Part shown: positions 1 to 64,000 of the stretch, one piece after another
Position numbering within the stretch: the first letter of the stretch is position 1
How the letters are laid out: every line of letters begins with the position of its first letter
Origin: Caldisericota bacterium
GTDB taxonomy: Bacteria > Caldisericota > Caldisericia > UBA6126 > JAGPKI01
Direction of reading: 5' to 3'
NCBI GenBank assembly: GCA_052034135.1
Contig: JBPOJC010000039.1
Span: forward strand, 1,543-65,542
DNA length: 64,000 nt
Notes under the pieces: model-generated
Database searches by the model: none
What the model was told of the DNA's origin: nothing
The model's input: the letters and a program-made list of their open reading frames with translations, nothing else
Made by a program: the position numbers and the translations under genes

Positions 1-345
1 GCTAAAACTCAAGAGTTTAGAAATCTTGCTCGAGAAATAGCTATGCAGATAGCTATGGATGACCCAGATTACATTTCAAGAGAAGATATTCCGCCTGAAA
101 TTATAGAGAGAGAAAAAGATATTTACAGAACTCAACTTGAAAGCGAAAATAAACCTTCAAATGTTATTGATAAAATTCTTGAGGGTAAACTCGAAAACTT
201 CTACAAAAGTGTATGTCTCTTGGAACTTCCATATATGAGAGATCAAAAAATAACTATAAAGGATTTAATTTCACAATATGTTGGGCAATTAAAAGAAAAT
301 ATTCGTGTAAAGAGGTTTGCAAGATTTAAAGTTGGAGAAGAATGA
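1..345 (+). CDS. tsf: Elongation factor Ts, C-terminal part (5' end lies outside the window)
   Basis: The frame is open from nt 1 (AKTQEFRNLAREIAMQ...) and continuous with ORF 43..345. The EF-Ts C-terminal signature is present. The conserved tsf-pyrH-frr order follows. Confidence 0.85.
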   Translation, partial: AKTQEFRNLAREIAMQIAMDDPDYISREDIPPEIIEREKDIYRTQLESENKPSNVIDKILEGKLENFYKSVCLLELPYMRDQKITIKDLISQYVGQLKENIRVKRFARFKVGEE

Positions 346-1109
346 AAGAAGATAATGCGCCAAGATTTAAAAGGGTGTTATTAAAACTTTCTGGCGAAGC
401 ATTTCTGGGAAATCAAAATTATGGTATAGACTTAAATTATTTAAAAGTTCTATCTAAATATTTAAAAGAGATACATGAATTAAATGTAGAATTGGCAATA
501 GTCGTTGGTGGAGGAAATATCTGGAGAGGTCGAGATGCTAAAAAAATTGGTATGGAAGATGCAACTGCTGACTATATTGGCATGCTTGCTACGATAATGA
601 ATGCTCTTTCCCTTCAAACAGTACTTGAAGCATCCGGCTTAGAAGTAAGGGTACAAAGCGCTATTCAAGTGCAAGAATTAGCAGAACCTTATATACGCAG
701 GCGTGCTATAAGGCACCTTGAAAAAGGAAGAATTGTAATTTTTGCAGGCGGAACAGGAAGCCCTTTTTTCTCTACTGATACAACAGCAGCTTTGAGAGCT
801 GCAGAAATTAATGCGGAGGTCATTCTTAAAGCAACAAATGTTGATGCAGTATATAGTGAAGATCCCAAAAAAAATTCTAAAGCAACCCAATATAAAGAAA
901 TTGATTATACTGAAATACTTTCTAAGAATCTCAAAGTTATAGATGCAACAGCCATTTCTTTGTGTCGTGATAATAAAATACCTTTAATAGTTTTTTCTAT
1001 TAAAGATCCCTCTAATCTTGTGAAAGTATTATTCTCCAAAGATATTGGAACTTCCGTAAGATCATTACAAAAGGAGGAATTAAAAAAATGGGAGAAAAAG
1101 AAGAATTAA
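342..1109 (+). CDS. pyrH: UMP kinase
   Basis: 255 aa with KRVLLKLSGEAF and VVGGGNIWRG motifs typical of the amino-acid-kinase-family UMP kinase. It lies between tsf and frr. Confidence 0.9.
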   Translation: MKEDNAPRFKRVLLKLSGEAFLGNQNYGIDLNYLKVLSKYLKEIHELNVELAIVVGGGNIWRGRDAKKIGMEDATADYIGMLATIMNALSLQTVLEASGLEVRVQSAIQVQELAEPYIRRRAIRHLEKGRIVIFAGGTGSPFFSTDTTAALRAAEINAEVILKATNVDAVYSEDPKKNSKATQYKEIDYTEILSKNLKVIDATAISLCRDNKIPLIVFSIKDPSNLVKVLFSKDIGTSVRSLQKEELKKWEKKKN

Positions 1110-1651
1110 TAAATGATTTGAAAAGCAGAATGCAAAAATCTGTTTCTTCTTTTGTTGAAGAACTCTCATTAATTAGAGCTGGTAAACCGAATCCAGCAAT
1201 CGTTTCAAAGATAAAAGTAATAACATATAGTGGCAGTTTATCTATAAATCAATTAGCTAATATATACGTAGCTGATTCTCACACTCTTATTATTGAACCA
1301 TGGGATAAAAATACTATTAAAGACATAGAAAAAAGTATTGAAAAAGCTAATATCGGCATAATGCCCATAAATGATGGAAGAACTATTAAAATACCTTTTC
1401 CCCCTCTAACAGAGGAAAGAAGGAAAGATTTAATCAAACTTGTCCAAAAGATTGCAGAAGATGCACGCATTTCTGTTAGAAACATTAGACGTGATATAAT
1501 TGAAAAAGTAAAAAAGTTGGAAAAAGATAAAAAAATCTCTGAAGATGAAATGTATAGATCGGAAGAGGAAATACAAAAATTAACCAATAATTACATAAAA
1601 CAAATAGATGAAGAACTTAAACGAAAAGAGCAAGAAATCAGAGAAATCTGA
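1088..1651 (+). CDS. frr: Ribosome recycling factor
   Basis: 187 aa. The typical RRF length and sequence pattern are present, and the gene sits in the pyrH-frr-uppS synteny. Confidence 0.9.
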   Translation: MGEKEELINDLKSRMQKSVSSFVEELSLIRAGKPNPAIVSKIKVITYSGSLSINQLANIYVADSHTLIIEPWDKNTIKDIEKSIEKANIGIMPINDGRTIKIPFPPLTEERRKDLIKLVQKIAEDARISVRNIRRDIIEKVKKLEKDKKISEDEMYRSEEEIQKLTNNYIKQIDEELKRKEQEIREI

Positions 1652-2366
1652 AAATTTTGCTTTTTCTTCCATTCCTCGACATGTTGCCATAATAATGGAT
1701 GGTAATGGAAGATGGGCAGAAGCTCATGGTTTGCCAAGAATTGAAGGTCATAGATCAAGCAGAAAAGCTATAAAAGATGCTGTGATCACAGCAGCAGAAA
1801 ACAATATTGAAATTTTATCACTTTTTGCTTTTTCAACAGAGAACCGGAAAAGACCTCATCAAGAAATAATGCAGTTATTCAGAATATTCACAAGCATAAT
1901 AAAAGAGGAGCTCCCTGAACTAAAAGAAAGAAATGTTAAAGTAAGATATAGTGGTGATATTTCAAAGTTTCCAAACTATTTAAAAGAGGTTCTAATAATT
2001 ACTGAAAATGAAACAAAAAATAATAATGGATTGCTTCTTAATATCTGTCTTGATTACTCTGGAAAAAACGAGATATTAAAAGCCGTAAAGAAAATATTAA
2101 ATTCAAAAATAAATAGTGCTGATTTAGATGAAAGTACTTTCGAAAATTTTTTAGATACGGCTGGCTTACCTCCAGTTGATTTATTAATAAGAACAAGTGG
2201 CGAACAGAGAATAAGCAACTTTATGCTCTGGCAAATAGCTTATACAGAATTATACTTTACCGATACTCTCTGGCCTGATTTTTCGAAAAAAGAATTTATA
2301 AAAGCATTAAAAGAATATCAAAAAAGAGAAAGAAGATTTGGCGGATTAAAAAAGAAAGATGAATGA
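1608..2366 (+). CDS. uppS: Undecaprenyl (isoprenyl) diphosphate synthase
   Basis: RHVAIIMDGNGRWA and the SxENxxRP cis-prenyltransferase motifs are present. The only in-frame start is 1608, overlapping the frr 3' end. Confidence 0.85.
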   Translation: MKNLNEKSKKSEKSENFAFSSIPRHVAIIMDGNGRWAEAHGLPRIEGHRSSRKAIKDAVITAAENNIEILSLFAFSTENRKRPHQEIMQLFRIFTSIIKEELPELKERNVKVRYSGDISKFPNYLKEVLIITENETKNNNGLLLNICLDYSGKNEILKAVKKILNSKINSADLDESTFENFLDTAGLPPVDLLIRTSGEQRISNFMLWQIAYTELYFTDTLWPDFSKKEFIKALKEYQKRERRFGGLKKKDE

Positions 2367-3138
2367 ACTTAAGGAAAGATTCATAGTTGGAATCTTGGGA
2401 GTAATTTTAATTATTGGGGCAAACTTCGTAAGTGAACTTATATTTTTAATAGTTTTACTTGCAATATTCATTCCAGCAAGTATGGAAATAATTAAAATGT
2501 TTGGATTCAAAACCATCGGTAAACTTTTGTTCATATTAACATCAAGCATTACAGTATGTATATTAGCATACCTTCTGAATAAGGGATATATTTCAAATTT
2601 AAAAATATTAATCCCGCTATATATATGGTTCTTATCGGTTATTTTGATTATTTTATTCTCATCAAAAGAGTCAGAGCTTTTAGCCCCTTTTTACGCAATA
2701 TATCTTTGGATTCCATTTGTTTTTGCATGCTTTTTAAGGATTGATTATGGTGCATTACAAACCCTTATTCTTCTTGCTACTATATGGTCGCTTGACTCTT
2801 TTTCATACCTATTTGGTAAAAAATTTGGCAAACATAAAATTGCTCCATTAATTTCTCCTAATAAAACATGGGAAGGAACAATCTCTGGAATTGTTATATC
2901 TTTTCTTATTTTTCTGATTTTAAGCATTATATTTTCAGGATTTAGCTATAGATGGATTATATTGGGAATTATTATACCTCTCTATGGCTTTTTTGGAGAC
3001 CTATTCGAGTCCTTTCTTAAAAGACAAAGAAGATTAAAAAACTCTGGCTCAATGCTAAAAGCTCATGGTGGCATGTTGGATAGATTTGATAGCTTTATTT
3101 TTGCAGCAATTGCTTATTATCCTTTTCTATCAATATGA
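2359..3138 (+). CDS. cdsA: Phosphatidate cytidylyltransferase (CDP-diglyceride synthase)
   Basis: Polytopic membrane protein. The C-terminal CTP_transf_1 signature KRxxxxKNSGxxLxxHGGxLDRFDS is present. Confidence 0.85.
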   Translation: MNELKERFIVGILGVILIIGANFVSELIFLIVLLAIFIPASMEIIKMFGFKTIGKLLFILTSSITVCILAYLLNKGYISNLKILIPLYIWFLSVILIILFSSKESELLAPFYAIYLWIPFVFACFLRIDYGALQTLILLATIWSLDSFSYLFGKKFGKHKIAPLISPNKTWEGTISGIVISFLIFLILSIIFSGFSYRWIILGIIIPLYGFFGDLFESFLKRQRRLKNSGSMLKAHGGMLDRFDSFIFAAIAYYPFLSI

Positions 3139-4322
3139 AACCTTCTGAAAATAACGCAGGAGCAACTGTAAAAAAAAGAACTGTTGCAATTCTCGGAGCA
3201 ACTGGTTCAATTGGGAGACAGGCGTTAGATGTCATAGCAACAGACAAAGATAACTTTGAACTGGTCTTAATAACATGCAATAAAAACATAAAATCTTTAA
3301 TAGAAATTGCAAATAAATGGAACATCAAAACAGTTGGTTTACACTCTATCCTTAAAAAAACTGATAAACCCTTAGATATAGAAGTCCTTACTGGAAACAA
3401 AGAAATCTCAAATTGGATATGCGAAAAGAAGATAGATACTCTCATTTTTTGCACTTCTGGAATAGAAGCTTTCGAAATATTACGAGACTGCTACTCCTCA
3501 TTTAAAAGAATTTGTATATCGAGCAAAGAAATAATCGTTATGGCAGGATTGTGTGGACTATTAGATACCATTAAATCAAAAATTCTGCTGATGCCAGTTG
3601 ATAGCGAGCATGTTGCAATTCATCAGTTAATTGAAAAAAAAGATTTGCGAGATATAAGAAGGCTTATAATAACTGCTTCAGGTGGACCAATTTACTCTAA
3701 AGCAGAATTAAATGATGACATTTCCTGGGCAACAAAAGAGAAAGCCTTAAAACACCCAACATGGGAAATGGGAGCAAAAGTTACAATTGATTCAGCTACT
3801 CTTGTAAATAAAGGAATCGAAATAATGGAGGCAAAATATCTCTTTGGAATCCCTGAAAGTAAAATTGATGTAATAATTCACCCTGAATCTATTATTCACT
3901 CTCTCATTGAGCTTAATGATAGCTTTTTATTTGCATCGCTTGCAATCCCTGATATGAGACTTCCCATTCAATACTCTCTTTATTATCCTGACAAAATAAT
4001 CTCAAAAATTAATAAAAGTTTAAATTTACGTGATATTGAGAAGCTTTCATTTAGAAATATGGATCCAAAAAAGATTGAATCAATTAAACTTGCATATGAA
4101 GCCTTAAATAATGGTAATATTTATCCTCTCGCTTATATTGCTTCTGATGAAGTAGCTGTAGAAGAATTCTTGAATGAGAAAATAACTTTTAAAGATATTT
4201 ATAAATTAATATCTGAAACCTTAAATGAGATTAAGCCATTTAATAATATAAATCCTTATAATATAATAGATATTTATTTGGAAATAAAAAGAAAGAGCAG
4301 GAAAATTTTAGAAAAGATATGA
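3135..4322 (+). CDS. dxr: 1-deoxy-D-xylulose 5-phosphate reductoisomerase
   Basis: VAILGATGSIGRQALDV NADPH-binding N-terminus; 395 aa; follows cdsA. Confidence 0.9.
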   Translation: MKPSENNAGATVKKRTVAILGATGSIGRQALDVIATDKDNFELVLITCNKNIKSLIEIANKWNIKTVGLHSILKKTDKPLDIEVLTGNKEISNWICEKKIDTLIFCTSGIEAFEILRDCYSSFKRICISSKEIIVMAGLCGLLDTIKSKILLMPVDSEHVAIHQLIEKKDLRDIRRLIITASGGPIYSKAELNDDISWATKEKALKHPTWEMGAKVTIDSATLVNKGIEIMEAKYLFGIPESKIDVIIHPESIIHSLIELNDSFLFASLAIPDMRLPIQYSLYYPDKIISKINKSLNLRDIEKLSFRNMDPKKIESIKLAYEALNNGNIYPLAYIASDEVAVEEFLNEKITFKDIYKLISETLNEIKPFNNINPYNIIDIYLEIKRKSRKILEKI

Positions 4323-5347
4323 TTAATGTTATATTACAATATATTCTCGTTATATTAGTTATCTCAATAATAATCGTTGCTCACGAACTTGGACATTTCT
4401 TTGCTGCAAGACGAGCAGGAGTTAAAGTTGAGAAATTTGGCATAGGCTTGGGACCCAAAATATTTTCCTTTAAAAGAAATGAGACTGAATATTGCTTATG
4501 CGCCATACCAATAGGTGGTTTTTGCCAGCTTAAAGGTGAAGAGGAGGCTTCAAATGACCCTGATAGTTTTGACTCAAAAAGTCCTTTTAAGAAATTTCTA
4601 ATTGCCTTTTCGGGTCCATTTGCGAATATCCTCCTTTCATTCCTAATACTTATTTTTACTTTTAATCTTTTCGGGAACCCTTTTATATGGCAAATAAAAA
4701 CAATTCAACCAGATACTCCTGCTGCAGAAGCGGGTTTTATGATTGGAGATGAATTTATTGGTGTAAATGGAAATATCACGAATAACTGGGGATTAATTAG
4801 AGAAGAAATTTCAAAAAGTCCAAACAAAGAAATTATTGTAAATGTAAGAAGAGGAGATAAAGAATTAAGTATTCCAGTGGTTCCAAAGCTATCAAACGAT
4901 GGAACTGGTCTAATAGGAGTAGAGGTAAGACCTTCTGACAAAAGAGAAAGCTTTATAAAGTCAGTGGAACTTTCTCTTGAGATGAATTATTCATTTTTTA
5001 AAGATTTTATGACTTTTCTTGGTATGCTTTTCACTGGCAAAGTTACAAGTGTTGCCGTGGCAGGACCTGTTGGCATAGTTACAACAGCTGCAAGTACAGT
5101 AGCTGTCGGATGGAGCTATTTCTTCTTCTTTATGGCACTATTAAGCGTGAACTTGGGCTTTTTAAATTTATTTCCTTTTCCGCCTTTGGATGGTGGCAGG
5201 ATTGTTTTTTCGATAATTGAGGGAGTGTTCAAGAAAAAGATAAACAAAAATGTCGAAGCTACAATAAATGCAATTGGTTTTATGCTTTTAATGGCATTAA
5301 TAGTTTTTGTTACATGGAATGATATAGCACGTCTTATCCCACATTAG
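4319..5347 (+). CDS. rseP: RIP site-2 zinc metalloprotease (RseP/YaeL family) with a PDZ domain
   Basis: HELGHFFAARRAGV (HExxH in TM1); internal PDZ-like segment; C-terminal LDGG motif. Confidence 0.85.
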   Translation: MINVILQYILVILVISIIIVAHELGHFFAARRAGVKVEKFGIGLGPKIFSFKRNETEYCLCAIPIGGFCQLKGEEEASNDPDSFDSKSPFKKFLIAFSGPFANILLSFLILIFTFNLFGNPFIWQIKTIQPDTPAAEAGFMIGDEFIGVNGNITNNWGLIREEISKSPNKEIIVNVRRGDKELSIPVVPKLSNDGTGLIGVEVRPSDKRESFIKSVELSLEMNYSFFKDFMTFLGMLFTGKVTSVAVAGPVGIVTTAASTVAVGWSYFFFFMALLSVNLGFLNLFPFPPLDGGRIVFSIIEGVFKKKINKNVEATINAIGFMLLMALIVFVTWNDIARLIPH

Positions 5348-5352
5348 ATTTA

Positions 5353-6465
5353 CTAACCTTTAACCAAATAACGACTTTTAAATGATGTAACTTTTATATA
5401 GTTTGAATTAATAGTTTGTAGTAATTCTTTATCTTTAGATGCTTCCAATAAAATTCCTTCAATAATTTCTTTAGTTCTTGGAAGGTTGTGAGAAAACATG
5501 ATCAGATTATGTCCTGCCTTCAATGATTGTATCCCTGCATTCACTAAATCAAGGCCTTGGATAGATAGTGGCATATCTGAAAGGTCATCAGTAACTACTA
5601 TTCCATCGAAATCAAGTTTATTTTTCAGATTATCAGTAACAATATAGTTTGAAAAAGTCGCTGGATTATCGCGGTCCAGAGCATCATATACAACGTGGCT
5701 TGTCATAACAAAAGAAGCTCCACTCTCAATTCCAGATTGGAAAATAGATATTGATTGGTCAATTATATCTTTATTAGAATCATCCTGTATAAACTTATAG
5801 TGAGGGTCATCTGAAATAAGTCCGAGTCCAGGAAAATGTTTCAATGTGGCACAAATATTATATTTATTTAATAAGCTAATAAAAGTTTTATTAAATGCAA
5901 TTAAATCTTCCTTTGATTTAAGCTTTAAACGTTTGGAAATAAAAGAATTTGGCACGAATGGAAAGTCAGCCAATGGGGCTAACTCGACATTAATTCCAAT
6001 TTTTGATAGTTCAACAATATCTCTCTCAATTTTTACCCAGTTTGGATTGCCGAGAGTGAAGATATTCTTAAGAAGGCCCATTCTATTGGCACCATCTGGT
6101 TCTTCGTCAAGCATAATGAAGTAGGGACATTTGGACTCCTCTTTAGAAATTGCCTGTAGTTGACTAATTAAGTTCTCTATTTGCTCAAATGAATCAAAAT
6201 TTCTCTGATATAACACAATACCAGCTGGTTTAATCGTACGCAGAATTGATTCTGTAAAAGAGTCTAAATACGCATAGGGGATTCCAACTATAATATTCTG
6301 ACCTAATTCTTCATTAATGTTAATGATACCTTCTTTTGGTAAGTTTAATGCGTCTATATTTACTGATCTATTCTTTGATATTATGTTTACAGGCAGCAAT
6401 TTTGTCATACTCAGGTGAAAAACCATAAATCCAACCAGAAGAATCAAACTGATGCGGTGAAACAT
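5353..6465 (-). CDS. Glycoside hydrolase family 3 beta-N-acetylhexosaminidase-like protein (NagZ-like), with signal/TM anchor
   Basis: KHFPGLG ... VVTDDLSDM ... AGHNLIMFSHN motifs of the GH3 N-terminal domain. The N-terminus is hydrophobic. Confidence 0.75.
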   Translation of the reverse strand: MFHRISLILLVGFMVFHLSMTKLLPVNIISKNRSVNIDALNLPKEGIININEELGQNIIVGIPYAYLDSFTESILRTIKPAGIVLYQRNFDSFEQIENLISQLQAISKEESKCPYFIMLDEEPDGANRMGLLKNIFTLGNPNWVKIERDIVELSKIGINVELAPLADFPFVPNSFISKRLKLKSKEDLIAFNKTFISLLNKYNICATLKHFPGLGLISDDPHYKFIQDDSNKDIIDQSISIFQSGIESGASFVMTSHVVYDALDRDNPATFSNYIVTDNLKNKLDFDGIVVTDDLSDMPLSIQGLDLVNAGIQSLKAGHNLIMFSHNLPRTKEIIEGILLEASKDKELLQTINSNYIKVTSFKSRYLVKG

Positions 6466-6469
6466 TTAT

Positions 6470-9070
6470 TCATTCCAAAATTGAGTAAAAACTAAAGGTA
6501 CTATCATCTAAAATTATGAATTTGTAAAGAAACTTATAAGAATCTGTAAAGGGAATAAAATTATACCGATACGGATCTTTTCCTAAAATCCATGATGTTA
6601 AATGAGCAAAATCCTCTTGTGTATTACCCTCGTATTCATTATCGCTCTCAGCAAATGTAATATAGTAATACTTATTTTTCTCTAACAGGTATGATGGCAA
6701 TATTTGAAAATGCAAACAATAACCACTCTCTATGGATTTATTCATTAATTTATCTTTTAAGTCATCTAAGGAGAGGTCTAATATTAAAAAATCTACATCA
6801 TCTAATGAAAAGTCTAAAATTAAAAAATCATTAGAATCATAAATATGTATGCGATTGAAAAGGTTGTGTTCGATAAAATCAAAAGTTTTATTATTTAAGA
6901 TAATTGTATCTAATCCTTGATTCTCAAAAACAATATCCAAACCATTTTTTTTGTTTTGTTTGAAATCAATTATACCTTCTTCAATTGGAGGAAAGGTAGC
7001 TCTATATCTTGAGGGTATTGTTATATCATCTCTTGCCCTAGCATGATCTCTAAGTTCAGTAGGTATTTTTTTAACAAGTGTTGGACGGACTAACTGCATA
7101 TCTTTATCCATAAAAATCATATCTGAAAGCTCTATTGTAATGTTACCTTTCTCTGAATTTGGTTTATAGTAAATTTGCATAACACAAGTAGAAGGATCAA
7201 TGTAAACAGGGTTTACCACTCTGAACCAATAAATACCATTTGTAATGCTCACCAACTCTATCTCTGAATCTCCAATTATTCTATATGAGTAAAAAGGCCC
7301 ACAGGCTTTTGCAGAAGGTAAAAAGTAGTCTAATAAACCTATCGTATCATCATAAAGCTCTCTCTGAGAATAATCTACCAACCATGAAAATTCAATTTTT
7401 AAATCTCTTATTAATCCTGGATTATCAATCTTTAAACCCACAAATTCTGCATAAAAAATATTTTTTACCTGAATTTCAGTTCCAGTATATGAGAAAAAAT
7501 GTCCGCTAAAACCAAAAATCGGGTTATCATAATTACTCGTGCGATCAATAATCATCGGTGGTTCCTTTAAACTCCTTAAATATTTCTCTTCGCCTTCACT
7601 ATATCTATAATAATATTCATTTAAAGGAGATGCATAAATAAGGTCCAATTCTAATTGATCGGAAATTGGATACCTGGATACCAAATTAAAATCAACTTGT
7701 TGATAATTCTCAGGGCTTGAGTAAATTAATTCTTCCTTTTCATCTATGTAAGTTAGAAATCTAAGGCTTCTCTGGTTGATATTCATAAAAAGGCTTGCTT
7801 CTTTAGCTGTTAGTGGTTTATCATAAATTCTAAGGCAATCAAGGAATCCACATAAACCATAATTTTTACCTGTATAATAACCTCCAAATTCGAGATTTTC
7901 TAATTTGTTTATATTGGTAAAATTAAACTTCTCACTTGATGGAATAGGTGAAATTTCTTTACCGTTTACGAATAATTTTATTTCCTTACCTGGAATATTC
8001 CATGATATGACTAAATGATACCATTGTATGTTGTTTAATCTCGTATTCCAAACTAAACGATTGTTGCTATTTCCAAGCCGAAAATATAAATTACCGTTTG
8101 ATAATTTCCCAAATTCAATTTGATTCTTAGAGTCTATGAATATATGTTCTGTTATTAATTCAGTTAAATTATAGAACTTTACTCGTGCTTCAACTGAACC
8201 TGCATTCGATAAAGTTTGTAAGTTTTTTGCAGGAACTGTGAAGTATACACTTTTTTCATTCAAATAACTATACCATTTTTGCCAGTCATTAAAGAAAATG
8301 TAAGGTCTTGGTTCATGATAAGACCATCTAACCCCCCATTCGAAGCCAAATTCCAATCTTGATAGAGTTCCATCATTTCCATTTCCTGAAAAATCCAAAA
8401 TTTTCTTGTCATTTACACTATCAAAATAATACCACCCCACAAGTCCTGGCTCTTGCTGAAATACTTTTTTAAAATCCGATAAATCCTCTTTTCTTTCGTT
8501 GCTATAGTACATATAGATTGTTTTTTTGGTATGTGCTTTAAGAAATGGTATTCTTAACCATAATTTTGTGACATCTCTACCGCAGCCGTATTCCAGCCAA
8601 TGTGGTATAATGGTTTGCCCATCTTCTTCTGTAAAATAAATGTTTTCACATGAGGGTGATAATTTTGAATCCCTGATTTTAGATAGAGAGTCCACATTTA
8701 TACTGATTATATAATTTTTTAAATCTTTATTATTATATTGAGTATTTAAAACAATCTTTTTTCTGTACTTACGAATTGTATTGTTAATTCTATTTCCAGC
8801 GGGATTCAGTTTCATTGCTTTTGTTTGAATATTCATTGATTGATTAGTTGAAATTTTCTCGATCTCTACTGGACCTAGTAGATCCCTGCTTGTATATTCA
8901 TCACCAGTTAAAAGCCGTTCAACTAGAGAATTATTCTTAGGCTTTAGTAAATTATCTTCTGGTTTTTTTACCAAAAGTAAAGGAATATTTATATTAAAGA
9001 AAAAAATGGTTAGAACTAATAATATTGATACTAAAAAAATATTTATTAGTCTAATAGATTTTCTTTCCAT
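6470..9070 (-). CDS. Large secreted/membrane-anchored protein with a concanavalin A-like (LamG-type) lectin domain
   Basis: 866 aa with an N-terminal TM segment. It contains a LamG-like end motif (...CLRIYDKPLTAKEASLF). There are no other recognisable catalytic motifs. Confidence 0.5.
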   Translation of the reverse strand: MERKSIRLINIFLVSILLVLTIFFFNINIPLLLVKKPEDNLLKPKNNSLVERLLTGDEYTSRDLLGPVEIEKISTNQSMNIQTKAMKLNPAGNRINNTIRKYRKKIVLNTQYNNKDLKNYIISINVDSLSKIRDSKLSPSCENIYFTEEDGQTIIPHWLEYGCGRDVTKLWLRIPFLKAHTKKTIYMYYSNERKEDLSDFKKVFQQEPGLVGWYYFDSVNDKKILDFSGNGNDGTLSRLEFGFEWGVRWSYHEPRPYIFFNDWQKWYSYLNEKSVYFTVPAKNLQTLSNAGSVEARVKFYNLTELITEHIFIDSKNQIEFGKLSNGNLYFRLGNSNNRLVWNTRLNNIQWYHLVISWNIPGKEIKLFVNGKEISPIPSSEKFNFTNINKLENLEFGGYYTGKNYGLCGFLDCLRIYDKPLTAKEASLFMNINQRSLRFLTYIDEKEELIYSSPENYQQVDFNLVSRYPISDQLELDLIYASPLNEYYYRYSEGEEKYLRSLKEPPMIIDRTSNYDNPIFGFSGHFFSYTGTEIQVKNIFYAEFVGLKIDNPGLIRDLKIEFSWLVDYSQRELYDDTIGLLDYFLPSAKACGPFYSYRIIGDSEIELVSITNGIYWFRVVNPVYIDPSTCVMQIYYKPNSEKGNITIELSDMIFMDKDMQLVRPTLVKKIPTELRDHARARDDITIPSRYRATFPPIEEGIIDFKQNKKNGLDIVFENQGLDTIILNNKTFDFIEHNLFNRIHIYDSNDFLILDFSLDDVDFLILDLSLDDLKDKLMNKSIESGYCLHFQILPSYLLEKNKYYYITFAESDNEYEGNTQEDFAHLTSWILGKDPYRYNFIPFTDSYKFLYKFIILDDSTFSFYSILE

Positions 9071-9218
9071 ATAAAAAATTTAATATAAACAAATAGATAA
9101 ATCAATAAAAATGCATAAATCTAATAAATATAAATTTTCTTATTTGATTTTTATTATAAATTTTATTATAAAGATAGTAAAATCTAACATGTAGATTCTA
9201 ATATAAAGGGAGGTTGAA

Positions 9219-11012
9219 ATGCAATACAAAAAGAAGTTATTATTTGTTCCTTCAATTTTGTTTTTAATAATAATTGCCTTAATTTTGCTCGGAAATTATT
9301 ATTTTCTAACAGAAGCTTCTGATTGTAAAGGTGGAGTTAATGGTGCAATTGTCTCTAAAATTAATAATACATACAAAGAAAATGTAACAGTAGAAGTTTA
9401 CAATGAAAATAATGAACTTGTATGGAGTGGGAAAACAGAAAGCGATGGGAAATTTGATACTGGTCTTACTTTACCTGAAGGTAATTATAAAGTAATTCCT
9501 TCTAAGACAAATTTTGTATTTACTCCTGAATACAAAGTTGTAGAAGTTAAATGTAATAATAAAGCTTTTGTAGCTTTCACTGTTATGGAAAGATGCAAAG
9601 GTGGAATTATGGGTTCTATTACTCCTTTAGAATATGGATATGATGTAGAAATTAAAATTTATTCTAATGATACAGATGAACTTGTGTGGAGTGGAAAAAC
9701 AGATAGGAATGGTAAATTTACAACAGGTAATATTTTGTATAAAGGGGAATATAAAGTTTTTCCACTTAAAAGTGGACTTATTTTTGAACCTGCTTCTCAA
9801 ACAGTAGATGTAATATGTTCACGTCTTGCAAATACCTCATTTAAAGTTAAACAGGATTGTAAGAGTGGGATAAAGGGTACAGTTATTCCCCAGGATTATG
9901 CTGAATGTGTTAAAATAAAGATATACAATGAAAATAATGAACTTGTATGGAGTGGGTCAACTGATGAAAAGGGAGTTTTTGATACTGATATGTCTCTACC
10001 GGAAGGGAAATATAAAGTTATTCCTTCTAAAGAAGGTTATTACTTTAAACCAGAAAATCAAAGCATTAATACAATATGCGGAAAAGTAGTATCACTCTTT
10101 TCTCAATTCATATGTGATAAATTATGTAAAGGTGCGATAGAAGGAACTATCAAACCTAAAGAACATGGTGAAAACTCCACTATAAAGATTTACAATGAAG
10201 ATGGTGAGCTTGTTTGGACTGATACCGCCTATGAAGAGGGTTATTTTTTTACAGGTTTTATTTTAGACACCGGAACAACTTACTCCTGGAGATATAGGGT
10301 TGTGCCATCTATGGATCAAGCAGTTTATACTCCTCCAAGTATAGAGGTTCCAGTTAAATGCGGAGAAAAGACTTTAGTAGAGTTTACCTGTGAAAATCCA
10401 TGTAAAGGTGGCATACAGGGTGCTATTAACCCTAAAGAGCACAAATATCCGATAAAAATAAATATCTACTCTGAAAAAGATGGAAAACTTGTGTGGAGTG
10501 GTTCCATTAATGATGATGGAGAATTTGACACAGGTTATAATCTACCTATTGCAAAGTACAAAGTAGTTCCTTCGAGTGTAGGCTACTCTTTCGATCCTAA
10601 ATCCGTAATAGTGCAGGTTAGATGTAAGCAAAAAGTATATGTTTCATTTAATTCAATAGAAATCTCTGATTGCCAGGTTCCAGTTAATATAAAAATAAAT
10701 GGACGATGCAGTGATGATTGCAAGAATCTTGTTACATTGTATGTATACAAGAAAAATGAAAATGGTTCATATATACCATATTACACTCTAACATCGATAT
10801 TAGACCAATTTGATAAAACTGGAAAAGCCAGCGCCTCTCTTCCTAAAGGAGAATATATGGTAACACCAAAAAAAACAGGTTGTGGTTATAAATGTGCTGG
10901 TGTTTCAGCGGTAGGTTGTAATTGTTCATCATGCAAGTGCAGTGGTGAAGATGCTATATTCGCAATTACCTGTGATTGCAAAGAAATTAATATATCATTT
11001 TTGTGTTACTAA
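9219..11012 (+). CDS. Secreted protein built from 5-6 tandem carboxypeptidase-regulatory-like / transthyretin-like beta-sandwich modules, ending in a Cys-rich C-terminal region
   Basis: A strong SD (GGGAGG) is followed by a signal/TM segment. About 90-95-aa modules recur, each starting CKGG/CKSG and containing 'ELVWSGKTDxxGKFDTG...EGxYKVxPSK'. The repeats are visible at the DNA level too. The C-terminus has many Cys (CGYKCAGVSAVGCNCSSCKCSG...). Confidence 0.55.
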   Translation: MQYKKKLLFVPSILFLIIIALILLGNYYFLTEASDCKGGVNGAIVSKINNTYKENVTVEVYNENNELVWSGKTESDGKFDTGLTLPEGNYKVIPSKTNFVFTPEYKVVEVKCNNKAFVAFTVMERCKGGIMGSITPLEYGYDVEIKIYSNDTDELVWSGKTDRNGKFTTGNILYKGEYKVFPLKSGLIFEPASQTVDVICSRLANTSFKVKQDCKSGIKGTVIPQDYAECVKIKIYNENNELVWSGSTDEKGVFDTDMSLPEGKYKVIPSKEGYYFKPENQSINTICGKVVSLFSQFICDKLCKGAIEGTIKPKEHGENSTIKIYNEDGELVWTDTAYEEGYFFTGFILDTGTTYSWRYRVVPSMDQAVYTPPSIEVPVKCGEKTLVEFTCENPCKGGIQGAINPKEHKYPIKINIYSEKDGKLVWSGSINDDGEFDTGYNLPIAKYKVVPSSVGYSFDPKSVIVQVRCKQKVYVSFNSIEISDCQVPVNIKINGRCSDDCKNLVTLYVYKKNENGSYIPYYTLTSILDQFDKTGKASASLPKGEYMVTPKKTGCGYKCAGVSAVGCNCSSCKCSGEDAIFAITCDCKEINISFLCY

Positions 11013-11032
11013 TTGTGTTGGTTAAATATATT

Positions 11033-13306
11033 TTAAGACACTAAGAGTGAGGCAAGATAGAGCTGGCCAAAGGATATTCCTCCATCATTTATTGGTACAT
11101 CTTTTGGTAAGTGAACATTAAATCCTTTCTCTGTTAGTATTGATTTTATTCTCTTTAATATATAAACATTCTGAAAAACTCCTCCAGATAGAATTACATC
11201 CTCTACTGAGTAATCCTTCCTTAAAATATTTGATACTTTAAGAATGATTGAGCAAATATAATTATGGAATTTCGCTGATATTTCTTCCTTACCGATACCT
11301 CGCTTAATGTCTGAAACAATGTCAACCATTAATGGTTCGAGTTTTATTATATACTCACCATTTTCTTCTAAAATAACAGGCTCATATGATATTGTAATTA
11401 AGGGAGAGGCAATAGATTCAAGCATCATTGCTCCCTCACCTTCAAAAGTTGTAGTATGGATTAAATCTAATAAGGATGAAACTCCATCAAATAGTCTTCC
11501 AATACTGGAAGTAATAGGCGTATTCATCTTATTTTTTAACATAAAATCAACTATTTGAACTTTGTCAGGCTCTATTGGCAAATTAAGAGGAATCTTATTT
11601 CCAAAACATTTTTTAAGAAGAGTATATGCAATTCTCCATACCTCCCTTGTAGCTATATCGCCACCAGGTAACTCAAAATATTCAAGATGGGCAACTCTTT
11701 TGTAATCTTTTCCCTCACAAAGAAAAATTTCTCCTCCCCATGAATTTCCATCTTCTCCAAAACCAACTCCATCAAAAGATACCCCAATTAAACACTTATC
11801 ATTTAAATTTAAGCTTCCAGCAACAGAAGCAACATGAGCTTTATGATGCTGAATTTTAATGAGAGGAAGATTTAAGCCTTCTGAAAAAATCGTCGAAAGA
11901 TAATCTGGGTGCAAATCGCATGCAACAAATTCTGGTTTTATTGTGAGCAAATCAAGTAAATCATAATATACCCACCTCATATATTCAAAAGAATCTTTAT
12001 TCTTCAAATCACCTATGTGTTGTGAAACATAAATTAAATTATTCTTAGATAGAGCAATTGTGTTTTTTAATTCTCCTCCAAAAGCAACCCCATCTTTTAG
12101 TTTGAATGGGACTTCTATCGGTTCTGGGACGAAACCACGCGATCGCCTTTGAATTAATCTCTCATTGCAAGCAAAAAACACTACTGAATCATCTATTTTT
12201 CGCCTTACCCTTCGATTATTAGTAAGAAAATAGTCAGCCATATCTTTAAGCTTCTCAAAAGCTTCGTCATTTGATGAAACTATGGGTTCGTCATGAACAT
12301 TACCGCTTGTCATAATAAGAGCATTTATTTTAAGATTACGAAAAATTAAATAATGAAGGGGAGTATAAGGAAGCATAATACCAATTTTCTTCAATCCAGG
12401 TGCTACAAATTCTGAGAGGTTATAATTATCACTCTTCTCCAATAGAACGATTGGCCTCTCAACACTTAATAATTCTTTTTCCTCACAACTATTCACGCAA
12501 GCAATCTCTTTTATACTTTCAATATCTGGCATCATAATAGCAAAGGGCTCATTTCCTCTCCTCTTGCTTTGTCTAAGCCTAAAAACTGATTCATCATTAT
12601 AAGCATTTGTCGCTAAATGGAACCCACCTATTCCCTTTATTGCAACTATTTTACCTTCTTCCAATAGCTTTTTACACAAATCTATTGCTTCTTTTGAAGA
12701 TGCTATTAAATTTTTAGAAGAATCAAAAAGAGAAACCTCAGGACCACATTCCTCGCAGGCATTTGGTTCTGCATGATATCTCCTTGTTTGAGGATCATTG
12801 TACTCCTCTAAACAATCACTACACATTTGAAAATCTGACATTGTTGTATTTTCTCGATCATACGGTAGATGTTCTATTATTGAATACCTTGGACCGCAAT
12901 TTGTACAGTTTATGAAGGGATAAAGGTATCTTCGGTTTTCTGGGTCAAATAACTCATCAATGCAATCTTTGCAAATGCAAAGGTCTTTTGGTATGTAAAT
13001 CCTTGATGGACTTTTTACAATAGAGTTTGTTATTCGGAAGTCTTCTTCGTCTTTTAAAGGAATTTCTACATACTCTATTTTTGCTATTTTAGCTACTGGA
13101 GGAGGATTCTCTCTTACTTCCTTAATGAAAGTATTCAGGTTTTCCTCTTCACCTTGGACCTCTAATTTAACAACATCGCTTGTATTGAAAACAAAACCTT
13201 TGAGATTCAAACTTTTTGCTACTTTGTATATAAATGGCCTAAATCCAACGCCCTGAATTACACCTTCTATTACTACTTGAAGCCTTTTTTGCATCAATTC
13301 CTCCAA
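11033..13306 (-). CDS. hypF: [NiFe]-hydrogenase maturation carbamoyltransferase HypF
   Basis: N-terminal acylphosphatase domain (VQGVGFRPF); two CxxC zinc-finger pairs; YrdC-like and Kae1/carbamoyltransferase C-terminal domains; 757 aa. Confidence 0.9.
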   Translation of the reverse strand: MEELMQKRLQVVIEGVIQGVGFRPFIYKVAKSLNLKGFVFNTSDVVKLEVQGEEENLNTFIKEVRENPPPVAKIAKIEYVEIPLKDEEDFRITNSIVKSPSRIYIPKDLCICKDCIDELFDPENRRYLYPFINCTNCGPRYSIIEHLPYDRENTTMSDFQMCSDCLEEYNDPQTRRYHAEPNACEECGPEVSLFDSSKNLIASSKEAIDLCKKLLEEGKIVAIKGIGGFHLATNAYNDESVFRLRQSKRRGNEPFAIMMPDIESIKEIACVNSCEEKELLSVERPIVLLEKSDNYNLSEFVAPGLKKIGIMLPYTPLHYLIFRNLKINALIMTSGNVHDEPIVSSNDEAFEKLKDMADYFLTNNRRVRRKIDDSVVFFACNERLIQRRSRGFVPEPIEVPFKLKDGVAFGGELKNTIALSKNNLIYVSQHIGDLKNKDSFEYMRWVYYDLLDLLTIKPEFVACDLHPDYLSTIFSEGLNLPLIKIQHHKAHVASVAGSLNLNDKCLIGVSFDGVGFGEDGNSWGGEIFLCEGKDYKRVAHLEYFELPGGDIATREVWRIAYTLLKKCFGNKIPLNLPIEPDKVQIVDFMLKNKMNTPITSSIGRLFDGVSSLLDLIHTTTFEGEGAMMLESIASPLITISYEPVILEENGEYIIKLEPLMVDIVSDIKRGIGKEEISAKFHNYICSIILKVSNILRKDYSVEDVILSGGVFQNVYILKRIKSILTEKGFNVHLPKDVPINDGGISFGQLYLASLLVS

Positions 13307-13439
13307 AAATAAAACCTATAAAAAATTATAAAACAACTGTATAATCAAATCTATTATTTGATTTACCTAAACTTAAATCTTTATTTTATAAATAGAAATT
13401 AAGTGAAATATACATACGGTGACGAAAAAAGCGCGGAAT

Positions 13440-13665
13440 AATGTCACGGTCATTCTGAGCGGAGCGAAGAATCTCCTCTTTAATTTTTTTCTTCTTGTAA
13501 AACAGACATTCCTGCCTGGTCATTGTAATTCCAGTATAAATCTTTAATAATACAGAGAGAAGGAGTTCCTTCGGGAGCAAAATACAAGATACGCTCCCTC
13601 AGTAAGACGGAAGGAGTGACAGAAATCTCTTTTTTAACCCACTTATATATATGGAGGGTTTATTA
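13440..13665. repeat. Copy A (shortest) of a dispersed, hairpin-rich intergenic repeat family, between hypB and hypF
   Basis: It shares gtcattctgagcg(g/t)agcgaagaatct, ttccttcgg, ctccctcag..gac and a ..tatatat(t)atggag terminal motif with the 23.6-kb and 45.1-kb copies. Confidence 0.6.
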
Positions 13666-13815
13666 AGCTACTTTGATAACTTTTACAGAATATTGGAAAC
13701 AATTAGAATCAATAGATTTATTAAATTAGTCCTCTACAAACTCTTTAACTTAAGTGTTATATTACGATTATATACAAGAAAGATCTTATCGCAGCGCCTT
13801 TGAACTGTAAATTCA

Positions 13816-14487
13816 TTAAACGTTATCCTTAAATGATGCAACCTTAAGAGAAATATAATCCAAAAAAGGCTGTGTTCCTATTTTTTCTTTTACAGAGAGC
13901 TCAAAAATTTTTGCTTTCCTATTAAGAGAGTTCACTTCCTCTTTAAAACCATCAAAATCAAAAGGAGCGAGTTCTTTCAAATCTATTTTTGATACTACAA
14001 CACAGTCCACATTTTTAAAAATTAAAGGGTATTTAAGAGGTTTATCAGATCCTTCCGGGACTGATAATACCAATAAGCGAAGGCTACAGCCCAATCTAAA
14101 AGATGCAGGACAAACAAGATTCCCTATATTCTCAACAATTAAGAAATCTGTTTTATCAAGGTCTAAATCATTTAAAGCTTTGTGCACCATAAAAGCTTCC
14201 ATATGACAAACAGATGAAAGATTTTCTGTGTTAATTTGAAGAACTTGAATTCCGTATTTATTAAGCCTATCGGAGTCTACGCTTGAAGCAACATCCCCTT
14301 CAATTACAGAGAAGTTGTATTTCTTCCCAAAATTATCTAAGAGAAGCTCGATTAATGTAGTTTTACCTGATCCGGGCGAACCAAGAATTTCAAGTGAAAA
14401 TATTCCCTTTTCTCCAAGAATCCTCTCTATATCAGAAGCAATGAGCTCATTTTCGCTCAAGATATTCTTTATTATTTTGACTTCCAT
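13816..14487 (-). CDS. hypB: Hydrogenase nickel-incorporation GTPase HypB (HypB/UreG family)
   Basis: GSPGSGKTTL P-loop and ENIGNLVCPASF motif. It is called HypB rather than UreG because hypF is adjacent. Confidence 0.75.
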   Translation of the reverse strand: MEVKIIKNILSENELIASDIERILGEKGIFSLEILGSPGSGKTTLIELLLDNFGKKYNFSVIEGDVASSVDSDRLNKYGIQVLQINTENLSSVCHMEAFMVHKALNDLDLDKTDFLIVENIGNLVCPASFRLGCSLRLLVLSVPEGSDKPLKYPLIFKNVDCVVVSKIDLKELAPFDFDGFKEEVNSLNRKAKIFELSVKEKIGTQPFLDYISLKVASFKDNV

Positions 14488-14607
14488 TTTCCTCTCCCAT
14501 TATAAAAAACTTTTTAAGCTATAATATATATTATAGATATATTATAGTTACATAATTGTATTTTAGTAATTTAGTAAATTCTTTTGAAAATAGAGGAAGT
14601 ATAAGAC

Positions 14608-15774
14608 ATGATTAAAATAATTAAAAATTTCTTAATAATAAATTTAATTATATTTATTTTCCTATCACCTCGAGCAAGTGCTGATAATAAAAAATTACTC
14701 AGCAGTAATGAAATATTTTTAACTGTTTCTCCAGATAGTAATAGACTATATGAAGTTGAGTTTACTAATTATTCAGATTTAGAAAGCGAATTCTTGCTTA
14801 AATTCACTAAAGAACTTCCTAAAAACTGGCATATGAAAGCTTGCATTGAAGATATCTGTCTACAGAAAGAATACTTAACTGAAAAAATTAAACCTTGTCA
14901 AAAAAGTTCATTAACAATAAGGCTATTTGCACCAACAGACGCAGAACTCGACAAAGAACTTTCTGCAAGGTTAATGATAGGAGCTATTGAGGATTCTAAT
15001 ATTTCTGAATTTCTAAATATTTATGTTTACCCTGCCTTAAAAAGAACATTGATTTTGTGGATTTCTAAAAATGAAGCATTGCTAAACGATAAGAAATTAA
15101 CTCTTGATTCCCCTCCTATTATAAAAAATAGTAGAACTTTAGTCCCATTTCGATTTATAGGAGAGAGTTTTGGTGCTGATATAAGATGGGACAACAAAGA
15201 GAGAAGAGTTGATTATAAATTAGGAAGCGAGAGTTTATCTCTATGGATTGGTAGTAAAAAGGTAGAAGTCAAAACAGGAAAGGAAGTAAGAACATTTGAA
15301 ATAGATACAGAGCCAATAATAATAAATGGAAGGACTCTTGTACCTGTAAGATTTATCTCTGAGGAATTAGGCGCAAATGTTTTGTGGAGTGAATCTGAAA
15401 GAAAAGTTTCTATAGTATTTCCACGTGAAGACAAAATCCCGGATGATGGGAAAAATTCATTTTACGGAGAGATAGAACCTTCAGAGCTTTATAATTTAAT
15501 CAAGGAAGGAAAAGACATAAAATTAATAGATGTAAGGCTTCCAAGTGAGTACGAAGAAGGTCATATTCCTGGAGCAATAAATATTCCCTATCAAGATATA
15601 AAAGAAGAATTACCAAATAGAGTTGATATAAAAAAAGAAGATTTTATTGTTCTTTACTGCAAAACCGGAGAAAGAGCTGCTATTGCATGCGAAATAATTA
15701 CAAATATGAATTATTCAAATGTTAAGAATCTTACTGGTGGGATAAGTGCCTGGAAATACGAAAAAGAGATTTAA
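14608..15774 (+). CDS. Secreted protein with two copper-amine-oxidase-N-like (stalk) repeats fused to a C-terminal rhodanese domain
   Basis: SD GAGGAAG; signal peptide; two '...NSRTLVPFRFIGESFGADIRWD...' repeats; C-terminal rhodanese with active-site loop YCKTGERA (CxxGxR). Confidence 0.65.
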   Translation: MIKIIKNFLIINLIIFIFLSPRASADNKKLLSSNEIFLTVSPDSNRLYEVEFTNYSDLESEFLLKFTKELPKNWHMKACIEDICLQKEYLTEKIKPCQKSSLTIRLFAPTDAELDKELSARLMIGAIEDSNISEFLNIYVYPALKRTLILWISKNEALLNDKKLTLDSPPIIKNSRTLVPFRFIGESFGADIRWDNKERRVDYKLGSESLSLWIGSKKVEVKTGKEVRTFEIDTEPIIINGRTLVPVRFISEELGANVLWSESERKVSIVFPREDKIPDDGKNSFYGEIEPSELYNLIKEGKDIKLIDVRLPSEYEEGHIPGAINIPYQDIKEELPNRVDIKKEDFIVLYCKTGERAAIACEIITNMNYSNVKNLTGGISAWKYEKEI

Positions 15775-18502
15775 AAAATGTAAACTTAAAAAAATTGTAT
15801 CGTTTTTTTTAGTATTAGGAACCTTGGTAAGTGTACTTTTTAACCTTTCTTTTAGCAATGCTTATGCGAATAATAATATTGCTTCAGCCGGCATTAATAC
15901 TGATTATCTAATCATAGTTGAAAATAGTAATCTATCCAAAGCTGTCCTACCACTTGTAAATTTGAGAAAATCTCAAGGGTTGAATGTAAATATTGTTAAT
16001 GCACCTGACATTTATAAAGCTTACCAGGGAATAGATAATGCCGATAAAATAAGAAATTATTTAAAAGATAAATATAGAGTCTGGAATTTGAAATATCTGC
16101 TTCTTGTAGGTAACGAAAATTCTCTTCCCTACAAAATGCTTTATCCTTCCTATCTTAGGAGTGATAGCAATACGGAGGTCGGTAGAACTCCTTCTAATTT
16201 ATTTTACTCGGATCTTTCTTCTGATTTTGATGCAGACAAAGATAACTATCCTGGAGAATATGTAGAAGATGATAAAGAAATTGATTTTTCAACCGAAATA
16301 ATGGTTGGAAGGATTCCGTTTAGTTCTTCCGAAGACGTTTACAATACTATTAATAATATTGTAAATTTTGAAAAGACTCAAAAAAGTAAAAATGTGCTTC
16401 TTTCAGCGTCAATTTTATCATACGAAAATGAAGAGATTACACCTAAAAAAATGTCTAAAAGAACTGATGGAGCAACACTAACAAATGCTATACATAGAGA
16501 TCTTCTAAAACCAAATGGATATAAAGTAACCAGATTATACGAAAAATCTGGCTTAGCCCCCTCGCTTTATGAAAGCGAATATCCGCTTAAAAAAACCAAC
16601 TTTGAAAATTTACTCAAGACAAATACATATGATTTAGTTTTATGGAATGGACATGGGACTGAAAACGAACTACTCACAAAAATATGGACAGAGGACAAAA
16701 ATAAAAATAAAAAACCTGACAAAAACGAACTTGTATTATCAAATGTACTTTCGAGAGACTCTTTTCGCAATATGGGAAATAGAACGAAAGGAATATTTAT
16801 AACTGGAAGCTGCTCTTCAATAAAACCAGAAAGTGAAAATATTGGAAAAGAAGCTTTAAAGGCTGGTTTTACAAGTTTTATAGGTGGCACAAGAATTAAT
16901 TGGTTTGCAGAAGATTGGAAAAATATTAATGATGGCGGAAATCAGACTTTACTCTATTTCACAATTAGAAACTTAATTCTAAGAAATAATACTATCGGTG
17001 AAGCACTATATTCTGCCGTAGAAGAGTGTGCTTCTGGATATAAAATATACGGGAATAGAGACCTTCAAAATCTTTATTCATTTAATCTATACGGAGATCC
17101 AGCTTCAAGACTTAATCCTATCGAATTTAAAAATATATATGTTTCAGTAGATAGCGAAGAAAAGACAATTAACTTAGGAGAAGAACTGGAATTCCTTTTT
17201 AATATAGCAACAGAGGGAGGAGTAGATCTAAATATTAGTCTTTCGGCAATTGATTATAAAAAAGATATATTTACTCCATTTTTTTACCCAAACACAATAA
17301 AAAATCAAGGCACCGTAAACCTCAAAATCATAATGGCTAAAAATACATTCCCAACAATGTATTGTATGACGATTCATATTAAAACAAACACAAAGAGTGT
17401 CTTTAAAATTTTAAAATTTCTTATATTGCCATGGGAAAGAGGTCCTCAGATTTATCTTTCATACCCTCATTATAACATACTTAGAAATACAGAATTTACA
17501 GTAGATGTTTGTCTAAAAGATGCCTCGAATATCGATACAGTTTATACTGAAATAACATTTGATTCTTCAATAATTTCATCTAACACGAAAAGTATAATTA
17601 TTGGTGAATTTCTCACAAGAGATGGAACAATGCTAATAAAGCAAATAACCTCCATATCGCGAAATACTCTTGGGATTTACTGTACAAGAGGAAAATTTCA
17701 AAAGGGAATGAGTGGCAATGGTACAGTCTTTAGTATTAATTTTCGTTCCATAAAAGAAGGGTATTCAGATATAAAAATTACACGTTATTTCATATTTGAC
17801 CCCGTTGGTAATCAAATCAACTTAAAAAAGTTTGACTCAAATGTCACAGTTTCTAATACAGGTCTATTCATAAATAAAAATATAGCTTCTGGAGAGATTA
17901 CTTCAAAACAATTTTTATCAATAAATGGTTCCGTTAATGGCGAAACTCTGTGGATTGGTGATGATTCCTATAAATATTTAATTGAAATTGTAGATAACGG
18001 TAAATATTCTGAAACTTTGAAACTTAAAGATTTCAGAAATTCTATAGAATTCTCAGCTCAGAGAGAAAGTAATGATTTCACTAAAATAAAAGTGGAAATA
18101 ATAACTAATAGCATAATAAGCATAACTTTAAAGATTGGTATTAGTACTGCTTTAGTTAATGACAAAGAGATTTCTCTTGACACACCACCAATTTTAGAAA
18201 AAGGCAGAACCCTTGTCCCAATAAGGTTTATTAGTGAGTCGATAGGAGCTAATGTTAAGTGGAACGAAAAAGATATGAGTATTGTTATTACTCTTGGAGA
18301 TAAAAAAATATATCTATGGGTTGGGAAAAAGGAATCGATAATTGAGAAAAAAGGTGTTAAAACTACTTATATATTGGATGTTCCACCAAAAATAGTTAAT
18401 AATCGAACTCTTGTACCTTTAAGGTTTATTATGGAAGCTTTCTCTGCTACAGTTACATGGATAGATGAATATAAATTAATAAAGATTAGTTATTATAAAT
18501 AA
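15746..18502 (+). CDS. Peptidase C25 (gingipain-like) family secreted protein with C-terminal stalk repeats
   Basis: Signal peptide. KYLLLVGNENSLPY, WNGHGTEN (His) and FITGSCSS (Cys) resemble the C25 catalytic dyad context. Two copper-amine-oxidase-N-like repeats close the C-terminus. Confidence 0.6.
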   Translation: MPGNTKKRFKKCKLKKIVSFFLVLGTLVSVLFNLSFSNAYANNNIASAGINTDYLIIVENSNLSKAVLPLVNLRKSQGLNVNIVNAPDIYKAYQGIDNADKIRNYLKDKYRVWNLKYLLLVGNENSLPYKMLYPSYLRSDSNTEVGRTPSNLFYSDLSSDFDADKDNYPGEYVEDDKEIDFSTEIMVGRIPFSSSEDVYNTINNIVNFEKTQKSKNVLLSASILSYENEEITPKKMSKRTDGATLTNAIHRDLLKPNGYKVTRLYEKSGLAPSLYESEYPLKKTNFENLLKTNTYDLVLWNGHGTENELLTKIWTEDKNKNKKPDKNELVLSNVLSRDSFRNMGNRTKGIFITGSCSSIKPESENIGKEALKAGFTSFIGGTRINWFAEDWKNINDGGNQTLLYFTIRNLILRNNTIGEALYSAVEECASGYKIYGNRDLQNLYSFNLYGDPASRLNPIEFKNIYVSVDSEEKTINLGEELEFLFNIATEGGVDLNISLSAIDYKKDIFTPFFYPNTIKNQGTVNLKIIMAKNTFPTMYCMTIHIKTNTKSVFKILKFLILPWERGPQIYLSYPHYNILRNTEFTVDVCLKDASNIDTVYTEITFDSSIISSNTKSIIIGEFLTRDGTMLIKQITSISRNTLGIYCTRGKFQKGMSGNGTVFSINFRSIKEGYSDIKITRYFIFDPVGNQINLKKFDSNVTVSNTGLFINKNIASGEITSKQFLSINGSVNGETLWIGDDSYKYLIEIVDNGKYSETLKLKDFRNSIEFSAQRESNDFTKIKVEIITNSIISITLKIGISTALVNDKEISLDTPPILEKGRTLVPIRFISESIGANVKWNEKDMSIVITLGDKKIYLWVGKKESIIEKKGVKTTYILDVPPKIVNNRTLVPLRFIMEAFSATVTWIDEYKLIKISYYK

Positions 18503-18554
18503 TGCGTCAATAACTTATGTCTTTGAATTTTTATTGAATCCATCAAAAAATTAA

Positions 18555-19395
18555 TCAAGTTTTTTTATTACTAATATTATATAAGTAAATCTCTTCAAGA
18601 ATTAGTGCAAAAATTAAAATGATAGATGCAATTATCTGAAACAAACTAACTGAAACTCCAAGCCAAAAGTACTCAATCAAAAATGTTCCAGGCAGAGTAA
18701 GTAAAAAGAATTCTGAAAGCTTAAAGCCTGAAAAGTGCTTCCCTGCTTCAGCCCAGAGCGAGTAAGGAATAGCCGTTAGAATAAAACCAAGGACTATGAT
18801 TAAAACAATAGTTCTCGAAAACAAGATTTCTTTCCCGCACAATTCAAAAAAAGTAAATGGAAGACTTAATAAGAAAATAGGAAAAATTGTAGCAAAAAGC
18901 TTATTTTTGTTTTCACGAATATATTTTAAAGTTGAATTATAAAGACCAAACGCGAGAGAAGTAAATATTGCGAAAATTAAACCTGTACCGAGAATATTGC
19001 TTTTCTTAATTATTGCATCATAAGAAAGTATAAGTATGCCTAAAAAGAAAAGTAGAAAAGAAAGTCTATAAAATTTAACCTTCTCTTTAGTAAGCTTTGC
19101 AAAAAGAAAACTAAAAACAAAAGAACTTGCCTCTATAATCATAACAAGATAACTATTAAGATACTTTAAAGCAATGTTAAATGTAATAAAGTTAAGAAAA
19201 AGGAAAATACCAGGCAAAAACTCTAAATAAGATTTGAAGACCTTCTCGTTAAGATTATTTTTTCTTTTAAAAAGGAATAAACTTAAGAATAAAGCACCAA
19301 TACTTCTATATGTGATTAGCTCAAAAACTCCAAACCCTTCAGTTACAAGAAACCTTGTAACAACAGGATTGGCAGACCAAAGAAGTATAGGAATG
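18555..19395 (-). CDS. EamA/DMT-family-like polytopic membrane transporter; true 5' end uncertain
   Basis: The ORF track starts at an internal TTG (19217). The same frame stays open and hydrophobic upstream to about 19395 ([21 protein letters not shown]...). No ATG/GTG/TTG exists in that extension. Confidence 0.5.
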
Positions 19396-19410
19396 AGAAG
19401 AAGATGAATT

Positions 19411-20352
19411 TTAACCTTCTTCTTTATTTATACTTTCTCCTTTATCAATATTCTCATCTTTTTTAAATATTTCTGCTATTTCTGCGAGGCTTCCTAAAAT
19501 ACCGCTTGACTCATAAGGTATAAATAATTTAGAGGCTTTTCCGTCTGCTATGTTTTTTAAAGCATCTAAATATCGTATAGCAATTAAATCTTTAGTAGGA
19601 TTCCCTTGATGAATTGAATTAAAGATTTTTATAGTTGCCTCCGCTTGTCCATCTGCCTCTATAGACAATCTATACTTTTCTGCATCGGCAACTTTTCTTA
19701 TGGCTTCAGCATTACCTTCTGCTTGCAGAATAGCGGCTTGCTTTGTTCCTTCTGCTTTAAGTATCTCAGATTGTTTAATACCTTCTGCTTCTAAAATAAC
19801 GGCTCTTTTTGTTCTCTCTGCTTTCATTTGTCTGCTCATAGCTTCAGTTATATCATGAGGAGGATCAATTTTTTGAATTTCGACTCTTGTTACTTTAACT
19901 CCCCATTTATCTGTAGCTTCGTCAAGAACTTCTCTAAGTCTTTCATTAATCATTTCTCGAGAAGTTAAAGTTTGATCAAGTTCAAGGTCTCCAATTATGT
20001 TACGCAGATTCGTTTGAGCAAGTTTTACCGCAGCAAGAGTAAAATTTGATACATTATACAATACTCTAAAAGGATCTGTTACTTCGTAATAAATAACTGC
20101 GTCCACTGTAACCAATACATTATCCTTTGTAATCACTTCCTGAGGTGGAACATCAATCACACTCTCTCTCATATCAACTTTTTCAATTTTTTCTATAGCT
20201 GGTATTATAACATTCAAGCCTGACCCCAAAGTTCTTACATATTTTCCAAGCCTCTCGACAACTCCTCGCTGGTATGGACGAATAACTTTTAAGGAATTAG
20301 AGGCAAGAATAATTAGAAAAATAGCTAAAATAATCCACAGAAAAATATTCAT
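19411..20352 (-). CDS. SPFH/Band-7 (stomatin/prohibitin-like) membrane protein
   Basis: N-terminal TM segment, an SPFH domain ([16 protein letters not shown]...) and a C-terminal coiled-coil/Ala-rich region. Confidence 0.85.
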
Positions 20353-20783
20353 TTTTCCTCCTTTTTAACAATTAATTTTGTTCCAGATATCCCTGTAATT
20401 TTGACAAGTTCACCTGCTTTAATGGGCTCGGGTTCATCAGTCACTGCTACCCATATCTCTCCTTCAATTTTTACTCTTCCAGAGAGAGAATTTTTTTCAA
20501 CATCCTTTAGAACAATAGCCTCTTTACCAATGTATTCATCAACATTTGCCTCTCTTGTAGGCAATCCCTGAACATGTTTAATAAATAGCTTGCGAACGTA
20601 AATAACAAGAAAAGCTGAAACACCTAAAAAAATTACCCACTGTAAAGTTATTGAAGCACCGAAATATGAAAAAAGACCAGCCAAAAAGGCTCCTATCCCA
20701 AAAAGAAGAACAAAAAATGTAGGGGTAAATATTTCAATTACGGTTAAAATTACTCCTAAAATGATCCAGTTAATCCATGACAT
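20349..20783 (-). CDS. NfeD-like membrane protein (short form), partner of the stomatin gene
   Basis: Two TM helices followed by an OB-fold-like C-terminus. It overlaps the downstream SPFH gene by 4 bp, the classic nfeD-stomatin operon arrangement. Confidence 0.7.
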
Positions 20784-21041
20784 ATATATATCCTCTCTTT
20801 CAAAAAGAAAGTTAAACCTAATTATACATTAAACATAAGAAAAGTTTAAGGAAAACACTATTCAAAAATTAATCAGACCAAAATTAATAAGTCTAACTTT
20901 AAAAAGTTTTAAGATGCGAAAATAAAACTATTATCTAAATAAGACCACCATAAATTATTAATTATTTTCAAGAAGAAAACTAACTTCTATAACAATTTTT
21001 ATAATGATTTCAGATAAATTCTAATATAAGCAGTTAAAAGT

Positions 21042-22034
21042 TTACAAATAACCTAATTGGGAAAGTATCTTTCGACATCTATCATCCCTTAAAATGTAGT
21101 CACAGAAGTAGCAAGGGTTAGAAATAGGTTCTTTAAAGAGATTTGGCTCATATTGCTCTAAATCTTCTTTGATTTTTAGGGGTCCCCTATTTTTAATAAG
21201 ACTTCCCGTAAACGGATTGTTTAAGGAATTTCTCATAATTTCTTCTAAAGAATTTTCTTTTACGTTTCCTATAATAAATTCCTTAAATCTATTTGCTACA
21301 TATCCAGTACAATGCCTTACATCCCCATTAGGCTCAACTACTACTACTTTTATCATCCCTTTGCAGGCATTCTCACCAAACCAATGATTATAGTTAGGCG
21401 TACCTAAGGAAGAGGCTTTTCCTATCAAACAGACTTCCTCTGTGTAATAAGGAATCTTACCTATTGGGCTTCTAATTTCTCCCCTATTTTCATTAATGTT
21501 ATACAATGAACCATTCAACGACTGCGCTACTTTTTCAATAAATGGAAAAGGTGAATAATTTGGTAGTTTTCTCGAATCAATTAATATAATGTCCTCTCTT
21601 TGAAAAATATCTATTGCTTCATTAATAAAATAAATCCATTTTGTAGGATCAACTCTATGAAAAGCATCTATGCTTAAATGAATTGGACCTTTAAAATTCA
21701 CTTCTTTAAGTAAGGAAAGTTTTTGTTTTAATTCTTTTATATCTTTCCACCAGTCACCATTGGTAGAGATGTCTTCTATTTTAAAGCTAAGAGAGGTTGC
21801 CTTTCTCATAATTGATAGTAGGGTATCAAAGCAAAGAAATGGCTCTCCGCCCGTAAAAGTGACAGTTTTTATTCCACAACTTAAAGCCTCTTCAATTACT
21901 TTATGTGCTAAAGATAAACTCAATTCTTCTTTTTTACGATCTACACAGCAGTGAAGGCAATTTAAATTACATTTATAAGTCGGAATTAAAGTAATTGCCT
22001 CTTCATTATAAGAAACAAAGTCTTTTTCGTTCAT
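21042..22034 (-). CDS. Radical SAM enzyme with an additional C-terminal Cys cluster (SPASM/twitch-like or other auxiliary cluster)
   Basis: CNLNCLHC (Cx3Cx2C) and the GGEPFL motif are present. The C-terminal Cys residues (CKGM...HCTGY...PCYFCDY...RC) suggest an auxiliary Fe-S cluster. Confidence 0.8.
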   Translation of the reverse strand: MNEKDFVSYNEEAITLIPTYKCNLNCLHCCVDRKKEELSLSLAHKVIEEALSCGIKTVTFTGGEPFLCFDTLLSIMRKATSLSFKIEDISTNGDWWKDIKELKQKLSLLKEVNFKGPIHLSIDAFHRVDPTKWIYFINEAIDIFQREDIILIDSRKLPNYSPFPFIEKVAQSLNGSLYNINENRGEIRSPIGKIPYYTEEVCLIGKASSLGTPNYNHWFGENACKGMIKVVVVEPNGDVRHCTGYVANRFKEFIIGNVKENSLEEIMRNSLNNPFTGSLIKNRGPLKIKEDLEQYEPNLFKEPISNPCYFCDYILRDDRCRKILSQLGYL

Positions 22035-22128
22035 TTATTTACGCTCTCAAATTTTAATTAGTGACTTGTTTTATTTTAACTTGTAGATGTCTATAATGAT
22101 GGTTTTTTGATGTTCTGAAGAAGTAAAT

Positions 22129-22194
22129 TCAATCATCCGTCATCCTTGAGGAGCATCTTTTTAAGCAGTGAAGGTACTTATCTTTTTCACTCAT
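22129..22194 (-). CDS. Candidate 21-aa Cys-containing peptide (MSEKDKYLHCLKRCSSRMTDD), translationally coupled to the upstream nuclease gene and immediately 5' of the radical SAM gene
   Basis: Its ATG lies 3 nt after the TAA of the Cas4-like ORF (TAA-AAG-ATG). It was missed by the 60-aa ORF cut-off. There is no strong SD. Confidence 0.25.
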   Translation of the reverse strand: MSEKDKYLHCLKRCSSRMTDD

Positions 22195-22197
22195 CTT

Positions 22198-22932
22198 TTA
22201 TTCTTGACAAGCTTCTATGAAATCACAGTATTGGCAAAACTCATTCTCTTTTCTTTCAAAAGAAGAACTTATTATGCTTTTTGAAACCTCTTTAATAACT
22301 TCTTCACCCTTTAAAAAATCTTCTTCATTTAATTCAATTGTCAACTTCTCATTTTTTCTTAAAAAATACCAGCTTGTTAATCTGGCAGTAAAGTTATATT
22401 TTGCCTTAAAACCGAGCGAATAAATTATTAATTGCAATCTGTCGATAAAATCAATATTGGAAGTATCTAATACATTGCCAGTCTTATAATCTATTATTTC
22501 AAATTCATCTCCTGGTAGTTTATCTATACGGTCAATCTTTCCAGCCATATTAATGCCTTCTACATTAAAATAAATCTTCTCCTCCACAGAAAATGCAGGC
22601 TTAAAAGCAAAAATATTTTTCTTATAGTAACTACACAATAACTCTTTTGCTTCAGATTTTGCCTCTTCTTCGTGTTCCTCATCCCAGAAACCTGTTCCTA
22701 TCCAATATTCATCAACAAGCGATAATAGTTCATGAAGTCTTGGAAGTTTATTAACAAATTTAATTGGATTATACATTTCTTCTAAAACTTTATGAATTGT
22801 CTCACCAAAACTATAATAATATTTTGGCTTTGTTGGAAGTTTTAATACATACTGAAAATGGTATTTCTTAGGACATTCTAAGAACGTTGAGATCTTTGAA
22901 TAGCTTAAAGTGATATTTTTTTCCATATGCAA
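22198..22932 (-). CDS. Cas4/RecB-like PD-(D/E)xK nuclease with a 4-Cys cluster (stand-alone)
   Basis: N-terminal SKISTFLECPKKYHF; the EIIDYKTG RecB motif III; C-terminal CQYCDFIEAC. No cas genes or CRISPR array are nearby. Confidence 0.7.
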   Translation of the reverse strand: MHMEKNITLSYSKISTFLECPKKYHFQYVLKLPTKPKYYYSFGETIHKVLEEMYNPIKFVNKLPRLHELLSLVDEYWIGTGFWDEEHEEEAKSEAKELLCSYYKKNIFAFKPAFSVEEKIYFNVEGINMAGKIDRIDKLPGDEFEIIDYKTGNVLDTSNIDFIDRLQLIIYSLGFKAKYNFTARLTSWYFLRKNEKLTIELNEEDFLKGEEVIKEVSKSIISSSFERKENEFCQYCDFIEACQE

Positions 22933-23483
22933 TCTACTTTTTTATAAATATTGTCTATTTTATAGCTATTATTAATTTTAAAATCCGCTCTAACGCTATC
23001 TCTTGTAATATCTTTTTGAGCTCTGATTATACGCAAAATCTTTGTAAAGGAATATCTTTTTTTCTTTAAAAGTCGCAAAAATATAACTGGTAGGAAAGAG
23101 TAAACATATATTGTATAGTCACATAATTTATTCCATCCGGCAGAAAATAAAACTGCCGCATCTATTATAACCTTATTGTTTTCTTTTGTTTTAGAAATAA
23201 TAATTTCAGTCATATAGGGCCACATAATATTTTCAAGAAGCTTCTTCTTAATTTTACTCGAAAATACAATATCACCAAGAATTTTATTATCAATATCTAT
23301 TCCGTTACTCTTAAGAATCATATCACCAAATTCTTTAAGTAATTTTTGCTTGACTTCTGGAAAACCCAATACTTTGTGCCCTGTTTCGTCCACATCGATT
23401 ACACTAAAACCATAAACTTCTTTGAATATTCTTGCTACGGTAGATTTCCCTGAACCAATAATCCCATATACTCCTATTACCAT
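22905..23483 (-). CDS. coaE: Dephospho-CoA kinase
   Basis: IGVYGIIGSGKSTVA P-loop, VIDVDETGHKV, and CoaE-like lid/C-terminal pattern; 192 aa. Confidence 0.8.
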   Translation of the reverse strand: MVIGVYGIIGSGKSTVARIFKEVYGFSVIDVDETGHKVLGFPEVKQKLLKEFGDMILKSNGIDIDNKILGDIVFSSKIKKKLLENIMWPYMTEIIISKTKENNKVIIDAAVLFSAGWNKLCDYTIYVYSFLPVIFLRLLKKKRYSFTKILRIIRAQKDITRDSVRADFKINNSYKIDNIYKKVDCIWKKISL

Positions 23484-23629
23484 TTTATACTTTTCTATAA
23501 TTCCTGCTTCCTATCTTTACTATTTTAAACTTATATTTCTTTTTTACTATATATTTAATTATTATCTGCTGTTTTATCTATTACATTATACACATGCGTA
23601 AAGGACATAACTTGTAATTTTGTTAAAGA

Positions 23630-24012
23630 AGTGAGACTCCTTCGGCACCAATAAGACACTCCCTCAGGAAGACGGGAGAGGGATGGTCATTCTGAGCGTA
23701 AGCGAAGAATCTTCGTATCTGTCATCCCCGAAATCATTTATCGGGGATCCAGACCTTATTTCTAAACATACTTCTAAACTCTCTGGATTCCCGCAATCGC
23801 TTGGAATGACATGAAAAATCGAGAGAATGACATGAAAAGATGAGACCCTTCGTCGCCGGGAAAAACGCTCTTCAGGGTGACAGAGAGGAGGTGGATAGGA
23901 TTATTTTGTCATCCCCGAATGTATTTATAAGGGATCCAAGTCTTCGTTTTTATTATTTTGTATTTAGGAGTGACCGAATTTATAGTTTTACCTCACTATA
24001 TATTATGGAAGA
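23630..24012. repeat. Copy B of the hairpin-rich intergenic repeat family, ending 77 bp upstream of tRNA-Pro
   Basis: Contains gtcattctgagcgtaagcgaagaatc, gtcATCCCCGAaatcatttaTCGGGGATccagacc, ..ctctggattccc.., gaatgaca short repeats, gacccttcgtcgc, ctcttcagggtgacagag and the terminal ..ctcactatatattatggaag. Confidence 0.6.
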
Positions 24013-24088
24013 TATAATTTTCTTCCGTATAGTTGTTTTTTGGACAAAAATGAATAATATAGTTTAGTGTTTTTATATTGAAAATAGT

Positions 24089-24165
<77 letters not shown>

Positions 24166-24796
24166 TTATTAATGTTCATTTTTATTACGTTTATCCTATC
24201 CATTTAAAGATTTCTTCATCTATGGTAAAGTAATTCATGATATTGTTCATGAATTAAAATTAAATTGAAAAAGTCTTGTAGATTTGGTATAAAATTTGAT
24301 ATATAGTGATTGATTTTATAATGATTTTAGAAGTTTATATTTAATTGGTAAGATGAAAGATTTAACCTCTGAGGTAAGTTATAGGGGATTATAATATTTG
24401 TTTATATGTGAAATATCTACTAAATAAGATTACAAACGAATATGTTTAGAGGAGAACAGTTAGCTTTATAAAAGAGGATGCAATGGCTTATCAAAAATTA
24501 ATTTTTAAACTGAAAAAGAACTTCAAGAAGCAATTCTAAATGAAAAAGAAAGAGGAGCCTCTGATTTAGAAATTGGTCAGAAATACGGAGTTACTTTTAG
24601 ATATATCGAACAGCTCATTACAAAGACTCAAGGTCTAAATATTAGCAATTTAAAAGTTTCTAAAAAAATAGAAAAACTTTATCCGAAAAAATTTAACGAG
24701 GAAAAAACCACGATCTGGAGTTTTAAGCAAAGAGGAAACTGGGCAACTCATAGTGGAGAGTATAGAGGTAATTGGTCTCATTACATACCAAGGAAT

Positions 24797-26041
24797 GTGA
24801 TTCTAAAATATTCAAAACCTGGAGAATTAGTATTAGATTATTTTTGCGGTGCTGGAACAACAGCTGTAGAGTGTAAGCTTTTAGGAAGAAAATGTGTCGC
24901 CTTAGATATTAATTATAAAGCAATTGAATTGGCAAAAAAGAATATAGATTTTAGTGTGGAACCACAGCAACAATCACTTTTTGGTCAAAAACAACATTTT
25001 GAAGTCTACGAACCAAGGCTTATTGTTGGTGATGCCAGAGACTTATCATTTATAGAAGATAATTCTATTGATTTGATTTGTGCTCATCCACCTTATGCAA
25101 ATATTATTCATTATACAGATAGAAGTGAAGGTGATTTGTCGTTTTTTGATATAGATGAATTCTTAAAGGAAATGTCCAAGGTAGCTAAAGAAAGTTTTAG
25201 GGTGTTAAAACCTGGCAGACAATGTGCTATTTTGATAGGTGATACTCGAAGCAAAAAACATGTAATCCCTTTAGGTTTCAAACTAATAGATGTTTATTTA
25301 TCTGCTGGTTTTAAGCTGAGAGAGCTAATCGTTAAACAACAACACAATTGTAAAACTACAGGTTTTTGGTATACAAATAGTATAAAATACAATTTTCTTC
25401 TGTTGGCTCATGAGTATTTACCAGTTTTCGAGAAACCAGCAATATCGATTCCTGCAGTTGCAAAAGAAGAAAACACAATAAATTATGATTTGTTTATTCC
25501 TTATTCAAAGAATCCATCGGTAAAAAGTAAATCTAACGAGCTTGAGACCACAACAGTGTGGAGTTTGCCAGAGAAGGATTTCGAGGAGCATTTAAATAGA
25601 AATGTAATTGAAAGATATTCGAACGGTAGCAAATATTCAATTATTAATTTTGTGACAAATTCTAATGAAGAAACCACCTTTTTTGATAATAAAAGAGAAA
25701 AAAACAAAGCTTTGCTTTTTATCAAATTGCCACTTTTAGACAATAATCTATCTAACTCAAATATTGAATTGTATTTGCAAAAAATAAAAGAAATTGTAAA
25801 TAATGGATTACCTACAATAATAGAAGACGGCTTTATAGTTATTCAAACTCAAGATGTAAGAATTGATGGATACGTAAAGCCTCTTGCTAAAGAATTAGTG
25901 AATGAATTAACAAATGATGATTTATGGCTAAAGGAAATAGTGATTGTTACTCAGGAAGGAGTAAATTCAAAAATACAAAATTTAGAGGAGTATTTAAAGA
26001 TAGTGCATCAATATTTACTTGTTTACGAGGTGATAAAATAA
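24797..26041 (+). CDS. DNA methyltransferase (N6-adenine/N4-cytosine amino-MTase). It carries an FxGxG-type SAM motif (DYFCGAGTT) and an (A)HPPY catalytic motif. The annotated ORF is probably only the central segment of a longer, frame-disrupted gene
   Basis: Motifs VLDYFCGAGTTAVEC and DLICAHPPYANIIHY, then ..RVLKPGRQCAILIGD.. and ..HEYLPVFEKP. The reading frame is open upstream to 24509 with HTH-like sequence (LQEAILNEKERGASDLEIGQKYGVTFRYIEQLI) and no start codon. The 3' end can be joined to ORF2 by a +1 A in an A4 run. Confidence 0.75.
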   Translation: MILKYSKPGELVLDYFCGAGTTAVECKLLGRKCVALDINYKAIELAKKNIDFSVEPQQQSLFGQKQHFEVYEPRLIVGDARDLSFIEDNSIDLICAHPPYANIIHYTDRSEGDLSFFDIDEFLKEMSKVAKESFRVLKPGRQCAILIGDTRSKKHVIPLGFKLIDVYLSAGFKLRELIVKQQHNCKTTGFWYTNSIKYNFLLLAHEYLPVFEKPAISIPAVAKEENTINYDLFIPYSKNPSVKSKSNELETTTVWSLPEKDFEEHLNRNVIERYSNGSKYSIINFVTNSNEETTFFDNKREKNKALLFIKLPLLDNNLSNSNIELYLQKIKEIVNNGLPTIIEDGFIVIQTQDVRIDGYVKPLAKELVNELTNDDLWLKEIVIVTQEGVNSKIQNLEEYLKIVHQYLLVYEVIK

Positions 26042-26055
26042 AGAAAACCTTCAGC

Positions 26056-26466
26056 TTGTTAAAAACAATCTTTTACTATTTGGAGTCTTCTTATAAAATA
26101 TGGAAAGTTAATCGTTTGCAAATAGATGACCTTGTTTATACTACTAACGAAAATGTTCGTTTTGAAGTGTATCCAGGTAAAAAGTTACAATCACCTTATG
26201 ATTTTATTGTAAAATTTAGACAACCAGGCAGACGAGCAAGAACACCAGCTCATGTTCATTTGATTGTAGAAATGTATGTTAAGCATGCTTATAATCCATC
26301 TTTAACTTTAAAATTAAGAGACCATATCTTAACAATGCTCAGTCAAATTAAACCAGTAAATACATTTCCGCCAACACTTCAGGTTTTCAAACTTGAACAT
26401 ATTGAACCATTTAAGGATTTGGATAAAGTTGGCGAATTCACAGTTGAGTTCTTGCTTTTGCAATAG
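26056..26466 (+). CDS. Hypothetical protein, or a detached C-terminal (TRD-like) segment of the methyltransferase
   Basis: ORF 25924..26466 overlaps the MTase end by 118 bp. Its first 39 aa look like out-of-frame sequence. There is no in-frame ATG; TTG at 26056 is the first plausible start, and the SD is weak. Confidence 0.35.
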   Translation: MLKTIFYYLESSYKIWKVNRLQIDDLVYTTNENVRFEVYPGKKLQSPYDFIVKFRQPGRRARTPAHVHLIVEMYVKHAYNPSLTLKLRDHILTMLSQIKPVNTFPPTLQVFKLEHIEPFKDLDKVGEFTVEFLLLQ

Positions 26467-26691
26467 AATTAGTAGTAATACGGGAGAAGACCAATTATCC
26501 AAATGGAACTGCAACTGAGAATTTGTATAAGAATTTTGGAGTTAAAGACAGATTTTCAGTAATTCAGGGAGCAGTATGGAAAGGCAGGAGATAATTTAAA
26601 GAAAACCAATCATATTGCCCAAGAGCAGTTAAAAGAAATTTATAAATGTTATAACAGTTAAAAATTAATTTATCTTAGAGGTGAATCAAAA

Positions 26692-27786
26692 ATGAAATTA
26701 ACGAATGATCAAATAACAATTCTAATTGACAAATTTATAAGCTCCGAAGATGCTAAAGTATGGATAAAACAAAGGCAGGATGATAACAAACGATGGAAAG
26801 AATGGATAGATCCCAATAAAATGAGCACTATTTCAGATGAAGAACTGAAGAATAAATTCTTAGAATATTTTAATGAGGGGGCTGGTAGACATCCATTTAA
26901 TGCTGTATATAGAGACAGAATTATAAGAGATATAAACAAATTTAGAGAAACTATAAACTTTCTTATAAATGAATCAACACCTGTTAAGGAAAGACTAAAT
27001 GAAGTGTTAAATGCTAACGGAAGATATCATATTGAAGGCATAGGTAAGGGTCTTGCTACATCTATTTTAATGGATTTAGATTCGCAAAAATATGCAACAT
27101 GGAATAATAAAACAAATATGGGTTTAGAAACTCTCGGTTTAACTCCTCAATTTACTCGTAAAGATGATTGGGGAACAAGATATGAAAAAGTTATGGATGC
27201 AATTACTTATATTAAGAGCTTGAAGTCAGAACTCAGTTTTTTAGAGGTTGACCACTTTTTGCACATAGTTTCAGCTGAAGAACAAGGGATAGAGGCAGTT
27301 AAGGCATTGGTAGAAGGCAGAGAAATATCAACTACCGTTTTCCAAACGATGGATCATATTTCTAAAGAAAGAGAAAGCATGGAATTTGTTATGGAAAAGT
27401 ATCTTGAAGAGTTTATTGAAGCGAATTTTGATAGAATAGATTTTGGAGCTAAACTTCAATTATATCAAGATGAAGAAAACACAGGTAGACAATATCCAAC
27501 ACCTATAGGCAATATTGATTTATTGGCATTTGATAAAGACAAAAAAGAGTTTGTAGTAATGGAACTAAAGAAAGGTAGAAGTAGTGATGTTGTAGTAGGT
27601 CAAATATTAAGATATATGGGTTGGGTAAAGGAAAACTTAGCTATCAGCGAAAATAATGATTACAACGTAAGGGGAATTATTATAGTCAAAGAGAAAGACG
27701 ATAAATTGGATTACGCTTTAAAATTTGTACCAAATGTAAGCTTATTTTTGTACACTATTTCTTTTGGATTGAAGATGATTAAATAA
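26692..27786 (+). CDS. Putative nuclease with an N-terminal helix-hairpin-helix region and a C-terminal NucS/DUF4263(Shedu)-like PD-(D/E)xK domain
   Basis: SD AGAGGTGA is present. HIEGIGKGLATSIL fits the HhH consensus (hxxhxGhGxxxAxxhh). The C-terminal GNIDLLAFDKDKKEFVVMELKKGRSSDVVVGQILRYMGWV matches the D..ExK nuclease core followed by the QxxRY motif of NucS-type restriction-endonuclease-like folds. Confidence 0.7.
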   Translation: MKLTNDQITILIDKFISSEDAKVWIKQRQDDNKRWKEWIDPNKMSTISDEELKNKFLEYFNEGAGRHPFNAVYRDRIIRDINKFRETINFLINESTPVKERLNEVLNANGRYHIEGIGKGLATSILMDLDSQKYATWNNKTNMGLETLGLTPQFTRKDDWGTRYEKVMDAITYIKSLKSELSFLEVDHFLHIVSAEEQGIEAVKALVEGREISTTVFQTMDHISKERESMEFVMEKYLEEFIEANFDRIDFGAKLQLYQDEENTGRQYPTPIGNIDLLAFDKDKKEFVVMELKKGRSSDVVVGQILRYMGWVKENLAISENNDYNVRGIIIVKEKDDKLDYALKFVPNVSLFLYTISFGLKMIK

Positions 27787-27815
27787 ACTGTATCATGCTA
27801 TAATTTGCCATTTGA

Positions 27816-28121
27816 CAATATCCTGCTATATTCTCGCACTCAATTGTAACTGACATTTTAAAAAATGAACTTATCTTCAAAGATATTGTTGTAACAGATG
27901 ACATATCAGATATGCCGCTATCTATGAAGGGATTAAACTTAACAGATGCAGGCATAAAGGCACTTAAAGCGGGGCATAACTTAATAATGTTTTCGCATAA
28001 TTTAGATAAAACAAGAGAAATCTTTGATGAAATCCTCTATAAAGTAAATACAGATCCAGAGTTAAAAACTATTATAGAGAACAATTATCTAAAAATCATA
28101 GCTTTTAAGGATAGAATTTAA
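27816..28121 (+). pseudogene. Remnant 3' fragment (about 100 codons) of a nagZ-like GH3 gene; diverged duplicate of the C-terminus of the gene at 5353..6465
   Basis: Translation YPAIFSHSIVTDILKNELIFKDIVVTDDISDMPLSMKGLNLTDAGIKALKAGHNLIMFSHNLDKTREI... aligns residue-for-residue with NPATFSNYIVTDNLKNKLDFDGIVVTDDLSDMPLSIQGLDLVNAGIQSLKAGHNLIMFSHNLPRTKEI... of the intact gene. It has no N-terminal part and no start. Confidence 0.7.
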
Positions 28122-28384
28122 ATTAATCTTAATCTTAATTGTTTTACCTATTATTTTGGTTGTATTAGTCTAAATAAATAAAACTAATCTTTTAAACTTA
28201 CCTTTTCTAAGTCAAATTTTTTATAAAAATACAAAAACTTTAATGACCTAAAATGAGAGTATTTTAACATTATTTATAAGCATAGGCATTCTTTAGCAAA
28301 TCGTAAACTTGAATATTTATCATTTTAATCTATACTAATTTCTGTCAAAAAGTGAAGAAGTTAAGATTTCGGAGGTGTATCAAT

Positions 28385-30997
28385 ATGAAAAAATACACAG
28401 TCTTATTAACTCTAATTACGCTATTTTGTTTATATTTTTCGAATTTACCTCTAATTTGTTCTGAAAATCCATTAGATGCTGCCAGACTTGACCCATGGTT
28501 ATCCATGTATCATGATTGCAATTTGTCAGGTAAAACTAATACTTCCCTTAAATCACCACTAAAAGAAGGGGCAGGATATCCTATTAAAATAGAGAATGAG
28601 AATCAATTCACTGTTAGTAGTGGTTTCGCAATTTATAATAACATGATCTTTTTGCAATGCAATTCGAAAAAAGATGGTGAATTCTCGGAACTTCGAGTTT
28701 ATGATCTTAAAAACGCAGACTTATTATGGTCAACTAAAGTAAAGGGTCCTGATGTATCTTTAATGTGCCCTGTAATTATCCCAGACTTAAATACAGTCTT
28801 TGTTGCTGGAACTCTTGAACTTGAAGAAGAGTCAATTAGAAAAGATGGTACCTTTATATCAGCAATTGATATAAATAGTCATAACATCAAGTGGACTGCG
28901 TCTGTTCCTGGAACTATACAAGATGGCTTACAATACTCTCAGGAAGCAATTTATGTAAGAGGAATTTATATACAACACTCAACAAAAAACAATATTAAAT
29001 ACATTGACTCAAAAACTTCTGTCCTAACCAAAATCGATGCAAATAATGGTCAAATAGATTGGTCAAAGAAATTATCTTTTTCAACAACAAAAGGGTTTGG
29101 TATGGTATCTGCATCAGGTGATAAGCTAATTATTTCAGGTTGTTCTTATTTAAGTCGTAGAGAATCTGATAAGTCATGGAGTTGTTATTCACCGGTGATT
29201 ATACAATGTTTTGAAACATCCAAAGGTAATATATTATGGGAAAAAAATTACCCCGACTATAACAAGATTGGCAATATAAGCATAGATAATAATCAAGTTT
29301 ATTCACTATTGAATAAAGGTCATAACGATGAAACATACGAGGTGTCTTGCATTTCTCTTGATCTATCAACAGGAGAGCAAAAATGGGAATTCAAACAAAA
29401 AGGGTTTTACGGAGGTTTTATAACTCCCAAATTTAATGAAGAGTTCGTCTTTTTTGCAGCCAATTCTGGCTATGTTTTTGCGTTGAATAAAGAAAATGGA
29501 AAGCTTAAATGGTCACAGCAGATTAAGAATGAAGATTATTTTATTAATTTTCAATGCTCTGCAACTCTAGTAACAAATGAACACCTCTTTTTAGGTGGAA
29601 CACAAATTGTAGGAACTTACACAGGAGGAGCAATTATTTATGAATATCGCTCACTAATACTTATGCTAAATTTACAAAATGGAAGGGTTGAATGGAAAGA
29701 GATATTTGATAAAGATCATCCACATACAATTACTTCCGCAGTATATGGCAAGGGGTTGATCTTCCTAACACAAAGAAATGACCTTTATTATTATGAATCC
29801 CAAATGCCAGAGTTGGAAGTAAGCCCTACTGATATAGATTTGGGAGAATTAGAGCATGGAAGCAAAAAAATCATCAAGATATCAGTTAAGAATAAAGGCA
29901 AAAAAGGACTTAAAGGTAACATACAGGTTTCTGACCCTATCTGGATGAGCGTGGATAAAGATATCATTGATGATAATACGACTGACTTTAATCTTACAAT
30001 AAATACCGAGCCCTTAAAATTGGGTCCAATGAATGGAATAGTGAAAATAAATTCAAATGGTGGAAATAAAGCAATAAATGTAAAATTGGTTGTTGTAGAT
30101 AAAACCCCACCTGAAATATTGCTGAACACTGATGATTTGATTAAAATTGAAGAAAATTATTACACAAATAAATCGAAATATGAATTAAAAGGAACAACTG
30201 AACCCAAAGCATTGCTTTTAATAAATGAAAAAACCATTGAATTAAGCGAAAATGGGGAATTTAAATTCATTATTGAACTAAGTGAAGGAAAAAATGAAAT
30301 ATCGATTAAAGCAACTGATCAATCTGGAAATACAAATGAAATAATATTTACATTGTATCTTGATACCACTCCTCCAAATATTCAGATTAAAACTCAGAAT
30401 TATAAATTATGCTCCAAAGATTCTGAGTATATTTCAGGTGCTGTTGATGATTTAAAAGCCATATTAAAAATCAATGGAGAAAATGTAGAAATTTCACCTG
30501 ATGGTAGTTTTTCAAAATTGATCAAACTTAATCAAGGAATTAACGAAATTAATTTAACGTGTAGTGATCTTGTCGGAAATATTACGGAATTAAAACATTA
30601 TCTTGTATTTCCAGAAAAAAAGCTGATTATACTTTATATTGGCGAGAAAAGAGCAGAAGTTAATAATCAAACAGTTATATTGGATACTCCACCTATGATT
30701 ATAAAAGGTTCTACTATGGTGCCTCTCCGCTTTATCGGTGAAGCAATAGGCGCAGAACTTAATTATGATAATTCAGAACAAAAAATTACACTTAAATTAT
30801 ACAATAAGACAATAATTCTCTGGATAAATAAAACAACTGCTCTGATTAATAATGATCCTGTTTCACTAAATGTTCCTCCGATAATTGTTAATGGCAGAAC
30901 TCTCGTTCCTGTAAGGTTTGTCTCAGAAAATCTGGGTGCGAAAGTTGATTGGGATGGAAAATTGCAAAAAATTACTATAACTTTTCCTTCAGATTAA
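28385..30997 (+). CDS. Secreted PQQ-like beta-propeller repeat protein with Ig-like middle domains and C-terminal stalk repeats
   Basis: SD GGAGGTG precedes the second ATG (28385). Signal peptide. PQQ-like repeats (NGQIDWSKK, GEQKWEFKQ, NGKLKWSQQ, NGRVEWKEI). C-terminal '...GSTMVPLRFIGEAIGAELNYD...' and '...NGRTLVPVRFVSENLGAKVDWD...' repeats. Confidence 0.6.
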   Translation: MKKYTVLLTLITLFCLYFSNLPLICSENPLDAARLDPWLSMYHDCNLSGKTNTSLKSPLKEGAGYPIKIENENQFTVSSGFAIYNNMIFLQCNSKKDGEFSELRVYDLKNADLLWSTKVKGPDVSLMCPVIIPDLNTVFVAGTLELEEESIRKDGTFISAIDINSHNIKWTASVPGTIQDGLQYSQEAIYVRGIYIQHSTKNNIKYIDSKTSVLTKIDANNGQIDWSKKLSFSTTKGFGMVSASGDKLIISGCSYLSRRESDKSWSCYSPVIIQCFETSKGNILWEKNYPDYNKIGNISIDNNQVYSLLNKGHNDETYEVSCISLDLSTGEQKWEFKQKGFYGGFITPKFNEEFVFFAANSGYVFALNKENGKLKWSQQIKNEDYFINFQCSATLVTNEHLFLGGTQIVGTYTGGAIIYEYRSLILMLNLQNGRVEWKEIFDKDHPHTITSAVYGKGLIFLTQRNDLYYYESQMPELEVSPTDIDLGELEHGSKKIIKISVKNKGKKGLKGNIQVSDPIWMSVDKDIIDDNTTDFNLTINTEPLKLGPMNGIVKINSNGGNKAINVKLVVVDKTPPEILLNTDDLIKIEENYYTNKSKYELKGTTEPKALLLINEKTIELSENGEFKFIIELSEGKNEISIKATDQSGNTNEIIFTLYLDTTPPNIQIKTQNYKLCSKDSEYISGAVDDLKAILKINGENVEISPDGSFSKLIKLNQGINEINLTCSDLVGNITELKHYLVFPEKKLIILYIGEKRAEVNNQTVILDTPPMIIKGSTMVPLRFIGEAIGAELNYDNSEQKITLKLYNKTIILWINKTTALINNDPVSLNVPPIIVNGRTLVPVRFVSENLGAKVDWDGKLQKITITFPSD

Positions 30998-31086
30998 AAG
31001 TTCATAATCTAATCAAGCTTTGTAAGTAAGTTCCGAGCAATTTGCTAAAACAATTATCATCGATTCCAAAATATTCCGAGAGTAAA

Positions 31087-32652
31087 TCAACTTGCTCTTT
31101 CTGTGTTAGATCTCATTTTTCGTGAAAGTATAAATGAAAGAATAAGAGTAACTGCTAACATTGAAGTTGTAACAAAAATATTGGGCATTGAACTGCTTAA
31201 ATTTACTTCTATTGGACTTATCTCAAACCAGCCTACTATTGAAATATCATCAAAATAAATGATATTGCGATCTTCTGTAAGTATAAATTGATTTGTTAAA
31301 AGAGCTTTTTCGTCTGGTGACCAACTGTTCAATTTTAAACAATACATGGGTCTGTTAAGCCCAAAATATCCACTAATTGGTGGAAAATCCATTACAGTTA
31401 AACAAAACACTATTTCATTTGGTACACAAAAATACGTATTTTCTGCTGTAAATGCAAGTTTTTCTCCTGTCGGTGAGAGCAAGAGCTGAATTACACTACT
31501 TGCATATGGTTCTAAATTAGTTATAGAGCTGTCCTTTAAATTAAGGATATAAATATTCCGTTCAATATTTTTGCCATAGCCTTTATCACCACGGAATAAA
31601 ACTATTTCATCATTTGGATGTTTCTTTAAATAATATATACCTTTAAATTCAGTTTCGATTTCCAATGAATCATTATTATCAATATCAATTTTATAGAAGC
31701 TTAGATTACTACTTTTTGTGCCACAACATATAAATAGTATTTTATTTTCTGATAGCCAGCAAATATCAGGGATTGCCTTCTCTGAATCCTTGTATTTAAT
31801 CTCCTTTATCTTTTCTAATTCTTCCTTATTTTTAAGGGCAACATATACAGCATAATTATTGCCATTCTTACCAGTAAATAAAAGCTTGTCTTCATAAGGA
31901 GACCAGAGAAAAGATTTTACATTGAAGCCATCCATGCTTATCTTTTTTATATTTTTGCCTGTGCAATCAGTTAGATAGAGAGCTTTATTTCCTTCATTAT
32001 CTATGTTAAAAGCAATTAAGCTACTATCATTAGACCATTGATACCAAATAGGTTGTTTAGATACTATATCGATTTTTAAGCTTTTTCCTCCAAAGAATGG
32101 AATAAGATTTAAGTAATATTTCCCTTCTACTGAATCATCTGATCCAGTATACTCACAAACATATGCGAACTTATTACTATCAGGAGACCACTTTCCAGAA
32201 ACAATATTTAAATCTTCTTCCTTAGTCCAGGAATATGCTATTTCATTTTTTATAACATTTCTATCAGTTAGTAAATCAACAAATAAAAATAATTTTGAAT
32301 CTTCTTCTGCTCCGATAGAAAATTCTTTTGCATTACAAAGAAGCAAAATCTTTTTCATATCTGGTGATAGCCAGGCTTGTTCTACATCTACATTAGATTT
32401 AATACCTTGATATAAGTATTCATCATAAAACGATAACAACATAATAGTTTTTCCATTGTCTAATTCGGTTCCAATGTATATTTCATAAGCCTTCCCAATC
32501 TCGGGGTCTAATTTATAAAGTTTCCCATTCTGAATAAACAGAAGATAATATTTTTGAGGACTTTTAAGCAATTGCTTTGAAGCTGATGATACATTTGTAA
32601 CGCATAAAAAGACTAAAAATACAATAAAAAAGGCAATCATACTTCTCTTCAT
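31087..32652 (-). CDS. TolB-like / PD40 beta-propeller repeat protein with a C-terminal TM anchor
   Basis: Start chosen at MKRSMIAFF, preceded by AAGGAGGG. Repeated WSPD-type motifs (WSPDSNKFAYV, WSNDSSLIAFN, WSPYEDKLLFT, LSPTGEKLAFT, WSPDEKALL). Confidence 0.6.
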   Translation of the reverse strand: MKRSMIAFFIVFLVFLCVTNVSSASKQLLKSPQKYYLLFIQNGKLYKLDPEIGKAYEIYIGTELDNGKTIMLLSFYDEYLYQGIKSNVDVEQAWLSPDMKKILLLCNAKEFSIGAEEDSKLFLFVDLLTDRNVIKNEIAYSWTKEEDLNIVSGKWSPDSNKFAYVCEYTGSDDSVEGKYYLNLIPFFGGKSLKIDIVSKQPIWYQWSNDSSLIAFNIDNEGNKALYLTDCTGKNIKKISMDGFNVKSFLWSPYEDKLLFTGKNGNNYAVYVALKNKEELEKIKEIKYKDSEKAIPDICWLSENKILFICCGTKSSNLSFYKIDIDNNDSLEIETEFKGIYYLKKHPNDEIVLFRGDKGYGKNIERNIYILNLKDSSITNLEPYASSVIQLLLSPTGEKLAFTAENTYFCVPNEIVFCLTVMDFPPISGYFGLNRPMYCLKLNSWSPDEKALLTNQFILTEDRNIIYFDDISIVGWFEISPIEVNLSSSMPNIFVTTSMLAVTLILSFILSRKMRSNTERAS

Positions 32653-32809
32653 AATGCCCTCCTTTTGAACCAATCTCCTAATTAAATTCTAACTCATTTA
32701 AAACAAAAATAAATACCAGAAAAAAGTTATTGTCAGAACTTAAAGTAAATTAAAAAATGTGATAAAATCATTACAATTAATATTTTTCGTTAGGAGATGA
32801 CTAATTAAA

Positions 32810-34948
32810 ATGGTTAAGAAACTTATTGGATTAATTGTTTTAATTTCCATTCTTTTTGTTTCCACTCCAATATTTTCTATTAACTTTTTCCCAGAAAGCA
32901 AGATTCCATCAAAATCTAAAATTACTGGAATTTATAATGCAGGAAAAACAGCTCGCTTTGGGAACCTACAACTCACTGAGGATTCAATTTATAAGAACAG
33001 ATTTCTTTACTTACCTAATTTTGAAGATTCTATAGCGTCATTCGATTTGATAACTAATAAATTTAAAATAGAACTAAAAGACATAATAAGCGAAACTCCA
33101 TGCATAATATCTGGAAATTATCTATATGTAAGTGTTCCAGATTCTTCTTTTCGTTGTATAAACCTTAAAACAAAGACTGTGGTGTGGACTTTTGATAACG
33201 ATAAAGAAAGCATCTGGGTGATCCCAGTAATTTATGATGATTATATTGTTTTATGTACTGAAAATAAAATATTTCTCCTAAATAAGAAGAGCGGAAGGCA
33301 AATATGGAAGTTTAGCGGAAAAACCTCACATAAACCTGTTATTAAAGATGATACAATATTTGTAGAAATTAACGAAATACTAAATGCTATTGATTTAAAG
33401 ACGGGGGAAATCAAATGGAAATACAAAACATCCTGTAAGGTTAATACACCACCTCTAATTTACAATAATCAGTTAGTTCTTTTTTGTAACAATGGAAAAA
33501 TAGAGATACTCGATATTGCTACAGGTGAAAATATCAAAAAAATAAAAGTTATTAATGCTGATTTTTCAAATTGGGATGAGCCTCCTGCTGTATTAGACGG
33601 AAATATAATTTACTTCACAGATGTATATGGTAATCTTTATTCTCTTGAATATTTTAGTGAAAAAGTCTCATTGCTTTATGAGGCAACTTTTTTTAGTAAT
33701 CTTGATAGAATTTCATATAAACCAAAAATAGTAGAGAATAAACTATATCATAAAGATGGAGAAAATTTAATTGAGTTTGATATAGATACTTCTACTATAA
33801 ATTGGAAATGCAATATTACTTCTCACTCGTTTCAATCACCACTCTTTTTAATGAAGAATGAAATTTTTTTATTTTGCGAAGAATCTCTTGATGATCTTAT
33901 CCTCTTTTCTGTTAAGTTTGAGAAAAGCGATGAAAAATGGGCAAAAAAAATAAGCGGCAATCTATTTTGCTCACCAAAAATCTGGAAGGATAGATTATAC
34001 ATAATTAGAACATCTAATATTTTGGAATGTTATAAAAAAGAGGATGGAGATATTTTGTGGAGCATTAAGATTCCCTCAGGAGAGGAAAAACTTCTAAATA
34101 TTGATTCTGACAGAATATTCATTGGAGACTATAAAAATATTTATGTATATGACTGTTCGAACGGAAAGCAAATAAAAGAAATTAAATTAAACGAAGACAA
34201 TGAATTTAAATATAAATCTTACAGTGTTAAAGGCAATAGCATTTACCTTATTACAGGAGATTATCTAAAATGCTATAACATTCAAAAAGAGCAAATGATT
34301 TGGGAAACTTTTATTTTCTCATATCCAGAATTCCCGCTTGTACAATATATAGACGACTTATTATATGTTTCTTACATGGATTTCATGAATATTATATATT
34401 ATCTTCGCTGTATCAACCCAGAAAACGGTAATAAACTATGGGAAATTTGTTCAGATGATTATTTTGAACAATTAACGATTAGAGATAACATTCTTTTCTA
34501 CTATGAAGAAAACTCAGTAAAAGCAATAAATACCTATGATGGGAAGCAACTCTGGGAAAAAAATATTCCTGCATTTGATAAGAACATTAAAATCACTTTA
34601 GATAATAATAACTTATATATATGCTTGTCCTCCCTTACAAAAAATATTTCTTCTTATATGCTCGAGATAATTTCGTTATCAGCGGAAGATGGGAAAGAGC
34701 TCTGGATTGAAACACTGATTCATTCTTATGGATATGGTTACAAATCTCAACTAACTAACGTTAAATTTAGTAATGATAATATAGTATTGTGTCTAAACTC
34801 GAGGTCTTTGTTGACCTTTAACACTAAAAGCAAGAAATTTCTTTGGGTTTATTATCCAGAAAGCATAATTAACGAATATTTTCAAGTAGACGATAATACT
34901 TTATATATTTGTACGCGTGAAGGATTTACGTATGCAATAGCTATTTAA
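32810..34948 (+). CDS. Secreted PQQ-like (BamB-type) beta-propeller repeat protein
   Basis: Signal peptide. Many 'xTGExxWKY / xSGRQIWKF / ENGNKLWEI / DGKQLWEK / DGKELWIE' repeats typical of PQQ-like propellers. It is a paralog of the N-terminal part of 28385..30997. Confidence 0.6.
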   Translation: MVKKLIGLIVLISILFVSTPIFSINFFPESKIPSKSKITGIYNAGKTARFGNLQLTEDSIYKNRFLYLPNFEDSIASFDLITNKFKIELKDIISETPCIISGNYLYVSVPDSSFRCINLKTKTVVWTFDNDKESIWVIPVIYDDYIVLCTENKIFLLNKKSGRQIWKFSGKTSHKPVIKDDTIFVEINEILNAIDLKTGEIKWKYKTSCKVNTPPLIYNNQLVLFCNNGKIEILDIATGENIKKIKVINADFSNWDEPPAVLDGNIIYFTDVYGNLYSLEYFSEKVSLLYEATFFSNLDRISYKPKIVENKLYHKDGENLIEFDIDTSTINWKCNITSHSFQSPLFLMKNEIFLFCEESLDDLILFSVKFEKSDEKWAKKISGNLFCSPKIWKDRLYIIRTSNILECYKKEDGDILWSIKIPSGEEKLLNIDSDRIFIGDYKNIYVYDCSNGKQIKEIKLNEDNEFKYKSYSVKGNSIYLITGDYLKCYNIQKEQMIWETFIFSYPEFPLVQYIDDLLYVSYMDFMNIIYYLRCINPENGNKLWEICSDDYFEQLTIRDNILFYYEENSVKAINTYDGKQLWEKNIPAFDKNIKITLDNNNLYICLSSLTKNISSYMLEIISLSAEDGKELWIETLIHSYGYGYKSQLTNVKFSNDNIVLCLNSRSLLTFNTKSKKFLWVYYPESIINEYFQVDDNTLYICTREGFTYAIAI

Positions 34949-34999
34949 TTGTGTTGTATAAATGCAAGAATTATTCTTATTTTATATAACAACCTAACC

Positions 35000-35740
35000 T
35001 TAAGTTCTGATTTTGTTCAGCAATTCCTTTGCGTTTTTTATGGCATAACCGCCAAAATCATTGTTAAAATAGCAATAAACATCGATTCCTTGCGAAAGCC
35101 AGCTATTAATCCTATCAGCCCATACATTTAGCTCTTTATCTGAATAATCTGACCCATATAGCACTTTTCCACCATGCATTCTTATGTATGCAAAACTTCC
35201 AGTAATTTTTAGACTCAATGGCCATCTGGGCGAATCTACAGAGCAAATGGTAATATTACTATAATTTTTCAAAAAATTATAAACTTCTTCATCAAACCAG
35301 CTTTCATTTCTGAACTCAAAAGCATAAAGATGGTTACCATCCAATTCAGAAAGCATCTCCACAAAATTCCCAAATAAAGGTAAATCTACCTTCAGTGAAG
35401 GAGGAAGTTGAAAAAGAAATGGACCAAGCTTATCGTTAAGATTTTTTGATCTCTCAAGAAACGTATTCCACTCATCATTACAATCCTTTAGCTTCTTTAT
35501 ATGCGTTATATATCGTGAGACTTTAACAGAAAAAATAAAACCTTCATTAACTCTTTTTGCCCAGTTTGAGAATACATCTGGCTTAGGCAATCTGTAAAAA
35601 GGACTGTTGAGCTCTACAGTATTGAAACATTCTGAGTAGTATTCGAGTTGTTTTGATCTTGGAAGATCGAATGGATAAAATACTCCTTTCTCCCAATGTT
35701 GATAAGAAAAGCCAGATGTTCCAATATAAATTTTAGTCAT
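35000..35740 (-). CDS. DUF72 (YecE-like) family protein
   Basis: KIYIGTSGFSYQHWEKGVFYP N-terminal signature of DUF72. Confidence 0.8.
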   Translation of the reverse strand: MTKIYIGTSGFSYQHWEKGVFYPFDLPRSKQLEYYSECFNTVELNSPFYRLPKPDVFSNWAKRVNEGFIFSVKVSRYITHIKKLKDCNDEWNTFLERSKNLNDKLGPFLFQLPPSLKVDLPLFGNFVEMLSELDGNHLYAFEFRNESWFDEEVYNFLKNYSNITICSVDSPRWPLSLKITGSFAYIRMHGGKVLYGSDYSDKELNVWADRINSWLSQGIDVYCYFNNDFGGYAIKNAKELLNKIRT

Positions 35741-35845
35741 CGTTATAATTTATTTAGTATATTTTTGTACCTCTTCAATTTTATTCTAAAAATCAATTTA
35801 CAGATATAATTGCTAAAAATAATAAAAGAGATTTAATGGCAATAA

Positions 35846-37303
35846 CTAATCTTTTAGTAGTTCTTTTGGAGTAATATTCCGTTTACCACCTGGCAAAAGA
35901 AATGTTGATAGAAACAAAGTTATAATAGAAATTAATATGCAGGCAAAAACTACATCAAAATTGAACGGATATCTGCCACTACAAATGTAAAAACCATACC
36001 ATATTCCAGCAATTATAAAAGCAGAAACAATAGAAATTATTGCGGACTTAGAAGATGGTTTAGCCCAATAAATTCCACAAGCCAATATGATGAACGCTGA
36101 ACTTCTCATTGCGTAATTAAGGTAGGTTGCTATTGGAAGCTCTTTTGTTATTAATGCCATTATTATACTTATAATTCCAGCAACTAATATACCAATACGT
36201 GTTATAAAAGCTATTTTTTTATCAGAAATATTTTTGTCACCTCTTTGATAGATATCTTTTGTAAACATTGTAGCCATTCCCAGAAGTATAAGTGCCTCAG
36301 TAGAAGCAATAGCTGCAAACACCCCAGCCATTGCAAAACCTCCTATTAAAGAATTTGGAATTTTCATTAGAGCTAATGGTAAAGCAAGCCTTGTATCCGA
36401 AGATGCATATCCACCGTTTAAAGCTACGCCAGCCATAACTATACTTGTAACAAGTAATCCAAGTGGTGCTACAACAATGGGAGCTATAAGAGACGCTTTT
36501 TTAGCAGTTTTGGTATCTTTTGCAGCAAAGATTGGTTGAACGCTTGCTTGTGCAGCAAAAGCCCCAGCAATACCTCCGACAATCCAGGCTAAAACCTGCT
36601 CTGTTCCCATACCGAATAGATTCAAAGCATTTGCGCTCGTTAACTCAAGAGCTTCTGTATTAGATAATGCATCAAGCTTAGCTATTAGACCAGGATACCA
36701 TGCTACTTCATTCATATACCAAAAGTAAGCAATTCCAAGAGATGACAATATGACTACTACATGGATGAAATTAGTTAATGCAACGCCAAACATCCCTCCT
36801 GCTAATGTGTAAATCGTGATACCTAAGCCTGCAATAATTATAGCAATATTAATATTCATACTTAATGCCCCAGAAAAGAGTGATCCAATCGAAGATATTT
36901 GAACACTTGATAAAAATAGATATGCAACTATAAAGAAAACTGCTGAAATTAACCTCAAATCTTTATTATAGAGCTTCTCGAGCATTTCAGGTATGGTTAC
37001 AATTTTCTTCCGTCTATAAAGAGTAGCCCATGTTAAGCCAAAAATAAATACACCAATAGAAGTTGAAATGTTATACCAAATTGGGCTTATACCATATTTA
37101 TAAGCCCATTGTCCAACTGCTACTGTGCTTGTGCCTCCAAGCCATTCACCAGCTATTGCGAATATTGTTAGAGAAAGTCCTAAATTTCTACCTGCGACAA
37201 GGAGATCAAACGAATTTTTAACGAATTTTTTCGCAAATATTCCAACTAAGACAATTATAAGAAAATAAATCATAATGATGAAAAACTGCGTACTTAATAT
37301 CAT
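35846..37303 (-). CDS. Sodium:solute symporter family (SSF) transporter
   Basis: 485 aa, about 13 TM segments, and an SSF N-terminal pattern (LLVAGRNLG...AGEWLGGTSTVAV). Confidence 0.8.
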   Translation of the reverse strand: MILSTQFFIIMIYFLIIVLVGIFAKKFVKNSFDLLVAGRNLGLSLTIFAIAGEWLGGTSTVAVGQWAYKYGISPIWYNISTSIGVFIFGLTWATLYRRKKIVTIPEMLEKLYNKDLRLISAVFFIVAYLFLSSVQISSIGSLFSGALSMNINIAIIIAGLGITIYTLAGGMFGVALTNFIHVVVILSSLGIAYFWYMNEVAWYPGLIAKLDALSNTEALELTSANALNLFGMGTEQVLAWIVGGIAGAFAAQASVQPIFAAKDTKTAKKASLIAPIVVAPLGLLVTSIVMAGVALNGGYASSDTRLALPLALMKIPNSLIGGFAMAGVFAAIASTEALILLGMATMFTKDIYQRGDKNISDKKIAFITRIGILVAGIISIIMALITKELPIATYLNYAMRSSAFIILACGIYWAKPSSKSAIISIVSAFIIAGIWYGFYICSGRYPFNFDVVFACILISIITLFLSTFLLPGGKRNITPKELLKD

Positions 37304-37395
37304 TATCCTTAAACACTACTCCTTTCTTATTTAAACCCCTCATCCAATACAGCACATTTCAAAAAATAAATTAAACCTTCTGCTAAAAATGTATT

Positions 37396-39813
37396 TTAAT
37401 CTACCACAATATTCAAAAGCTTATTCTTTATATAAATAACCTTCTTTATGTTTTTACCTTCAATGTAAATTTTAACTTTATCATCTATTAAAGCTAAATT
37501 TTTTATCTCTTCCTCGTTTATTTCCTCGCTAACGAAAAGTTTACTTCTTAATTTACCATTCACTTGAATGGGTATCTCAAGAATTTTATCTTTTGCAAGA
37601 TCGTCTACATACTCTGGCCACTTTTCCTTAAAAATTGAGCAATTATGACCAAGGAGACTCCATAATTCTTCACTAATATGAGGGGCAAATGGAGCAAGAA
37701 GAAGAGTTAAATTTTCTAAAGTAACTTTTGGTCTTTTAGGAAGTTTTAAAAGATTATTCACATATATCATCAATGCTGAAATAGCCGTATTAAAACCAAA
37801 ATTCTCAATATCAAAAGACACTTTTTTTATAGTCTTATGCATTATACGAAGCGTATCCTCATCTGGAGATTCATTATTGATTTCTGTTTCATCGAATAAG
37901 CTCCATACCTTATTTATGAACCTTCTTATTCCTTCAACACCTTCGGTGCTCCACATCGTATCCTGATCAAACGGACCCATAAACATTTCATATATTCTTA
38001 TTACATCTGCTCCGTATTGATCTATCACATCATCAGGGTTTATAACATTTCCAAGGGATTTGGACATTTTCCTCCCATCTTCAGCTAAGACTAACCCCTG
38101 GTTTCTAAGCTTTAAAAATGGTTCAGGAGTATTAACTACACCAATATCAAATAGAAATTTGTGCCAGAATCTTGCATAAAGTAAGTGCAAAACAGCATGT
38201 TCAGCACCACCAATATAAAGGTCCACTGGAAGCCAATAATTTATTTTATCTTTATTAGCTAATTCGCTATCATTATGTGGATCAACATACCTGATATAAT
38301 ACCAGCAAGAACCAGCCCATTGAGGCATTGTATTGGTCTCTCTTTTTGCTTTACCGCCACATTTAGGACAATTAACAGTTACCCAATCTTCAATCAATGC
38401 AAGAGGAGACTCTCCTGTTCCACTTGTTTCATAATAAGGCACATCTGGAAGAGTTAAAGGTAATTGATCATAAGGAAGTGGTACTGCCCCACATTTCTCG
38501 CAGTGTACTATAGGGATTGGCTCTCCCCAGAATCGTTGCCTCGAAAAGACCCAATCTCTCAGTTTGTATTTTACAACTTTTTTCCCAGCTCCCATATTTT
38601 CAAGATATTCTGTAATTGCTTTTCTTGCTTCAATTGAATTCATGCCATTGAACTGAGAAGAATTTATCATAACTCCCTCATTCTCATAGGCTTCATTGAG
38701 TAAATTTTCTTCCAGCTCAGGTTTTATCACTTGAACTATTGGTAAGTTGTACTTTACTGCAAATTCAAAATCTCTTTGATCATGGGCAGGAACTGCCATA
38801 ATAGCCCCAGTTCCATAAGTTAATAGCACATAATCAGCTACATATATTGGTAGAATCTGGCCATTTACTGGATTAATTGCAAATAGATTCGTAAAAATAC
38901 CTTCTTTCTCCTTTATTAAAGATGTTCTTTCAAGGTCACTTTTTGATTTTATTCTGTTTCTATACTCCTCTAAATTCTCCCTTTCAGTTCCTGTTAAAAG
39001 TTCCGATAGTATAGGATGCTCTGGAGCAAGAACCAAATAAGTCGCACCAAAAATGGTGTCTGGTCTTGTTGTAAATACTTTAATAACTTTATCAGCGTCC
39101 TTTATTTTAAAATTTATTTCAACCCCCTCTGATTTACCAATCCAATTTTTTTGCATAGTTACTATCTTTTCCGGCCAATCAAGAAGGTCTAAATCTTTAA
39201 GCAATCTATCAGCATAAGCAGTTATTTTTAGCATCCATTGACGCATATTCCTTCGCTCTATTTTAGCTCCACATCTTTCACAGATTCCCTGAATAACCTC
39301 TTCGTTTGCAAGGCCAGTCTTACAGGCTGGACACCAATTAATTGGAACATCTGCCTCATAAGCAAGACCATTTTCGTACATTTTTAAGAATATCCACTGG
39401 GTCCACTTATAATAAGATGGATCCGAGGTGTTAATTTCTCTACTCCAATCATAAGAAAACCCAAATCTTTTTATTTGTCGCTTAAAATTAACAATATTTT
39501 TGGCTGTTGCAATTTTAGGGTGAATTTTCATTTTTAAAGCATAATTTTCAGTTGGAAGACCAAAAGCATCCCATCCCATAGGGTGAAGAACATTTAAGCC
39601 TTCCATCATTCTCTTCCTTGCAATTATGTCGCTTGCAGTGTAACCTTCAGGATGTCCAACATGCAACCCTTCTGCAGAGGGATATGGAAACATATCAAGA
39701 ATATAAAACTTCTTTTTGCTGTTATCTTCTTTTACTTCATACAAACTTTCCTCTTCCCAGATTTTTTGCCATTTCTCTTCAATTTTCTTAAAGTCATAAA
39801 TATCTTTTCTCAT
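37396..39813 (-). CDS. leuS: Leucine--tRNA ligase
   Basis: HVGHPEGY (HIGH) and KMSKSLGN motifs; editing and Zn-binding CxxC segments; 805 aa. Confidence 0.95.
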   Translation of the reverse strand: MRKDIYDFKKIEEKWQKIWEEESLYEVKEDNSKKKFYILDMFPYPSAEGLHVGHPEGYTASDIIARKRMMEGLNVLHPMGWDAFGLPTENYALKMKIHPKIATAKNIVNFKRQIKRFGFSYDWSREINTSDPSYYKWTQWIFLKMYENGLAYEADVPINWCPACKTGLANEEVIQGICERCGAKIERRNMRQWMLKITAYADRLLKDLDLLDWPEKIVTMQKNWIGKSEGVEINFKIKDADKVIKVFTTRPDTIFGATYLVLAPEHPILSELLTGTERENLEEYRNRIKSKSDLERTSLIKEKEGIFTNLFAINPVNGQILPIYVADYVLLTYGTGAIMAVPAHDQRDFEFAVKYNLPIVQVIKPELEENLLNEAYENEGVMINSSQFNGMNSIEARKAITEYLENMGAGKKVVKYKLRDWVFSRQRFWGEPIPIVHCEKCGAVPLPYDQLPLTLPDVPYYETSGTGESPLALIEDWVTVNCPKCGGKAKRETNTMPQWAGSCWYYIRYVDPHNDSELANKDKINYWLPVDLYIGGAEHAVLHLLYARFWHKFLFDIGVVNTPEPFLKLRNQGLVLAEDGRKMSKSLGNVINPDDVIDQYGADVIRIYEMFMGPFDQDTMWSTEGVEGIRRFINKVWSLFDETEINNESPDEDTLRIMHKTIKKVSFDIENFGFNTAISALMIYVNNLLKLPKRPKVTLENLTLLLAPFAPHISEELWSLLGHNCSIFKEKWPEYVDDLAKDKILEIPIQVNGKLRSKLFVSEEINEEEIKNLALIDDKVKIYIEGKNIKKVIYIKNKLLNIVVD

Positions 39814-39872
39814 TTTTTTACCTTAAACCCCTTTACATAGGAAAGTTTTTTCGTTAGATTATAAGCTAAAAT

Positions 39873-40463
39873 ATGAAAAATAAAAAATACTTAATTATTT
39901 TAATTATAATTGTTGTCTTAGCCCTAGGTGGAGGAATTTATTTCTTTTATTTCTCGCATAGTAAAACTAATCCAAAAGAAAATATATCTAATCCTACAAC
40001 CAATGAAAAAAAAGAAGAAAAAGCAAAAGTAGATGTTCCTGTAGTTATAGATGTGAGCAATTCAGACAATGCAAAGATTTACATCGATGGTGACCTTGTC
40101 GGAGAGGGTAAAGCAGAAGTAAAAGTCAAAGAAGGAGTACATTCTCTTAGAGTAGTTGATGAAAATAAGGGTGAATACACAGAACCATTTTTCCTTAGTA
40201 AAGATGTAGGAACATTTAGAAAAACAGTTGCTGTCCAACCAAAAGGAAGAGCAATAACTTTCATTACCAATATTGACAATTGCACCATATACATAGATGG
40301 AACAAAAATAATAACTTTTAATGGTTCAATTGAATTAATGATTCCCTTAGGGAAACATACAATAGAAATCACACGTGAAGGATATGAAAGTTTTAAAAAA
40401 GAACTCGATATTACTGAAAATTTTACGACTTCTTTGAATATTTCTTTAAAAAAGAAAAACTAA
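39873..40463 (+). CDS. PEGA-domain membrane-anchored protein
   Basis: N-terminal TM segment, then two PEGA-like beta-sandwich segments (AKIYIDGDLVGEG...; CTIYIDGTKI...REGYESFKKEL). Confidence 0.6.
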   Translation: MKNKKYLIILIIIVVLALGGGIYFFYFSHSKTNPKENISNPTTNEKKEEKAKVDVPVVIDVSNSDNAKIYIDGDLVGEGKAEVKVKEGVHSLRVVDENKGEYTEPFFLSKDVGTFRKTVAVQPKGRAITFITNIDNCTIYIDGTKIITFNGSIELMIPLGKHTIEITREGYESFKKELDITENFTTSLNISLKKKN

Positions 40464-40482
40464 TGGAAAGGAGTATCAAGAG

Positions 40483-40722
40483 ATGAAAAAAGCTCTTTAT
40501 TTAATTCTTGGTGTAATTGTTGCAATTTTTGGTTTATGGCTGCTTATCATATGGTGGCCCTTCTTTGTGGTCTTTCTAAAAGGTGTGCTTGGACCAATTG
40601 TAATATTGGTCGGATTAATAATATTTATAATCGGATGGATGACTCCAGCAAAGGAAGAAACATTCGAGGAGCCATTATTGGAACCAGAAGCAAAACCCGA
40701 AGAAGAGGAGAAAAAAGAATAA
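40483..40722 (+). CDS. Small two-TM membrane protein with an acidic C-terminal tail
   Basis: 79 aa. Hydrophobic core followed by an EEPLLEPEAKPEEEEKKE tail. The alternative overlapping ORF at 40536 is less protein-like. Confidence 0.4.
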   Translation: MKKALYLILGVIVAIFGLWLLIIWWPFFVVFLKGVLGPIVILVGLIIFIIGWMTPAKEETFEEPLLEPEAKPEEEEKKE

Positions 40723-40741
40723 TATTTTCTAACTTTTAATT

Positions 40742-42100
40742 CTATATGTGAAGTGGTAATCCAATTGCCACTTCACATACTTCTCCAAATACTTCTGAAA
40801 AAGTCGGATGCGGAAAAGTTATATCAGTAAGCTTTTGAATGCCGATTTTCTCCTTTATAGCTATTTCTGCTGAAGCTATTAATTCAGTTGCATTTTCACC
40901 AACAATTGTACAACCTGTTATATAATTATCTTCAGTAAATATTTTTATCAAACCTTCTTTTATTGCGTGGGCTCTCGCTCTTCCATTTGCTGAATATGGG
41001 AATATGAAACTTTTCTCACCTTTAGTTTTCCCAACAGATGCAAACTCAGGCATTGAATAAACGCATCTTGGCATTAAGTCATAATTTATAGGTTTTGTTT
41101 CTTTATCAAATATTTTACAGGATGCAATTATTGCCTCCTTGTATGCTGTGTGTGCAAGCATGGATTTCCCGTTTACATCCCCTATTGCAAAAACATCAGG
41201 GTTACTTGTCTGCATATAATCATTTATAACGATACCTTTAGCTGAGTATTCAACATTTAAAGGCTTTAAAATACTCTCAATAATGTTTGGCTTTCTTCCA
41301 GCTGCAACAAGAACCACATCAAATATCTCTTCAACTAAACTTCCTTCTCTATTCAGGGAAAGTTTAATTTCATTTTTACTGGAATCTACTTCAAGGTTTT
41401 CCACTTTACAGGAAGTTATAATATTTATTCCTGACTTTAGAAGTGATTTATTTAATATTTCAACAGATTCACTATCCTCGCCAGGTAAAATCTGATTCAT
41501 CATTTCGACTATCGTTACATTACAACCTAACGCTTTATAAATAATTCCAAACTCTAATCCTACTGCTCCTCCACCGATAACTAATAACCTTTTAGGTATT
41601 TCTTTAAGTAAGAGTGCATAATCGCTTGTTATTACTTTATCACCATCAAATTCAATTTTAGGTATTTTAGATACAACTGAACCTGACGCAATAATCAGTT
41701 TATCAAAATTTACTTTTTCTTCTTTATCTTCTGTAGTTTTTAAAATTACGTTTTTATCTTGAACCTCTACTGCCTCTCCTTTTACCACTGTAACATTATT
41801 CTTTTTTAAAAGATATTCAATACCCTGTCTTGACATAATAACTGCTTTGTTTGAATGCGACCTTATTTTGTTAATATCATAATTTAAATCACTAAAATTG
41901 ACTCCGAGCTGTTCAATCTTTTCTCTTTCTAATAATGGATGAACGCTTTTAAGAATTGCTTTTGTTGGGATACAACCTTTATTTACACATGTACCACCAA
42001 CATTTTCTTTCTCAATCAGTGTGACCTCTCCCCCTATTTGTGAAGCTCTTATAGCAGCAACATAACCTGCAGGACCACCACCAATTATTACTATTTTCAC
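40742..42100 (-). CDS. lpd: Dihydrolipoyl dehydrogenase-like class-I pyridine nucleotide-disulfide oxidoreductase
   Basis: GGGPAGY FAD motif, GGTCVNKGCIPTK redox-active disulfide, a second NAD-binding GxGxxG, and a C-terminal dimerisation domain with the His-Pro-x-x-x-Glu region. Confidence 0.8.
   Translation of the reverse strand: MKIVIIGGGPAGYVAAIRASQIGGEVTLIEKENVGGTCVNKGCIPTKAILKSVHPLLEREKIEQLGVNFSDLNYDINKIRSHSNKAVIMSRQGIEYLLKKNNVTVVKGEAVEVQDKNVILKTTEDKEEKVNFDKLIIASGSVVSKIPKIEFDGDKVITSDYALLLKEIPKRLLVIGGGAVGLEFGIIYKALGCNVTIVEMMNQILPGEDSESVEILNKSLLKSGINIITSCKVENLEVDSSKNEIKLSLNREGSLVEEIFDVVLVAAGRKPNIIESILKPLNVEYSAKGIVINDYMQTSNPDVFAIGDVNGKSMLAHTAYKEAIIASCKIFDKETKPINYDLMPRCVYSMPEFASVGKTKGEKSFIFPYSANGRARAHAIKEGLIKIFTEDNYITGCTIVGENATELIASAEIAIKEKIGIQKLTDITFPHPTFSEVFGEVCEVAIGLPLHI
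40745..40782. terminator. Candidate bidirectional hairpin terminator between convergent genes, overlapping the last codons of lpd
   Basis: ATGTGAAGTGG-taatccaattg-CCACTTCACAT forms an 11-bp perfect stem followed by A/T-rich flanks. Confidence 0.3.
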
Positions 42101-42143
42101 TTTTTTCCCTCACTTTCAAAAAATCTATTATACTATATAAACT

Positions 42144-42989
42144 ATGATTGGAATTCAGCTCGTATTGTCAAGAGAGACAGACACTCTACTAAAAATGGTA
42201 GATATTCTTCAAATAGATTCTTTTCAATTCTTTCTTGATGGTAACTCCTTGCCACTCCATAAATTGAAAGGATATGAATTAAGATCCACTTTAATAACTG
42301 CTAAAAAAACCTTTGGTATAAAGAAGATCTTTGTTCATGCACCTTATAATATTTATATTGGTAGTAAAACCCGGTCTAAAAGAATAAGTCTATGGAAAAA
42401 AATTAAGGAAAAATTAAAACTTTGTGAAGATTTAAATCTTGATGGCTTAATTGTTCATACCTACATACCAATTAAAACAGAAATTAATGAAATAATAGAT
42501 GAAGCAAATGATCTTCTTTTCGATTTTGTTTCTAAAGTTCCACTTCTTTTAGAAAATGTTTCTGTTAAAGACAAATATGGAAGTAATATGGAAAAGTTTG
42601 AGCAGTTCGTTAAAAATATGAAAACTATCATACCCATTGGGGTATGCCTGGACACGGCTCATCTGTTTGAAGCAGGTTATCATTTTGAGACAAAACCAAT
42701 CGCTCAAGAGCTTTCTAAAAAATATCCAGAAGTATTTAAAGAAACTATTCTTGTTCACTTAAATGATTCTAAGACACCTTGTGGTAGTTTTATAGATCAG
42801 CACGAAGAGCTTGGTAAGGGAGCCATTGGCTTAGGGGCACTCGGAGCTATAGTTTCACTTTTTTCCAATGAAACTACTTTTATTACCGAACCACCCATTG
42901 ATAACCTGGATAGCTATATTAGCAATGTAGAGACGCTAAGAGGTTTAGTTAAAGCAAACATAAAAATAAAAATTGAGTCTATAGATTAG
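42144..42989 (+). CDS. nfo: Endonuclease IV-type AP endonuclease (TIM barrel)
   Basis: VHAPYNIYIGS, LIVHTYI, GVCLDTAHLFEAGY, VHLNDSK and QHEELGKGAIG correspond to the metal-binding motifs of the Endo IV family. Confidence 0.75.
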   Translation: MIGIQLVLSRETDTLLKMVDILQIDSFQFFLDGNSLPLHKLKGYELRSTLITAKKTFGIKKIFVHAPYNIYIGSKTRSKRISLWKKIKEKLKLCEDLNLDGLIVHTYIPIKTEINEIIDEANDLLFDFVSKVPLLLENVSVKDKYGSNMEKFEQFVKNMKTIIPIGVCLDTAHLFEAGYHFETKPIAQELSKKYPEVFKETILVHLNDSKTPCGSFIDQHEELGKGAIGLGALGAIVSLFSNETTFITEPPIDNLDSYISNVETLRGLVKANIKIKIESID

Positions 42990-42996
42990 GAGAATA

Positions 42997-43245
42997 TTAT
43001 TTTTTCTTTCTGAGCCTTAAAAACTTTTCTGTTATTCTCTTTCTCCTTTTATCTGTTTCATCTTCGTCAATCTCAATCTTAACAATTTTATCGTCGGATA
43101 TTTCTAACCTTAACCAGTCTCCCTCTTTTGCTTTAGCTGGGAGCAGAGAAACAGGTAAATCATATCTTTTTAAGTCGTTCTCCAAAAAAATCACTGCAGT
43201 TCTACTATCTTCGATTCTATCTATTACTCCCTTTTTATGCTCCAT
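42997..43245 (-). CDS. DUF3006-family small protein
   Basis: 82 aa (GVIDRIEDSRTAVIF...), immediately downstream of and co-oriented with an MBL-fold gene. This is the typical DUF3006 context. Confidence 0.55.
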   Translation of the reverse strand: MEHKKGVIDRIEDSRTAVIFLENDLKRYDLPVSLLPAKAKEGDWLRLEISDDKIVKIEIDEDETDKRRKRITEKFLRLRKKK

Positions 43246-43251
43246 AAATAC

Positions 43252-44832
43252 TTATCTCTCCGTTTCAATTGAATAGCTTTTACCATCAGTGGTTATAACT
43301 ATTGAGCCATTTACATCTGTTCCGTAAACTTTGACTCCCATCTTTCCTAACCTATCTAAAACCTCTTTGTGTGGATGACCATAGGGATTACCGTTCCCTG
43401 CCATATATATTGCTACTTCCGGAGTAATTGCATTTAAATATCTTTCTGTTGATGAAGATGATGAACCATGATGGCCAAGTTTTAAAATAGTAGCGTCTAA
43501 ATTAAGCTTTGATTTCAACATATCATTTTCGGCTTCTTTTTCTGCATCTCCACTGAATAGGAAAGTAATATCATTATAATCGAACTTAAGAACTATAGAA
43601 TTATTGTTAATGTCAGAGAACAGTTTTGAAGGAGGATTCAATACTCGAAGATTGTGAATTTTAGGAATCTCTGCTTTCATATCTTTAATATCCAGATCAA
43701 CTTCAATACTTCCTCCGATTGCTTCTAAAATTGGACTAAATGGAATAAAAGCCTTCCTATTTATTATAATAGGAGGAATAGGAAGATTTATTATTTCACT
43801 ATTAACCTTCACTTCTGGTTTATCTATCCAAATTTCAATCTTATTCTCATCTATCCATATTGTCATTTTCTTTTCTTCAGGAAGCCAAGCAACCTCTGCT
43901 CCAAGCGTCTCTGAAATTAGTCTTATTGGTAATGTACAAATTATTTTCCCATTAGTTATTGCTAAAAGTGGTTTAGAGTCTATGTTCCTAAAATTTATTT
44001 TATATTTCTTTCCTTTGTATGAAATATTAACTTCATTTACGTTATAAGAAGAATCAAAATTACCATTTAAGATTTTAACCAAATCCTTTAAAGGTATTAA
44101 TACTTTATCAGAAACAACTATTGGCGGATTAGAGATTTTCTTTTCTTCCCCGTTTACTTTTATTTTTTTACTGTCAATTTGAAGCTCTATTTTGAAATCC
44201 TCATCCTCTAATATCACCTTACCTTCTTCAGCAACATGATTTGACTTACAGTTAAGTTTTTGAGAGAGGCTACCAAGGTCTATATATATTTCATAATTGT
44301 TTAAGAGAAGCAGGAATAAATCTTTATTGGTTTTAATATCATCCATTGAAGGAAGCAAACTTAAAATCTCTTTTATCTGAATTTTGTCTCCTCTTTTTAG
44401 AGTTTTGATATTCAAGCCCTTCTCTTCGATTGTATCTAAAAATTCTTCATATATTGGAGTAGTGGTTATATCCTCGTTTGTATAAACACTCTTAACTGAA
44501 ATATTTTTCAAAATTTCAACTAATCCTCCAATATGGTCAGAGTGAGGGTGAGTAGCTATCATCTTGTCTATTTCTTTTATTTTGGCATTATTTAAGAATG
44601 CAAGAGCTTTTCCATTCTTATCTCCGCCATCTATTAAAATCTTATCTCCTTTATTAAACTCAATTAAAATCGCATCTCCCTGCCCTACATCTATAAATGA
44701 TATCCTTAAGCCTTTATTCTCGGGAAGATTGAATAGTTTACTACAACCGTTAAAAGAAAACGTAAAAAATACTATACTTACGAGGAGTAAAGCTTTTAAT
44801 TTATAAATAAGATTAGACCGATCCTTCTTCAT
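43252..44832 (-). CDS. Lipoprotein with a ComEC-C-terminal-type metallo-beta-lactamase fold. A pair of stalk repeats is inserted into the fold
   Basis: Lipobox-like FNGC. ILIDGGD...ATHPHSDHIGGL and ...LGHHGS...YGHPH MBL motifs are split by '...KVLIPLKDLVKILNG...' and '...RKAFIPFSPILEAIGGSIEVD...' repeats. Confidence 0.7.
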   Translation of the reverse strand: MKKDRSNLIYKLKALLLVSIVFFTFSFNGCSKLFNLPENKGLRISFIDVGQGDAILIEFNKGDKILIDGGDKNGKALAFLNNAKIKEIDKMIATHPHSDHIGGLVEILKNISVKSVYTNEDITTTPIYEEFLDTIEEKGLNIKTLKRGDKIQIKEILSLLPSMDDIKTNKDLFLLLLNNYEIYIDLGSLSQKLNCKSNHVAEEGKVILEDEDFKIELQIDSKKIKVNGEEKKISNPPIVVSDKVLIPLKDLVKILNGNFDSSYNVNEVNISYKGKKYKINFRNIDSKPLLAITNGKIICTLPIRLISETLGAEVAWLPEEKKMTIWIDENKIEIWIDKPEVKVNSEIINLPIPPIIINRKAFIPFSPILEAIGGSIEVDLDIKDMKAEIPKIHNLRVLNPPSKLFSDINNNSIVLKFDYNDITFLFSGDAEKEAENDMLKSKLNLDATILKLGHHGSSSSSTERYLNAITPEVAIYMAGNGNPYGHPHKEVLDRLGKMGVKVYGTDVNGSIVITTDGKSYSIETER

Positions 44833-45074
44833 AATACTCTCCTCCTTGTTGATATTTTGCTTATCTAAAATTATAACTTGCTAATATTATACTTTTTTTC
44901 TCTTAAATGTGGTAATAAACGAATTGCTTCAACTAAAATCTTGGTGAAATATATATAATTACTTTCTATAGTTTTACCTACAGAAAGTGTAAACGTTAAA
45001 TTAGCTATGAATGAGAGAAAAATATAAAAAGGAATTTCCTTAACACTTATATGACATTCTAAAAGTGGTTATTA

Positions 45075-45650
45075 CTCCCCTCCCGTCATTCTGAAAGTGC
45101 GGTATTATCGCACTTTTAATGAAGGATCTCTGTAACACTAGACGTCATTCTGAACGAAGTGAAGAATCTCCGTATTTAATCATTTCATTTTTTATTCATG
45201 TTTAGGTTTATTTTGCATGAGAGTAAAAAGAGAAGTTCCTTCGGTCGTTTAGAAAACACTCCCTCAGGATGACTGAGGAGGGTCATTCCCAAAATCTTTT
45301 ATTGGGAATCCAGACCTTATTTCTAAGCATACTTCTAAAACTCTCTGGATTCCCACGAAAGCAGGAATGACAATAAAAAGCGAATGAATGACAAGAAAAA
45401 TCATAGAAATGACAATAAAAATCGAGGGAATAACACGCAAAGAGACCCTTCGTCGCTTTCAGATATGCTCCTCAGGGTGACAGGAGGGGTTGTCGTTCCT
45501 CTTCGACATTAGATACGCTCCCTTAGAAATGCGGCATGAATAGTCATTCTTGAACTTATTTATTAGGGAATCCAGGCCATTTTTTTCTTTTGTATTTAGT
45601 TAGGAGTGACAAAATTATCTTTTTTTACTCCACTATATATTATGGAGGGA
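45075..45650. repeat. Copy C (longest) of the hairpin-rich intergenic repeat family, in the 1.2-kb gap upstream of gmk
   Basis: Contains gtcattctgaAAGTGCGgtattatCGCACTTt, gtcattctgaacgaagtgaagaatc, gtcATTCCCAAaatcttttaTTGGGAATccagacc, ..ctctggattccc.., 3-4 gaatgaca(a/t) short repeats, gacccttcgtcgc, ctcctcagggtgacaggagg and the terminal ..ccactatatattatggaggg. Confidence 0.6.
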
Positions 45651-45989
45651 TTATTTATATTTCTAAGTAGTATTTACTACTATTAGTTTTAAGCTTGTAT
45701 TGTTTATGATACGTTATCATTATGCACGCGAAGGTGCGAAAGAATGAGATCCTTTGGTTTGCTTAAGAAGACGCTCCACCGGACTCATTGATTTTCAAGA
45801 ATTCTCAATGTATATTAGAAGAAATACGGAAAATCCACAAGATTTCGGGTTGCAGAAATCTAAATATTCAATTACTTTATAGCTTTTCGTAAATTCTATG
45901 TTTGCACGGCTTCAATCCTTCACAGGTATTCTAAAAACTTGACTTTGTGAACTATTCTAGAATTAAAAAATATATTAGACTCGCATATT

Positions 45990-46017
45990 TTGACAAAAAT
46001 TGTAGATAAATTAAAAT
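45990..46017 (+). promoter_or_regulatory. Candidate sigma70-type promoter for the gmk operon (TTGACA-16 nt-TAAAAT)
   Basis: The -35 TTGACA sits at 45990-45995 and the -10 TAAAAT at 46012-46017. The predicted TSS falls just before the second ATG (46030), which has a GAGAGA SD-like sequence. Confidence 0.3.
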
Positions 46018-46029
46018 ATGAGAGATATT

Positions 46030-46614
46030 ATGGAAGAAAAAAAGAAATTTTTGCTAATAGTTATATCTGGTCCTTCTGGTGTAGGTAAGCAAACTATAGC
46101 AAAAGAACTTTTAAACCTTATGCCTGACCTTGAAGTTTCTGTTTCTGCTACTACACGCCCTATAAGGAAAGGTGAAAAGGATGGAGTAGATTATTTTTTT
46201 CTCTCAAAAGAAGATTTTGAGCGTAAAATAAAAGAAAGGTTTTTTATTGAGTACGCTGAAGTACACGGCAATTTATACGGTACTCCAATTGACAATATAA
46301 GGCGTATTAAGGATAAAGGAGGAAAGCTTCTTCTTGTAATTGATGTTAACGGAGGAAAGAGTGTAAAAAAAGCTTTTCCTGATGAAACTATTTTATTTTT
46401 TATCAGACCACCAACTTTTTCTGATTTAGAGGAGAGACTTCAAAAAAGAGGTTCAGAAACAGATGAAGAGATAAGAAATAGGTTAAATACTGCAGTTATT
46501 GAACTTTCTAATCAGAATTGGTATGATTATATAATTGTTAACGATGATCCTAAAAAAGCAGCGTTAGAAATAATGGATTATATTTTAAAAGGAGAAGGTA
46601 ATGAAAAGTTTTAG
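46030..46614 (+). CDS. gmk: Guanylate kinase
   Basis: ISGPSGVGKQT P-loop and a GMP-binding pattern. The start is placed at the second ATG, based on the promoter and SD geometry. The ORF track begins at 46018. Confidence 0.85.
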   Translation: MEEKKKFLLIVISGPSGVGKQTIAKELLNLMPDLEVSVSATTRPIRKGEKDGVDYFFLSKEDFERKIKERFFIEYAEVHGNLYGTPIDNIRRIKDKGGKLLLVIDVNGGKSVKKAFPDETILFFIRPPTFSDLEERLQKRGSETDEEIRNRLNTAVIELSNQNWYDYIIVNDDPKKAALEIMDYILKGEGNEKF

Positions 46615-46822
46615 CAATGTGTCTATAGAAGAACTTATAGATAAAGTAGAAGAAAATAAGTATATACTAGCGCTTAAACTTATGCTCCAAAGTGTAAGAA
46701 TCGCAGCTGTGAGAGGTCAAAGTCTCCCAATTGGTAATTACTATACAAATTTGATAGAAAGCGCCAAGCATGAACTTTTACTTTATGCTGAAGAACAATC
46801 TTTCAATGAAGAAAAGGCGTGA
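46601..46822 (+). CDS. rpoZ: DNA-directed RNA polymerase omega subunit (probable)
   Basis: 73 aa, in the conserved gmk-rpoZ position. The KYILALKLMLQSVRIA segment resembles the omega core helix. Confidence 0.55.
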   Translation: MKSFSNVSIEELIDKVEENKYILALKLMLQSVRIAAVRGQSLPIGNYYTNLIESAKHELLLYAEEQSFNEEKA

Positions 46823-46831
46823 TAACTATAT

Positions 46832-47296
46832 ATGGAACTTGAAATCTCCCAAATTTGTAAGTTATTACCACATAGATATCCTTTTTTGCTAATTGATAGA
46901 GTTTTAGATTTGAACCTGGATAGTAAAAAAATTACTGCAGTAAAAAATGTTACTATTAATGAACCTTTCTTTACAGGCCATTTTCCAGAAAATCATGTAT
47001 TTCCAGGAGTACTTTTAGTTGAAGCTTGTGCTCAGGCTTCAGGTATATTATTAAACAGCCTATCAAAAAAAGAGAACAAAGAGGGTCAATTAGGGCTACT
47101 GGGCAGAGTATCGAATTTTTATTTTAAAAGAGTAATAATACCAGGTGATATTTTACTTATCGAGAGTGAACTTTTAGCTTCGAAGATGTCAGTTTATAAG
47201 TTTAAAGCCAAAGTAACAGTTAATTCAGAGTTAGCTGGTACTGGCGAGTTAGATATAATTGTTGCAAATAGAGAAATAAATGACAGTATTGAATAA
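46832..47296 (+). CDS. fabZ: 3-hydroxyacyl-ACP dehydratase
   Basis: LPHRYPFLLIDRV and GHFPxxxVFPGVLLVEAxAQ motifs. Confidence 0.9.
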   Translation: MELEISQICKLLPHRYPFLLIDRVLDLNLDSKKITAVKNVTINEPFFTGHFPENHVFPGVLLVEACAQASGILLNSLSKKENKEGQLGLLGRVSNFYFKRVIIPGDILLIESELLASKMSVYKFKAKVTVNSELAGTGELDIIVANREINDSIE

Positions 47297-48290
47297 AATA
47301 AAAATAGCAGGAATTGGGAGCTACGTACCTGAGCGAGTTATGACAAATTACGATTTTGAAAAAATAGTAGATACAAGCGATGAGTGGATAACAACTCGTA
47401 CAGGAATTAAAAAGAGACATTTTGCAAGTGAATCTGAAGCCTCTTCGGACTTTGCAGTTAAAGCATCACTAAATGCTTTAAAAGATGCAAAAATAGACCC
47501 AAAGGATATTGATTTGGTTGTTCTCGGTACTGCTACGCCAGATATGTTGTTCCCTTCAACAGCTTGTATTGTTGCAAATGCCCTTGGTTGCGTTAATGCA
47601 ACTGCTTTTGATGTTTCTGCGGGATGTTCTGGATTTGTTTTTTCCCTTTCTATAGCCACTCAATATTTAAGAACAGGATATTTCAAGAATGCATTAGTTA
47701 TAGGTACAGAAACTTTATCTCGATTTTTAGATTTTTCTTATAGAGATACATGCGTACTATTTGGAGATGGCGCCGGGGCTATGGTTTTTAAAAGTGAAGC
47801 AGGTAGTATTGAGGATGATGCAGTAATTTCTATAATAACAGGGGCTGATGGAGGCGGTGCAGGCAAATTACTTCTTCCCGCAGGAGGATCAAGAATGCCT
47901 GCTTCAATCCAAACAGTAAAGAATCATTTGCATTATGTTCATATGGATGGTAAAGAGATATTTAAATTTGCAGTTCGTATAAGCGATACAATAGTTGATA
48001 CACTTCTTAAGAATACAAATTTGACAATTGACTCGATTGACCATTATTTATTTCACCAGGCAAATACAAGAATAATAGACTCTGCAGTGAAGAGATTAAA
48101 CATTCCAGAAGAAAAAGTCATAATAACAATTGATGAGTATGGTAATACTTCTTCTGCATCAATACCAATGTCACTTTCAATTTCATCATCTTCTGGTAGA
48201 ATTAAAAAGAACGATTTAATTCTGATTGTTGTTTTTGGTGCCGGCTTAACATGGGGTGGAGCCATATTAAGGTGGAATAAGGATGAATGA
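47280..48290 (+). CDS. fabH: 3-oxoacyl-ACP synthase III
   Basis: AGCSGF active-site Cys context and His/Asn C-terminal motifs (HQANxRI, GNTSSAS); 336 aa. Confidence 0.9.
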   Translation: MTVLNKIKIAGIGSYVPERVMTNYDFEKIVDTSDEWITTRTGIKKRHFASESEASSDFAVKASLNALKDAKIDPKDIDLVVLGTATPDMLFPSTACIVANALGCVNATAFDVSAGCSGFVFSLSIATQYLRTGYFKNALVIGTETLSRFLDFSYRDTCVLFGDGAGAMVFKSEAGSIEDDAVISIITGADGGGAGKLLLPAGGSRMPASIQTVKNHLHYVHMDGKEIFKFAVRISDTIVDTLLKNTNLTIDSIDHYLFHQANTRIIDSAVKRLNIPEEKVIITIDEYGNTSSASIPMSLSISSSSGRIKKNDLILIVVFGAGLTWGGAILRWNKDE

Positions 48291-49041
48291 ATTGGATTTT
48301 AGCGAAAAAACTGTTCTTGTTACAGGCGGAGAAAGAGGTATAGGAAAGAGAGTATGTCTTGATTTTGCTCTACATGGCGCAAATGTAGTAGTTAATTATC
48401 CTTTTATAGAAGAATTAAGCGAAGCAGAAAAAACTTTAAATGAAATAAATAACATTGGTGGTAAGGCAATAATTCTTAGAGCAGATGTCAGAAATATTGA
48501 TGAAATTGATGAAATGGTATCGCAAGCTGTACAGGAGTTTGGAAAAATTGATATTCTTGTCAATAATGCAGGGATTACAAAGGATAATCTCCTTATAAAA
48601 ATGTCTCCCCATGATTGGCAAAATGTAATTGATATTAATCTTACAGGGACTTTTAACTGTACAAAAAGAGTAGTAAAAGAAATGATGAAAAATAAGTATG
48701 GAAGAATTGTTAACATTTCCTCGATAATGGGAATAATTGGAAATGCAGGACAGGCAAATTATGCAGCATCTAAAGCTGGAATAATTGCATTCACTAAATC
48801 TGTAGCAAAAGAGTTCGGTTCAAGAAACATCACTGCTAATGTAGTTGCCCCCGGTTATATAAAATCTCCAATGACAGATAACTTGGCAGAAAATATAAAA
48901 AAAGCTTTTTTTGATAAAGTTATTATAAAGAGATTTGGAAAAGCTGAAGATATTTCAAATGCAATTCTCTTTCTTGCTTCAGATTTAGCAAGCTATATAA
49001 CCGGTCAAGTATTAGTTGTTGATGGAGGTTTAACTTTATAA
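48283..49041 (+). CDS. fabG: 3-oxoacyl-ACP reductase (SDR)
   Basis: TGGERGIG Rossmann motif, NNAGIT, and the S...YxxxK catalytic triad (YAASKAG). Confidence 0.85.
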   Translation: MNELDFSEKTVLVTGGERGIGKRVCLDFALHGANVVVNYPFIEELSEAEKTLNEINNIGGKAIILRADVRNIDEIDEMVSQAVQEFGKIDILVNNAGITKDNLLIKMSPHDWQNVIDINLTGTFNCTKRVVKEMMKNKYGRIVNISSIMGIIGNAGQANYAASKAGIIAFTKSVAKEFGSRNITANVVAPGYIKSPMTDNLAENIKKAFFDKVIIKRFGKAEDISNAILFLASDLASYITGQVLVVDGGLTL

Positions 49042-49071
49042 ATATTTCTTATTATTTTATAGGAGGCTAAA

Positions 49072-49317
49072 ATGACAGAAAAAGAGATTCTTGAAAAAGT
49101 AAAACCAATTATTGCTGACAAGCTTGGTATTGAACAGGATCAAATTAAAATGGATTCTAATTTTATAAATGATCTTGGAGCAGATTCATTAGGGCTTGTC
49201 GATATTACAATGGCTTTAGAGGAAGAATTTGGAACAGAAATTCCAGATGAGGAAGCTTCAAAGTTGACAACCGTTGGTGCAATGGTTGATTTTATAAAAA
49301 ATAATTATAAAGGGTAA
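49072..49317 (+). CDS. acpP: Acyl carrier protein
   Basis: 81 aa. The DLGADSLGLVD phosphopantetheine-attachment motif is present. Confidence 0.9.
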   Translation: MTEKEILEKVKPIIADKLGIEQDQIKMDSNFINDLGADSLGLVDITMALEEEFGTEIPDEEASKLTTVGAMVDFIKNNYKG

Positions 49318-49325
49318 AATTAGTT

Positions 49326-50567
49326 GTGCAAAAAATTCACAGAGTAGCTATTACAGGCATTGGTGTAATTACTTCATTAGGAATTGATAAAGATGAGTTT
49401 TTTAATAATCTTCTCTCAGGAAAATCTGGAATTGACCTAATAAAAAGTTTTGATACGAAGGAATTTGCTGTTCGTATTGGAGGCGAAATATTAGATTTCG
49501 ACGCATCATTGTATTTACCTCAGAAAGAAATTCAACGAATGGATAGATTTTGTCAGTTTGGTGTAATAGCTTCTATGCTTGCTTATGAGGATGCAAAAAT
49601 TCATTTAACTGATGAAGAAAAAGAAGAATTTGGCATAATTATTGGTTCTGGTATAGGTGGTGTTAGCACTTTTGAGAAAGAATATAGGGTATTAATAGAG
49701 CGTGGACCAAGCAAAATCGGCCCATTTTTTATTACAAAAATGATAGGTAACATGGCATCTGGTCAAGCTGCCATCTTTCTTGGAGCAAAAGGGTATACTT
49801 CAGATCCTGTTACTGCATGCGCATCCGGAACAAATGCAATTGGAGACGCTTTTAGACGAATAAAATATGGTAATGAAAAGTTTATGATTGCAGGTGGAGC
49901 AGAAGCAGCAGTAACTCCTCTTGCTCTTTCTGGTTTTGCAGCTATGAGGGCTCTGTCAAGAAGAAATGATGCCCCAAAACTTGCAAGTAGACCGTTTGAT
50001 AAAGACAGAGATGGATTTGTTCTTGGAGAAGGAGCAGGAGTACTATTCCTTGAAGAATATGAACATGCTTTAAATAGAGGAGCACACATCTATGCCGAAA
50101 TTGTCGGTTACGGTGCTTCTTGTGATGCATATCACATTACGCTTCCTGATCCAACAGCTGAAGGTGCTTCTAAATGTATGCGTAAGGCGTTAAAAGAAGC
50201 CAATATAGAGCCTAATCAAGTAGATTATATTAATACTCACGGAACATCTACTCCTGCGAATGATGTTACTGAAACCAAAGCAATTAAAAAAGTTTTTGGG
50301 GACCATTCTTATAAGTTAGTAATAAATTCTACCAAGTCTATGATAGGACATCTCTTAGGAGCAGCTGGAGGAGTAGAAACAGCTGTAACAGTTCTATCAA
50401 TAGAAAAAGGATTTGTGCATCCAACAATTAATCTTGATAATCCCGATCCAAACTGTGATTTAGACTATGTTCGAGATGGTCCCAGAAAGGTAAATATAAG
50501 ACACGCACTTAGTAATTCTTTTGGTTTTGGCGGTCATAATTTTTCAATTTTGTTAAAGAAGGTCTAA
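49326..50567 (+). CDS. fabF: 3-oxoacyl-ACP synthase II
   Basis: GTG start. TACASGTNAIG active-site Cys, plus the HGTST/GHLLGAAG His motifs. Confidence 0.9.
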   Translation: MQKIHRVAITGIGVITSLGIDKDEFFNNLLSGKSGIDLIKSFDTKEFAVRIGGEILDFDASLYLPQKEIQRMDRFCQFGVIASMLAYEDAKIHLTDEEKEEFGIIIGSGIGGVSTFEKEYRVLIERGPSKIGPFFITKMIGNMASGQAAIFLGAKGYTSDPVTACASGTNAIGDAFRRIKYGNEKFMIAGGAEAAVTPLALSGFAAMRALSRRNDAPKLASRPFDKDRDGFVLGEGAGVLFLEEYEHALNRGAHIYAEIVGYGASCDAYHITLPDPTAEGASKCMRKALKEANIEPNQVDYINTHGTSTPANDVTETKAIKKVFGDHSYKLVINSTKSMIGHLLGAAGGVETAVTVLSIEKGFVHPTINLDNPDPNCDLDYVRDGPRKVNIRHALSNSFGFGGHNFSILLKKV

Positions 50568-51446
50568 ATGATACCATTCAATAGAAATAATGAGCCAAAG
50601 ATTATAAGGCCATGGAATCCTGTTCCAACTGATTCACCTGAATGGTTAAAATGCACAAATTGTAAAACTCTTATTTATACAAAACAGCTCAAAGAAAACC
50701 TGAATATTTGTCCAAAATGTAATTATTATTTTAAAATGACCGCAAGAGAAAGAATTGACCTGCTTTTAGATCCAAACTCCTTTTTTGAGATGTTTTCTGA
50801 TATGGAAAGCTATGATATATTAGGATTTGATGATGGTAAAAAATCATATTCTCAAAAACTAAAAGAAGCTGAACAAAAAACAGGTCTTAAGGAAGCTATA
50901 ATAACTGGCGAAGGATTAATTAGTGGACATAAAGTTTGTATAGGCGTGATGGAGTTTGATTTTATTGGCGGAAGTATGGGAATAGTTGTTGGGGAAAAAG
51001 TTTTTCGTCTTGCAGAGCACGCTACTGAAAAGAATCTTCCACTGATTATTGTATCAGCTTCAGGGGGAGCAAGAATGCAGGAAGGTATGTTCTCTTTAAT
51101 GCAGATGGCGAGAACTTCCGCTGCTATAGGTAAATTCAAGAATAATAACGGTCTTTATATATCAATTTTAACCAATCCTACAACAGGTGGAGTTAGTGCG
51201 AGCTTTTCTTTTTTGGGAGATATAATTATTGCCGAGCCTAACGCTTTGATAGGTTTTGCTGGAGCAAGAGTAATAGAGCAAACAACAAAACAAAAGCTTC
51301 CTCCACGTTTTCAAACAGCTGAATTTCTTCTTGAGCATGGTTTCATTGATAAAATTGTAGAGAGAAAATTTCTAAAAAAGATGCTTAGTAAAATTTTAAC
51401 TTTTTATGAAAGAAGTAGAGTAAAAGATGAATTTCTTACCATTTGA
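50568..51446 (+). CDS. accD: Acetyl-CoA carboxylase carboxyltransferase beta subunit
   Basis: N-terminal Cx2C...Cx2C zinc ribbon (CTNCKTLIY...CPKCNYY) and CT-beta domain. Confidence 0.9.
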   Translation: MIPFNRNNEPKIIRPWNPVPTDSPEWLKCTNCKTLIYTKQLKENLNICPKCNYYFKMTARERIDLLLDPNSFFEMFSDMESYDILGFDDGKKSYSQKLKEAEQKTGLKEAIITGEGLISGHKVCIGVMEFDFIGGSMGIVVGEKVFRLAEHATEKNLPLIIVSASGGARMQEGMFSLMQMARTSAAIGKFKNNNGLYISILTNPTTGGVSASFSFLGDIIIAEPNALIGFAGARVIEQTTKQKLPPRFQTAEFLLEHGFIDKIVERKFLKKMLSKILTFYERSRVKDEFLTI

Positions 51447-52407
51447 AAAACCCATTATAGAAATCGAGGATAAAATTGTTGAACTTGAAAAAGAAAGCCA
51501 AGAAAAAGGTATTGATCTAAGCTCTTCAATTGAAGAATTAAGGCGTGAATTAAATTCAGAAATAGATAGAATATTCTCAAATTTGTCACCATGGGAAATT
51601 GTTCAACTTGCAAGACATCCAGAAAGACCAAAAACATCTGACTACATTAGGCATATTATTCCAGATTATGTTTTTTTCTGCGGGGATAGACTTTTAAGAG
51701 AAGATAGTGCTATTTTTGGCGCATTAGGCACTTTAGATAATCAAACAGTTATGATAATTGGTCATAATAAAGGTAAAAATATTAAAGAGAATTTAAAATT
51801 TAATTTTGGTATGGCAAACCCAGAAGGTTATAGAAAAGCTTTAAGACTAATGAGATTAGCAGAAAAATTTAATTCTCCCATAATTACTCTCGTTGATACT
51901 TCTGGGGCATACCCTGGAATAGAAGCAGAAGAACATGGACAGGCAGAAGCAATTGCAAGAAACTTGCAGGAAATGTTTACCATAAAAGTTCCAATTGTTT
52001 GTGTTGTAACGGGCGAAGGTGGCTCAGGTGGTGCATTAGGAATAGGCGTTTCTGATAAATTATTGATGTTACAATACTCAATCTATTCAGTTATTTCTCC
52101 AGAAGGATGCGCTTCAATACTTTGGAAAGATTCGAGCAAAGCCCTCCTTGCTGCTGAATTGCTTAAATTAACAGCTAAAGATTTACTTAATTTTGGAATA
52201 ATTGACAAAATAATTGAAGAACCACCTGGAGGTGCTCACAGAAATCCAAAAGAGGCATTAAATAGAGTGAAAGATGAACTAATAAATGCTCTTTCTTCTG
52301 TTAGGAAAGAATACAGTTCACAAAATGATTTAATTGTTAAACGATACGAAAAATTTAGAAAAATTGCTTCTTATGATTATATGAATTCAATTAATAGAAA
52401 GGCATAA
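51427..52407 (+). CDS. accA: Acetyl-CoA carboxylase carboxyltransferase alpha subunit
   Basis: A typical AccA sequence (PERPKTSDYI...GEGGSGGALG) that overlaps accD. Confidence 0.9.
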   Translation: MNFLPFEKPIIEIEDKIVELEKESQEKGIDLSSSIEELRRELNSEIDRIFSNLSPWEIVQLARHPERPKTSDYIRHIIPDYVFFCGDRLLREDSAIFGALGTLDNQTVMIIGHNKGKNIKENLKFNFGMANPEGYRKALRLMRLAEKFNSPIITLVDTSGAYPGIEAEEHGQAEAIARNLQEMFTIKVPIVCVVTGEGGSGGALGIGVSDKLLMLQYSIYSVISPEGCASILWKDSSKALLAAELLKLTAKDLLNFGIIDKIIEEPPGGAHRNPKEALNRVKDELINALSSVRKEYSSQNDLIVKRYEKFRKIASYDYMNSINRKA

Positions 52408-52413
52408 TATAGA

Positions 52414-53376
52414 ATGCCAATATATATTTATTCATTTATTTATTCAGTTTTATTTATGCTTTTTACTGTACCACTTGCAATAAAAGCAGGATTTAAGTTT
52501 GATATCTTAGATAAAGTAGAAGTAGAAGAAGAAAAAAGTGATAAAAATAAAGAAAAAAGAGAAAAACTTCATACAAAAACAACTCCTCGAACTGGCGGTA
52601 TAGCAGTTTTCATAAGTTTTTGGCTATCTATAATTCTTACCATAGGCTTTAGTAGGGAAATTTTAGGTATATTTTTAGGTTCTCTTTTTCTTTTCTTTGT
52701 AACGCTTTATGATGATAAATTTGATCTTTCTCCAAAAATCAAACTTATTGCACAGGTCATAGCAGCCTCTATTCCAATATTTTTTGGTGTTAAGATTAAT
52801 TTCCTGAGCGCAATATTCTCAAAACAATACTATGCCATAGGTTTATGGGGTATACCTCTTACAATTTTATGGTCAGTTGCGCTTGTTAACGCTTTAAACT
52901 GGATTGATGGTTTAGATGGGTTAGCATCTGGAATTGCAGCAATTGCAAGTTTAGGTATTGTTATGATTTCCCTAAATAGAGGATTGATTGTGGCAGCGAC
53001 ACTGGGTTTGTCGCTTGCAGGTGTTTGTTTGATTTTCTTAAGATATAATTTTTACCCTGCGAAAATATTTCTTGGTGATTGTGGTGCACAATTTTTAGGT
53101 TATATAATTTCAATGATAGCAATATTAGGTGGACTTAAAACTTCTACAAGCGTTATTATTATAGTATCAGCAATAGCATTAGGTGTTCCGATTTTTGATG
53201 TAGTATTTTCTATCTTTACAAGAATGAGAAAAGGGAAACCAATATATAAAGCTGATCTTGAAAATATTCATTATCAACTTCATAGAAAGGGTTGGGGGCA
53301 GCGAAGAATTGCATTTCTCTTCTATGCTGTAACTCTTTTTCTCTGTATAATACCATACTTTATCTTTGCAAGATGA
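52414..53376 (+). CDS. Undecaprenyl-phosphate GlcNAc-1-phosphate transferase-like (GT4 WecA/TagO/MraY family)
   Basis: Polytopic. YDDKFDL (DDxxD) and NALNWIDGLDGLA motifs of the polyprenyl-phosphate N-acetylhexosamine-1-P transferase family. Confidence 0.75.
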   Translation: MPIYIYSFIYSVLFMLFTVPLAIKAGFKFDILDKVEVEEEKSDKNKEKREKLHTKTTPRTGGIAVFISFWLSIILTIGFSREILGIFLGSLFLFFVTLYDDKFDLSPKIKLIAQVIAASIPIFFGVKINFLSAIFSKQYYAIGLWGIPLTILWSVALVNALNWIDGLDGLASGIAAIASLGIVMISLNRGLIVAATLGLSLAGVCLIFLRYNFYPAKIFLGDCGAQFLGYIISMIAILGGLKTSTSVIIIVSAIALGVPIFDVVFSIFTRMRKGKPIYKADLENIHYQLHRKGWGQRRIAFLFYAVTLFLCIIPYFIFAR

Positions 53377-54536
53377 AATCAATGAAACCCAAGGTTTTAT
53401 TCACTTTTGGCACAAGACCTGAAGCCATTAAAATGGCTCCAGTAATAAGTGCTTTTTTAAAGGATAATTCTTTTATAACAAAAATCGTGCTCACAGCACA
53501 ACACAGAGAAATGCTTGATCAGGTATTATCAATCTTTGATATCGAGGGCGATTATGACTATAATATAATGACGGAAAAGCAAAGTCTTGAATTTATAACC
53601 ACTTCTGTTTTAGAAAGATTTACCACTACTTTAAAAGAAGAAAGTCCTGATTTAGTTTTCGTTCATGGCGATACAACTACAACTTTTGCTTCGGCACTAT
53701 CTTCTTTTTATCAAAATATACCAGTTGCACACATTGAAGCAGGTTTACGTTCTTGGGACCTAAGAAATCCATTCCCTGAAGAAATGAACAGAAAGTTAGC
53801 TGACTCATTGTCTGATTTACACTTTTGTCCAACTCAAACAGCAAAATATAATTTAATGAAAGAGAATGTTAAAAGCAGAGGCATATACATAACTGGAAAT
53901 ACTGTTGTCGACGCACTAACAAGTATAATTAAAGCAATTGAACGTGATAGCTTCTCCACTAATAATAGATCTGACAATAGTAAGATCATTCTTCTTACTA
54001 TGCATCGAAGAGAAAGCCTTGGAGAGCCAATGAGAGAAGTTATGGAGTCAATTAGAGATGTTGTAATTCAAAATAAAGACTCAAAGTTAATTTTTCCTGT
54101 CCACAAAAACCCATATGTTAGGGAGATAGTTTTTCCTGTTTTTGAGGGAGTTAGCAGGGTTGAATTGATTGAACCATTAGATTATTTATCATTTATTAAA
54201 CTTATGAAAAAAGCATATATTATTGTTTCCGATTCAGGAGGAATTCAAGAAGAAGCCCCTACTTTAAAAAAGCCAGTGTTATTAACAAGGAAAGTCACTG
54301 AAAGACCTGAGGGAATTGAGTCAGGAGTTGTAAAATTAGTTGGAACTGATTCAAAAAATGTTAAAGATGAATTAAACAAATTATTAAACGATAAAGATTA
54401 TTATGAAAGTTTTGTTGCAAAAGAGAATCCCTTCGGTGATGGTTATGCATCTTTAAGAATTCTTAAATTTGTAAAGGAATTCTTTAACCTACCGATTAAT
54501 TCAGAAGAAGTATCAAAATTAGGAGAGTTTAATTAA
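53373..54536 (+). CDS. wecB: UDP-N-acetylglucosamine 2-epimerase (non-hydrolysing)
   Basis: Start at ATG 53373, overlapping the upstream stop by 4 bp (ATGA). FGTRPEAIKMAPV and HGDTTTT motifs. The longer track ORF from 53292 is an artefact of the overlap. Confidence 0.85.
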   Translation: MKSMKPKVLFTFGTRPEAIKMAPVISAFLKDNSFITKIVLTAQHREMLDQVLSIFDIEGDYDYNIMTEKQSLEFITTSVLERFTTTLKEESPDLVFVHGDTTTTFASALSSFYQNIPVAHIEAGLRSWDLRNPFPEEMNRKLADSLSDLHFCPTQTAKYNLMKENVKSRGIYITGNTVVDALTSIIKAIERDSFSTNNRSDNSKIILLTMHRRESLGEPMREVMESIRDVVIQNKDSKLIFPVHKNPYVREIVFPVFEGVSRVELIEPLDYLSFIKLMKKAYIIVSDSGGIQEEAPTLKKPVLLTRKVTERPEGIESGVVKLVGTDSKNVKDELNKLLNDKDYYESFVAKENPFGDGYASLRILKFVKEFFNLPINSEEVSKLGEFN

Positions 54537-54542
54537 ACACCC

Positions 54543-55805
54543 ATGAAGTACATTGTTGAAGGCGGTAAAAATTTAAAAGGCGAAATAAAAATTAGTGGTT
54601 CTAAAAATGCCACTATGCCAATACTTTCTGCCTGTCTTCTTATTAACGGCAGAGTAAAACTTACAAATGTTCCTAATTTAAGGGATATTCAAACATTTTT
54701 TAAAATATTTAATAAAATAGGCGTAAGTGTAATTAAAGAATCCGATAGTACTTATGTTATAGACTCTTCAAATGTAAAGACTGGTGAAATAACAGGCGAT
54801 GATATAGAGCGGGTTAGAGGTTCTCAAACTCTTCTCGGTGCACTTCTTTCAAGATTTGGATCAGTTACTCTTCCTTCACTTGGAGGTTGCCAGATAGGCG
54901 CAAGACCAATAGACCTTCACCTTAAAGGTTTAACGGCAATGGGGGCAGAAGCATCCTTTATTAAAGGCGCTATTCATTTGGAAGCATCAAAACTTATGGG
55001 TTCTCATATTTATCTTGATTACTCGAGTGTTGGAGCTACGGAAAATTTGATTCTTGCAGCATGCATGGCAGATGGAAATACCATAATCGAAAATGCAGCT
55101 GAGGAGCCAGAAATAGTTGATCTGATTAATTTTCTCAATAAAGCTGGCGCAAAAATAACTGGACTTGGTTCTAAAACAATAAAAATTGTTGGTGTTCATG
55201 AACTCAGGCCTATTAGTCACAGAATTATGCCTGATAGGATTGAAGCTGGAACTTACATGGTTGCCTCTGCAATTACAAAAGGTGACATCACCCTTGAAAA
55301 CTTATCAGTTTCTGATCTTACGTCTGTAATTTTTAAACTAAGAGAGATAGGAATTGATATAACTATTCTGAATCAGGATAAATTAAGAGTAAAGATGAAT
55401 TCAAGACCCTCAAGTTTTAAAATAAAAACGATGCCATATCCAGGTTTTTCTACCGATTTACAATCAGCAATGCTTTCTTTGGCTTGCATAGCAAACGGAG
55501 TAAGTATGATAAACGAGACAGTTTTTGAAAATAGATTTTTAGTAGTTCCAGAGCTTATAAAAATGGGGGCAAAAATTACAACTAATGATAGGATGGCAAT
55601 TGTTACTGGTGTAGAAGAACTCTTTCCTGCTATTGTCGATGCTCCAGATCTTCGTGGCGGTGCAGCTCTTGTGCTGGCAGCTCTGACTGCAAAGGGCGAA
55701 GGCGAGATAAATTCAGTTGAAATAATTGAGCGTGGCTATGAAGATATGGATAGGAAGTTAAGAGAAGTTGGAGGAGTAATTAGAAAAGTGGAGGACAATA
55801 AATGA
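54543..55805 (+). CDS. murA: UDP-N-acetylglucosamine 1-carboxyvinyltransferase
   Basis: GSKNAT; the active-site Cys in LGGCQIGARPIDLH; 420 aa. Confidence 0.9.
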   Translation: MKYIVEGGKNLKGEIKISGSKNATMPILSACLLINGRVKLTNVPNLRDIQTFFKIFNKIGVSVIKESDSTYVIDSSNVKTGEITGDDIERVRGSQTLLGALLSRFGSVTLPSLGGCQIGARPIDLHLKGLTAMGAEASFIKGAIHLEASKLMGSHIYLDYSSVGATENLILAACMADGNTIIENAAEEPEIVDLINFLNKAGAKITGLGSKTIKIVGVHELRPISHRIMPDRIEAGTYMVASAITKGDITLENLSVSDLTSVIFKLREIGIDITILNQDKLRVKMNSRPSSFKIKTMPYPGFSTDLQSAMLSLACIANGVSMINETVFENRFLVVPELIKMGAKITTNDRMAIVTGVEELFPAIVDAPDLRGGAALVLAALTAKGEGEINSVEIIERGYEDMDRKLREVGGVIRKVEDNK

Positions 55806-56320
55806 TAGTAATTGATGAAAAGGGCAGGCTGTTTGGAAAGATAAATTTATTTGACTTTATAATCATAGTTTTAATCTGCATTTTACTTGCATTTGGAATT
55901 TCAAAAATTGTTCAAAGATATTTCGTAAAAAAATCATATGATCAATATATTATTCAGTTAAAAGTTCCAAATATTGAGGAACAGGTGGCTAAGTCTATAG
56001 AAAAGGGCAACCCTATTATAACTGCAACAGGAGCTAAATTTGGTGAAATAATTACAGATCCAGTTATTAAGCAAACAGAGGTTTATGTGGTAACTTCTGA
56101 GGGAATAATAGTTCCGAGAACTCAGCCTAAACTCAAGGATGTATATTTTAGCATTCTTATTTCAGTACCAAAGGGAGCTAAAACAATAAATTATGGAAAT
56201 CAAACATTTAAAGTTGGAGCTTCTGGATTCATAGAAACTTACTTTGGTAAGTATCCTATATCAGTACTCTCGATAGAAAAATATAATCCAACAACTCCAG
56301 AACCAGCTAAAACTCCTTAA
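55802..56320 (+). CDS. Hypothetical N-terminally anchored protein
   Basis: One TM segment followed by a soluble domain. It is wedged between murA and murJ with overlapping or short gaps. No recognisable motifs. Confidence 0.45.
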   Translation: MIVIDEKGRLFGKINLFDFIIIVLICILLAFGISKIVQRYFVKKSYDQYIIQLKVPNIEEQVAKSIEKGNPIITATGAKFGEIITDPVIKQTEVYVVTSEGIIVPRTQPKLKDVYFSILISVPKGAKTINYGNQTFKVGASGFIETYFGKYPISVLSIEKYNPTTPEPAKTP

Positions 56321-56341
56321 AAGGTTATTAATTATTCATAA

Positions 56342-57889
56342 ATGAAGATTAAATTCAACACACTATTTAAAAATGTTGGAATTATTACAGTAGGCATTGC
56401 TATAAGCAGAATACTTGGTCTTGTAAGGGAAATTGTCATTGCTAATAGATTTGGAACATCAGCAGCAAAGGATGCCTTCGAAGTTGGTTCTTATATACCT
56501 GTTAGTATTTCAAATTTGCTTGTTGCAGGTGTTTTTAGTGCTGTATTTATTCCTCTATTCACAAAATATATCTATAATGAAAGAAAAGATGAACTTAGAG
56601 AAATTATCTCTGTCCTGATAAACCAGTTTACTGTAATAATAGGTATAGTTTTAATCATTTTTTATCTTTTATCCCCTTATATTATAAAGATACAGGCTCC
56701 ATTTTTTGATCCATATAGGTTTTCCATGGCAAAAAAGATATTTGAAATAGCAATACCATCAATTTATTTTCTTAGTATTGCTGCCATGGCAACAGGTATT
56801 CTTAATTCTCTAAAGATGTTTGGTATTCCTACGCTCGGAGGTATTGTATTTAACTTATCTGTTGTGATAATTGTTTTACTTCTTTCAAGTAAATTTGGTA
56901 TTTATAGTGCAGCTCTCGCTCTTGTTATTGGTGCAATTGGGCAATTAATAATTCAGTTACCTTGGATTTATAAAAATGAATTAGGTTATAAATTTACATT
57001 CAAATTAAATCACCCCGCTATAAGAGAAGTTTATGTTCTTATTATTCCAGTTTTGCTCGGATCTTGCATAAATTATCTTGCTCCCTTTATAGAAAGATTT
57101 TTTGGATCAGGATTACCTGAAGGAATGATTTCTGCTTTAAGCTATTCATTTAAAGTTTCGCAGTTTCCAGTTGGCCTTTTTGCACTTGCAATATCTTCTG
57201 TTGTGTTTCCTTTTCTTTCCGAAAATGTTATTTGCAATAACAGTAAAGCATTAGAAGACAATCTCGAATGGGCTTTAAAGTTTGTTATGCTCATCATGAT
57301 CCCTGCAACAGTTGGCCTTTTTGCGATATCATATCCGACTGTAAGGCTGCTTTTTCAAAGTGGTGAGTTTTTAGAAAGTTCTACTGCAATTACTGCAACT
57401 GCTTTAAAATATTATTCATTAGCACTTGTTCCGTGGTCTTTTACGGCAGTTTTGATAAAAGTTTTCTACTCCAATAAAGATACAAGAACACCAGTTATAG
57501 TAGCGCTTATAACTATTTGTATTTTGTTTATAGCAGATGCAATACTTGTAAAATCAATGCAGTATAAAGGATTAGCATTAGGTTCAGTTATTGCTGCCTA
57601 TATAAATGCCTTGCTTCTCTTAATAATAATAAGAAAAAAGTATAAATGTATAAGAATATCTCGCCTTATTAAAACTGGGTTAGCAACAATATTTTCATCA
57701 TTAGCTATGTTTACTGTTATTTATTTTCTTTTAAAATATTTTGAAGGGAATATGAAACTTTTAACGAAATTTAACCAACTTTTAGAGGTTATTGTCTTGC
57801 TTGTTGCAGGCGTTGTAACATATTTTAGTTTTGCTTATTTAACTTTAAAATCCGATTTAAAAGGTATAATAGAGTATGAAAATAAATAA
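56342..57889 (+). CDS. murJ: Lipid II flippase MurJ (MviN family)
   Basis: VGIAISRILGLVREIVIANRFGTSAAKDAFEV N-terminal signature; about 14 TM segments; 515 aa. Confidence 0.85.
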   Translation: MKIKFNTLFKNVGIITVGIAISRILGLVREIVIANRFGTSAAKDAFEVGSYIPVSISNLLVAGVFSAVFIPLFTKYIYNERKDELREIISVLINQFTVIIGIVLIIFYLLSPYIIKIQAPFFDPYRFSMAKKIFEIAIPSIYFLSIAAMATGILNSLKMFGIPTLGGIVFNLSVVIIVLLLSSKFGIYSAALALVIGAIGQLIIQLPWIYKNELGYKFTFKLNHPAIREVYVLIIPVLLGSCINYLAPFIERFFGSGLPEGMISALSYSFKVSQFPVGLFALAISSVVFPFLSENVICNNSKALEDNLEWALKFVMLIMIPATVGLFAISYPTVRLLFQSGEFLESSTAITATALKYYSLALVPWSFTAVLIKVFYSNKDTRTPVIVALITICILFIADAILVKSMQYKGLALGSVIAAYINALLLLIIIRKKYKCIRISRLIKTGLATIFSSLAMFTVIYFLLKYFEGNMKLLTKFNQLLEVIVLLVAGVVTYFSFAYLTLKSDLKGIIEYENK

Positions 57890-58853
57890 AATATTTTTAA
57901 TAATCATAATAATAATTCTCAGCGTTTCAGCTATTTTTGGTATTTATTTATGGAATTTATTTGCCCGTATCTCTCCAGAAACCGAAGAGGCTAAAAAGGT
58001 TAGAAGTAATTTCAAAATTAATTGGTCTGACAGGGTAAATATTCTCCTTGTAGGTTGCGATAATCGTAAAAATTTAAATCTCGGGATAAGAAGTGACACT
58101 ATGATTCTTGCAAATGTTGATTTTAAGACTAAAAAAATCAAATTGCTTTCTATCCCGAGAGATACTCGTATTATTATACCAGGCCATGAAACATATGATA
58201 AAATAAATTCTACGATTAATCCTGCTTATTGGGAAGATGGTGGAATCTCTTTAACTTTGAAGGCATTAGAAAGTTTATTAGATGTTCCAATAAAGCTTTA
58301 TGTAAAAGTTGATTTCGAAGGTTTTAAAAAGATTGTAGATTCAATTGGTGGAATTAAATATTATGTTGAAAGCGATATGTACTATTACGATCCAACAGAT
58401 GGAACTCTAATTAATCTTAAAGAAGGAGAGCAAATTCTTGATGGAGATAAAGCTCTTCAGTATGTTAGGTTTAGAAATGATGCCTACGGGGACTTTGCAA
58501 GGGATTCAACTGGTAAAATTTATGGAAGAGTTTCAAGACAGATGAATTTTATGAAAGCAGTGGCTTTAAAATTATCTGAGAATAAGAATATATTGAAAAT
58601 AAGCAATTTAATAAATATTATAAGTTGTTATGTTGAAACAAATATTAGCTCCTCCGAACTTTTAAAGGCAGCTATAACGTTGAAAGATATTTCAGTTGAT
58701 AACGATATAATATTCCTTAGCTTTCCTGGAGATGCTCAATTTATCGATAATTTATCTTATGTTGTTCCTGATGAAGAGGAATTAAAGGAACTTGTAGCAA
58801 AAGAACTAAAAACAGTTAAACTAAATACTTCTTCAACTAACGGTGCTCCATAA
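57876..58853 (+). CDS. LytR-CpsA-Psr (LCP) family cell-envelope phosphotransferase
   Basis: N-terminal TM segment. LLVGCDNR...RSDTMILANV...LSIPRDT LCP core motifs. Confidence 0.8.
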   Translation: MKINKIFLIIIIIILSVSAIFGIYLWNLFARISPETEEAKKVRSNFKINWSDRVNILLVGCDNRKNLNLGIRSDTMILANVDFKTKKIKLLSIPRDTRIIIPGHETYDKINSTINPAYWEDGGISLTLKALESLLDVPIKLYVKVDFEGFKKIVDSIGGIKYYVESDMYYYDPTDGTLINLKEGEQILDGDKALQYVRFRNDAYGDFARDSTGKIYGRVSRQMNFMKAVALKLSENKNILKISNLINIISCYVETNISSSELLKAAITLKDISVDNDIIFLSFPGDAQFIDNLSYVVPDEEELKELVAKELKTVKLNTSSTNGAP

Positions 58854-58858
58854 CTAAA

Positions 58859-59401
58859 ATGGACATTGTCGCTATTTATAGAAATTCATTCACTTTTCTT
58901 TTCTTAAGCAAAATATACGAGATAATTTCTCAAAGTTTCACATGGAATCTATTGGTTAGAATAGGCATATTATTTTCTAATGCATTCAATTCAAGCTTGA
59001 CAGTGAAACTATTTTTAAATGAAGAAAGTTTCTTAAATAGGTTTTTTGATGATTCTTTCATAGTAAGGTTTTTGAAAAAAATATTTTTTGGATTGGCTGT
59101 AGTTATTATAGAATTTAATAAAAATTTATTTAATGATTCTTTTACAAATAACAGTTTTAATTCCATAAAAAAAGACTTAACTCAAAATGCAATTAAATTT
59201 TCCTCTTATTTAATTCTATGCTGGATCACTGTTTACGTTATTGTTGAATTAGTTTTTGGTAATGGATTTACAAAGCTTGAAATGCTTATTTACATTCTTT
59301 TAGTTATAATATTCTTTTTATTTACAAGAATTGAAGTATCGCATCGCGAAATTATTAAAGGAAGCTTTATTATAAAATGGATCAAAGGAATATTCGAGTA
59401 A
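58859..59401 (+). CDS. Hypothetical protein (weak call)
   Basis: 180-aa ORF between the LCP and ligase genes. The composition is biased, there is no SD, and it overlaps the next gene. Confidence 0.3.
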   Translation: MDIVAIYRNSFTFLFLSKIYEIISQSFTWNLLVRIGILFSNAFNSSLTVKLFLNEESFLNRFFDDSFIVRFLKKIFFGLAVVIIEFNKNLFNDSFTNNSFNSIKKDLTQNAIKFSSYLILCWITVYVIVELVFGNGFTKLEMLIYILLVIIFFLFTRIEVSHREIIKGSFIIKWIKGIFE

Positions 59402-60750
59402 TTTTTTCTAAGGATAGAGAATTAAAATTTGTATTACTTGGAACTATATTAGGATTTCTTTCCTATTTTATTGGTGGTATAAATGTTTTTTTAGTCTTTC
59501 TTTTAATTGTAGCATTAATTCTTTCTTTCTTTAGAATTGAGATTGCGCTTCTTTCTCTTCCGTTTTTTGTAATTATTGATTTTTTAATTAAAAAATATAC
59601 AAGTGGATTTTTGGGTTTATGGGATGAAGGGATCTTTTTATTTCTTCTAATTGTTGTTTTTTATAGGCTCTATAAAGAAAAGAAGTTTAATTTTAAGTTT
59701 ACGAATCTTATATATCCTATTTTGGCTTTCTTAATAGTAGGACTTCTTTCTGCTTATTTTAGTAAAGATGTTACGTTAGCTCAAGGAATAGATGGAATTA
59801 GGTCTGTTATTCAACCATTCATATTTTTTCTCATAGTTATTAACTCAAAAATAAGCAAGAAATCGGCAAGATTTCTTCTATTTGCAGGGATCATCGCGGC
59901 TTCCATTGCAGCACTTTTTGGAGTATTTCAGTTTGCTCAAGGAGTATCAGTTCCACCTAATTGGCTCGATAAAGATACAGAAGTAGGAATTGGGACAAGA
60001 GCCTTTTCTTTTCTTGGTAGTCCCAATGCATTTGCTGCTTATTGTATTTTGTTTGCCCCAATTGTTCTTTCTTATATTTTCAAAGATAAACTAAAACTTT
60101 CTTACAAAACCCTCTTTATTATTTTGTTTTTAACAATTGTTGGGGGTATTATGAGCACTTTAACTCGCGCTGCATGGATTGCTTTTATTCCTGCTCTAAT
60201 TCTTTTTGGGATTCTAATAAAAAAAACAAAGATAGTTGTTCCAATAGTTTTATTGATTATTGTTATGACATTTAGTGTAGCTCCTTTAAGGCAAAGATTT
60301 TTAAATTTATTCTCAGAACAGTATCAAGAGAAAAGTGAAATAGGCGGTAGAACTTATAGATGGAATTTAGCAATGACTATTTTTGCAGAGAACCCTGTTT
60401 TAGGCAGAGGTCCGGGTAGTTATGGCGGTGCTACTGCATATAGATACCAGGAATTTAGTGGACTTTATGTTGATAATTATTATCTTGAAATATTATCAAA
60501 TTATGGTTTTTTAGGATTTTTGGTTTTTATATGGCTTATTTTGGAAATTATAAGAATATTTACAGTTTCAATAAAAAAATCTCAAGAAAAAGATAAAATT
60601 ATTATAATTGGAATTTTTTGCGGATTTATTGGTTTTTTAATTCATAATTTTACTGAAAATTTATGGGAAGTGATCCCGCTTTCTGTAACTTTATGGTTCT
60701 TGATAGGATTAACGGTTAACTTGGCTATTCAGGGAGGAGAAAATGATTGA
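59377..60750 (+). CDS. O-antigen ligase/polymerase-like (Wzy/WaaL family) polytopic membrane protein
   Basis: About 11 TM segments with a large periplasmic loop near the C-terminus. It sits in the glycan-assembly gene context. Confidence 0.5.
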   Translation: MDQRNIRVIFSKDRELKFVLLGTILGFLSYFIGGINVFLVFLLIVALILSFFRIEIALLSLPFFVIIDFLIKKYTSGFLGLWDEGIFLFLLIVVFYRLYKEKKFNFKFTNLIYPILAFLIVGLLSAYFSKDVTLAQGIDGIRSVIQPFIFFLIVINSKISKKSARFLLFAGIIAASIAALFGVFQFAQGVSVPPNWLDKDTEVGIGTRAFSFLGSPNAFAAYCILFAPIVLSYIFKDKLKLSYKTLFIILFLTIVGGIMSTLTRAAWIAFIPALILFGILIKKTKIVVPIVLLIIVMTFSVAPLRQRFLNLFSEQYQEKSEIGGRTYRWNLAMTIFAENPVLGRGPGSYGGATAYRYQEFSGLYVDNYYLEILSNYGFLGFLVFIWLILEIIRIFTVSIKKSQEKDKIIIIGIFCGFIGFLIHNFTENLWEVIPLSVTLWFLIGLTVNLAIQGGEND

Positions 60751-62041
60751 AAATGTGGCTATATTCGGATTAGGTTTTGTAGGATTACCTCTTTCTCTTA
60801 CCTATACAAAAAAAGGTGTTAGAGTAATTGGTGTAGATGTATCAAAAAACTTAATAGATTCTTTAAAAAATGGTGTTACTAATTCATGCGAGCTATTTGA
60901 TGGAGAAAGTGCTGATAAAGTTTTAAAGGATGCTTTAAAAAAAGACTTATTTATTCCAACTCTTGATGCTGCCTCTGCATTAAAAAAATGTTCAAACATT
61001 ATAGTAACTGTTGGAGTACCCATAAAAAGTGATCTTTCTCTTGATTATACATTTCTTGATAATGTTGCTGCTACAATAGGGAAATATATGAGAAAGGATT
61101 CAACCATAGTTCTAAGGTCCACTGTTCCACCACAAACAACAAGATTTAGATTTAAACCAATCATTGAAGAAGAGACTCATCTGTTGGCAGGAAAGGATTT
61201 TTATCTTGCTTATTCTTCTGAGCGAATGGCAGAAGGTAAAGCTTATGAAGAATTAACTTCCTCGGTAACTCCAGTTGCTGGCATAAATGAAGAATCTTTA
61301 AATAGAGCAATTGAAATCATTAGTGCAATTTGTCCGTCAGTTTTACCGGAATCTTCAATAGAGATTGTAGAAATTGCAAAAGTTTTGGAAAATGTATCAA
61401 GAGATGTAAACATTGCTCTTGTGAATGAACTTGCCTTATATACAAATGAACTTAGTGTGGATATCTTCAAAGTTATAGAAGTTGCCAATACTCATAAGAG
61501 AGTAAAATTATTGTCCCCTGGTCCTGGTGTGGGTGGATATTGCATACCTAATGCATTTTTTTATCTTGATAAAGTAGAACCTCCTGTTTATGAACTTAAA
61601 TTATGTAAAACTGCAAGAATTATAAATGATAATATGCCAAACGAAGTCATAAGAATTGCAGAGGAAGCATTGGCAAAAATTGGAAAAGATCCATGTTATG
61701 CAAACTATGCGCTGTTTGGCCTTGCTATGAAGGACTATTCAAATGATTTAAGATCTTCTCCAGCTTTAAAAGTCTTAGAGTTAATGAGAACCAAGAATTA
61801 CTCATGCAATTATTTTGACCCTTTCGTGAAAGACTCAGTTTATGGAATGTCTGAAACTTTTGAAGAATTCCTCGAAGGAGCTGATTGTTTAATGATTTTA
61901 TGCAAGCAGAATTTTCCTAAAATAAACGATTTAAACAAAATAAAAAAACTTATGAACACAAAACCCATAATAATTGATACAAGAAATGTTTTTGATACTA
62001 ATTTAGCTGAAAAAAAAGGATTTATAATTAAAAAAATATGA
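60743..62041 (+). CDS. Nucleotide-sugar dehydrogenase (UDP-glucose/UDP-ManNAc dehydrogenase family)
   Basis: N-terminal GLGFVGLP Rossmann motif, catalytic Cys in GVGGYCIPNA, and a C-terminal UDP-binding domain. Confidence 0.8.
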   Translation: MIENVAIFGLGFVGLPLSLTYTKKGVRVIGVDVSKNLIDSLKNGVTNSCELFDGESADKVLKDALKKDLFIPTLDAASALKKCSNIIVTVGVPIKSDLSLDYTFLDNVAATIGKYMRKDSTIVLRSTVPPQTTRFRFKPIIEEETHLLAGKDFYLAYSSERMAEGKAYEELTSSVTPVAGINEESLNRAIEIISAICPSVLPESSIEIVEIAKVLENVSRDVNIALVNELALYTNELSVDIFKVIEVANTHKRVKLLSPGPGVGGYCIPNAFFYLDKVEPPVYELKLCKTARIINDNMPNEVIRIAEEALAKIGKDPCYANYALFGLAMKDYSNDLRSSPALKVLELMRTKNYSCNYFDPFVKDSVYGMSETFEEFLEGADCLMILCKQNFPKINDLNKIKKLMNTKPIIIDTRNVFDTNLAEKKGFIIKKI

Positions 62042-63168
62042 TAACTGGAGAGAAAATTGTTATTTTCTCAACAATGGATTTTTATGATCTTCCTACGAGA
62101 AAGCAAAAAATAGCGTTACGTTTAAGTGAAAAAAATAAAGTTCTATATTTAGAACCACCAGAAACATATCTTTCTTTTTTTGCTGGGAAAAAGCATAAGA
62201 AATTCAAAGAAATCAACATAAATAATAATTTACATGTTTTAAAACTTCCTTATATTTTACCGTTCGGATTAAGGTTTTGGATTATAAATTTACTAAATTC
62301 AATCATAATAGAAAGATTTTTAAACAAGTGGCTTAAAAAAGAAGACTTAAATGATTTTATATTGTGGCTTTATCTTATCGATTTTCCATATCTTTATAAA
62401 AAATTAAAGCCAAAATATGTAGTTTATGACTGCGTTGATGATCATTCATCCTATGGGGGTTTGCGCTCTAAAAGTTTTGTAAATAAATGCGAAGAAATTG
62501 TCGTAGGGTCGTCTAATGTTGTTTTTGCAACCACTAATGAGCTCAAGAATAAACTTTACAAATACAATCCTAATGTATATGTTGTGAGTAATGGAGTGGA
62601 TATTGATTTTTTTAAAGTTAAAAATGTTCATATTTTAGATGATTTAGAAGAAATCAAAAAGCCAATTATTGGATATTTTGGGGCAATAAAAGATTGGTTT
62701 GATGTTTCAGTAGTATCTTTAGCTGCTAAAGAATTTAAAGATGCTTCTTTTGTTATAGTTGGACCTTATAATGAGAATATTAAGGATAAATTATCTAATC
62801 TAAAAAATGTTTATTTATTGGGAGGAAAACCATACGATTTAGCGCCTTCATATATAAATGCATTTGATGTTTGCCTTATACCGTTCATTATTAACGAGCT
62901 TACTTTAAATGTGAGTCCTCTAAAGCTTTATGAATACTTTTCTTTTGGCAAACCTGTTGTAACAATACCTATAAGGGAGCTTCTTAAGTACTCCCACTTA
63001 TTATATATTTATTCAGATAAAAACGAGTTTATCACCTGTATTGATAAAGCATTAAAAGAAAATAATATTTCTCTTAAGGAGAAAAGAATTCTCATTGCAA
63101 AGGAAAATTCATGGAATGAGAAATTTAACTTTATGTTTGATAAAATCACATCAGGTTTAACCTCTTAA
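62038..63168 (+). CDS. Glycosyltransferase family 1 (GT4-like) protein
   Basis: C-terminal Glycos_transf_1 pattern (GGKPYDLAPSYINAFDVCLIPF...SPLKLYEYFSFGKPVV, the ExxxxxxxE motif). Confidence 0.75.
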   Translation: MITGEKIVIFSTMDFYDLPTRKQKIALRLSEKNKVLYLEPPETYLSFFAGKKHKKFKEININNNLHVLKLPYILPFGLRFWIINLLNSIIIERFLNKWLKKEDLNDFILWLYLIDFPYLYKKLKPKYVVYDCVDDHSSYGGLRSKSFVNKCEEIVVGSSNVVFATTNELKNKLYKYNPNVYVVSNGVDIDFFKVKNVHILDDLEEIKKPIIGYFGAIKDWFDVSVVSLAAKEFKDASFVIVGPYNENIKDKLSNLKNVYLLGGKPYDLAPSYINAFDVCLIPFIINELTLNVSPLKLYEYFSFGKPVVTIPIRELLKYSHLLYIYSDKNEFITCIDKALKENNISLKEKRILIAKENSWNEKFNFMFDKITSGLTS

Positions 63169-63184
63169 ATTATTTATCTGTATA

Positions 63185-64000
63185 TTAAGGTTTATAGATT
63201 ATAGTTATTTCTTGATATTGTGAGTTCCATAGTACCTCTGCCCCTAAACCTTCCGAAATAAATCTTACCGGAACAAATGTTCTCCCATTTTTTATTTCAG
63301 GAGGTGCAAGAAGGGTATAAATAGTTCCATTAATGGTTGCTTCTCTGCTTCCAATATTAAGAATTATAATTTTGTCCTTAAGTGTTATTAAAATCCTTCC
63401 TTTACCAATATTTTGCCATTCTACTTTGGCACCAAATGCTTCCGATATGAATCTAAGAGGCACAAATGTTGTCCCGTTAACAATATATGGAGGAGCTTCA
63501 AGAGTAAAAGAGTTTTCTCCTATAAAAGCAATAACATTACCAATATAAAGTTTTATCTTTATTTCTGGTTTTGGTTTAATCTCAATTGATACGGGTATTT
63601 CAGCTTTTCCACCATTTGAATCTAAAATTATGAAAGTCTCAATTTTACCTTGATTTAATTTTTCTGAATCAAGGGATAAAGTTATTTCTTCTGTTTCATT
63701 TTGTTTCAGAGTAACGCTATGCTTATTAAGTTTTATTGGTAGATTAGAGTTCTTTACTGAAGCATTTACTTTGAGTGTTCCTCCGCCAACATTCTTAATT
63801 GTAATTCTTTCTTCAAATTTTTCACCTATTGTAATTTTGCCCTCTATTTTATCTACGTTGTCTTTAATTTTAAAACTAAGCTCAGGTGATGCCTCGACAA
63901 TTTCCACCATTACTAAAACTTTTAATTCAGTATTTTCTTTTCCGTAAGTTAATGTTATTGTTCCAGTATATTTTTTATAAGATGAATCTATCTCGCTAAA
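63185..64000 (-). CDS. Secreted stalk-repeat protein, C-terminal part (the gene continues beyond the window end)
   Basis: The minus-strand frame stays open through nt 64000, upstream of the track's Met. The C-terminus has two copper-amine-oxidase-N-like repeats (...NGTTFVPLRFISEAFGAKVEWQ..., ...NGRTFVPVRFISEGLGAEVLWN...). Confidence 0.6.
   Translation of the reverse strand, partial: FSEIDSSYKKYTGTITLTYGKENTELKVLVMVEIVEASPELSFKIKDNVDKIEGKITIGEKFEERITIKNVGGGTLKVNASVKNSNLPIKLNKHSVTLKQNETEEITLSLDSEKLNQGKIETFIILDSNGGKAEIPVSIEIKPKPEIKIKLYIGNVIAFIGENSFTLEAPPYIVNGTTFVPLRFISEAFGAKVEWQNIGKGRILITLKDKIIILNIGSREATINGTIYTLLAPPEIKNGRTFVPVRFISEGLGAEVLWNSQYQEITIIYKP

Follow-up and report, generated by a model that had tools for sequence, protein, structure and literature searches.

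The closest described relatives of the methyltransferase (MTase) considered here are Type II enzymes of the N6_N4_Mtase family (PF01555; PADLOC profile PDLC03376). Phase variation of MTases is well established in other bacteria, and known contingency loci have tracts of roughly at least 8; slippage on A-AAG is known in E. coli dnaX and in IS elements. Chromosomal restriction-modification (R-M) systems are reported to turn over fast and to be lost totally with some frequency (Oliveira, Touchon and Rocha 2014, PMC4176335).

The locus described here is a two-gene R-M-like module lying just 3' of a tRNA-Pro gene in a 64-kb stretch of DNA (64,000 nucleotides, hereafter the window) from an uncultured Caldisericia bacterium of anaerobic digesters. 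The module consists of an MTase gene and a downstream partner, here called geneB, and three ordinary point lesions have very probably inactivated both permanently. This resembles R-M decay as described (PMC4176335) in that the module is an accessory one with a patchy distribution, that small lesions are found in one lineage and a deletion in its sister lineage, and that other genomes, too, have a broken partner next to an intact MTase; it differs in that both genes are broken here, leaving no solitary MTase, and in that the partner is only a putative endonuclease.

Results and discussion

The MTase belongs to a family of ~518-520-aa proteins with an N-terminus of the form MxNQKVxFKTEKELQ(EAIL) and a C-terminus ending ...HQYLLVYEVxK, and the repaired window MTase (519 aa) is ~75% identical to ~518-aa homologues over residues 1-519. 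This ~518-aa HTH-MTase family is widespread, occurring in many bacterial and some archaeal phyla with interchangeable downstream partners, and its gene was a single unbroken ORF of 491-564 codons in all 74 complete homologous loci (a further 6 loci were cut by contig ends, and none of these was split). As in described Type II MTases, there are strong profile matches (115.2 bits to PF01555 against a Pfam cut-off of 26.7, and E 8.9e-97 to PADLOC MTase_II, PDLC03376, with all 249 profile positions covered, these matches starting at residue ~59-61), an FxGxG-type SAM motif and an xPPY motif, and in other genomes a tightly linked downstream partner, with a DpnII domain in some loci. Unlike them, the window MTase has a circularly permuted catalytic domain, in which profile positions 132-221 of PF01555 match before the N-terminal part of the profile and motif I (FCGAGTT) precedes motif IV (AHPPY), both motifs being invariant across the family; the tetrapeptide is HPPY, with a His in a first position that is typically D, S or N in (D/S/N)PP(Y/F); and there are additionally an HTH-like N-terminal region of three helices and a C-terminal domain of ~170 aa resembling a partial duplicate of the catalytic domain (hhalign probability 80%). 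An AF2 model of a full-length homologue reached a pLDDT of 49, moderate confidence being confined to the three N-terminal helices and a portion of the C-terminal domain, and was thus too poor for a fold search.

A further difference from described Type II MTases is a frameshift at codon 9/10 of the window gene. The native RBS (AAGAGGA), the ATG at 24483 and the first 9 MTase codons (MAYQKLIFK) lie at 24469..24509 (all features given here are on the + strand), and homologue loci carry aaaagaggatataATG or aaaagaagatacgATG at the RBS region and start MSNQKVSFK. Homologue DNA continues TTC AAA ACT GAA (F K T E) whereas the window reads TTT AAA -CT GAA; because homologues read TTC AAA ACT, the missing base was placed in the A3 at 24507..24509, where one A has been lost from an ancestral AAAA, shifting the MTase frame by -1 (lesion 1). 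The coordinates behind the earlier note hold up (ATG at 24483, A5 at 24513-24517, A4 at 26035-26038, TAA stop at 26039-26041), and it was right that one added A rejoins the frames at the 5' end, but it had placed the break in the A5 run. An A5>A6 repair at 24513-24517 restores the frame, yet puts L-K-K at the family's T-E-K positions, and was rejected for the A3>A4 repair, which brings back K9 and E11, both invariant, as well as T10, which is nearly so.

Ribosomes initiating from the native RBS and ATG would stop after 18 codons (24483..24539; product, by direct reading of the sequence, MAYQKLIFKLKKNFKKQF*). The remainder of the gene, in the shifted frame at 24509..26041, encodes the HTH-like N-terminal region, the PF01555 domain, the C-terminal domain and the native stop, and, as had been observed before, the part of it upstream of the GTG at 24797 is open (from 24509) and contains no ATG, GTG or TTG. 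The proposal that this upstream part encodes a real protein with HTH-like and PF01555 regions is borne out by its ~75% identity to the N-termini of the ~518-aa homologues. The 1-nt deletion parts the start codon from the catalytic domain, leaving no uninterrupted catalytic frame, and the window MTase is thus a pseudogene of the PF01555 family.

A second break in the MTase had been proposed at the A4 run, but in every aligned homologue the stop coincides with the window TAA (26039-26041). The ~650-aa HTH-MTase-TRD fusion that would follow from such a break is likewise contradicted: the downstream frame belongs to a separate conserved gene, geneB, found elsewhere as a free-standing 183-185-aa protein, and ORF 25924..26466 owes its first 38 codons to spurious overlap with the MTase. 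Of the 71 homologous loci in which an ORF follows the MTase, 25 show a 4-nt overlap (offset -3) between the MTase stop and the start of the next gene, many of these genes belonging to the geneA/geneB cluster, and geneB appears to be translationally coupled to the MTase via an ATGA overlap in intact loci. At this junction two homologous loci (L011 and L012) read ACATGA followed by AAAAC, whereas the window reads AAATAA followed by AGAAA, so that ATAA stands at 26038..26041 in place of the homologues' ATGA (lesion 2). With this G>A change the MTase stop survives (TGA>TAA) and the ATG of geneB becomes ATA (26038-26040), so that its start codon is lost.

In tblastn searches with homologue geneB proteins, residues 1-141 of the 185-aa family matched at 69-79% identity in the 5' frame (26038..26466, ending in a premature TAG at 26464-26466), and residues 139-185 matched at 64-73% identity in the -1 frame, where the 3' part of the gene (residues ~142-185) occupies 26460..26594 and ends in the native stop TAA at 26592-26594. 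This frame switch and the alignment to the closest relative, L104, place a 1-nt deletion at about 26455..26460 (lesion 3), the window reading CTT-TTG against an in-frame CTT ATT GCT in L104; it cuts geneB short at residue 141 of 185. With one base added here, the repaired geneB is 185 aa long and, over 100% of its length, shares 84% identity with free-standing 185-aa proteins. Neither the frameshift at ~26455-26460 nor the ATA start at 26038-26040 had appeared in the earlier note.

Searches of geneB against Pfam, PADLOC and PDB sequences found no nuclease domain or known fold, and Foldseek against the PDB gave no match (best E 1.1). The same downstream slot is filled in 10 of 80 homologous loci by a family with a DpnII endonuclease domain (E 6e-12), and because geneB occupies the slot of a DpnII-type endonuclease in other members, it is a presumptive nuclease or toxic partner. 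By this analogy geneB may be the restriction or toxic component of the module, and the 'restriction-modification' label is likewise to be read as founded on the MTase plus the partner-slot analogy. Elsewhere, geneB is frameshifted or truncated beside an intact MTase in three loci (L069, L078 and L036), which is the pattern expected for a toxic partner.

The tRNA-Pro(TGG) gene at 24089..24165 (ARAGORN; Rfam RF00005, 67.5 bits) lies directly 5' of the module, and on the other side is an intact 364-aa gene (26692..27786), a PDC-S02-type defence candidate with a NucS/YhcG-like PD-(D/E)XK C-terminus (PADLOC PDLC04824, E 2.7e-45; Pfam YhcG_C and NucS_C), which we treat as context and at most as a putative member of the module. 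The sister lineage L104 retains the tRNA-Pro (97% identity) and the 364-aa gene; the MTase is missing there, and so is geneB over its 5' three quarters. A search for island boundaries found no att-like copy of the tRNA-Pro 3' end of at least 13 nt in the 64-kb window, and a 22-nt direct repeat (26028/26586) was at chance level. Tetramer statistics showed GATC to be mildly (0.66) and CTAG strongly (0.07) depleted, neither being attributable to the MTase. Scanning for promoters and terminators was uninformative, the DNA being AT-rich.

The lesions are fixed at contig level across samples: all three were identical in 11 of 11 independently assembled metagenome contigs from 11 runs (in three accession series, ERR1981050, ERR497/498xxxx and SRR22590xxx), which differ from one another by 0-4 SNPs elsewhere. 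Seven of these contigs were sampled through a neighbouring gene, P0242, and so independently of the state of the MTase, and a 414-aa and a 128-aa ORF were present in all 7 contigs listed for it. The 414-aa ORF (24797..26041, with the GTG as start) is that reported by gene callers; it is P0001 in the protein collection, and members of its cluster are all 414 aa. Neither a full-length MTase more than 75% identical nor an intact geneB more than 84% identical was found among 5.8 billion protein clusters. Exact-pattern scans of genome and metagenome contigs (allowing N{0,1} at both A runs) gave 0 matches for either allele and are thus uninformative.

These data bear on the explanations that the earlier note had offered for the interrupted frame. 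Homopolymer under-calling in an assembly of genes that are really intact would account for two single-base indels touching A or T runs, but runs of 3-5 nt are not error-prone, the ATG>ATA substitution is not explained by an under-call, and a consensus error would not recur in 11 independent contigs of three accession series alongside strain-level SNPs elsewhere; such an artefact is scarcely credible. Slipped-strand mispairing at A or T runs, switching the MTase and perhaps geneB ON and OFF, would resemble phasevarion MTases in placing a frameshift near the MTase 5' end at a short A run, where indels are reversible in principle. The tracts at the lesion sites (A3, A5 and T4) are however only 3-5 nt long, with no length polymorphism in the 11 contigs, all of which, including the 7 reached via the neighbouring gene, are in the same state at all three sites; no ON allele occurs in the protein collection; the site of lesion 3 is not a homopolymer in the nearest relative (CTTATTG > CTTTTG); and lesion 2, as a substitution, is irreversible by slippage. 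Phase variation is therefore a most improbable account of this locus. The remaining suggestion, inactivating frameshifts in the course of R-M decay, is supported in altered form, with a single frameshift in the MTase accompanied by a frameshift and a start loss in geneB.

Some function might nevertheless persist in the MTase by either of two routes. The 414-aa product of GTG 24797, the only later start, could be an active orphan MTase dispensing with the HTH region, and the ORF does retain motifs I and IV and has AAGGA just 5' of the GTG. This AAGGA is 2 nt from the GTG, however, too close for a normal RBS, and the shortened protein would lack not only the HTH region but also the block W79-N105 (WSFKQRGNWATHSGEYRGNWSxYIPRN), which is invariant across the family at nearly every position and forms part of both the PF01555 and the MTase_II matches. 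The earlier note had held it against its own reading should homologues start at this GTG and end at 26041; they do end at 26041, but no homologue starts at the GTG position. In addition, an invariant Ser of the MTase is replaced in the L097 allele (S300N), and we consider a functional short form highly doubtful. The other route is leaky recoding, with a -1 slip on G AAA AAG (24512-24518) yielding MAYQKLIFKLKK-ELQ... and a low level of full-length MTase. In its favour, AAA AAG lies inside the 28-nt overlap of the two frames, as at the programmed -1 sites of the A AAA AAG type in dnaX and IS3/IS911, the native RBS and ATG are intact, and the remaining MTase frame is stop-free without excess private substitutions. 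Unlike at those sites, the first base of the heptamer is G instead of A, departing from the canonical X XXY YYZ, and stimulatory elements are lacking: there is no Shine-Dalgarno-like element upstream, and downstream structure is not significant (z = -0.99; 38 of 200 shuffles fold equally well). The two-frame layout occurs in none of the 74 complete homologues, and the site is therefore not conserved for recoding; the product would have L-K at the T10-E11 positions, which are invariant or nearly so; and the partner, geneB, carries two independent breaks of its own, a sign that selection has been relaxed across the whole module. Recoding is thus very unlikely.

We therefore favour permanent inactivation of both genes, in which case neither the MTase nor the geneB protein is presumably made. 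The inactivation is probably recent, since neither gene shows an excess of private substitutions (3 in the window MTase, against a family range of 1-9, and 2 in geneB, against a maximum of 3) and both frames are otherwise stop-free. As a relative-rate test for relaxed constraint, this comparison does not discriminate between the hypotheses, and the absence of excess substitutions would also fit continued low-level expression.

Conclusions

Three further proposals are together very unlikely. Slippage on G AAA AAG might sustain low MTase expression, which would keep the chromosome partly methylated after loss of the toxic partner; loss of the MTase might instead have been selected because the neighbouring intact PDC-S02-type nuclease (26692-27786) attacks modified DNA; and, separately, geneB and geneA might represent a new restriction endonuclease fold pairing with a widespread MTase family. 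The uncharacterised 185-aa geneB family is the only element here possibly worth experimental work.

With recent decay of the module as the preferred explanation, the finding matters mainly for annotation. The ORFs called as a 414-aa 'methyltransferase' and a 128-aa 'hypothetical protein' are fragments of two pseudogenes, here and on at least 11 public contigs, and it would be a mistake to score the locus as an active R-M system or orphan MTase in this Caldisericia population. Loss of an R-M-type module is seen here at two stages, as point lesions in one lineage and as a deletion in its sister lineage.

A single frameshift near the start of the methyltransferase gene

The methyltransferase (MTase) of this uncultured Caldisericia bacterium, whose LeuS is 93% identical to that of a TPA metagenome-assembled Caldisericia genome, is annotated as a 414-amino acid ORF running from GTG 24797 to TAA 26039-26041, its frame being open in the 5' direction as far as 24509 with no ATG, GTG or TTG in the added stretch. 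An 18-codon ORF (MAYQKLIFKLKKNFKKQF*) starts at ATG 24483, which is preceded by AAGAGGA and lies 317 nt downstream of tRNA-Pro(TGG) (24089-24165), in a window of ~31% GC. An A5 run occupies 24513-24517, an A4 run (26035-26038) lies directly ahead of the MTase stop, and a further ORF overlaps the gene from 25924 to 26466. These coordinates, reread on the sequence, agreed with those of the earlier note, which placed a break in the MTase at each of the two A runs.

The conceptual fusion protein (661 aa) had >1,200 relatives among 5.8 billion protein clusters, the top full-length matches being 516-525 aa long, 69-75% identical and covering ~79% of the query; the sole 100% match was the truncated 414-aa ORF itself (P0001). 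Homologue N-termini align as MxNQKVxFKTEKELQEAILQEK, a single N-terminus that the window therefore divides between the 18-codon ORF and the startless frame upstream of GTG 24797. At the DNA level homologues have AGT TTC AAA ACT GAA where the window reads ATT TTT AAA -CT GAA, and so the lesion is the loss of one A (AAAA to AAA) at 24507-24509, repair of which gives a 519-aa protein that agrees with the family at K9 and E11, both invariant, and at T10, which is nearly so. Lengthening the A5 run to A6 also restored the frame, yet it put L-K-K at the positions of K9, T10 and E11; the 5' break is thus real but had been slightly mislocated. The startless stretch encodes the invariant block W79...N105, and the matches to Pfam PF01555 (115 bits) and PADLOC MTase_II (E 9e-97) each start near residue 59-61, ahead of GTG 24797, so that this stretch is predicted to be functionally essential.

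At the 3' end, all aligned homologues finish with ...HQYLLVYEVxK at the position of the window TAA, and a separate gene follows directly, its start overlapping the MTase stop by 4 nt at 25 of the 71 loci having a downstream ORF (ATGA in locus L011). There is no 3' break, the TAA being a normal gene boundary, and since the downstream frame belongs to a separate family (geneB), the ~650-aa HTH-MTase-TRD protein formerly proposed is unsupported.

Two lesions in the partner gene

The geneB family (183-185 aa, without a Pfam domain) is 70-84% identical across Atribacteria, Zixibacteria, Planctomycetota, Dehalococcoidia, Archaeoglobaceae and others. Using homologue proteins, tblastn placed residues 1-141 in the frame of 26038-26460 and residues 139-185 in the -1 frame at 26451-26591. 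The closest relative available, the sister lineage L104 (92% DNA identity), reads in frame GAG TTC TTA CTT ATT GCT ACA GAG where the window has GAG TTC TTG CTT -TTG CAA TAG, which is a 1-nt deletion at ~26455-26460, the T4 run there being the product of it and not the cause; with one base added the gene encodes exactly 185 aa. The start codon is also lost, the window having ATA (26038-26040) for the homologues' ATG, and this change of the overlap from ATGA to ATAA keeps the MTase stop. A second frameshift therefore does exist, but in the partner gene, together with a lost start codon, and not in the MTase.

By sequence geneB had no match in Pfam, PADLOC or the PDB, nor had its AF2 model (pLDDT 75) a Foldseek match in the PDB. 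Two related small genes, geneA (~176 aa) and geneB (~185 aa), follow the MTase at L018, L022, L030-L032, L039, L064 and L069; they form one BLAST cluster and have a ..QE..NYPEG.. motif in common, hinting at a two-subunit partner. A weak NucS_N PH-like match (E 0.004) was found in geneA.

Nature of the module

The MTase belongs by sequence to the Type II-type N6/N4 enzymes, its motif order being permuted (FCGAGTT ahead of AHPPY). Although its AF2 model was of low quality as a whole (pLDDT 49), three helices at the N-terminus reached pLDDT 75-85, which agrees with the HTH proposed previously. The C-terminal ~170 aa (residues ~350-519, window ~25530-26038) align to the enzyme's own post-motif-IV catalytic half (hhalign probability 80%, E 1.5e-5; PF01555 E 8e-4), suggesting a partial duplication within the protein, now degenerate, in place of a classical target-recognition domain.

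In all, 80 homologous loci were taken from species-representative genomes of many bacterial phyla, Thermofilaceae and Promethearchaeota archaea; the wide spread of the MTase family at 55-75% identity implies frequent horizontal transfer. Over these loci (L017-L096) the slot after the MTase is interchangeable between at least five unrelated families: the geneA/geneB superfamily (35 loci), a ~410-aa family (16), a ~345-380-aa family with a DpnII endonuclease domain (PF04556, E 6e-12; 10), a ~360-aa family (5) and others at the remainder. This resembles the behaviour of a restriction-modification (R-M) MTase with alternative nucleases, geneB being only a putative one.

Directly after the module lies an intact 364-aa gene (26692-27786, + strand) matching the PADLOC defence candidate PDC-S02 (E 2.7e-45), with a NucS_C/YhcG-like PD-(D/E)XK C-terminus; contig L105 (141-2758) carries a 94%-identical copy, after which comes an N6_N4 MTase of 430 aa that is not the one described here. 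The 364-aa protein might interact with methylation, for instance as a modification-dependent nuclease. Upstream of tRNA-Pro, 600 nt of non-coding DNA contain short repeated elements within 23680-23960 (23720-23751/23907-23938; 23804-23824/23825-23845); an Rfam search gave no match besides the tRNA. Most public short-read contigs of the locus stop between 23783 and 24139, and this clustering suggests a repeat or strain-variable junction. Across the whole window (1-64000), CTAG was extremely depleted, occurring 8 times where trinucleotide content predicts ~109 (ratio 0.07), with ratios of 0.66 for GATC and 0.62 for GTAC; no tie of this bias to a particular R-M system was found.

Fixation and probable decay

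All three lesions were present in 11 contigs from 11 runs (ERR1981050, an ENA anaerobic digester run, ERR4976692, ERR4981987, ERR4982096, ERR4982100, ERR4982102, ERR4982103, SRR22590155, SRR22590158, SRR22590160 and SRR22590171), with 0-4 SNPs relative to the window at other positions. Because this search favoured the truncated ORF, a second sampling was made through the neighbouring 364-aa gene (P0242), in which 7/7 contigs among the matches listed showed both ORFs (414 and 128 aa) and the same sequence at every lesion. Clustering at 90% grouped P0001 with 414-aa members only, and an intact allele nearly identical to either gene was absent from the protein collection. Pattern scans of two DNA collections gave 0 matches for either tract length and were hence uninformative. 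Across the contigs sampled the lesions are fixed, and they are very probably neither artefacts nor switches.

An assembly error is highly improbable, as it would have to recur in every one of these runs despite the SNPs that separate them, and phase variation is very unlikely when all 11 contigs share the same three lesions and the intact allele is missing from the protein collection. Leaky -1 recoding could use G AAA AAG (24512-24518), the one motif resembling a slippery site, but no significant RNA structure lies downstream of it (z = -0.99) and none of the 80 loci has a split MTase (the gene is one complete ORF of 491-564 codons at 74 and runs off a contig end at the other 6), making recoding hard to credit; the frameshift is not a family feature. 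That the 414-aa form is itself functional is likewise unlikely, since it is without W79...N105 and the start of both profile matches.

Very probably, the module has undergone recent, fixed pseudogenisation as a two-gene R-M-like unit. Private changes at otherwise invariant positions numbered 3 in the MTase (range 1-9) and 2 in geneB (maximum 3), and with no excess of them the inactivation is therefore probably recent. L097 carries an additional G>A (window 25380) giving S300N at a family-invariant serine, a single observation that is consistent with relaxed constraint. In L104 (GCA_020049655.1, JAHZTS010064578.1, 1-1800; compared with window 24047-27784), tRNA-Pro (97% identity) is followed by ~240 nt of unrelated DNA and then by the equivalent of 26360-27784; nothing remains of the MTase or of the 5' three quarters of geneB, and what is left of geneB reads in frame where the window has its deletion. 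This loss is independent evidence of decay. In other genomes intact MTases stand next to a geneB that is frameshifted (L069, L078) or truncated (L036), a pattern expected if geneB is the harmful partner. Decay of the module fits the fast turnover and frequent total loss reported for chromosomal R-M systems (PMC4176335). The finding is an ordinary one, whose practical value is to correct the annotation and to point to an uncharacterised 185-aa partner family.

Follow-up and report, generated by a model that had tools for sequence, protein, structure and literature searches.

A NucS-type END nuclease gene in a Caldisericota bacterium, probably encoding a single-protein, modification-dependent restriction endonuclease

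The locus and its genes

The window considered here is a stretch of 64,000 nucleotides from a Caldisericota bacterium (GenBank assembly GCA_052034135.1, contig JBPOJC010000039.1, positions 1,543 to 65,542 of the forward strand), in which an ORF of the forward strand at 26692..27786 encodes a protein of 364 aa followed by a stop codon. In the ORF listing of the window, this frame opens with an ATG, and a strong Shine-Dalgarno sequence, i.e., AGAGGTGA (26677..26684, forward strand), can be read directly 7 nt 5' of it. As 2,402 proteins match the 364-aa protein at E ≤ 1e-3 in a search of approximately 5.8 billion proteins, this is not a chance ORF. The homologues listed are the best 120 of these 2,402 matches; nearly all of them are full-length, with about 360 aa, and have the N-terminus MKL.D.QI in common, which confirms the start codon. 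On these grounds, namely the ORF, the Shine-Dalgarno sequence and the homologues, the preliminary description was right to see a real gene here, with the two peptide motifs it quoted, HIEGIGKGLATSIL (aa 113-126) and GNIDLLAFDKDKKEFVVMELKKGRSSDVVVGQILRYMGWV (aa 273-312). Scanning for promoters and terminators was uninformative in the AT-rich window, with 32 promoter-like sites vs 22 expected and no terminators.

Upstream of this gene are found (i) a tRNA-Pro (24089-24165), (ii) the ORF of an N6/N4 methyltransferase (24797-26041, forward strand), 650 bp away and matching the PADLOC model MTase_II with an E-value of 1.7e-76, and (iii) an ORF at 25924-26466, the 3' part of which corresponds to a gene call of 128 aa. 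Downstream, a 69-aa ORF precedes genes for large secreted beta-propeller proteins. Neither this 69-aa ORF nor the ORF at 25924-26466 gave any match to Pfam, NCBIfam, PHROGs or PADLOC. Metagenome contigs break at 23666-23712 in MITE-like repeats and at 24139-24141 in the tRNA, and one strain variant carries a SRAP gene beyond 23712.

The reading frame of the methyltransferase is open upstream to 24509; with this extension, MTase_II is matched over its whole length and scores 322 instead of 255 bits. No ATG, GTG or TTG occurs in the extended frame before 24797, which leaves the first ~48 profile positions without a canonical start, and the ATG at 24484 lies in another frame, from which the methyltransferase frame could be reached only through a -1 shift on CTG-AAA-AAG (~24508-24519). 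Since this disrupted 5' end is identical in five independent metagenome assemblies, the methyltransferase gene is either a fixed pseudogene or frameshift-dependent. Within the window, the 3' end of the tRNA-Pro is not repeated as an attR-type site, nor does any shift in GC content mark an islet, and a discrete tRNA-linked islet at this locus is only weakly indicated.

Membership of the END family and domain architecture

END nucleases were reported in 2025 by Yee et al. (bioRxiv 10.1101/2025.03.31.646159; PMC12191111), where "iEndoIII" designates the inactivated EndoIII/Ogg-like domain serving as modification sensor in the PLD-nuclease defence protein END-PaCF1. Within this family, END-Mag (MDV2503288.1) is a NucS-type, PD-DExK-iEndoIII END nuclease from a metagenome, which restricts modified-G phages, namely Pa5Oct and Bas19/20/21/25, and is without effect on modified-T, modified-C or unmodified phages; the evidence consists of plaque assays reported in a preprint, and END-Mag is the only NucS-type member tested (PMC12191111). 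END-Mag is found among the homologues of the window protein (P0124, in the 90% cluster of homologue P0048), and BLASTP aligns the two over 363 residues with 60% identity and 78% similarity (E 7e-169). Judging from this similarity, the window gene is a NucS-type member of a published and experimentally supported family. The pairing of domains, which had been taken as new from the window sequence, was thus already published in 2025, and the window protein is a further member. Both proteins have nearly the same length (362 aa in END-Mag vs 364 aa), the same two domains in the same order with homology from end to end, the same invariant nuclease and sensor residues (END-Mag clusters with P0048, one of the sequences in the family alignment) and a stand-alone gene, that of END-Mag being at its own locus without an adjacent methyltransferase. 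They differ in origin, i.e., a pelagic-sediment MAG for END-Mag and an anaerobic-digester bacterium for the window copy, in the residue S131 of a Gly/Pro loop, where 40 of 44 relatives have the usual Pro, and in 40% of their sequence, so that the modification recognised may differ as well.

The C-terminal domain (aa 233-364; 27388..27783, forward strand) can be firmly assigned to the PD-(D/E)xK nucleases and resembles NucS/EndoMS. Pfam NucS_C matches aa 265-332 with 29.0 bits vs a cut-off of 24, and phmmer against PDB sequences aligns the same segment to P. abyssi NucS, where D276, E291, K293, Q304 and Y308 fall on D160, E174, K176, Q187 and Y191, respectively. The catalytic core, composed of D276 (27517-27519), E291 (27562-27564) and K293 (27568-27570), spans 27517..27570, and the QxxxY helix motif from Q304 to Y308 lies at 27601..27615, both on the forward strand. 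All five residues are invariant (44/44) in an alignment of 44 sequences taking in relatives down to ~30% identity, as are E235, D299 and R307. In the AlphaFold2 model (37-sequence alignment as input; mean pLDDT 82.9), D276 is on a strand, E291 on the next strand with K293 just after, and Q304 and Y308 on the following helix, and two independent structure comparisons lead from the C-terminal domain to NucS/EndoMS (PDB 2vld, 5gke) and from the N-terminal domain to Ogg2 glycosylases. A core with an Asp on a strand, E-x-K and a Q/R/Y helix, as proposed in the preliminary description, is therefore recovered by the model, by phmmer and by NucS_C, and the active site looks intact. Between this domain and the N-terminal one, aa 213-232 (27328..27387, forward strand) form a flexible linker, with a pLDDT <50 at 214-232 and a variable alignment.

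While the likeness to NucS holds for this domain, the likeness to Shedu and DUF1016 that had also been noticed is at the superfamily level only. For Shedu SduA, membership of which is recognised by a DUF4263 domain or the Shedu PADLOC model, neither was found and DUF4263 gave no match; for YhcG/DUF1016, YhcG_C scored 30.8 bits, below its cut-off of 32.5, and the N-terminal YhcG match was absent. A Shedu-like effector, in which the nuclease would be triggered by free DNA ends and not by base modification, is extremely unlikely. NucS proper was considered and rejected as well, for the two NCBIfam NucS equivalogs scored 34.9 and 22 bits vs cut-offs of 216 and 252, in the C-terminal domain only. 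The RecB-like PD-(D/E)xK domain of the NucS/EndoMS mismatch endonuclease (2vld, 5gke) is likewise C-terminal, and its D/E-x-K/Q...Y residues align one to one with those of the window protein, whereas its N-terminal domain binds mismatches or ssDNA and the window protein has a glycosylase fold there.

This N-terminal sensor domain (aa 1-212; 26692..27327, forward strand) adopts an Ogg2-type HhH-GPD DNA-glycosylase fold, predicted to be catalytically inactive ("iEndoIII"). Its first 200 residues are without any Pfam, NCBIfam, PHROGs or PADLOC match, and the window protein matches neither the HhH-GPD nor the OGG model of Pfam. In the AlphaFold2 model, the region forms a complete HhH-GPD glycosylase fold, not an isolated HhH motif. 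The helix-hairpin-helix element occupies aa 98-129 (26983..27078, forward strand), with model helices at 98-106 and 119-129 and, between them, the GxG hairpin G116-I-G118 (27037-27045, forward strand), in which G118 is present in 42 and G116 in 38 of the 44 family members. With this domain, Foldseek retrieved DNA-bound M. jannaschii Ogg (3knt) with a probability of 1.00 and a target-normalised TM of 0.50-0.51, TM1821 (3n0u) with a probability of 0.92 and SsoOgg (3fhg) with a probability of 0.87, MagIII and MUTYH matching more weakly than these Ogg2 structures. SsoOgg (3FHG) and M. jannaschii Ogg are also the top HHpred templates reported for the END-Mag sensor (PMC12191111). At the sequence level, the similarity to Ogg2 is not significant: profiles of the N-terminal domain against the PDB match Ogg2 chains weakly, with E 0.2-0.35 from one alignment (A2) and ~2 from another (A4), ranking under spurious cholera-toxin and coiled-coil matches, and hhalign of the N-terminal domain alignment against E. 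coli EndoIII (sequence identical to 2abk) was uninformative, with a probability of 0.3. The preliminary description had seen here an HhH DNA-binding region without catalytic motifs, which stands, except that the region is a whole Ogg2-type glycosylase fold, corresponding in the published work to a modified-base sensor.

In Ogg2 and HhH-GPD enzymes, the catalytic Lys is found at +2 and the catalytic Asp at +20 from the last Gly of the hairpin, and the catalytic residues of E. coli EndoIII are K120 and D138. For Ogg2, the published pairs are Lys129/Asp147 (MjaOgg) and Lys128/Asp146 (SsoOgg; PMC5069365). In the window protein, the position at +2 from the GxG is G120, which is Ala/Gly in the family consensus and never Lys, a neighbouring basic residue alternating between Lys and Arg. 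Twenty residues past G118 and immediately before a model helix (139-147) stands N138 (codon AAT, 27103..27105, forward strand), with Asn in 44 of 44 sequences. Offset extrapolation from the weak HMMER matches (E 0.2-0.35) brings SsoOgg/MjaOgg D146/D147 to profile column 135/136, i.e., N138/N139, with SsoOgg D146 falling on N138, and, from the same matches, the base-stacking Trp198 of MjaOgg to H191, a position occupied by Trp in the divergent subfamily. Considering motif spacing, secondary structure and this extrapolation together, N138 appears to be at the former catalytic Asp position, and the glycosylase fold has apparently been inactivated, with Asn for Asp and without the Lys. As such, the domain resembles Ogg2 (MjaOgg 3knt, SsoOgg 3fhg, TM1821 3n0u) in the HhH-GPD fold, the HhH hairpin and an aromatic or His residue at the extrapolated Trp198 position, and differs from it in having apparently Gly/Ala and Asn as equivalents of Lys129 and Asp147, and in being fused to a nuclease. 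A classification as an HhH-GPD glycosylase (Ogg2) proper was set aside, since the HhH and loop are present but Asn occupies the inferred Asp position in 44/44 and no Lys is found at GxG+2.

The glycosylase fold being genuine, an active two-step enzyme may be envisaged, in which the N-terminal domain would remove a base that is labile or modified, leaving an abasic site for the nuclease to cut, as a fused counterpart of glycosylase-based defences, e.g., Brig1 or the Brig3/BapA pair. The sensor domain also has invariant residues of a pocket type, among them R74, R101, Y134, Y164 and D187 in the 44-sequence alignment, and D187 could in principle serve as a general base. Certain HhH glycosylases, e.g., Tag, lack the canonical Asp and nevertheless process alkylated bases that are labile, which counts as a precedent for activity in this case. 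Glycosylases in defence do exist (PMC13160076). Against this stand the Asn found in 44/44 at the expected catalytic Asp position, the Gly/Ala at the catalytic Lys position, the adjoining basic residue, whose alternation of Lys with Arg speaks against Schiff-base chemistry, and the view of the END-Mag authors, who treat the glycosylase-like domain as an inactivated sensor (PMC12191111); an active glycosylase is accordingly considered unlikely, though the least so of the alternatives weighed here.

Homologues and their neighbourhoods

Full-length relatives with 71-76% identity are encoded by ANME-1 and Aenigmatarchaeota archaea, a Spirochaete MAG and Methanotrichaceae, and relatives at 43-67% identity occur, among others, in Terriglobia, Kryptonia, Saganbacteria, Dehalococcoidia, Heimdallarchaeota and Woesearchaeota. 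Horizontal transfer is the best explanation for such a pattern across bacteria and archaea. Matches were found on plasmids (n = 26, of which 3 full-length), and no homologue was present in 50,697 phage records.

Around the close homologues, the neighbourhoods are variable and non-syntenic. All-against-all BLAST of the neighbours within 6 kb in 19 close loci gave no recurring family, with the exception of two families, each present in three loci of mixed subfamilies. Likewise, when all ORFs of ≥100 aa located up to 4 kb from the 19 close homologues (n = 103) were analysed with Pfam and PADLOC, neither a recurring neighbour nor an enriched methyltransferase family was observed. Defence candidates are present in a scattered fashion only, i.e., TmtA, PDC-S01/S09/S11/S13 and a ThsA-like Macro protein. 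Over these 19 loci, the close subfamily has no conserved partner gene. In the divergent subfamily (~30% identity), hsdM is nearby in 11 of the 29 loci flanked by ≥2 kb of sequence in either direction, and in eight loci the gene is embedded in a Type I restriction-modification (R-M) operon, in the order hsdR-hsdM-[gene]-hsdS with 4-nt start/stop overlaps and translational coupling; these embedded loci belong mostly to Rhodobacterales, and also to Chloroflexota, KSB1 and Bacillota.

These neighbourhoods bear on two further explanations. The first would make the protein the restriction partner of the adjacent N6/N4 methyltransferase, cutting unmethylated DNA as in a Type II R-M pair, and it has in its favour the position of the methyltransferase ORF on the same strand shortly upstream and its strong MTase_II match. 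Such pairing is opposed by the absence of methyltransferase enrichment around the close homologues, by the disrupted 5' end of the methyltransferase in all five assemblies, with which an active cognate restriction enzyme would be lethal, and by the work on END-Mag, which was expressed from a clone in heterologous hosts and for which no partner methyltransferase is described (PMC12191111). A Type II pair is hence about as improbable as a Shedu-like effector. The tRNA and the methyltransferase noted at the outset are real and lie upstream, but the association of nuclease and methyltransferase looks incidental at this locus, and the co-occurrence of homologues with methyltransferases that the preliminary description had envisaged is not seen around the 19 close homologues.

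The second explanation holds that the protein is a housekeeping DNA-repair nuclease, NucS/EndoMS-like or lesion-directed, its Ogg-like domain locating oxidised guanine in the host genome. The closest solved structures of both domains are indeed those of repair enzymes, i.e., NucS/EndoMS and Ogg2, and relatives are labelled "endonuclease NucS" by NCBI. This reading is contradicted by the absence of the NucS N-terminal domain, by a patchy distribution in which bacterial sequences are 71-76% identical to archaeal ones, by variable, non-syntenic neighbourhoods, by copies on plasmids and within Type I R-M operons, and by the restriction of phages by the homologue END-Mag (PMC12191111). A role in repair is very unlikely, and while the biology of NucS/EndoMS is repair, that of the window protein would be defence.

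Proposed mode of action and related defence systems

Most probably, the window protein, as a NucS-type member of the END family, works as a Type IV-like restriction endonuclease that depends on DNA modification and needs no second protein. The earlier view of a stand-alone antiphage effector gains support from END-Mag, a full-length homologue restricting modified-guanine phages, and by analogy with this literature an antiphage activity may be expected of the window protein. In the mechanism proposed, the Ogg2-like HhH-glycosylase domain would bind duplex DNA via its HhH element and probe bases in the former lesion pocket, presumably by base-flipping. With Asn in place of the catalytic Asp and no Schiff-base Lys, base excision would be impossible, and the domain would act as a sensor of hypermodified, i.e., non-canonical, bases. 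The target would most probably be a modified guanine as for END-Mag, e.g., a 7-deazaguanine derivative, although at 60% identity this is uncertain. Recognition would license the NucS-like PD-(D/E)xK domain to cut modified phage DNA, probably as a dimer like NucS, sensing and cutting being coupled in this way, while host DNA would be spared; as host DNA would lack the modification, no partner methyltransferase would be needed.

Besides END-Mag, several known systems are related to the window protein by one or other of its parts. END-PaCF1 from Pseudomonas aeruginosa combines, in the same manner, an inactivated EndoIII/Ogg-like sensor with a nuclease, has no methyltransferase and restricts hypermodified phage DNA, but its nuclease is of the HxK phospholipase-D family and N-terminal, whereas that of the window protein is PD-(D/E)xK and C-terminal; END-PaCF1 reportedly also acts irrespective of the kind of modification, in contrast to END-Mag, for which restriction was confined to modified-G phages. 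McrBC and other Type IV enzymes with modular readers, i.e., ADAM/DUF3578, EVE, SRA or YTH, share the logic of sensor plus nuclease, the window protein differing from them in being one polypeptide without a GTPase motor. A direct connection to this group is provided by the Salinibacter ruber plasmid pSR76, on which a McrB-type protein of 1,136 aa has the same sensor domain (hhalign, E 7e-47, probability 100) ahead of MrcB_N and AAA_5, with a PDDEXK_7 nuclease gene ~1 kb downstream. Since it is also fused to MrcB_N and AAA_5 near a PDDEXK_7 gene, the domain has the character of an exchangeable sensor module of Type IV systems.

A PADLOC candidate, PDC-S02, has the nuclease module in common with the window protein, its model PDLC04824 matching this module and the segment preceding it (E 2.7e-45). 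Membership of PDC-S02 was considered and rejected, only profile positions 154-306 of 308 being covered. Proteins with the length of PDC-S02 (~305 aa) have the same nuclease module and a different N-terminal domain ("RYWVIAP..."), and no published mechanism for PDC-S02 was found in a literature search.

The basic picture set in 2025 is left unchanged by the present survey. Points that possibly go beyond that description are (i) the subfamily embedded in Type I R-M operons, (ii) the nuclease module shared with PDC-S02 and (iii) the set of invariant sensor residues. Combining the Type I-embedded subfamily and PDC-S02 with a possible sensing of something other than modified G by the window copy, it can tentatively be imagined, with the balance tilting against it, that the NucS-type END module is one of several exchangeable components in a wider toolkit that has so far not been described. 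If so, an hsdM-[END]-hsdS operon would attack both unmodified DNA, through Type I, and hypermodified DNA, through END, and PDC-S02 would likewise restrict DNA depending on its modification, but through another reader, namely its "RYWVIAP..." N-terminus.

For annotation, "endonuclease NucS" labels on END-type proteins are misleading, and with only half of the PDC-S02 profile covered in PADLOC, defence annotation may miss proteins of this type. A genuine defence nuclease encoded by a single gene can be recognised correctly from the sequence alone, as this case shows. The survey extends the published description in that the NucS-type END family is of very large size and has passed between bacteria and archaea, and the window protein offers, beside END-Mag, another NucS-type comparison point for which hypermodifications these sensors recognise.

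Immediate surroundings of the nuclease gene

Upstream of the nuclease gene lies a methyltransferase gene (24484-26041, + strand) whose 5' end is disrupted. Its reading frame is open upstream as far as 24509, and the PADLOC MTase_II profile, which scores 255 bits without this upstream stretch, reaches 322 bits and is complete once it is included. This frame has no canonical start upstream of the GTG at 24797, and the ATG at 24484 joins it only via a -1 shift on CTG-AAA-AAG (approximately 24508-24519). The sequence of the disrupted 5' end is identical in five independent assemblies. The gene is thus either a pseudogene or subject to a frameshift, be it programmed or phase-variable.

The nuclease gene is itself flanked on one side by a small ORF of 128 aa (26080-26466, + strand) and on the other by one of 69 aa (27912-28121, + strand), neither of which has a family match in Pfam, NCBIfam, PHROGs or PADLOC. 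By BLAST, no counterpart of the 128-aa ORF adjoins homologues of the nuclease at other loci, a result covering this ORF only as the 69-aa ORF is under the size cut-off of the neighbour comparison. Farther upstream, a PDDEXK_1/Cas4-like nuclease of 244 aa with a C-terminal Cys cluster (22198-22932, - strand) is encoded by a gene overlapping the end of coaE; its position is kept in every strain contig seen and it is probably a housekeeping nuclease of the RecB family.

Between coaE and tRNA-Pro, short MITE-like repeats occur (23650-23960), e.g., 'gtcattctgagcgtaagcgaagaatc' and two copies of 'tgtcatccccgaa...gggatcca'. Many metagenome contigs stop at 23666-23712 or begin within the tRNA at 24139-24141. 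Past 23712, one strain variant (L099) carries a SRAP (MCGRF...) gene replacing the window sequence.

A divergent subfamily within Type I restriction-modification operons

The same two-domain protein, some 30% identical, constitutes a divergent subfamily encoded between hsdM and hsdS in Type I R-M operons, where the gene order is hsdR-[FRG]-hsdM-gene-hsdS with 4-nt overlaps (L034, L036, L037, L040, L042, L043, L060, L068 and L091, 6884-7963 in the latter). Considering loci with at least 2 kb of flanking sequence on both sides, this association concerns 11 of the 29 loci of the divergent subfamily versus none of the 9 loci of the close subfamily, i.e., the near relatives of the window protein.

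At three loci (L068, 11952-13013; L011; L034), some family members have nearby a gene for a second protein, unrelated to them and about 350 aa long, whose N-terminal nuclease domain is NucS_C-like; in one case this gene lies immediately 3' of the Type I operon.

Variation in the N-terminal domain and other domain combinations

Within the glycosylase-like sensor of the window protein, residue 131 (27082-27084) is a Ser, the corresponding position being Pro in 40 of 44 relatives; it sits in the Gly/Pro loop that separates the HhH hairpin from N138, the invariant Asn at the inferred catalytic Asp position.

The NucS-like nuclease module is also found, at 45-61% identity, in proteins of about 305 aa with a different N-terminal domain starting 'RYWVIAP...ISIGW..LGD' (L049, L055, L063, L069, L071, L073, L077 and L079-L087, e.g., L085 7533-8465). 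This domain, for which no Pfam match was found, may be another DNA-reader domain, and the length of these proteins agrees with that of the PADLOC profile for the candidate defence system PDC-S02.

The sensor domain occurs on plasmid pSR76 of Salinibacter ruber (L090) in a protein of 1,136 aa (5917-9327), where it is joined to MrcB_N (DUF3578) and a McrB-type GTPase of the AAA_5 family. A PDDEXK_7 nuclease gene (10295-11068) is located about 1 kb 3' of the fusion gene. The locus resembles a McrBC-type system that has two reader domains.

Follow-up and report, generated by a model that had tools for sequence, protein, structure and literature searches.

Three intergenic regions in a 64-kb stretch of DNA from an uncultured Caldisericota bacterium (the window, analysed here over its whole length) share a set of short, hairpin-forming sequence modules, and they pose the question of what kind of element they represent and of the level, RNA or DNA, at which their structure is maintained. 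The window has a G+C content of about 31% and a LeuRS 93% identical to proteins recorded as Caldisericia bacterium, and its proteins are also present in anaerobic-digester metagenomes. The gene neighbours bear out the intergenic placement given in the initial annotation. The minus-strand genes hypF and hypB adjoin region A (13440-13665) on either side; region B (23630-24012) is flanked by coaE (minus strand) and a tRNA-Pro gene (plus strand), and region C (45075-45650) by a gene for an MBL-fold/Cu_amine_oxidN1 protein (minus strand) and gmk (plus strand). The arrays themselves extend over about 13443-13662, 23635-24012 and 45085-45649. Regions B and C occupy divergent promoter regions and region A lies within a probable hyp operon. 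A repeat search recovered the reported ordered modules shared by the three regions as families D4, D5, D8, D9, D11, D13 and D14.

Each region is probably a mosaic array of short hairpin repeats that act as single-stranded DNA, of the Ssn-related (NTS/dRS3) class, with an organization like that of the NIMEs of Neisseria or the BIMEs of E. coli. No new kind of element is revealed. The regions had been described as previously unrecognised, which is wrong for the units that compose them: their anatomy is that of Neisseria dRS3/NTS and of the Ssn-related motifs (PMC11893778), and contigs of related lineages hold the exact NTS core.

Anatomy of the repeat units

A unit spans 25-45 nt and comprises a 5' GTCAT box, a hairpin of 5-8 bp and a conserved 3' tail. 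The generic pattern GTCATYCY-N8-30-RGRATC is found 10 times in the window, against 0.13 occurrences expected from shuffles, and all 10 fall within the three regions, on both strands. These ten generic units all begin with GTCAT; T3 and T1L units begin with GTCTT, GTCAC or GTCAT, and at least 15 units are present in 64 kb, compared with about 0.1 expected for the generic pattern. The other module words are confined to the same regions, save for a few chance matches in coding sequence.

Inspection of every GTCWY site in the window defined two frames. Frame I has the form GTCAYYCTGAG-hairpin-CGAAGRRTC. Its T1 units have the minimal inner part GAGCG-N-AGCGA, and T1L, T3 and T4 units combine the outer parts of frame I with longer inner loops or stems. 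Frame II, represented by T2, has the form GTCATYCC..GGRATCCAG with an 8-bp stem and is NTS/dRS3-like. Units stand singly, commonly also as inverted doublets with outward GTCAT boxes, or as decayed copies, and linker modules are interleaved among them.

Array A, a shorter subset of the modules of B and C, holds a T1 unit (13449-13473, plus strand; GTCATTCTGAGCGGAGCGAAGAATC), module M5 (13497-13514, plus strand; GTAAAACAGACATTCCTG), which in related copies is a hairpin module of the ACAGAC..GTCTGT type, and a T3 unit in the CTGAG..CGAAG frame with a long inner hairpin (13564-13608, minus strand; GTCTTACTGAG-GGAGC..GCTCC-CGAAGGAAC). A common terminal module closes each of the arrays (GGAGTGAC..CACTWATATAT..ATGGAGG); that of array A is at 13613-13658 on the plus strand (GGAGTGAC..CACTTATATATATGGAGGG).

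Array B starts with a T3 unit whose inner hairpin is decayed (23635-23673, minus strand), followed by a T1 unit (23686-23711, plus strand; GTCATTCTGAGCGTAAGCGAAGAATC) and by an inverted doublet (23721-23810) in which a plus-strand T2 (GTCATCCCCGAAATCATTTATCGGGGATCCAGA) and a minus-strand T2 surround a 29-nt linker, with the GTCAT boxes outermost. The doublet is followed by a 21-nt tandem repeat of GAATGACA half-sites (family D5), here as two units (23802-23843, plus strand) with GTCATTC half-sites on the minus strand. A T1L unit (23843-23881, minus strand; GTCACCCTGAAGAGC..GCGACGAAGGGTC), a degenerate T2 (23908-23939, plus strand) and the terminal module (23967-24012, plus strand; GGAGTGAC..CACTATATATTATGGAAG) complete the array, which ends 77 nt upstream of tRNA-Pro.

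Array C begins with a T4 unit that carries a long inner hairpin (45085-45128, plus strand; GTCATTCTGAAAGTGCGG..CGCACTTTTAATGAAGGATC) and a T1 unit with an inner A-T pair in place of G-C (45144-45168, plus strand; GTCATTCTGAACGAAGTGAAGAATC). An AT-rich spacer module (45186-45235, plus strand; TTATTCATGTTTAGGTTTATTT..), also present in the related contigs L262 and L265, separates these from a T3 unit (45238-45273, minus strand). Next come the second T2 inverted doublet (45282-45371; plus-strand unit GTCATTCCCAAAATCTTTTATTGGGAATCCAGA, linker, minus-strand unit), 3.5 copies of the 21-nt tandem repeat AGGAATGACAATAAAAATCGA (45363-45435, plus strand), a T1L unit (45443-45481, minus strand; GTCACCCTGAGGAGC..GCGACGAAGGGTC), a degenerate T2 (45543-45575, plus strand), and the terminal module (45603-45649, plus strand; GGAGTGAC..CACTATATATTATGGAGGG).

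Kinship to the Neisseria transformation-related repeats

The Neisseria NTS, CGTCATTCCCGCGMAVGCGGGAATCYRG, contains the dRS3 sequence (ATTCCC-N8-GGGAAT) and generalises to a larger set of "Ssn-related motifs" (SRM), which flank ssnA, a gene for a small single-domain GIY-YIG nuclease (cd10448), across phyla; SsnA binds and cuts NTS as single-stranded DNA, not as double-stranded DNA or RNA (Chenal et al. 2025, PMC11893778). The flanks of the window T2 units, GTCATTCC..GGGAATCCAG, are identical to those of Neisseria NTS, and the exact NTS core GTCATTCCCGCGAAAGCGGGAATCC[AG]G occurs in contigs of related lineages beside the linker and modules of the window type. In the window, as in Ssn-related motifs, an oriented 5' GTCWY box stands directly before the hairpin.

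The published SRM pattern, HGTCWYN(0-2)YYVSBRHN(0-5)WNVSBRGN(0-2)RNCYNB, gives no strict match in the window, and one match (at 23721) if the pattern starts without its leading H and its loop gap is widened to 12; it fails because the window units have longer loops and some A/T-substituted stems. Strict dRS3 is likewise absent from the window, which has variants only, and is found two to four times per contig in the related contigs L261, L264, L265 and L267. A literature search for the T1 sequence returned unrelated primer matches only.

Conservation of the hairpins

The proposal that paired stem halves co-vary is borne out between arrays B and C and in larger samples of units. The pair of stems quoted for the two arrays is correct, ATCCCCGA/TCGGGGAT in B corresponding to ATTCCCAA/TTGGGAAT in C, with two double changes in an 8-bp stem, as is the compensatory change from CTCT..AGAG to CTCCT..AGGAG. 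Of a third example, GATTCT-loop-AGAATC, the stem is present, but the pairing is ATTCT/AGAAT, of 5 bp.

The larger samples were picked by pattern or by pairing, so that their paired fractions are inflated and their informative part lies in the split pairs and slide controls: the inner pair of T1 in 147 IMG/VR copies is G-C in 126, A-T in 19 and mismatched in 2; three unconstrained inner pairs of 59 distinct T2 units are Watson-Crick in 52, 47 and 50, against shuffle means of 23, 34 and 29, with the fourth unconstrained position, the next inward, unpaired; and in 19 T2 units of the Caldisericia lineage 93.9% of cells are paired, against 11-60% with a slid partner, one column pair being divided between CG (10) and UA (9) with no mismatch. 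The hairpin is thus kept by compensatory change, as in Ssn-related motifs, and several individual units are decayed.

When the units are folded as DNA and compared with shuffles, T2 hairpins (z -3.3 and -4.7), the T4 unit (z -6.2) and the doublets of B (z -3.5) and C (z -4.7) fold significantly; the T3 unit of array A has a z of -2.1. With nearest-neighbour DNA parameters T1, T1L and several T3 units are no more stable than shuffles, nor are the units at 23908, 45543, 23635-23673 and 45238-45273, several of which are visibly decayed. The T1 core GAGCG-N-AGCGA can, as judged from its sequence, form two G-C pairs around a GNA triloop with adjoining tandem G.A pairs. The d(GCGAAGC) mini-hairpin is very stable, and nearest-neighbour energy parameters under-rate it; the T1 core presumably resembles this mini-hairpin.

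Mosaic architecture and related contigs

Some 430 nt of arrays B and C align colinearly, with 76% column identity, and the indels between the two are whole modules. The view of each region as one long element is not borne out, in that the arrays are mosaics whose modules recur in other orders in other copies. When JGI metagenomes were scanned for the linker, 8 matches appeared, 3 by chance and 5 in genuine related arrays; the five related contigs (L261, L262, L264, L265 and L267) have G+C contents of 33-38% and carry the modules of the window in other orders, and the linker is identical or has 1-2 differences across these independent contigs. The sub-strings that recur, with signs for orientation, are T2+ linker T2-; T1L- T4+ T2+; T1/T4+ M5 AT-rich T3-; T3- with the terminal module; and T2-, the 21-nt repeat in variable number, T1L-. 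The linker ATCCAGACCTTATTTCTAA gave only 5 chance matches, in unrelated taxa, in a genome contig collection and no match in IMG/VR.

The related arrays adjoin toxin-antitoxin, DUF3800 and methylase genes; the neighbours, judged from their translations, are RelE-like, DUF4258-like, DUF433-like, DUF3800-like and methylase-like. Simpler inverted doublets, with different stems, are found in a sister lineage whose LeuRS is about 93% identical (L255 at 11666; L260 at 12324). The intergenic region that replaces array C in this lineage (L255 8990-9440; L260 8890-9200) holds direct repeats of another kind, with two copies of atgttcctctgaaaataataactccaaaat about 140 nt apart and two of ggattaaagttattattttcatgctt(g/a)tgttgtgg(c/t)agaaat about 195 nt apart; a 91-aa ORF called there has no Pfam match.

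Several other features of the window were observed. Just downstream of tRNA-Pro and array B, at 24797-26466, a 180-aa ORF overlaps an ORF that resembles a DNA methyltransferase and has an HPPY motif; together they may form a small restriction-modification islet. The unassigned non-coding DNA of about 300 nt between array C and gmk (45700-45990) includes a hairpin, GCACGCGAAGGTGC, similar to the 3' half of T4. A 597-aa ORF (9219-11012) is internally repetitive, at periods of about 265 and 525 nt (families D2, D3, D7 and D10), consistent with a repeated surface-protein domain. Segments of 44 nt (family D1), in pairs about 186-198 nt apart, lie inside ORFs at 15115-15356, 18188-18429 and 30692-30921; the products of the first two have Cu_amine_oxidN1 domains, the third ORF is 28352-30997, and these coding repeats bear no relation to the intergenic arrays. 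A 33-nt tandem repeat in three copies (19713-19824; family D6) lies in a minus-strand Band_7/SPFH gene.

Assembly breaks and the question of turnover

Independent short-read contigs bear on both the reality and the behaviour of array C. Seven of the eight that are shown match the window from 44833 up to 45189-45314 with zero mismatches and end inside the array, at 45189 (where L293 terminates exactly) or at 45311-45314. The eighth, L299 (from SRR30791824), equals the window up to 45189 and diverges completely beyond it (from 45190), a sign of either a structural variant in the population or an alternative assembly path. This break point falls just after the T1 unit of array C. On the other side, two further contigs match 45452-46029 and 45577-46029 with zero mismatches, starting at 45452 and 45577. 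The sequence of array C is not an assembly artefact. No independent contig spans 45315-45451, where the join across the array core comes from the source contig and might be chimeric. Contigs on the hypB side terminate inside arrays A and B. Every short-read assembly breaks within arrays, which suggests that a genome holds many copies. Among strains with an Nfo protein of the same 90%-identity cluster, conserved gene order ends precisely at array C; beyond that position lie Zip and enolase genes, or dnaG and rpoD, and units are absent there.

These observations bear on the possibility that the arrays are fossils, that is, Ssn-type repeats by descent whose nuclease has been lost, left as neutral, decaying DNA with no effects besides assembly breaks and occasional recombination. 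The decayed units listed above, which fold no better than shuffles, and the lack of an Ssn gene in the window are in keeping with such an origin, as is the report that, among genomes holding over 200 motifs, 19% have no detectable homologue (PMC11893778). Against it stand the intact stems, paired at 8 of 8 positions and with double compensatory differences between B and C, the linker that is nearly constant in five independent contigs, the many near-identical copies that must exist, given that all assemblers break at one and the same base, and the structural variant at 45190. Intact stems, constant linker, near-identical copies and this variant together argue for recent turnover, and fossil status is considered unlikely.

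Selection at the level of DNA or RNA

The compensatory changes uphold the earlier proposal of selection on structure, but the RNA level that it had also allowed is less likely than single-stranded DNA. According to the RNA interpretation, the arrays would be transcribed, and their hairpins would stabilise or terminate mRNA or would serve as small RNAs or processing sites. Covariation alone cannot separate RNA from single-stranded DNA, and the location of arrays B and C in divergent promoter regions and of A inside a probable hyp operon is compatible with transcription. Region C has no credible Rfam match at E<=10, however, and only tRNA-Pro exceeds the gathering threshold; the regions have few sites that resemble promoters or terminators (1-2 terminator-like ones each), at positions that do not correspond across arrays. 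Like units adjoin unrelated genes and occur in phage contigs. Since units lie in both orientations within one array, no single transcript carries all of them in the sense direction. Selection on single-stranded DNA is more likely, given this mixture of orientations, the lack of an Rfam match and the reported action of SsnA, the one characterised partner enzyme, on single-stranded DNA and not on RNA or double-stranded DNA (PMC11893778). The RNA interpretation, which is not mutually exclusive with a DNA-level model, is accordingly held to be highly improbable.

Candidates of other kinds were tried and rejected. There are no regularly spaced identical repeats that would make a CRISPR, and the only matches are weak and single, to a CRISPR-repeat-like Rfam family at 45909-45943 (E 0.4-1.7, below threshold). 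A sigma-70 promoter in the terminal module would have GTGACA and TATATA spaced by 21-22 nt, and no promoter enrichment was found. For coding peptides, there is no Pfam domain, and small ORFs that start from the terminal ATGGAGG are conserved over three residues only.

Ssn-like genes bracketed by units in other contigs

Both frames are widespread in IMG/VR contigs, where their hairpins also co-vary: T1 was found in 118 stretches with G+C contents of 0.32-0.69 and T2 in more than 120. Genes for Ssn-like proteins were located with an HMM built from GIY-YIG matches (Pfam PF01541). In L196 and L162 such genes lie 25 and 43 nt from T2 units, and in L120 the gene is bracketed by T1 units. A targeted scan gave 18 Ssn-like IMG/VR stretches (three of them on contigs already named, L269 with L196, L284 with L162 and L286 with L120). 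In all 18 a unit is found 40-90 nt upstream, on the strand of the gene, and each clade has its own stem; an inverted unit lies just downstream in 17, the exception being L273, whose available sequence ends 9 nt past the gene. All four further members of the T1-associated clade (L288-L291) have T1 units both upstream and abutting the stop codon, and the downstream unit of L289 carries a long inner hairpin like those of T3 and T4 in the window. In total, 22 distinct contigs have an Ssn-like gene between units with outward GTCAT boxes, five of them with frame I, and bracketing is complete in all five frame I (CTGAG..CGAAG) contigs (L120/L286 and L288-L291). The Ssn-like proteins have no PDB and no NCBIfam match.

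The published SRM pattern also misses the units that bracket the Ssn-like genes of L288-L291 and is therefore narrower than the family. Because frame I brackets its own Ssn clade and yet is unmatched by that pattern, it represents an Ssn-related class which the pattern misses. The bracket geometry, with GTCAT boxes outward, is that of the gene-less doublets in the window, which, to judge from this arrangement, may be miniature derivatives of a unit-ssn-unit element. There is no GIY-YIG gene in the 64-kb window, so that a resident Ssn nuclease is something we infer; a Caldisericia Ssn was not singled out among the best 120 of thousands of protein matches.

Phage-like contigs carry units between structural genes, sometimes in tandem, as in L076 (IMG/VR, about 55-60% G+C), where T1 forms tandem arrays of four and then three copies with a period of 30-33 nt (9360-9745); many others have single T1 or T2 units beside structural genes. 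This suggests that phages carry, exploit or mimic these hairpins. The phage-like IMG/VR contig L287 (60% G+C) has, at 3371-3401 and directly after a terminator-like hairpin, a unit whose stem is the same as that of the Caldisericia unit and whose AT-rich loop is similar (GTCATCCCCGAATCCTTTATCGGGGATCCAGAG; the loop in window array B is AATCATTTA); as L287 is GC-rich, the AT-rich loop is a trait of the unit subtype and not of host base composition. At eight IMG/VR loci (L165 and seven others) an ORF for an IS110/Piv-like recombinase lies within 250 nt of T2 units, an arrangement that we take to resemble the system of Neisseria filamentous prophages. The dRS3 sequence is a target for a phage recombinase (PMC11893778).

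The bracketed genes also bear on whether the hairpins are REP/REPIN elements, mobilised by a domesticated Y1 transposase of the IS200/IS605 type (RAYT) as in Proteobacteria. The anatomy agrees, with a conserved 5' tetranucleotide and a palindrome, doublets of inverted units that fold into long hairpins, and a mosaic make-up of the arrays. The box here, however, is GTCA(T) and not the GT[AG]G of REPs; the enzyme genes found bracketed by units, in 22 distinct contigs, are all GIY-YIG; and phmmer revealed no RAYT-like ORF in 2.48 Mb of loci, a weak test made with an approximate E. coli RayT query. A RAYT-driven origin is given very little credence.

Hardly any credence attaches to the last alternative, that of non-autonomous derivatives of DDE insertion sequences (MITEs, with terminal inverted repeats and target-site duplications) or attC-bounded integron cassettes, in that the terminal inverted symmetry of the doublets and the toxin-antitoxin genes beside related arrays, as in cassette arrays, are opposed by the lack of direct repeats flanking the doublets (by inspection) and of any Pfam domain, transposase domains included, in ORFs within or beside the arrays, by the absence of RYYYAAC/GTTRRRY attC cores from the units, and by modules that are shuffled and not copied as one fixed element. 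The MITE-like nested symmetry of gtcattc and gaatgac described in the initial annotation is real; its source is the inverted unit doublets. The target-site duplications that it proposed to look for were not seen by inspection at the ends, and the transposase remnants that it took as grounds for refutation were not found by Pfam in the array ORFs.

Proposed mechanism and significance

Under the preferred reading of the regions as mosaic arrays of Ssn-related hairpins, the units would extrude when DNA is single-stranded, as in replication, uptake or repair, and would then be bound and nicked beside the GTCAT box by a putative Ssn-type nuclease encoded elsewhere in the Caldisericia genome. Arrays would be built up, shuffled and moved by recombination among the dispersed units, and they may in this way become preferred sites of rearrangement and of accessory-gene gain. 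A broader and decidedly doubtful extension would regard the doublets as gene-less mini-copies of an IS-like "unit-ssn-unit" element. Together with their hairpins, GIY-YIG Ssn nucleases might then form a second mobile system based on single-stranded DNA hairpins, HUH-independent and parallel to RAYT/REPIN, with NTS-type and CTGAG/CGAAG-type specificity classes in one Caldisericia genome; the arrays might be recombination landing pads that collect toxin-antitoxin and defence genes, and phages with tandem units might exploit or evade the system.

This analysis brings Caldisericota, a little-studied phylum whose representative here is an uncultured anaerobic-digester lineage, into the range of Ssn-type hairpin repeats and indicates that the published search pattern misses a widespread second class of units with its own nuclease clade. 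The arrays would account both for the breaks that metagenome assemblies of this lineage invariably show at these sites and for the differences in gene order there between close relatives. Once its genome is closed, the lineage should offer a compact system for studying how the units multiply.

Comparison with known systems

Neisseria NIMEs consist of short inverted-repeat units that alternate with longer "RS" spacer modules, and they are variable, rearrangement-prone intergenic sites. The arrays of the window have an analogous architecture of inverted-repeat units and spacer modules, with dRS3 taken as described in PMC11893778, and their loose module order is that of BIMEs and NIMEs. They differ in that the spacer modules of the window are unrelated in sequence and that strict dRS3 is lacking there.

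In REP/BIME/REPIN systems, too, inverted doublets are recurrent and a single-copy gene for the associated enzyme lies between repeats of its own, but the enzyme there is an HUH Y1 transposase and the box is GTAG, whereas the enzyme here is a GIY-YIG nuclease and the box GTCA. The likeness to the SRM/NTS repeats lies in the GTCAT box, the 7-8-bp hairpin on its 3' side and the ATCC(A/G)G tail after that, as well as in the intergenic, clustered, multi-copy occurrence of the units and in the bracketing of Ssn-like genes, seen here in other contigs. The window units depart from the published degenerate pattern by their longer AT-rich loops or A/T-substituted stems, and the family to which they belong includes a second frame, GTCAYYCTGAG-hairpin-CGAAGRRTC, with an Ssn clade of its own, and a host in Caldisericota.
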